Below are positions 1-31,321 of a DNA stretch of 31,321 nucleotides, in pieces. The notes under the pieces are model-generated. The model was given only the letters and a program-made list of their open reading frames with translations. It did no database searches and had not been told where the DNA came from. A program made the position numbers and the translations under genes. Each line of letters begins with the position of its first letter. Within the stretch, counting starts at the first letter, position 1. Origin of the DNA: a virus (lineage: Duplodnaviria; Heunggongvirae; Uroviricota; Caudoviricetes); the IMG/VR virus record IMGVR_UViG_2700989487_000010. The stretch is one strand, 5' to 3'.

Positions 1-647
1 CATATCAAGAGTAAAAAATAATTTAACTTTTACATAACGACCTCTTTTACAAATAAGTAGAAAAGGTCGTTATAACTCTCATCTCCATAGCATGTAATTT
101 TCTTTGCATATTTTCACATAACAGTCAGGGATGTATTTATAAGCAACGTCGTATACATAGGCTCAATTTTTCTATAAATAAGCACTCCGTTCGGTTTGCA
201 CAATAGTGCACAAATTTGCACAATTTTTTTGAACGACTTTTTGCCCTTCCGGCCCGCATGGCGGCTGGATCCGTCAAGGATCCGTGCGTGCACAAAAAAA
301 CGCGCTTTTTCTGCGCGCAGGTGACGGGGGAACAGCCCGCGTTTCAGGGGGTAAATAGCATCCCCTGAACGATGTCGCAGCGACACAACAGAATGGCTGT
401 ATTTCTCACGCTGAGCGTGAAGAATACGTGAGGGATTCTGATTTGATGGGGTGAAAGGTAAGGCCGTCAAAATCGCACTGAGGCGGCGAGAACATGCAGT
501 CAACGCGGTGGGATTGCTTAAGACTCTGACCGCCGATGATGGCAATAAGCAGAAAAGCGTCGTGAAATTATCTGACTGATACAGGAGCTGGAGAGTCGGG
601 GCATAAATTTTTTATGCCCCGGCGAAGCAGCAGACAAGCGAAGCGCG

Positions 648-1694
648 TCAGGATGTGGGCTGGGTGTCTAACAGTGCGTAAGGGTTAAAGCGGATCACCT
701 CTTCGCCAAGCCAGTCATTGATGTGCTTCATGGCCTCCATGACTGGCATCAGCTCGTTAATTGCGTAAACCCGCGCGGCCTTCTCCACATCACCAAACGC
801 ACTTTTTTCGCCCGGCATCGCCCCCATCAGTTGCGGCGGAACGCGGTGCGCAGCCAGCACATCATCACGGGATGCCGCCTTAACATTCATGAACTCATCT
901 TTTGCGGTGATCTGCTGGAACGGCAAAATTTGCACACCTTCTTTGCCCCCGTTGGGCGCATGGATGAGCACGTTTTTAAACGCACCACCACCACGCGCGC
1001 CCTGTAACGTTTCTTTCAGGGAGTCCATGCTTTCGCGGTTTACCTGCGCTGCACCAATGTAGATGATGCACCCGGCGTGGGAGCCGTTGTCGTAGTACAG
1101 TTTTCTGAACATGTCCGCCGAATGAGAAAGGCTGGCCGAGAGTAATGCGCCAAGATATTCCGGCATGCCGTAGATTTCCTGATTAATATCCGGATTCATC
1201 AGATGGCACACTTTACCAGGGCGAAACTGAAACGCGTCCTTGCCATCCTGCACATACCACCATGATTCAAGATCGCTTCCGCGTCGCATGTATTTCGCCA
1301 GTGCGTGCCGTAATTTAAGCGGTTCGCCGAGCATATTGCTTCGAAGCTCAAGGAATGCGTTACCGAACACAAACCAGTCCAGCGCCAGCGCCGAGAAATC
1401 CTGCCGGGAAAGCAGCGGGTGCGGGATGTAGCAACCGAGCAATACATTGCGCTTAAAGTAAAGCGCAGACTGATGCCAGGACGTTTGCCGGGCGGCTCTT
1501 GCCAGACCGTACCAGTCCACCGGGGTTTCATACCACCGCCCGTTATCAGCACAGTACATATTGTCCAGCAAATCATGCCCGGTCAGGCGATAAGGACCAT
1601 CAAAAGTGAATGCACTGAGCGACGATTCTTTCCTGAGTGCATCAGCGAGATCAATGCGTGAACTCATGCGCACTTTTTTATTTTTTCTGCTCAT
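648..1694 (-). CDS. Q: Phage portal (capsid portal) protein, P2 gpQ family
   Basis: 348-aa ORF; translation recognisably P2 Q-like in length and sequence; start overlaps the stop of the upstream terminase gene; sits at the left end of the late region as in P2. Confidence 0.9.
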   Translation of the reverse strand: MSRKNKKVRMSSRIDLADALRKESSLSAFTFDGPYRLTGHDLLDNMYCADNGRWYETPVDWYGLARAARQTSWHQSALYFKRNVLLGCYIPHPLLSRQDFSALALDWFVFGNAFLELRSNMLGEPLKLRHALAKYMRRGSDLESWWYVQDGKDAFQFRPGKVCHLMNPDINQEIYGMPEYLGALLSASLSHSADMFRKLYYDNGSHAGCIIYIGAAQVNRESMDSLKETLQGARGGGAFKNVLIHAPNGGKEGVQILPFQQITAKDEFMNVKAASRDDVLAAHRVPPQLMGAMPGEKSAFGDVEKAARVYAINELMPVMEAMKHINDWLGEEVIRFNPYALLDTQPTS

Positions 1695-3445
1695 CAGAAC
1701 TCCATAACCGTGAAACGCTCGTTTTCTCCTTCGCCGCCAATTGGTTCGTTAATGACAGCAAGCATGGTTGCCCACGCAAGGTCGCCGTGGCTGATCCCCC
1801 TCGCGCGGTCCGTTTCGTAAGTGATAAAGCCGCCCGGTGTTTTCACCTTACGCACGGCGTTAAAGGCCGCGACCAGCTCGCGTTCGGCGCGATCGTATTC
1901 CCACCGCCCGGCACGCATTATTTGCAGCATTTTCAGTACCAGCGACCGTTTTGATGACAGCGTGAAGGTGTACGGAATAGCGGCAGGGAAAAACCGTTTC
2001 ACTATCTGATAAACAGCCTCCCCGTTCCCGCCCGTCACATCAATGCCGATGTGTTCCACGTTGTAGCGATACGTGAAATCTTCAATGACTCTGGCCTGTT
2101 CTTCAAACTCCAGCCCCTGAACGCGTCGCGTCTCCACCGTTCGAAAACGGCCACCAGGAACAGCCGGAGGAACCACCACGGACACAGCGCCGCTGTCGCC
2201 GTTGCCACTGCTGCCGTTTGCGTCATATCCAATCCATACCGGACGATTTCCCATCGGGCGGGGAGCAAAAGGTTTCCAGTCTTTCCAGTCGTCGTATCCA
2301 TCAACGCCGCAGCCAATCAGGATATTCAGGTTAAATGCCGATTCCCCTTCGCGGACAAACTCACACATATAGAGATTGAGGAACTCGTCTTCGGTGTTTT
2401 CATCACGAATTTCGTCGATATCGGTGTGTTTCCAGCCGTGATTAACCACATCTTCCAGCGTGACAATTTGCCGCCACGTCCGGTCAGGGCAGATAAGCCC
2501 GTTATGCAGCGTTTTCCAGTCCACAGAAAAACGCTGGCGTTTATGCGTGGCCTTTTTCTCGTTCCAGCGGTCGCCGTTCCAGTAGGCGTATGCTTCGTGC
2601 GTTTCGGTGGATGGCGTGGAGAAGTAGGTGCGCCGCAGTCCGCTGAGGGTTGCCATAGCGCCAGCCACCTTGCGCAGTTCAGCAAAGCGACTGACCCAGA
2701 AAAATTCATCAAAATAAAAATTGCCCGTATAGGACTGCGCCGACGCAGCAGAAGTGCCGAGAAAATGCAGCTCTGCGCCGTTGGAGAGGATGATTTTATC
2801 GCCCCCTTTCAGCTCCACATCAACTTCAGCCGCGGCCCTCTGAATAATGCTTTTAAACTGGAACGCCTGACGACGCGACGCAGACAAAAAAATCTGGTTA
2901 CGCTGGTAAGGTTGCACCACATCGTCACGCAGCGCCATCAGCAGTGCTTCCTGTGCAAAATACCAGGTCGCCCCAATCTGTCGGGATTTCAGGATCATCC
3001 TGTTACGTATCCCGGCTTCCCTGCAAAGGGTCAGGGAGTCAAACCAGCCCCGCTGATGCCACTCCAGCCTGCTGATGATTTTTTCCCGCAGTGCGGCAAT
3101 CTGTTCCGGCGTGAAATGATTTTTGAGTTTTTTCGCCCGGCCTTTCTTTCCTGCGGCCATCACATCCGGCTGGCCATCATGCAGCTTTTTAAGCTGCCGG
3201 GTCAGCAGGTCTATTTCCTTAAAGTCACCGCCTGTTTTATTCTGTTTTTCAGTAAGCTGGATGAGGCGCGCATCAATGGATTGCGTGACACGCTGCACGG
3301 GTGGCGTTTCATCCCACTGGTCGCGTTTTTTCCACGCATAAATCGTGTTCGGGTTTATTCCCATCAGACGTGATATTTCTGCGGGCGGATAACCCTGCCA
3401 GTAAAGTTGTCGCGCACGCTGGCGCACAAAAGCGTCCTGAATCAT
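1694..3445 (-). CDS. P: Terminase large subunit (ATPase), P2 gpP family
   Basis: 583-aa ORF on minus strand, divergent from the capsid operon; translation resembles P2 gpP; coupled to Q (shared base at 1694). Confidence 0.9.
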   Translation of the reverse strand: MIQDAFVRQRARQLYWQGYPPAEISRLMGINPNTIYAWKKRDQWDETPPVQRVTQSIDARLIQLTEKQNKTGGDFKEIDLLTRQLKKLHDGQPDVMAAGKKGRAKKLKNHFTPEQIAALREKIISRLEWHQRGWFDSLTLCREAGIRNRMILKSRQIGATWYFAQEALLMALRDDVVQPYQRNQIFLSASRRQAFQFKSIIQRAAAEVDVELKGGDKIILSNGAELHFLGTSAASAQSYTGNFYFDEFFWVSRFAELRKVAGAMATLSGLRRTYFSTPSTETHEAYAYWNGDRWNEKKATHKRQRFSVDWKTLHNGLICPDRTWRQIVTLEDVVNHGWKHTDIDEIRDENTEDEFLNLYMCEFVREGESAFNLNILIGCGVDGYDDWKDWKPFAPRPMGNRPVWIGYDANGSSGNGDSGAVSVVVPPAVPGGRFRTVETRRVQGLEFEEQARVIEDFTYRYNVEHIGIDVTGGNGEAVYQIVKRFFPAAIPYTFTLSSKRSLVLKMLQIMRAGRWEYDRAERELVAAFNAVRKVKTPGGFITYETDRARGISHGDLAWATMLAVINEPIGGEGENERFTVMEF

Positions 3446-3599
3446 TGCTCCCCCTGAGTAATTACAGGAAGATTACCCGCGCGCGAAACCGTTCTCCTTA
3501 ACCCCCTGTTCTGACTGTTTTCTTACAACAAAAGCCCTTTGTATCAGCCTGTTACGCTTTGCCATCATGACTGAAGAACCAGTCAGAGGGGCAAAAACT
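3446..3599. promoter_or_regulatory. Divergent intergenic region between P (leftward) and O (rightward); expected location of two late promoters
   Basis: Non-coding gap between divergently oriented operons, by analogy with P2. No clean TGT-N12-ACA Ogr box could be confirmed by eye. Confidence 0.4.
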
Positions 3600-4436
3600 A
3601 TGGCTAATGAAAAAAAGACATCCCGCAAAAAGTTTCGCGTGGCTGTTTCCGGTGTAACGGCAGACGGGCGCGAAATCAACGGCGACATGCTGAAAGCTGC
3701 CGCCACCAGTTATAACCCGTCCGTTTATGGTGCACGTGTGAATATTGAGCACATCTTGTCACCACTCCCCGGTAGCGAGTTTTCCGCTATGGGCGATGTT
3801 GTGGGGTTGAGCACCGAAGACATAACCGATGGCCCGCTGGCAGGTCGCACGGCACTGTATGCCGAAATTGAGCCGACCGCTCGCATGATGTCCCTGCTTA
3901 GCGATGGTAAAAAAATTTACTCCAGTATTGAGCTGGAACCACAGTCAACCATCACGGGAGGCCCTTACCTGCGCGGGCTGGCAATGACCGACACCCCCGC
4001 CAGCCTGGGCACGGAACGTCTGGCCTTTGCGGCACAACAACGTATGCAACTGATGACATTCAACTGTCAGCAGGGAGACGTGGTGATGTTTACCGCCGCT
4101 ATGGAGTCAGAACTTATCGAACTCACCGAACAACGTCAGGAAGAAGGCACCCAGTGGTTTAACCGCGTTATGGGGATTATTGGCCGTGGCCGCAAAGCGG
4201 ATGACGCCAGTTTCTCCCGTATTCAGGAAGCGGTGGAAGGTGTCGCAACGTCACAGGCCGACATTATCGACCGTTTTAATGCGCTGGAAACCCGCCATCA
4301 GCAGGACAGCCAGAAAATCACTTTACTGACCACAGAGCTGACAGCACTGAAGGAAAAACTGCGCACGCAGGACGGCGATCCGCAGAACCGGTTCACCGCA
4401 ACGGGCGCAGCCTCCGATCAACTGGCTGACTTCTGA
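3600..4436 (+). CDS. O: Capsid scaffolding protein, P2 gpO family
   Basis: ORF in frame from 3567; ATG at 3600 (MANEKK...) is preceded by a GAGGGG RBS; translation resembles P2 gpO; position upstream of the major capsid gene. Confidence 0.85.
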   Translation: MANEKKTSRKKFRVAVSGVTADGREINGDMLKAAATSYNPSVYGARVNIEHILSPLPGSEFSAMGDVVGLSTEDITDGPLAGRTALYAEIEPTARMMSLLSDGKKIYSSIELEPQSTITGGPYLRGLAMTDTPASLGTERLAFAAQQRMQLMTFNCQQGDVVMFTAAMESELIELTEQRQEEGTQWFNRVMGIIGRGRKADDASFSRIQEAVEGVATSQADIIDRFNALETRHQQDSQKITLLTTELTALKEKLRTQDGDPQNRFTATGAASDQLADF

Positions 4437-4459
4437 TAAGACAAAGGAGCAAATTTTTT

Positions 4460-5512
4460 ATGAATCTGGTGATGTCAGATATTACCCGCAACAAGCTGGG
4501 TTGCTATATGGCGCAGCAGGCGTCGCTTAACAACATCCCGGTATCTGCACTGGTATCGCGATTTACCGTGGAACCCTCGGTGCAGCAGCGTTTTGAAAAC
4601 GCAGTAAAGGAGAGCACTGAATTTACAAAAAAAATTAACGTGTTCGGTGTGACCGACCAGAAAGGCGAAAAAATCCTCCTGGACACCACCGGGCCGATTG
4701 CGCGCACGAATACCAGTTATGACGGCACAAAACGCCGTAACCCGAATAACGTGGTTGATCTGAAAAACCGCAAATATCAGTGCGAACAGGTGAACTACGA
4801 CACGTTTATTTCGTATCCGCAGCTTGATGCCTGGGCGGCACACCCTGATTTTCAGTCACGCGTCAGCACACAGATTGCCCGGCAGGTGGCGCTTGACCGC
4901 ATCATGATCGGTTTCAACGGCACGTCTCACGCAGATGAGTCCAACTTCAGCACCAACAAGCTGCTTCAGGACGTTAACGTGGGATGGCTGGAGCACATCA
5001 GAACCGACGCCAGCGAGCGCGTAATGAATGACGTGACGCTGACCTCCCGCAACATGGACAACACCGTGGCGCACGCGGGTAAGTATGCGAACGCTGATGC
5101 ACTGGTACAGGACGCGCGCTCATCCCTGCTGGATGAATGGCACAAGGAAGCTGACGACCTCGTGGTGATTATGGGGCGCAACCTGTTTAACTCGCTGCGT
5201 CTGCCCGTGCTGAACAGCATCAGCGGCCAGAATCCCAATGCGGAATTACTTGCCGGACAGCTCATCCTGTCATCGCGCGCCATTGGCGGACTGGATGTAT
5301 TCCTTGCGCCGTTCTTCCCGGATTCAACGATGCTGATCACCTCGTTCAACAACCTGTCGATTTACTGGCAGAAAGGAACAATGCGTCGCCTGATGAAAGA
5401 CGAGCCGGAATACAACCGCATCGCCACCTACCAGTCCATCAATGACGCTTATGTCGTTGAAGACTATGGCAAGTGCGCGATGGTCACTGGCCTGAAGTTC
5501 GCCGACAGCTAA
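4460..5512 (+). CDS. N: Major capsid protein, P2 gpN family
   Basis: 350-aa ORF with AGGAG RBS 8 nt upstream; contains FTVEPSV and ENLSIY-type motifs recalled from P2 gpN. Confidence 0.9.
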   Translation: MNLVMSDITRNKLGCYMAQQASLNNIPVSALVSRFTVEPSVQQRFENAVKESTEFTKKINVFGVTDQKGEKILLDTTGPIARTNTSYDGTKRRNPNNVVDLKNRKYQCEQVNYDTFISYPQLDAWAAHPDFQSRVSTQIARQVALDRIMIGFNGTSHADESNFSTNKLLQDVNVGWLEHIRTDASERVMNDVTLTSRNMDNTVAHAGKYANADALVQDARSSLLDEWHKEADDLVVIMGRNLFNSLRLPVLNSISGQNPNAELLAGQLILSSRAIGGLDVFLAPFFPDSTMLITSFNNLSIYWQKGTMRRLMKDEPEYNRIATYQSINDAYVVEDYGKCAMVTGLKFADS

Positions 5513-5522
5513 TCAACTCACG

Positions 5523-5541
5523 GCGGGCATCATGCCCGCCT
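5523..5541 (+). other. GC-rich hairpin in the N-M intergenic gap (ggcgggc / gcccgcc)
   Basis: Inverted repeat directly visible between the capsid gene stop and the M start; no U-tract, so possibly an attenuator or processing structure rather than a terminator. Confidence 0.3.
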
Positions 5542-5557
5542 GTAACGGAGAGAAAAA

Positions 5558-6358
5558 ATGATTACTCCTGCACAGCAACACTGGCAGAACGTGATGGCAC
5601 AGCGCGCAGGCCGGGCGAATGAAGGCGTGGACCACGCCGCGCGTACCGCGCATGAAGAGGTGCTGTATCGTCTGCGTCTGGCACAGGCCCGACTTAAGGG
5701 CGTACAGGCCAGAAGCGCGAAAGCCGCCATCAAAAAAGAGTTGTTGCCGGACTTTTCCGGCTGGATTGAGGGAACGCTGGAGGCTGACGGCGGGCAGCAG
5801 GATGAAGTGATTGCCACGCTGATGGTGTGGGCAATTGACTGCGGCGATCTTCCGCTTGCGCTGCGTATTGGTGCGTATGTGGTCCGTCACAACCTCATCA
5901 TGCCGGATAACTTTGGCCGTACTGCTGCCACGGTACTGACCGAAGAAATCTGCAACCCGGTACTGACGCAGGCCGGGACGGATGCCGACGCGGATTTGTC
6001 CGCCTTTATCGAACCACTGGACACACTTTGGGAAATTGTCGCCAACCAGGATATGCCGGACGAAGTGCGAGCCAAATTATGCAAGGCGTGCGCCTTTGCC
6101 CGCCGTAGCCTGAGCGATGCGGACAGCATGGCCTCATCACTGAAGCTGCTGCGCGAAGCGATGCACCTGAACCCGAACGCAGGTGTGAAACGCGAGATTG
6201 CAACCCTTTCCCGCGCTCTGAAAAAAGCCGATTCCGCAGCCGCACCAGAAGATGCCAGCACACCGCAGGCGCAGAACGAAAGCAGCAAAAGTAAAAAGAC
6301 AACGCGGAAGCCTGCAACACGAAAAACCACCGCGACGCAGAAGGCGAAGCGCGGTTAA
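5558..6358 (+). CDS. M: Terminase small (endonuclease) subunit, P2 gpM family
   Basis: 266-aa ORF; contains MPDEVRAKL and AGVK(R/K)EI motifs recalled from P2 gpM; basic Lys/Arg/Thr-rich C-terminus. Confidence 0.85.
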   Translation: MITPAQQHWQNVMAQRAGRANEGVDHAARTAHEEVLYRLRLAQARLKGVQARSAKAAIKKELLPDFSGWIEGTLEADGGQQDEVIATLMVWAIDCGDLPLALRIGAYVVRHNLIMPDNFGRTAATVLTEEICNPVLTQAGTDADADLSAFIEPLDTLWEIVANQDMPDEVRAKLCKACAFARRSLSDADSMASSLKLLREAMHLNPNAGVKREIATLSRALKKADSAAAPEDASTPQAQNESSKSKKTTRKPATRKTTATQKAKRG

Positions 6359-6450
6359 CGACTGACCCCGTCAGCGGGCGGCGTGCACGGTGTTCCGGTT
6401 TGACTCCGTGACCGTTTACACCGCGCACCCACCGCCCGATTTTTTCAGGA

Positions 6451-6954
6451 GTGAACCCCATGAGTATGGTTGCCAGAACCAACCCCGGACCCGCAGAGGA
6501 CGACATCACCGATACCGATGATGGTGATACCCGTATTTCAGCGGGTGCATTCTGGCCGGATATTGTGCTGCGTGAGCTGCGTCTGGCGGTACGACTGCCG
6601 GGGCGCGTGACCACCTCCCGCCTGCTGCATACCGCCACCGGGGCGGTGGCTCACGTTACCCGCGAGCTGGAAGCATGGCAGCAGGAACAGCAGGCGGCTG
6701 GACATCAGACGCTGGCCGATGTTCCGGCACCCGTAATTAACGGAGAAAGCGTCAATCTCTGGCACTGGCGCAATGCCGTTTATACCGCCACACGCGCCCT
6801 GATTCTGGAGCGTTACCGCGATGCGGACACAACGGATAAGGGCGACCGCCGGGCGGACGCACTGGATATACAGACATCGGATTTGTGGCGCGATGTGAGC
6901 TGGGCCATCTCTGACATTCTGCGCAGCCCGCGAATTTTTGCGGAGCTGTGCTGA
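6451..6954 (+). CDS. L: Head completion/stabilisation protein, P2 gpL family
   Basis: 167-aa ORF following M; size and position match P2 gpL; stop overlaps the X start. Confidence 0.8.
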   Translation: MNPMSMVARTNPGPAEDDITDTDDGDTRISAGAFWPDIVLRELRLAVRLPGRVTTSRLLHTATGAVAHVTRELEAWQQEQQAAGHQTLADVPAPVINGESVNLWHWRNAVYTATRALILERYRDADTTDKGDRRADALDIQTSDLWRDVSWAISDILRSPRIFAELC

Positions 6955-7154
6955 TGAAAGTGAAGGCACTGGAAGGCGACACCGTGGATTCGCTCTGTTT
7001 CCGGTACTACGGCACGACGCAGGGCGTCACCGAAAAGGTGCTGGATGCCAACCCCGGACTCTGTCAGCAGGTATTTCTGGACGCCGGGCAGGACGTGGAG
7101 ATGCCGGAGCCGGAGAAGAAGAAACGAGAAATGATTCAGTTGTGGGGGGAGTAG
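6954..7154 (+). CDS. X: Tail protein X (P2 gpX-like)
   Basis: ATG at 6954 overlaps the L stop; translation MKVKALEGDTVDSLCFRYYG... closely parallels P2 gpX (MKTFALQGDTLDAICVRYYG...). Confidence 0.8.
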   Translation: MKVKALEGDTVDSLCFRYYGTTQGVTEKVLDANPGLCQQVFLDAGQDVEMPEPEKKKREMIQLWGE

Positions 7155-7156
7155 CA

Positions 7157-7480
7157 GTGAGCACCATTCAAACAGGGATCACAGAGCAGGTTATTGCGTG
7201 GCTCTTTGACCACCTGCCAACGGTGTATGCAGTAGGCGCGGCAGTCAGCATTTCCGCGCTGATGAGTCTTTATGACGGACGAACACTGGTTCAGACCGTA
7301 ACGGGATCGCTGGCGTGCGGCGTTCTTGCCATGGCCGTGGCCGGGTCGTTGCGCTTCTTCGGGTTTCCTGAAGATGCCGTGACGTTTATCGGCGCATCAA
7401 TCGGTTTTATGGGCGCAGAGAAAGCACGCGACAAGGTTATTGCGGCCTTTAATCGCAGGGGGAAGGAGAAGGACGAATGA
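7157..7480 (+). CDS. Putative holin
   Basis: GTG at 7157 with GGGGGGA RBS just after the X stop; ~107 aa with two hydrophobic membrane-spanning segments and a charged C-terminus; sits immediately upstream of the endolysin. Confidence 0.6.
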   Translation: MSTIQTGITEQVIAWLFDHLPTVYAVGAAVSISALMSLYDGRTLVQTVTGSLACGVLAMAVAGSLRFFGFPEDAVTFIGASIGFMGAEKARDKVIAAFNRRGKEKDE

Positions 7481-7869
7481 GCAACACATTTAAATTCAGC
7501 AGCCGGAGCGAAAAGAATTTGCAGGGCGTAAATCCTGATCTGGTGAAAGTGACCCGACGGGCACTGGAAATTTCGGAAGTGGATTTTGGTATCACCGAAG
7601 GGTTGCGCAGCCGTTACCGCCAGAAGCAACTTGTGGCCACAGGTAAGAGCCAGACCATGAACAGCCGCCACCTTACGGGACATGCCGTGGATGTTGTGGC
7701 TTATATCGGCAGCCAGGTGTCATGGGAATGGCCGCTGTACGAAAAAATCGCAGCAGCATTCAGACAGGCCAGCCGGGAGCTGAATATTCCGGTGGAATGG
7801 GGCGGCGACTGGAAGACCCTGAAAGACGGACCGCATTTTCAGTTACCACACGGAGCCTATCCGGCATGA
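7477..7869 (+). CDS. Endolysin, peptidase M15 (zinc D-Ala-D-Ala carboxypeptidase-like) family
   Basis: 130-aa ORF with an H-x6-D motif (HLTGHAVD) and a distal DGPHFQ His, typical of M15 cell-wall peptidases; lysis-cassette position. Confidence 0.75.
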   Translation: MSNTFKFSSRSEKNLQGVNPDLVKVTRRALEISEVDFGITEGLRSRYRQKQLVATGKSQTMNSRHLTGHAVDVVAYIGSQVSWEWPLYEKIAAAFRQASRELNIPVEWGGDWKTLKDGPHFQLPHGAYPA

Positions 7870-8273
7870 AGCTCTGGCCCACGCTGGGTGTCGCTTTCCT
7901 TCTGATTGCCGCATGGGGAACATCCATGCGTCTGTCATGGTCGCTGGGCCGGGAGAACGCCAGAAACGAAGCGCAGGCCAGCACCCTGAAACGTACCGCC
8001 GACACCCTGAATATCATCAGCGCCGGGGTACAGGATATGCAGCAGGTGCTGGCGCAACTCCGCGTGGAAAATCAGCAACGCAATCAGGACGGAGAGGCAA
8101 GACGTGAACAGCTACGCAACGATATTGCAAAAGATGAATGCGCCCACGCTTTGCCTGACGCTCGTTTTACTGACAGGCTGCGCAGGCACGCAGAACGCGC
8201 CACGGCCAGCGCCGTCAGTCCGGCTTATACCGCAGACGCTGACCATACCGGTAACGCCTCCCCCCTTCCCTGA
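7866..8273 (+). CDS. i-spanin (Rz / P2 LysB-like)
   Basis: ATG overlaps the endolysin stop (ATGA); N-terminal transmembrane segment (LWPTLGVAFLLIAAWG) followed by a charged, Gln/Arg-rich coiled-coil-like periplasmic region. Confidence 0.65.
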   Translation: MKLWPTLGVAFLLIAAWGTSMRLSWSLGRENARNEAQASTLKRTADTLNIISAGVQDMQQVLAQLRVENQQRNQDGEARREQLRNDIAKDECAHALPDARFTDRLRRHAERATASAVSPAYTADADHTGNASPLP

Positions 8274-8424
8274 CACTCCCACATGGGGAAATCTCGGTAT
8301 ATGGGGCGACCGCCTTCTGGATGCACTGGAAACCTGTAACGCGGATAAACGGGCCATTGAATTACTGGAGCAGCGCAGGCTGCAACGACTGAACAACGAG
8401 GACAACAACCATGCTGAAAACTGA
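8134..8424 (+). CDS. o-spanin lipoprotein (Rz1 / P2 LysC-like), overlapped architecture
   Basis: Alternate frame starting inside the i-spanin gene and extending past it; signal peptide with lipobox LLTG-C; Pro-rich mature region. Confidence 0.65.
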   Translation: MNAPTLCLTLVLLTGCAGTQNAPRPAPSVRLIPQTLTIPVTPPPFPDTPTWGNLGIWGDRLLDALETCNADKRAIELLEQRRLQRLNNEDNNHAEN

Positions 8425-8878
8425 TTCCCTGCGTGAAGCCATGACCCGTTCATGCCGATGGTGTCAGGCCAACCCGGAAAAATTCACCATTTTCGTGGAG
8501 AGCGGCAACATTGAAACGACCGGAGAAACGCCCTCGTTTGTTTACCGCTATCAGATGGTGATGTTTGTCATGGATTACGCCGGGGAGCTGGACGACCTCA
8601 CGCTGCCGCTACTGGCGTGGTTATCCGAAAATCAGCCACAGTTGTTGCTCAATCCGGAGCGTAATCAGGACATCAAATTTTCCGCCGTTATCAATGACGA
8701 TGACAGCGCCGATCTCCTGTTTACACTCCCCCTGCGGGAACGCGTTCGCATTACGCGCAACAGTCAGGGCACACCGCAGGCAGAACACCTGCCGGAGCCA
8801 AAACCCCGTCTGCCCTCTTCCGAAGGCGACTGGTCGCATGTATTCCAGGATGTGACGTGGGGTGAAAGCGATGGATAA
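8411..8878 (+). CDS. R: Tail completion protein, P2 gpR family
   Basis: 155-aa ORF (same length as P2 gpR) directly after the lysis genes. Confidence 0.8.
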   Translation: MLKTDSLREAMTRSCRWCQANPEKFTIFVESGNIETTGETPSFVYRYQMVMFVMDYAGELDDLTLPLLAWLSENQPQLLLNPERNQDIKFSAVINDDDSADLLFTLPLRERVRITRNSQGTPQAEHLPEPKPRLPSSEGDWSHVFQDVTWGESDG

Positions 8879-9506
8879 GGCATTCACCTGTGTGGATGAA
8901 ACCTTTGAGGCCATCCGCGACAGCCTGAATCAGCAGGTCATCAATAACATCGCCAGAAAGCTGGCACAGGATTTACGCCGCGCCCAGCAGGCACGTATCC
9001 GGTCACAGAAAGCGCCGGACGGGAGCGCGTGGACACCTCGCAGACGCCGCGTAACCCGGATACAGGAGCGCATTCGCTTTATCTGGAATAACGAAGCACG
9101 CACGCTGAAAAACTGGCATCACGACACGGGGAAATACGGGCGAACCATTACCGGGTGGGATGAGGATAAAAACAATATCCGCACGTTTTACCGGGATGAC
9201 ATCGACCGTTTTCTGGAAATACGCACCCGGCGCATCAACCAGGACAGCACAAAGCGCGTCCCCATGTTCGTAAAACTGCGCACCGCCCGCTACCTGAAAG
9301 CCCGTGCAGATGCTTCCGGTGTGACGGTGGGTTACAGCGGCGTGGCCGCACGTATTGCACGCGTTCATCAGTTCGGTGAGCGCGATCAGGTTGCGCCGGG
9401 CATTTTCACCGATTACCCGGTACGTGAGCTGCTGGGTATCAGCCAGGCAGATGAGCGCCTGATTTATAACACGGTGCTGGGCCGGATTGCGGAGGCTGTA
9501 CGGTGA
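8871..9506 (+). CDS. S: Virion morphogenesis / tail completion protein, gpS-like
   Basis: ORF overlapping the R stop (ATG at 8871 inside ...cgATGgataa...); synteny with P2 S; longer than P2 gpS, so assignment is by position and general resemblance. Confidence 0.7.
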   Translation: MDKAFTCVDETFEAIRDSLNQQVINNIARKLAQDLRRAQQARIRSQKAPDGSAWTPRRRRVTRIQERIRFIWNNEARTLKNWHHDTGKYGRTITGWDEDKNNIRTFYRDDIDRFLEIRTRRINQDSTKRVPMFVKLRTARYLKARADASGVTVGYSGVAARIARVHQFGERDQVAPGIFTDYPVRELLGISQADERLIYNTVLGRIAEAVR

Positions 9507-10084
9507 GCGCAGAACTCATGCGACTGCTGAGCAATATCATCCGTACCGGGATCATCTCTGAAGTTGATGAGAAGTCCTGGCGCGTGCGCGTTCGCAGCGG
9601 CGGACTGGAAACAGGCTGGCTGCGCTGGAACACCACGCGCGCGGGAGCCTTCAATGTGTGGCTGCCGCCATCACCCGGCGAACAGGTGGTAATTGCCTGC
9701 ATTGGCGGCAACCCGGAAACCGCCATGATAATTGGCAGCCTGTGGAGTGATGCCAGTCCGGCCCCCGGCAAAAGCCTGAAAGAAATCGTGATCAGCGCGC
9801 CGGACGGCGCGGTGTTCCGCTACGACGCGGACGCAGGCGCGCTGAGCGCCAGCGGCATGAAAACAGCCACCCTGCAGGCATCCGTCAGCGTGACACTGGA
9901 CGCGCCCGTCGTGGAATGCACAGACCTTCTGAGAACAGCGACGCTTGACGTCACAAAAGGGGGAAAGATGAGCGGCAATATCACGCACAGCGGCGGCGAT
10001 TTCACCTCAAACGGCATCACAGTGCATACGCATAAACACGGTGGCGTGAAAGGCGGCAGCGATTCGACAGGAGGCCCGCAGTGA
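9503..10084 (+). CDS. V: Baseplate spike/assembly protein, P2 gpV family
   Basis: 193-aa ORF; synteny R-S-V-W-J-I; Gly-rich C-terminus typical of gpV spike proteins. Confidence 0.85.
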   Translation: MSAELMRLLSNIIRTGIISEVDEKSWRVRVRSGGLETGWLRWNTTRAGAFNVWLPPSPGEQVVIACIGGNPETAMIIGSLWSDASPAPGKSLKEIVISAPDGAVFRYDADAGALSASGMKTATLQASVSVTLDAPVVECTDLLRTATLDVTKGGKMSGNITHSGGDFTSNGITVHTHKHGGVKGGSDSTGGPQ

Positions 10085-10431
10085 CAACCCGCTACACAGG
10101 AATGAATCCGGACGGGACGGGAAACCTGAACGATATGGAGCACCTGAAACAGTCAGTCAGGGACATCCTGACCACCCCGCTGGCAAGCCGGGTTATGCGA
10201 CGGGAATATGGCAGCCTTGTGCCTGATTTGATTGACGAACCCATGAATAACACCACGCGTCTGCAATGCATGAGTGCTGCCGTGATTGCGCTGACACGAT
10301 GGGAACCCCGCATTGCCCTGGATGCCATCGACGTTGTCTGGAAGGCAGGAGGCCGCGCCGGGGTGACGCTGTCGGGCACTGTCATGCAGACCATGCAGAA
10401 TGTTGAATTAACCATCACGCTAAGGGAGTAA
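10081..10431 (+). CDS. W: Baseplate wedge protein, P2 gpW family (GTG start)
   Basis: 116-aa ORF overlapping the V stop; size and position match P2 gpW. Confidence 0.85.
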   Translation: MTTRYTGMNPDGTGNLNDMEHLKQSVRDILTTPLASRVMRREYGSLVPDLIDEPMNNTTRLQCMSAAVIALTRWEPRIALDAIDVVWKAGGRAGVTLSGTVMQTMQNVELTITLRE

Positions 10432-10434
10432 ATC

Positions 10435-11331
10435 ATGCCCGCCGTTGACCTTTCACAGTTACCGGACCCCGCCATCATCGCGGAGCCTGACTTTGAGGCA
10501 ATTCTGGCTGACACAAAGGCCATGATGATTGCGGCTTATCCCGCCGAACAGCGTGAAGCCGTCTCCGCCGCGCTGGAGCTGGAATCGGAACCCCTGAACG
10601 TTATCGCCCAGACAACAGCGTTTCGTGAAATGCTGTTACGCCAGCGGGTCAATGAGGGTGCACGCGCCTGCATGTTAAGCCACAGCGCCGGGACAGACCT
10701 GGACAACCTCGCGGGCAATATGAACACAAAGCGCCTGGTTATCACTCCGGCAACGGATACCACCGACGCGGTGATGGAAAGCGACGCCTCGCTGAGACTG
10801 CGGGCGCAACGGGCGTACGACGGCCTGAGTGTTGCTGGCCCGTCAGGTGCATACTAGTATTTTGCCCGCAGCGCCAGCGGTCTGGTGCGTGATGCGCGGG
10901 CTATCAGTCCGTCTCCGGCAAATGTGACGGTTTCCATCCTGTCCACTGAAGGCGACGGCACGGCAACGGAGGCGTTGCTTAATACCGTTCGCGCCGTTCT
11001 GAATGCAGAGGATACCCGCCCGGTGGCCGACCGCCTGACCGTACAGAGTGCCAGAATCGTGACATGGCGGCTGAATGCAAAACTGTACTTTTACCCCGGC
11101 CCGGAATCCGAACCTATTCTGGCCGCGGCGGAATCGTCGTTCAGGAAGTGGCTGGCTGAGCAGGGGCTTATCGGTCAGGACGTGGCGTTATCCGCCATTG
11201 CTGCCGCACTGCATGTGCACGGTGTGCAACGCGTGGAGATAATCGAACCCACACAGAATATGGCCATCAGCGACATACAGGCGGCGCGCTGTGAGTCGTT
11301 CACCATCAGCGAAGGTGGGCGCAATGAGTAA
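10435..11331 (+). pseudogene. J: Baseplate protein J (P2 gpJ family) interrupted by a single in-frame TAG at 10855-10857
   Basis: ORFs 10435..10857 and 10885..11331 are in the same frame (offset 450 nt); the nine intervening codons are open; combined length of about 298 codons is that expected for gpJ. The TAG lies inside ACTAGT. Confidence 0.7.
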
Positions 11332-11854
11332 TTCGCTGTTACCACCATCAGCCAGCAATTTCATGCGTTGCGCCGAAGCTGTCGGAGCGCGCACTACAAA
11401 CATCCCGGTAGACCTCAACACGCTGTGGTCACCGGATACCTGCCCGGTGCATCTGCTGCCTTATCTCGCCTGGGCATTTTCCGTTGACCGCTGGGATCGC
11501 AACTGGCCGGAAGAGACAAAGCGACAGGTTATTCGTGATGCATGGCTGATACACCGACACAAAGGGACCATCAGCGCACTGCGCCGGGCCATTGAGCCGC
11601 TGGGATACCTCATTCGCGTGTCTGAGTGGTGGGAGTTCGGCGGAGAACCGGGAACATTTACCGTTGAAGTCGGCACGCTGGACAGTGGCGTGACGGAGGA
11701 AATGTATCTGGAAATGGAGCGGTTGATTGCTGATGCCCGCCCGGTCAGCCGCCACATGACAGGGCTGAATATCATTCAGGAAATTCCGGGGGATATTTTC
11801 GCAGCGGCGGCAACTTATGACGGTGAAGTTATTACCATTTACCCAGGCGATTAA
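11324..11854 (+). CDS. I: Baseplate protein, P2 gpI family
   Basis: ATG at 11324 overlaps the J stop; about 176 aa; precedes the tail fibre gene as in P2. Confidence 0.8.
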   Translation: MSNSLLPPSASNFMRCAEAVGARTTNIPVDLNTLWSPDTCPVHLLPYLAWAFSVDRWDRNWPEETKRQVIRDAWLIHRHKGTISALRRAIEPLGYLIRVSEWWEFGGEPGTFTVEVGTLDSGVTEEMYLEMERLIADARPVSRHMTGLNIIQEIPGDIFAAAATYDGEVITIYPGD

Positions 11855-11856
11855 GC

Positions 11857-14007
11857 ATGAGTACCACAACACGAAAATTTAAAACCGTTATCACCGATAC
11901 GGGTGCAAAAAAATTAGCTCAGGCAGCCGCGCCAGATGGTAAGCCTGTCCGCCTGACTCATATGGCCGTGGGCGACGGTGGCGGCGCGTTGCCCACACCA
12001 GACAGTAAGCAGACCCGTCTGGTGCATGAGGTGTGGCGACACACTGTTAATCGCGTCATCCTGGACGCAACACATCAGAACCGCATTATTGCGGAGCTGG
12101 TTATTCCTCCTGAAACGGGCGGATTCTGGATCCGGGAAATTGGTGTATTTGATGAGCACGGCGATTTAATCGCGGTGGGCAATACTGCCGAAAGTTACAA
12201 ACCAACCGTTGCCGAAGGGTCCGGACGTGCACAAACATTTCGCACTATTCTGACCGTATCCAGCACTGCCACCGTGGCGCTTACCGTGGATAACACCATG
12301 GTGATGGCCACAGTGGATTACGTGGATGACAAACTGAAAGAGCATGAACAGTCACGACGTCACCCGGACGCCTCGCTGACCGCAAAAGGCTTTGTTCAAC
12401 TCAGTAGCGCCACTAACAGCGTGTCTGAAACGCAGGCTGCAACGCCGAAAGCGGTTAAGGCCGCGTATGATCTTGCTAACGGTAAATATACTGCGCAGGA
12501 TGCCAGCACGACGCGAAAAGGCCTTGTCCAGCTCAGTAGCGCCACCAACAGCACGTCTGAAACGCAGGCTGCAACGCCGAAAGCAGTAAAGGCCGCGTAT
12601 GATCTTGCTAACGCAAAATATACCGCTCAGGACGCCACGACAGCACAAAAAGGGATTGTCCAGCTCAGTAGTGCCACCAACAGCACGTCTGAAACATTGG
12701 CCGCGACATCGAAAGCGGTTAAGGCGGTAATGGATGAAACAAATAAGAAAGCCCCATTAAACAGCCCGGCGCTGACCGGAACGCCAACAACACCAACTGC
12801 GCGACAGGGAACGAATAATACCCAAATCGCAAGCACGGCTTTCGTTATGGCTGCGATTGCCGCCCTTGTAGATTCGTCACCTGATGCACTGAACACGCTG
12901 AACGAGCTGGCTGCGGCGTTGGGCAACGACCCGAATTTTGCGACCACCATGACTAACGCGCTTGCGGGTAAGCAACCGAAAGATGCCACCCTGACGGCGC
13001 TGGCCGGGCTTGCTACTGCGGCAGACAGGTTTCCGTATTTTACGGGGAATGATGTCGCCAGCCTGGCAACTCTGACAAAAGTCGGGCGGGATATTCTTGC
13101 GAAATCGACCGTTGCCGCCGTTATCGAATACCTCGGTTTACAGGAAACGGTAAACAGGGCTGGTAACGCCGTGCAAAAAAATGGCGATACCTTGTCCGGT
13201 GGGCTTACTTTTGAAAATGACTCAATCCTTGCCTGGATTCGAAATACTGACTGGGCGAAGATTGGATTTAAAAATGATGCTGATGGTGACACTGATTCAT
13301 ACATGTGGTTTGAAACAGGCGACAACGGCAATGAATATTTCAAATGGAGAAGCCGCCAGAGCACCACAACAAAAGACCTGATGACGCTGAAATGGGATGC
13401 ACTAAATATTCTGGTAAATGCCGTCATTAATGGCAGTCTTGGAGTTGGTACGACGAATGCGTTAGGTGGTAGCTCTATTGTTCTTGGTGATAATGACACC
13501 GGATTCAAACAGAATGGTGATGGTATTCTGGATGTTTACGCTAATAGTCAGCGAGTATTCCGCTTTCAGAATGGAGTTGCTATTGCTTTTAAAAACATTC
13601 AGGCAGGTGATAGTAAAAAGTTCTCGCTATCCAGCTCCAACACCTCCACAAAGAATGCAACGTTTAATTTATGGGGTGCTTCAACCCGTCCAGTAGTTGC
13701 AGAGTTAGGCGATGAGGCAGGATGGCATTTCTATAGCCAGCGAAATACAGATAACTCGGTAATATTTTCTGTTAACGGTCAGATACAGCCCAGCAACTGG
13801 GGGAATTTTGATTCACGCTATGTAAAAGATGTTCGCCTGGGTACGCGTGTTGTTCAATTGATGGCGCGTGGTGGTCGTTATGAAAAAGCCGGACACGCAA
13901 TTACCGGATTAAGAATCATTGGTGAAGTAGATGGCGATGATGAAGCCATCTTCAGACCAATACAAAAATACATCAATGGCACATGGTATAACGTCGCACA
14001 GGTGTAA
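11857..14007 (+). CDS. H: Tail fibre protein, P2 gpH family (Hc constant part plus currently expressed Hv variable part)
   Basis: 716-aa ORF; N-terminal region P2 H-like; three tandem tail-fibre repeat units; C-terminus ...INGTWYNVAQV; a gix-like site lies inside the gene at 13121-13146. Confidence 0.9.
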   Translation: MSTTTRKFKTVITDTGAKKLAQAAAPDGKPVRLTHMAVGDGGGALPTPDSKQTRLVHEVWRHTVNRVILDATHQNRIIAELVIPPETGGFWIREIGVFDEHGDLIAVGNTAESYKPTVAEGSGRAQTFRTILTVSSTATVALTVDNTMVMATVDYVDDKLKEHEQSRRHPDASLTAKGFVQLSSATNSVSETQAATPKAVKAAYDLANGKYTAQDASTTRKGLVQLSSATNSTSETQAATPKAVKAAYDLANAKYTAQDATTAQKGIVQLSSATNSTSETLAATSKAVKAVMDETNKKAPLNSPALTGTPTTPTARQGTNNTQIASTAFVMAAIAALVDSSPDALNTLNELAAALGNDPNFATTMTNALAGKQPKDATLTALAGLATAADRFPYFTGNDVASLATLTKVGRDILAKSTVAAVIEYLGLQETVNRAGNAVQKNGDTLSGGLTFENDSILAWIRNTDWAKIGFKNDADGDTDSYMWFETGDNGNEYFKWRSRQSTTTKDLMTLKWDALNILVNAVINGSLGVGTTNALGGSSIVLGDNDTGFKQNGDGILDVYANSQRVFRFQNGVAIAFKNIQAGDSKKFSLSSSNTSTKNATFNLWGASTRPVVAELGDEAGWHFYSQRNTDNSVIFSVNGQIQPSNWGNFDSRYVKDVRLGTRVVQLMARGGRYEKAGHAITGLRIIGEVDGDDEAIFRPIQKYINGTWYNVAQV
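12385..12740 (+). repeat. Three tandem ~132-bp direct repeats inside H encoding a repeated ~44-aa tail-fibre motif (LSSATNS.SETQAATPKAVKAAYDLAN)
   Basis: Repeat units begin at 12385, 12517 and 12649 (period 132 nt, frame-preserving); the third copy diverges in its second half. Confidence 0.85.
13121..13146. repeat. gix/hix-like invertase crossover site (left), embedded in H
   Basis: ttatcgaatacctcggtttacaggaa is an inverted partner of the site at 15799-15824, sharing the core acctcggtttac, and resembles the Gin gix consensus recalled as TTCCTGTAAACCGAGGTTTTGGATAA. Confidence 0.7.
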
Positions 14008-14010
14008 ATT

Positions 14011-14538
14011 ATGCAGCATTTAAAAAATATTAAGTCCGGAAATCCAAAAACAAAAGAACAATATCAGCTAACAAAGAATTTTGATGTTATCTGGTTATGG
14101 TCCGAAGACGGTAAAAACTGGTATGAGGAAGTAAATAACTTTCAGGACGACACCATAAAGATTGTATACGACGAAAATAATATTATTGTTGCCATAACCA
14201 AAGATGCCTCAACGCTTAATCCCGAAGGCTTTAGTGTCGTTGAGATTCCAGATATAACAGCCAATCGTCGTGCCGATGATTCAGGGAAGTGGATGTTTAA
14301 GGACGGAACTGTGGTTAAGCGGATTTATACAGCAGACGAACAGCAACAACAGGCCGAATCACAAAAGGTCGCGTTGCTTTCTGAAGCTGAAAGCGTTATT
14401 CAGCCACTGGAACGCGCTGTCAGGCTGAATATGGCAACAGATGAGGAACGTACACGACTGGAAGCCTGGGAACGCTACAGCGTTCTGGTCAGCCGCGTGG
14501 ATACGGCAAAGCCAGAATGGCCACAAAAACCAGAGTAA
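14011..14538 (+). CDS. G: Tail fibre assembly chaperone, P2 gpG family
   Basis: 175-aa ORF beginning [30 protein letters not shown]..., matching the recalled P2 gpG N-terminus. Confidence 0.85.
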
Positions 14539-14543
14539 AAATT

Positions 14544-14563
14544 AAGGCCCGATATCGGGCCTT
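14544..14563. terminator. Palindromic hairpin (aaggcccgatatcgggcctt) between convergent G and G'
   Basis: Perfect inverted repeat at the centre of the invertible segment; would serve either orientation. Confidence 0.5.
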
Positions 14564-14566
14564 CTC

Positions 14567-15100
14567 TCATTCTGGTTGTTCGGGAAACGTTACTGGCAGG
14601 CTGGAGGTGTCTGTAGATTCGACTTTCTGCGCATAGAGCATCCACTCGGTTAATTTTTGTTTATTCTCGTCGGAAATGATGCCCAGCCGTAGCTGTGAGT
14701 CCCATAGCTGGGTTTTATCCCTGACAAGTTGCAACAGGCTTTGCTTTTCATTTTCCGCTTGTTGCCTCTGCTCTTCCTCGGTATAAGTTCGCTTTATCAC
14801 TACGCCATCTTTGAACAACCATTTCCCCGAAATATCAGCCCGGCGATTTGCTGTAATATCAGGTAATTCAACGACGCTTGCGCCTTCCGGATTAATTGCT
14901 GAAACATCCTTTTCAATACAAATAATAACGCCGTTATGGTCATAGACCATTTTCAACGTATCTGGCTGGAAATTCTTTTGTTCCTCATACCAGTTTTTTC
15001 CATCATCTGAATAAAGCCATTTGATGTTAAATTGCTTTGTTAGCTGGTATTGCTCTTTTGTTTTAGGGTTGCCAGCAGTAATGTTTTTTAAGTGCATCAT
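14567..15100 (-). CDS. Alternate tail fibre assembly chaperone (G')
   Basis: 177-aa minus-strand ORF beginning [30 protein letters not shown]..., a clear paralogue of G. Confidence 0.8.
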   Translation of the reverse strand: MMHLKNITAGNPKTKEQYQLTKQFNIKWLYSDDGKNWYEEQKNFQPDTLKMVYDHNGVIICIEKDVSAINPEGASVVELPDITANRRADISGKWLFKDGVVIKRTYTEEEQRQQAENEKQSLLQLVRDKTQLWDSQLRLGIISDENKQKLTEWMLYAQKVESTDTSSLPVTFPEQPE

Positions 15101-15102
15101 CG

Positions 15103-15811
15103 TTAAATACTCCCCGCGTTATACCACGTCCCATTAATGCAATACTGAATTGGCCTTGCCTGTGTTGTATCAATTAATTCATCACGGTTTCCGTTAACTG
15201 AACCCGTAACGACATAACCTGACCTGTCAGACCAGCCGGGACCATTCCATGTCTGAACAGATGACAGACCGCCAAGGCGAATACCTGTAATAAACATTGA
15301 GTTACATTCTGCCCGCGTATATGCACCAACATCTCCCGCTGAAGGTTTTCGTGTCGTGGTATAGAAATCTGACCAACCTAATTCAAACCCATAACCATCA
15401 CGAGCCGACCTGTAGGAAATGCCACCATTTTTATAATTCACACGGAATTGTACGGCAGGACAGCTACCAGCATTTATATTAAAGTGAAGAATTAATGCAG
15501 ATGCACCACCAATCAGGGCGTTATATGCACCACTATCCCAATTCCATCCAACGGATGTATCACCATTAACAGTATTACCTGTTTGTCGGAGTGCAAATGC
15601 ATTGACATTTTTGGCACTAATTGAAATATCGCTAGAACCATCAAAACCAACTCCAGCAATTTTTCGTGCTGTTTTCAGCTTTGTTGCAGTAGCGGCATTG
15701 CCGGACAGTTCCCCAGAAAGGCCACCGCTGAATGTTTGTCGATTGGTCCAGGTATTCGCTGTACTGAGTAACGGTATTTTCTCCCCGCTTGTGCCGAGTT
15801 CTCGTAAACCG
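15103..15811 (-). CDS. Alternate tail fibre variable C-terminal segment (H'v); promoterless and start-less, expressed only after inversion as an Hc-H'v fusion
   Basis: The minus-strand frame is open from the right gix site down to the stop at 15103; when joined at the gix centre it continues the Hc frame without a stop; C-terminus ...INGTWYNAGSI parallels the H C-terminus. Confidence 0.75.
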
Positions 15812-15824
15812 AGGTTTTAAATAA
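15799..15824. repeat. gix/hix-like invertase crossover site (right), overlapping the invertase promoter region
   Basis: ttctcgtaaaccgaggttttaaataa, inverted relative to the site at 13121-13146, about 55 nt upstream of the invertase start. Confidence 0.7.
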
Positions 15825-15878
15825 TGGCCGTTTCTGGCCTGCATGGCATGATTTGCGCTTTTGGACGGGAGATTCCGT

Positions 15879-16478
15879 GTGCTGATTGGCTATGTAAGGG
15901 TATCAACAAATGACCAGAATACAGACCTGCAACGAAACGCTCTTGTTTGTGCAGGATGTGAACAAATATTTGAAGATAAATTAAGCGGGACAAAGACAGA
16001 CCGACCGGGATTAAAACGCGCTTTAAAGCGCCTTCAAAAAGGTGACACGCTGGTTGTCTGGAAACTGGATCGCCTCGGGCGAAGCATGAAACATCTGATT
16101 TCTCTCGTCGGGGAACTACGGGAGCGAGGGATTAATTTTCGCAGTCTGACCGACAGCATAGACACATCTTCTCCAATGGGGCGTTTTTTCTTCCACGTGA
16201 TGGGTGCCCTGGCTGAAATGGAACGTGAATTAATTGTTGAACGTACACTGGCCGGGCTGGCGGCAGCGCGCGCAAGGGGGCGCACAGGCGGACGTCGACC
16301 GAAGCTGACAAAAGAACAGCATGAGCAAATAGCAAGGCTAATCAAAAACGGGCACGACAGAAAACAACTGGCAATAATTTACGGCATTGGCACATCGACG
16401 ATTTATCGTTATCACCCTGTAGGCGATATACAGACTGAAGAAACAACCGGGCAGACTCAGGAAAATGAAAACCGCTAA
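15879..16478 (+). CDS. Serine DNA invertase, Gin/Pin/Cin/Hin family
   Basis: Translation from GTG 15879 begins (M)LIGYVRVSTNDQNTDLQRNAL..., essentially the Gin N-terminus with the catalytic Ser, plus a C-terminal helix-turn-helix; GGGAGA RBS 7 nt upstream. The ORF is also open from TTG 15861. Confidence 0.88.
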   Translation: MLIGYVRVSTNDQNTDLQRNALVCAGCEQIFEDKLSGTKTDRPGLKRALKRLQKGDTLVVWKLDRLGRSMKHLISLVGELRERGINFRSLTDSIDTSSPMGRFFFHVMGALAEMERELIVERTLAGLAAARARGRTGGRRPKLTKEQHEQIARLIKNGHDRKQLAIIYGIGTSTIYRYHPVGDIQTEETTGQTQENENR

Positions 16479-16497
16479 TCTGACCATTAGCGGTTTT
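16468..16497. terminator. Bidirectional rho-independent terminator between convergent invertase and U genes
   Basis: Perfect 12-bp stem aaaaccgctaat / attagcggtttt with a 6-nt loop; A-tract on one side and T-tract on the other; overlaps the invertase stop codon. Confidence 0.6.
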
Positions 16498-16506
16498 TGT
16501 GTTAAA

Positions 16507-17001
16507 TCAGAACAGCCCTTTAACTGAACTGGCCGCGCTGTTAAGAGATGATGTCACCTTATCTTTGAAGCCGGACAGCATATCACTGAACGATGAGGAT
16601 TGCAGGCGCTCCCGCAAATCCTCATCACAGCGTTCAAGGGTCAGTGAAAATTCTATCTTTTTCGCCTTACCGTAGCGATCAAACTCGGAACGGGTCGTAT
16701 TCGTTCCGGTCAGGACATACATGCCGTAAATCTGCCCGACGCCATCAATCAGAGGCCAGGGTCGTCCTGTATACGCCTGCGTGGTCAGCAGCGACAGCGA
16801 TACTTCGCCACCTGTAATTTCAGGATAAAGCACACCAGAAAGAACGATGCGATCATCACCTGCACCGATATACTGCCAGCTTGCTGAACGGTTAACGCGT
16901 TCATTTTTCACATGCCGCCAGCTTTTGTTTTGCTGTAACTGCTGATGCGGCAGCGTGCGCAGCTCAAAAACAAACATGCCGTAGATCATCATCATGGCCA
17001 T
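16507..17001 (-). CDS. U: Tail protein, P2 gpU family
   Basis: 164-aa ORF; translation (MAMMMIYGMFVFEL...LSGVLYPEITGG...) resembles P2 gpU; follows the tape measure gene in transcription order. Confidence 0.8.
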   Translation of the reverse strand: MAMMMIYGMFVFELRTLPHQQLQQNKSWRHVKNERVNRSASWQYIGAGDDRIVLSGVLYPEITGGEVSLSLLTTQAYTGRPWPLIDGVGQIYGMYVLTGTNTTRSEFDRYGKAKKIEFSLTLERCDEDLRERLQSSSFSDMLSGFKDKVTSSLNSAASSVKGLF

Positions 17002-17007
17002 GACTCC

Positions 17008-31321: not shown

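Follow-up and report, generated by a model that had tools for sequence, protein, structure and literature searches.

Gene J in a P88-like prophage

The DNA analysed here (31,321 nucleotides, referred to below as the window) makes up the entire contig JXVW01000048.1 from assembly GCA_000948465.1, and it carries the late region of a P88-like prophage (genus Xuanwuvirus, family Peduoviridae) of E. coli. The late region starts with the portal and terminase genes on the minus strand. Next in order are O, N, M, L, X, the holin, the endolysin, LysB, R, S, V, W, J, I, H and G, followed by an invertible tail-fibre segment with its invertase. Genes U, T, E, FII and FI on the minus strand and then D lead to a few cargo genes, beyond which lie E. 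coli flk, yfcJ, fabB and mnmC. The baseplate genes have the conserved order V-W-J-I-H (Table 1), and J is found between the gp25-like gene W and gene I in the contractile-tail cluster.

Gene J is a single reading frame of 299 codons that contains one internal stop in addition to its natural terminal TAA. The internal stop is an amber codon, and it divides the gene into two open segments that share a common frame. Both segments align with P88 gpJ in a colinear fashion over residues 1-298, with 98% identity, no gaps and exactly one stop in the alignment. The earlier note on this DNA had described two halves of gpJ that are separated by this TAG, with neither a frameshift nor an insertion between them. 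Conceptual translation, the list of open reading frames and the alignment to P88 gpJ all agree with that description.

The identity of the interrupted gene is well defined. Its product matches the Pfam family Baseplate_J (PF04865) over residues 114-258 (E 1.4e-19; 70.9 bits, compared with a cut-off of 21.1), and the fragments called by annotation programs match Baseplate_J_N and Baseplate_J_C. It also aligns over its full length with PA0618 (Tri1, PDB 6u5b; E 7e-75), where query residues 4-297 correspond to chain residues 3-294. These two matches and the conserved gene order rule out a chance open frame. Members of this family that function are expected to have an uninterrupted full-length frame, and here the frame is broken at codon 141. 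By its sequence, the J locus is a pseudogene of the Baseplate J/gpJ family.

The P2 baseplate consists of six wedges, each of which is a heterotrimer of two gpJ subunits and one gpI (bioRxiv 10.64898/2026.09.14.750843). This architecture is consistent with the view, stated in the earlier note, that gpJ is an essential protein. The counterparts of gpJ in other contractile systems are T4 gp6 and the T6SS protein TssF (PMC4604203).

Table 1. Positions of gene J, its neighbours, the tail-fibre inversion system and the cargo genes (numbering of the window unless another record is named)
Feature	Position	Strand	Match or remark
Gene V	9503-10084		
Gene W, gp25-like sheath initiator	10081-10431	+	100% identity to P88 W; intact upstream neighbour of J
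Gene J, baseplate wedge/triplex (P2 gpJ / T4 gp6 / pyocin PA0618 family)	10435-11331	+	P88 gpJ, PA0618 and Pfam matches; frame broken once
Predicted truncated J product, 140 aa	10435-10857	+	ORF list; Pfam Baseplate_J_N; NCBI SPX28708.1; N-terminal part of Baseplate_J only
Premature amber TAG, codon 141	10855-10857	+	From GAG (Glu) via G>T at 10855; +4 base T
Orphaned J C-terminal part	10885-11331	+	ORF list; gene callers start at in-frame GTG; residues 205-297 resemble PA0618 C-domain (5ces)
Gene I, triplex partner of gpJ	11324-11854	+	Match to P88 protein; intact; start overlaps J end
Gene H	11857-14007		
gix/cix-like inverted repeats bounding the invertible tail-fibre segment	13117-13146 and 15799-15828		
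Alternative tail-fibre assembly gene	14567-15100	-	
Promoterless alternative H C-terminal exon	about 15103-15798	-	
Hin/Gin-type invertase	15879-16478		Resolvase + HTH_7
Cargo slot between gene D and host flk	23482-26238		
DUF2971 gene	23482-24318	-	AT-rich (GC 0.33)
Ogr-like zinc-finger ORF	24463-24723		
hok-like ORF	24915-25055		
Small Com-like CxxC...CxxC ORF	25296-25502		Overlaps methyltransferase start
N6/N4 DNA methyltransferase	25447-26238		
Dam-like methylase (MethyltransfD12, 281 aa) and AAA_15/AAA_21 ATPase (565 aa)	3798-6358 of the locus in GCA_900450275.1		Just left of window position 1

Ancestral codon and distribution of the stop

The earlier note had proposed that gpJ homologues be aligned to find the ancestral codon. 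Codon 141 is GAG (Glu) in all five relatives that were aligned, which are P88, Shae_phiSM and three E. coli prophages. In an alignment of 126 nucleotides around this codon, the other 125 are alike except for a single A/G polymorphism at 10809 in two of the relatives. Because all five relatives carry GAG and the flanks are otherwise alike, the lesion can be traced to one G>T transversion at position 10855.

Sequence collections were searched for further copies of the stop. A 61-nucleotide query centred on the TAG was run on 5426 complete E. coli genomes, and the region was found in 892 of them. None of these 892 genomes has an identical copy and no record matches at 99% or above. The 13 matching phage records likewise contain no identical copy. 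An exact 31-mer carrying the TAG has no match in IMG/VR, in GTDB species representatives or in JGI metagenome contigs, while its GAG version has 104 matches in IMG/VR. Codon 141 is also GAG in every one of the 92 IMG/VR copies of J that are exactly 897 nucleotides long. The TAG is therefore derived and rare. Related phages that share it in a readthrough context, which the earlier note had named as grounds for abandoning its reading, are absent from the five aligned relatives, the 892 genomes, the 13 phage records and IMG/VR.

The same stop is present in closely related assemblies. Sibling read sets were found among Logan assemblies by exact look-up of the 140-residue truncated product, which occurs in the assembly of ERR294549 (on a 30-kb contig seen in four samples) and in that of SRR1783854. 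An NCBI protein, SPX28708.1, is this same 140-residue product and comes from a separate submission. Two further sibling assemblies, GCA_900450275.1 (321-kb contig UASG01000007.1) and GCA_012807915.1, were reached via the rare scaffold protein O, and both have TAG at the same codon of J. In all, TAG carriers besides the window come from four other records.

The earlier note had listed a sequencing error as a possibility, and this recurrence bears on it. If sequencing or assembly had gone wrong here, the true genome would have GAG. In favour of an error, only one base is altered, the contig is a short-read draft, and the draft departs from its siblings at positions 518 and 524 and thus is not error-free. 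An error would not be expected to recur when the same isolate or a sister isolate is sequenced again, but the TAG is seen again in two assemblies and two Logan read sets, and its truncated product was deposited in a separate submission. An artefact at this codon can be given virtually no credence.

Outside the tail-fibre repeat region, 518 and 524 are the only positions at which the siblings differ from the window. They are T and C in the window but G and G in ERR294549, GCA_900450275.1 and GCA_012807915.1. Both differences fall in a non-coding stretch close to the end of the contig and may be errors in this draft. Because the sequences are otherwise almost identical, the TAG carriers represent one clone. 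They may even be one strain that was sequenced several times or is held in different collections, such that the 'lineage' carrying the stop could be a single strain.

The remainder of the late region is in good order. All 28 of the other P88 late proteins that match the window are full length and have no stops, so that J is the sole broken one. The sibling assembly adds 6.4 kb beyond the left end of the window, where a derepression protein, gpA (941 aa), a Dam-like methylase and an AAA_15/AAA_21 ATPase have the same lengths as in relatives. The tail-fibre segment has the opposite orientation in GCA_900450275.1, and because it has flipped between the window and this assembly the invertase is active in the clone. 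The intact state of the other late proteins and this inversion between sibling assemblies both suggest that the lesion in J is recent.

The earlier note had asked whether the accessory genes sit in a live or a decaying prophage, and the answer falls between these alternatives. Decay has begun with the stop in J. Since the late region is otherwise intact, however, the prophage is at an early step of this process rather than an old wreck. There may be other defects, or none, in the early region (int, repressor), which lies outside the window and is partly seen in the sibling.

Gene H and the cargo genes show some variation of their own. Positions 12384-12779 of H are made up of three tandem units of 132 nucleotides (44 amino acids), with 100, 86 and 61% identity to the first unit. 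The H product has 705 residues in GCA_900450275.1 and 716 in the window, and the alignment is offset by about 132 nucleotides at the repeats. This pattern suggests that the sibling has one repeat unit fewer or that the assemblies differ. The Dam-like methylase and ATPase genes of the same sibling are located between replication gene A and the portal gene, in what is a variable cargo slot. In relatives, this slot contains Peptidase_S8 with an AAA protein, Ead/Ea22, ParM/StbA or DUF4760.

Lesions of J are not confined to this clone. There are 2673 possible single-base changes in the gene, and 75 of them (about 2.8%) create a stop. An identical 148-residue C-terminal product is called on other E. 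coli contigs whose J genes have independent lesions, and codon 141 is GAG in all of these. The independent lesions include frameshifts at two loci, a nonsense mutation at codon 119 at another and large deletions at two more. The deletions in this set (L021-L028) fuse the C-terminal part of J to early genes. Frameshifts are also found in 5 of 98 full-length IMG/VR copies of J. A frameshift has likewise turned gene I into a pseudogene in EC21Z-147, the closest complete genome (positions 12890-13419 of locus L001). Single inactivating lesions of tail genes are routine in prophages of this type.

The G>T change also alters the local sequence in other ways. It completes a perfect 10-bp palindrome, ATACTAGTAT, at 10851-10860 and creates the sole SpeI site (ACTAGT) in the window. 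CTAG tetranucleotides occur three times in the window, including the new one, compared to about 121 expected from base composition. The palindrome and the restriction site are probably a coincidence. Quasi-palindrome (template-switch) mutagenesis was considered as an origin of the change, but the mutated base sits in the middle of ATACTAGTAT and the arms are just 4-5 bp long, which is unconvincing. An engineered amber codon with a diagnostic SpeI site is likewise unsupported, as this is a single-base change found in independently deposited assemblies.

Possible ways around the stop

A stop codon in an essential gene need not be fatal if some full-length protein is made, and the earlier note had offered readthrough or suppression as one explanation for this TAG. 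Enough full-length gpJ for a viable phage with a smaller burst might come from near-cognate readthrough or from a host tRNA that suppresses amber codons. Leakiness is known among classical amber mutants. Residue 141 aligns with Ile in PA0618 and, by this comparison, does not appear to be conserved. Any amino acid inserted there would probably be tolerated, and rare readthrough gpJ would probably work. E. coli misreads UAG at a low rate, but a U at the +4 position, as is present here, lowers both readthrough and suppression and is the context least favourable to either, favouring strong termination (PMC5289835). The RNA after the stop (10846-10965, 120 nucleotides) folds no better than shuffled sequences (z 0.08), which provides no sign of a stimulatory structure. 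The window and the neighbouring prophage DNA of three sibling loci contain no tRNA gene. Because each baseplate needs 12 gpJ subunits, readthrough at the per-cent level would be expected to cut the yield steeply. The TAG occurs in no relative examined and thus is not a selected feature. A programmed event would call for a stop that is conserved among relatives and for a leaky context or a stimulatory structure, and nothing in these sequences points to one. Leakage or suppression sufficient for viability is accordingly very unlikely, and the readthrough suggested in the earlier note finds no support.

Function could also be rescued if the protein were made in two pieces. In this case, the fragment of residues 1-140 would form a working wedge together with a C-terminal fragment (residues 151-298) reinitiated at the GTG at 10885. 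Reinitiation after a nonsense codon is known in E. coli, for example in the lacI restarts. The GTG is the first in-frame start and lies 27 nucleotides past the stop, and the C-domain of PA0618 folds alone (5ces). However, the 20 nucleotides that precede the GTG, CCCGCAGCGCCAGCGGTCTG, have no Shine-Dalgarno-like sequence. Ten residues of a conserved domain would be lost, and the break would fall inside the Baseplate_J core defined by the Pfam match. Relatives have no such split form, and the other split calls reflect different, independent lesions. A working split gpJ is therefore exceedingly improbable. Because no recognisable Shine-Dalgarno sequence lies upstream, the C-terminal open reading frame is probably untranslated or subject to weak reinitiation only. 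Bypass of the TAG by a +1 or -1 frameshift can be dismissed, since both other frames run into stops, after 23 and 11 codons.

For the amber allele not to be dead, low-level UAG misreading, or reinitiation that gives a split gpJ, would have to yield at least a few infectious particles, and the likelihood of this is slight indeed. If it were so, the stop would by accident limit how many virions are made, and the lysogen would retain its cargo genes.

A different kind of rescue leaves the mutation null. A second P2- or P88-like prophage in the same genome could supply gpJ in trans, and particles that contain the TAG genome would still form. Complete E. coli genomes that have the gene number 1015 and contain it at 1140 places, with up to three copies per genome, and about one genome in nine has more than one copy of J. 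The median is nevertheless one copy per genome, and the two phages would also have to be compatible and be induced together. Supply in trans is unlikely for these reasons.

Predicted consequences and relation to known systems

The stop in J is very likely a genuine, recent and lineage-private nonsense mutation in a P88-like E. coli prophage, with a predicted loss of full-length gpJ and of tails. The earlier note had listed a recent inactivating mutation among its explanations, and the TAG in sibling records, the GAG in all relatives and the intact state of the other late genes favour this one. The sequences directly show the stop, its ancestral codon, the fact that it is real, its confinement to one clone and the intact state of the other late genes. 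The loss of function and the tail-less phenotype are what we infer from these observations.

The proposed mechanism is simple. A single G>T change at 10855 converted Glu141 (GAG) to an amber codon at which release factor 1 would end translation. The product would be a 140-residue N-terminal fragment that lacks the middle and C-terminal parts of gpJ. Such a fragment has no counterpart of PA0618 residues ~134-295, including the separately solved C-domain (5ces; query residues 205-297), and the break falls within the conserved Baseplate_J core. The wedge of two gpJ and one gpI could not form, and neither a baseplate nor a tail would be built. Phage from this clone is thus probably unable to make tails, as far as can be judged from sequence. 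Heads, DNA packaging and lysis functions should be unaffected by the stop. Amber mutants in P2 tail genes provide an analogy for the predicted phenotype, in which lysis would release filled heads without tails. Upon induction, the prophage would produce at most DNA-filled heads and cell lysis, and no infectious particles would be released. Exceptions might arise in a host with a suppressor tRNA, or where a second related prophage gives gpJ in trans.

This stop matters mainly for annotation and for the question of whether the cargo genes remain mobilisable. Several databases list two 'baseplate' genes of 140 and 148 amino acids here, and J should be annotated instead as a pseudogene. A label of 'probably defective in tail assembly' would suit the prophage on this contig. 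In this clone, particles made by the phage itself probably no longer transfer the cargo, which comprises the DUF2971 gene and the right-end methyltransferase as well as the Dam-like methylase and AAA ATPase of the sibling. A further lesson is that exact look-up of a truncated product allows other public read sets to be used to test a premature stop found in a draft assembly.

The closest known protein is gpJ of phage P88 (KP063541, AIZ95145.1; Xuanwuvirus, Peduoviridae), which resembles the J product in length (298 residues), in sequence and in the order of the surrounding genes. P88 has GAG at codon 141 where the gene studied here has TAG, and the latter therefore cannot encode the full-length protein. 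Tri1 (PA0618), from the baseplate of the P. aeruginosa R-type pyocin (PDB 6u5b/6u5k and 5ces), is a full-length homologue, but it is a tailocin protein rather than a phage protein, and its counterpart of residue 141 is Ile. In comparison to Tri1, the J frame is interrupted upstream of the part that matches the C-domain.

The stop in J is an ordinary clone-private pseudogenisation, and both the gene and the type of prophage are known. Like the pseudogenes found in E. coli prophages that are cryptic or in decay, it is one inactivating change in a structural gene, is confined to one clone and has neighbours that are intact. Nothing essential differs from these pseudogenes, although here there is one visible lesion and decay has barely begun. 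P2 genetics provides a second parallel in its amber (sus) mutants of tail genes, which are conditional on a suppressor host. The J allele is like these laboratory mutants in having an amber codon in an essential tail gene. Unlike them, it occurs in natural or collection E. coli assemblies and in a prophage of the P88 type.

Follow-up and report, generated by a model that had tools for sequence, protein, structure and literature searches.

The G segment of phage Mu contains a constant 5' part, inverted 26-bp sites, two convergent sets that each encode a variable end and its chaperone, and an invertase directly downstream. The same architecture is found in the window, the 31,321-nucleotide stretch of viral DNA analyzed here. 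DNA identity between the two is 90-91% at 13114-13434, 13972-15601 and 15804-16267. Several differences exist. The invertible segment is 2,680 bp long in the window and ~3,060 bp long in Mu. The middle of the variable end in the window (Hv) is P2-type, not Mu S-type (46% overall compared to Mu S). The first ~70 residues of the alternative end (H'v) form a shorter stretch than in Mu S' and are unrelated to it. Both the constant part and the phage around the element resemble P2 rather than Mu.

The H-G region of phage P2 aligns without gaps to 12516-14522, with 91% DNA identity. P2 H contains a solo gix-like site (TTATCGAATATCTCGGTTTACAGGAA) at the homologous position, with one mismatch to the left site in the window. 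P2 has no second site, G'-H'v or invertase, and fun(Z) comes after G. It has two fiber repeats, compared to three in the window. The operon for the sheath, tube and tape measure sits on the opposite strand in the window, unlike in P2.

P2-like prophages of EPEC E2348/69 also carry invertible tail-fiber segments, and sequencing and PCR have shown that these invert in culture (PMC4272514; Goldberg et al., 2014). In these prophages, a tail-fiber gene has alternative C-termini that are switched by a Hin-family invertase, and both orientations are present in clonal cultures (PMC4272514). These loci contain pix-type repeats (AAACCTTGGTTTGGGAGAA and similar) and measure 1.6-2.0 kb, and one is a three-site, four-state shufflon (PMC4272514). 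In contrast, the locus in the window has two gix-type sites with a TC center.

Three Xuanwuvirus phages (Peduoviridae) match the locus. Escherichia virus P88_4B11 (NC_049391) is 99.2% identical over 11857-16478, with 36 substitutions, and its genes follow the same order: tail fiber, two assembly proteins, tail-fiber fragment and DNA invertase. Citrobacter phage Shae_phiSM (OR565851) is 97.3% identical and lacks one 132-bp fiber repeat. Escherichia phage P88 (KP063541) is a partial match, with 92% identity. The combination of a P2-type tail with a Mu-type module is present in all three and is not new. In their database records the genes are annotated, and the crossover sites and the invertible segment are absent from the listed features.

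Our analysis indicated that the element at 13121-16478 is an inversion switch of the Gin/Mu type, intact and ordinary, with two alternating tail-fiber tips. It is already known, having been deposited and annotated before, and is frequent among E. coli genomes. We are highly confident that it forms a two-state Gin-family site-specific DNA inversion switch in the tail-fiber operon of a P88-type (Xuanwuvirus, P2-like) prophage in an Escherichia chromosome. The P2-like (Peduoviridae) gene order V-W-J-I-H-G is present with P2-type proteins, as judged from how the near-identical loci of P88_4B11 and UTI89 are annotated. Downstream open reading frames (ORFs) have Pfam matches to GpU and GPD. The initial annotation had proposed a Gin-type invertible tail-fiber segment of a known class, and the invertase domains, gix-like sites, open alternative frame and natural flips agree with this.

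The left gix-like site is located inside H on the plus strand, at 13121-13146, and reads TTATCGAATACC TC GGTTTACAGGAA, with the central TC at 13133-13134. The right site is located at 15799-15824 and reads TTATTTAAAACC TC GGTTTACGAGAA on the minus strand, with its center at 15811-15812. The inverted 26-bp sites are thus present where the initial annotation had placed them. The left site (TTATCGAATACCTCGGTTTACAGGAA) and the reverse complement of the right site (TTATTTAAAACCTCGGTTTACGAGAA) agree at 21 of 26 positions and have a 12-nt core, ACCTCGGTTTAC, in common. The central dinucleotide, TC/GA, is identical in both, and the sites are in inverted orientation. A repeat search returned them as a pair of 30-nt arms at 13117-13146 and 15799-15828, which are 80% complementary. 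The gix sequence at both ends in the Mu record, TTATCCAAAACCTCGGTTTACAGGAA, agrees with the left site at 24 of 26 positions and with the right site at 22 of 26. The outer half-sites TTATCGAATACC and TTATTTAAAACC deviate from TTATCCAAAACC in Mu gix. When up to 3 mismatches are tolerated, a degenerate site pattern has exactly two matches in the 31-kb window, which are these two sites in opposite orientation. The expectation from shuffled sequences is 0.07, and none of 100 shuffles contained two or more matches.

The constant part of H (Hc) consists of 425 codons at 11857-13132 on the plus strand. It aligns with P2 gpH and matches Pfam Phage_tail_fib and Phage_fiber_2. An N-terminal collar domain is followed by three Phage_fiber_2 repeats of 132 nt (44 residues) at 12384-12779. 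In the sequenced orientation, the full H ORF spans 11857-14007 and continues into Hv (13133-14007, plus strand), a P2 gpH-type receptor-binding region. Hv shares ~97% protein identity with P2 gpH over its region, and resembles Mu S in its first ~110 and last ~80 residues. The assembly protein G (14011-14538, plus strand; Pfam Caudo_TAP) is paired with Hv. It is a homologue of Mu U and P2 G, and matches Mu U in PDB entry 5YVQ, chain B, with E = 5.5e-110.

The minus strand carries the alternative set, in the layout described by the initial annotation. G' (14567-15100; Pfam Caudo_TAP) encodes an assembly protein of the Mu U' type and is silent in the orientation of the window. It is 56% identical to G and shares 90% DNA identity with the Mu U' region. 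A GC-rich, terminator-like hairpin, AAGGCCCGATATCGGGCCTT (14544-14563), lies between the convergent assembly-protein genes, with its T-run on the minus strand. H'v (15103-15812; Pfam gp37_C) is an open frame from the site center to a stop at 15103. It lacks a start codon at its 5' end, and its expression requires inversion. Its last 165 residues are 88% identical to Mu S', and it matches the Mu S-S' fiber (PDB 8JU3) with E = 5.6e-96.

The invertible segment, 2,680 bp at 13133-15812, was defined by in silico inversion and by natural inversion of the homologous segment. When it is inverted in silico, the H frame stays open and encodes a 661-residue H' instead of the 716-residue product. H' ends in ...INGTWYNAGSI with the end of the stop codon at 15103, which reproduces the uninterrupted Hc-H'v frame reported earlier. 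Inversion was also expected to swap the receptor-binding C-terminus together with its chaperone. In line with this, each variable end is paired with its own Caudo_TAP gene, and the ends match the Mu S/U and S-S' structures. Among known receptor-binding proteins, Hv corresponds to P2 gpH and 5YVQ chain A, and H'v to Mu S' and 8JU3.

The invertase (15879-16478, plus strand) is a 199-residue protein of the Gin/Hin/Cin/Pin serine-recombinase group, with Pfam matches to Resolvase (E = 1.5e-50) and HTH_7 (E = 4.4e-13). The Gin structures 4M6F and 3UJ3 are matched with E = 3e-100, and the alignment to 4M6F spans residues 1-183. The start codon is most likely GTG at 15879, because Mu gin also starts with GTG at this position, and the P88_4B11 annotation places the start here too. 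A longer ORF starting with TTG at 15861 is possible but unlikely. Residues 1-113 are the same as in Mu Gin at 112 of 113 positions, the sole difference being K39/R39, and the catalytic nucleophile Ser9 is present. Met114 is wild type; the Gin M114V mutant is a Fis-independent form (PMC3575834). In Hin, Gln151, Arg154 and Leu155, together with the basic helix B, contact Fis and the enhancer, and these three residues are uniquely conserved among Fis/enhancer-dependent invertases (PMC3798978). The corresponding residues are kept in the HEQIARL motif in helix 1 of the DNA-binding domain, and the basic helix B is identical to that in Gin. The C-terminal DNA-binding domain has otherwise diverged from Gin. 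It might have co-evolved with the variant outer half-sites.

A putative recombinational enhancer (sis) is located in the 5' part of the invertase gene, at 15912-15974. It contains two Fis-like 15-mers, GACCAGAATACAGAC (15912-15926) and GAACAAATATTTGAA (15960-15974), both identical in Mu gin. A distance of 48 bp separates their centers, and 107 bp lie between the center of the right site and that of the first 15-mer. In Fis-dependent invertase switches (the Din family), the enhancer carries two Fis sites in cis, ~100 bp away from one crossover site. The Fis consensus and the geometry in Hin (PMC3798978) suggest that both are Fis sites. Over its first 170 nucleotides, the invertase gene has only 2 differences from Mu gin. 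The Mu enhancer, which we take to be located in the 5' part of gin, is therefore conserved in the window if it lies in that stretch.

The right site had been assigned to the promoter region of the invertase. It is indeed close to the gene, with 67 bp between the site center and the start codon, a spacing found in Mu as well. However, no sigma-70-like promoter was found around the site or upstream of the invertase. The Mu gin promoter is also weak.

The same element flips naturally, with the crossover at the site core, as judged from genome comparison. The prophage loci in E. coli UTI89 and NU14, 12,601 bp long, are identical except for one exact inversion. Its breakpoints fall inside the 12-nt core, equivalent to 13130-13141 in the window. 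The crossover sites in both strains are identical to those in the window, and so is the invertase protein (100% identity to WP_000905061.1 of UTI89/NU14). Among 5,426 complete E. coli genomes, ~159 have the Hc-H'v junction and ~148 the junction in the window orientation. In several of them, the predicted Hc-H'v junction is matched with 100% identity over 601 bp. Both orientations therefore exist, as UTI89, NU14 and these counts indicate. The window copy is a single consensus sequence in one orientation, and the evidence for flipping comes from the same element in other genomes. The NU14 annotation lists a pseudogene at the tail-fiber locus.

The inversions between genomes could instead have been produced by RecA-dependent homologous recombination at inverted repeats. 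A candidate substrate exists, since another inverted repeat in the segment (40 nt, 78%) lies at the ends of Hv and H'v. However, the breakpoints are located in the gix-like core and not at this repeat, and a dedicated invertase adjoins the segment. Twelve identical bases are well below the length required for RecA recombination in E. coli. For this reason, the RecA route is disfavored, and we consider it extremely improbable.

It is also very unlikely that the switch is frozen in the window copy, as a relic whose sites and invertase have diverged from Mu or whose invertase is not expressed. The imperfect agreement between the two sites, the diverged C-terminal domain of the invertase and the failure to detect a promoter would be consistent with such a relic. 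However, an identical invertase protein and identical sites are found in UTI89 and NU14, between which the segment has flipped. The two orientations are nearly equal in frequency among genomes, and the invertase ORF is intact, including Ser9.

The sites, open frames, protein identities and natural flipping of the same element are shown by the sequences. In the mechanism that we propose for this invertase-driven switch, the invertase would bind the two gix-like sites as dimers, probably assisted by host Fis, which would occupy the enhancer at the 5' end of the invertase gene. Both sites would be cut at the central TC, the half-sites rotated and religated, and 13133-15812 thereby inverted. Transcription and translation are expected to enter from Hc, upstream of the segment. 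The variable end facing Hc would then be produced along with the assembly protein encoded directly after it. The sequenced orientation would produce Hc-Hv, with a P2 gpH-type tip, and the Mu U-type G. The inverted orientation would produce Hc-H'v, with the Mu S'-type tip of the G(-) form, and the Mu U'-type G'. A lysogen population could thus release particles with two receptor specificities. The homology of Hv to P2 gpH and of H'v to Mu S' suggests that the two orientations confer two host ranges.

Two host ranges can be expected only from a viable phage, and the gpJ homologue of the window copy contains an amber codon. In this gene (298 codons), a change of GAG to TAG at 10855-10857 splits the reading frame, which is intact in P88_4B11 and UTI89. 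The change appears to be private to the window copy, because no complete E. coli genome matches this stretch with 100% identity. With an amber codon in the baseplate gene J, this copy may make no infectious particles. The switch could then be intact and flipping without a phenotype, as a passenger on a defective, decaying prophage. We regard this as unlikely, although it deserves more weight than the relic and RecA readings. The TAG differs from GAG by one base only, so it could reflect a sequencing error, or it could be suppressed, and the other late genes in the window all appear to be full-length ORFs. In addition, a defective prophage would limit only the consequence of the switch and does not contradict its mechanism.

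The module had been described as a Mu/P1-type module grafted into a P2-type tail cluster. This holds for G', the H'v tip, the right site and the 5' part of the invertase, which are Mu-type. It does not hold for Hv-G, which is P2-type, and the left site has a counterpart in P2 H. Since P2 H carries a solo gix-like site and Hv-G is P2-type, the change could have been either a gain in the window lineage or a loss in P2.

The edges of the Mu-like sequence fall at the crossover sites. Next to the left site, the similarity begins at 13114. It is absent from the inner flank at 15602-15803, which is unrelated to Mu, and returns at 15804, within the core of the right site. These edges and the near-intact solo site in P2 raise the idea that tail-fiber cassettes move between Mu-like and P2-like phages by invertase-catalyzed recombination between sites on co-resident prophages, rather than by illegitimate recombination. 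We consider this doubtful, and less probable than the defective prophage. Exchange in general was raised earlier for the inversion regions of P1 and p15B.

The element represents textbook bet-hedging on phage host range. It is widespread, and its significance hardly goes past correct annotation. Annotations and assemblies are expected to show either tail-fiber gene plus a 'partial' fragment, depending on the orientation captured, which should not be read as gene decay or a strain difference. In host-range work with P88-type phages or fibers, mixed populations are to be expected. This version is present in about 300 of the 5,426 complete E. coli genomes.

Two E. coli genomes that carry the same prophage, UTI89 and NU14, contain the tail-fibre locus in opposite orientations. 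We compared a 12,601-bp stretch containing the locus between the two genomes. Every base is identical apart from one exact inversion. The protein accessions of the flanking genes agree, as does the chromosomal position, and both assembly-protein genes swap strand. The possible breakpoints are located within the 12-nt core of the two crossover sites, corresponding to window positions 13130-13141 and 15804-15815. Since the breakpoints fall inside this core, RecA-mediated inversion was rejected. The invertase in UTI89 and NU14 (WP_000905061.1) is 100% identical to the window invertase, and their crossover sites are identical to the window sites. Because the invertase and the sites are the same as in the window and the two loci differ by an exact inversion, this combination of invertase and sites is active in nature. 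We infer that the window copy itself flips. A literature search found no paper on the UTI89/NU14 inversion.

To place both orientations among complete E. coli genomes, we used as query the predicted junction between the constant 5' part of the fibre gene H (Hc) and its alternative C-terminus (H'v), 601 bp across the left site after inversion. With at least 80% of the query covered, this junction is found in 159 complete genomes. In several of them the full 601 bp are 100% identical; in UTI89 the identity is 99.5%. The junction in the window orientation, composed of the silent H'v, the right site and the 5' end of the invertase gene, is found in 148 complete E. coli genomes. The native left junction is found in 356 genomes, a count that takes in switch-less P2-type H genes. 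E. coli O145 strains occur among the genomes of both orientations. B0908_RS27075, the silent H'v cassette of NU14 (records L005 and L006), is listed in RefSeq as a pseudogene with the remark 'incomplete; partial in the middle of a contig; missing N-terminus'. The corresponding silent cassette of UTI89, Hv, is labelled 'hypothetical protein'. Both labels are artefacts that arise when an invertible segment is annotated, and neither reflects gene decay.

The crossover sites lie in a 30-nt inverted repeat pair identified in a repeat search, with arms at 13117-13146 and 15799-15828 that are 80% complementary. The left site (13121-13146, plus strand) is the 26-mer TTATCGAATACCTCGGTTTACAGGAA. The right site (15799-15824, minus strand) is TTATTTAAAACCTCGGTTTACGAGAA, read on the minus strand. 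They are identical at 21 of 26 positions and have a common 12-nt core, ACCTCGGTTTAC, with the same central dinucleotide, TC. In the 31-kb window, a degenerate site pattern, allowing up to three mismatches, identified only these two sites, one on each strand. The number of matches expected by chance is 0.07, and two hits were obtained in none of 100 shuffles. The pattern search revealed no third crossover site in the window, as would be required for a shufflon like that in one EPEC P2-like prophage. The Mu record has gix as TTATCCAAAACCTCGGTTTACAGGAA at both ends of the G segment. The left and right sites align with it at 24/26 and 22/26 positions, respectively, which bears out their description as inverted gix-like sites in the initial annotation.

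The two orientations produce different H proteins. We inverted the segment 13133-15812 in silico and translated H from its start at 11857. In the native orientation, the product is 716 aa long and its C-terminus is ...INGTWYNVAQV. In the inverted orientation, it is 661 aa long, the frame is uninterrupted, the C-terminus is ...INGTWYNAGSI and the stop is at window 15103. The open Hc-H'v fusion frame described in the initial annotation was thus reproduced exactly. The H'v part on the minus strand lacks its own start codon near the 5' end; the one ORF listed there is 112 aa long and begins at an internal GTG. A missing start codon is expected of a silent cassette.

The invertase ORF (15861/15879-16478, plus strand) contains Resolvase and HTH_7 domains and matches two Gin crystal-structure sequences with E = 3e-100. 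Its start is most likely the GTG at 15879, as in Mu gin and in the annotation of Escherichia virus P88_4B11. Residues 1-113 are those of Gin, the sole difference being K39 for R39, and the nucleophile Ser9 is kept. Position 114 is the wild-type Met114; the M114V mutant of Gin is Fis-independent (PMC3575834). Helix 1 of the DNA-binding domain (HEQIARL) retains the Gln, Arg and Leu that are reported to be uniquely conserved among Fis/enhancer-dependent invertases (PMC3798978). The right site, a 67-bp spacer and the first ~389 nt of the invertase gene share 91% DNA identity with Mu, and nt 1-170 of the gene contain only two differences from Mu gin. The 3' third, encoding the DNA-binding domain, is diverged. 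The invertase is a mosaic, with a Mu gin-like 5' part followed at 16268-16478 by a diverged DNA-binding domain and a 16-residue acidic/polar tail. Its recognition helix, STIYRY, is presumably closer to Hin than to Gin. NCBIfam has no specific model for the invertase or the assembly proteins, and other serine recombinases match only below threshold. No sigma-70 consensus promoter was found upstream of the invertase in a scan of 11500-17100, which leaves the invertase promoter region named in the initial annotation as putative. A perfect palindrome with a 12-bp stem (16468-16497) is located directly past the invertase stop codon.

Mu carries its recombinational enhancer within the 5' part of gin. 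As candidate enhancer sites in the window, we propose two Fis-like 15-mers, 15912-15926 and 15960-15974. The centers of these putative sites are 48 bp apart, and the first center is 107 bp from the crossover center. Both 15-mers are identical in Mu.

Close relatives of the locus have been deposited. P88_4B11 and Citrobacter phage Shae_phiSM (both Xuanwuvirus, Peduoviridae) contain the same annotated genes and are 99.2% and 97.3% identical to the window over 11857-16478, and P88 matches this region partially. The locus belongs to the Gin/Mu G-segment class and is a deposited and widespread element. The features described in the initial annotation were confirmed, and their interpretation as a Gin-type switch of a known class is supported. 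A Mu-type switch in a P2-like phage is a combination already known from deposited phages and is not new. Inversion of tail-fibre segments has been shown experimentally for P2-like prophages of EPEC E2348/69 (PMC4272514). The EPEC loci have pix-type repeats and shorter segments than the window, and they are not the same element.

Similarity to Mu is 90% at 13114-13434, absent at 13435-13971, 90% at 13972-15601, absent at 15602-15803 and 91% at 15804-16267; the sequence is diverged from 16268 onward. Similarity to P2 spans Hc, Hv and the assembly gene G and ends directly after G. The initial annotation described a Mu-type module grafted into a P2-type tail cluster. This description is fair for the right half (G' with the H'v tip, the right site and the 5' part of the invertase gene), but the expressed half is P2's own type. 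The H gene of P2 (L007) has a solo gix-like site, TTATCGAATATCTCGGTTTACAGGAA, homologous to window 13121-13146. It differs from the left site by one mismatch beside the central dinucleotide, and the encoded amino acids are unchanged. P2 has neither a partner site nor an invertase. Its solo site might be left over from a switch that has been lost, or could potentially be used in trans by invertases. The window lineage may have gained the switch, or P2 may have lost it.

H contains a collar domain, three Phage_fiber_2 repeats and a Gp34-trimer-like stretch. The 44-aa repeats are encoded by three tandem 132-nt units in Hc (12384-12779); identity to the first unit is 86% and 61% for the other two. 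The array in P2 is shorter by one unit, and H in Shae_phiSM is 132 bp shorter. These differences in copy number indicate that fibre length varies among close relatives. The C-terminal 480 aa of H are ~97% identical to P2 gpH throughout, and window 12516-14522 aligns with P2 DNA ungapped at 91% identity. Hv is similar to Mu S (PDB 5YVQ) at its start and end, with 46% identity overall. The last 165 aa of H'v are 88% identical to Mu S' and match PDB 8JU3; its first ~70 aa are unrelated to Mu S'. The assembly proteins G (14011-14538, plus strand) and G' (14567-15100, minus strand) are both Caudo_TAP proteins and share 56% identity. G matches Mu U in 5YVQ (E = 5.5e-110). A GC-rich hairpin (14544-14563) is located between the two convergent genes.

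The window is a prophage, and its right end enters the host genes flk, yfcJ, fabB and mnmC at ~98% identity to E. coli. The homologue of the baseplate protein gpJ (10435-11331, plus strand) contains an in-frame TAG at 10855-10857; the codon is GAG (Glu) in P88_4B11 and UTI89. The TAG leaves two ORFs, one of 140 aa and one of 148 aa. No exact match to this gpJ stretch was found among complete E. coli genomes, the best being 99.5% identical. The prophage may be defective, or the TAG may be a sequencing error. If it is real and unsuppressed, there would be no baseplate, and the two host ranges predicted in the initial annotation would not be realized in this lysogen. The inversion switch itself is unaffected.

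The gpU, tape-measure, tube and sheath genes (16507-22092) are encoded on the minus strand and point towards the invertase gene. The corresponding P2 operon runs in the same direction as H-G, and fun(Z) is located between them. The matching locus in E. coli E110019 (L009 464-2239; window ~24400-26240) encodes an ogr/Delta-like zinc-finger protein, a Hok/Gef toxin, a Com-family regulator and a DNA methyltransferase. In E110019, this gene set is at the right end of the prophage, with the host's flk immediately after it. The methyltransferase (window 25447-26238) was considered as a homologue of Mu Mom, and thus a second Mu module. This was rejected: the protein is of the N6_N4_Mtase type and does not resemble Mom. 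The pairing of a Com-like regulator with a conventional methylase is unusual.
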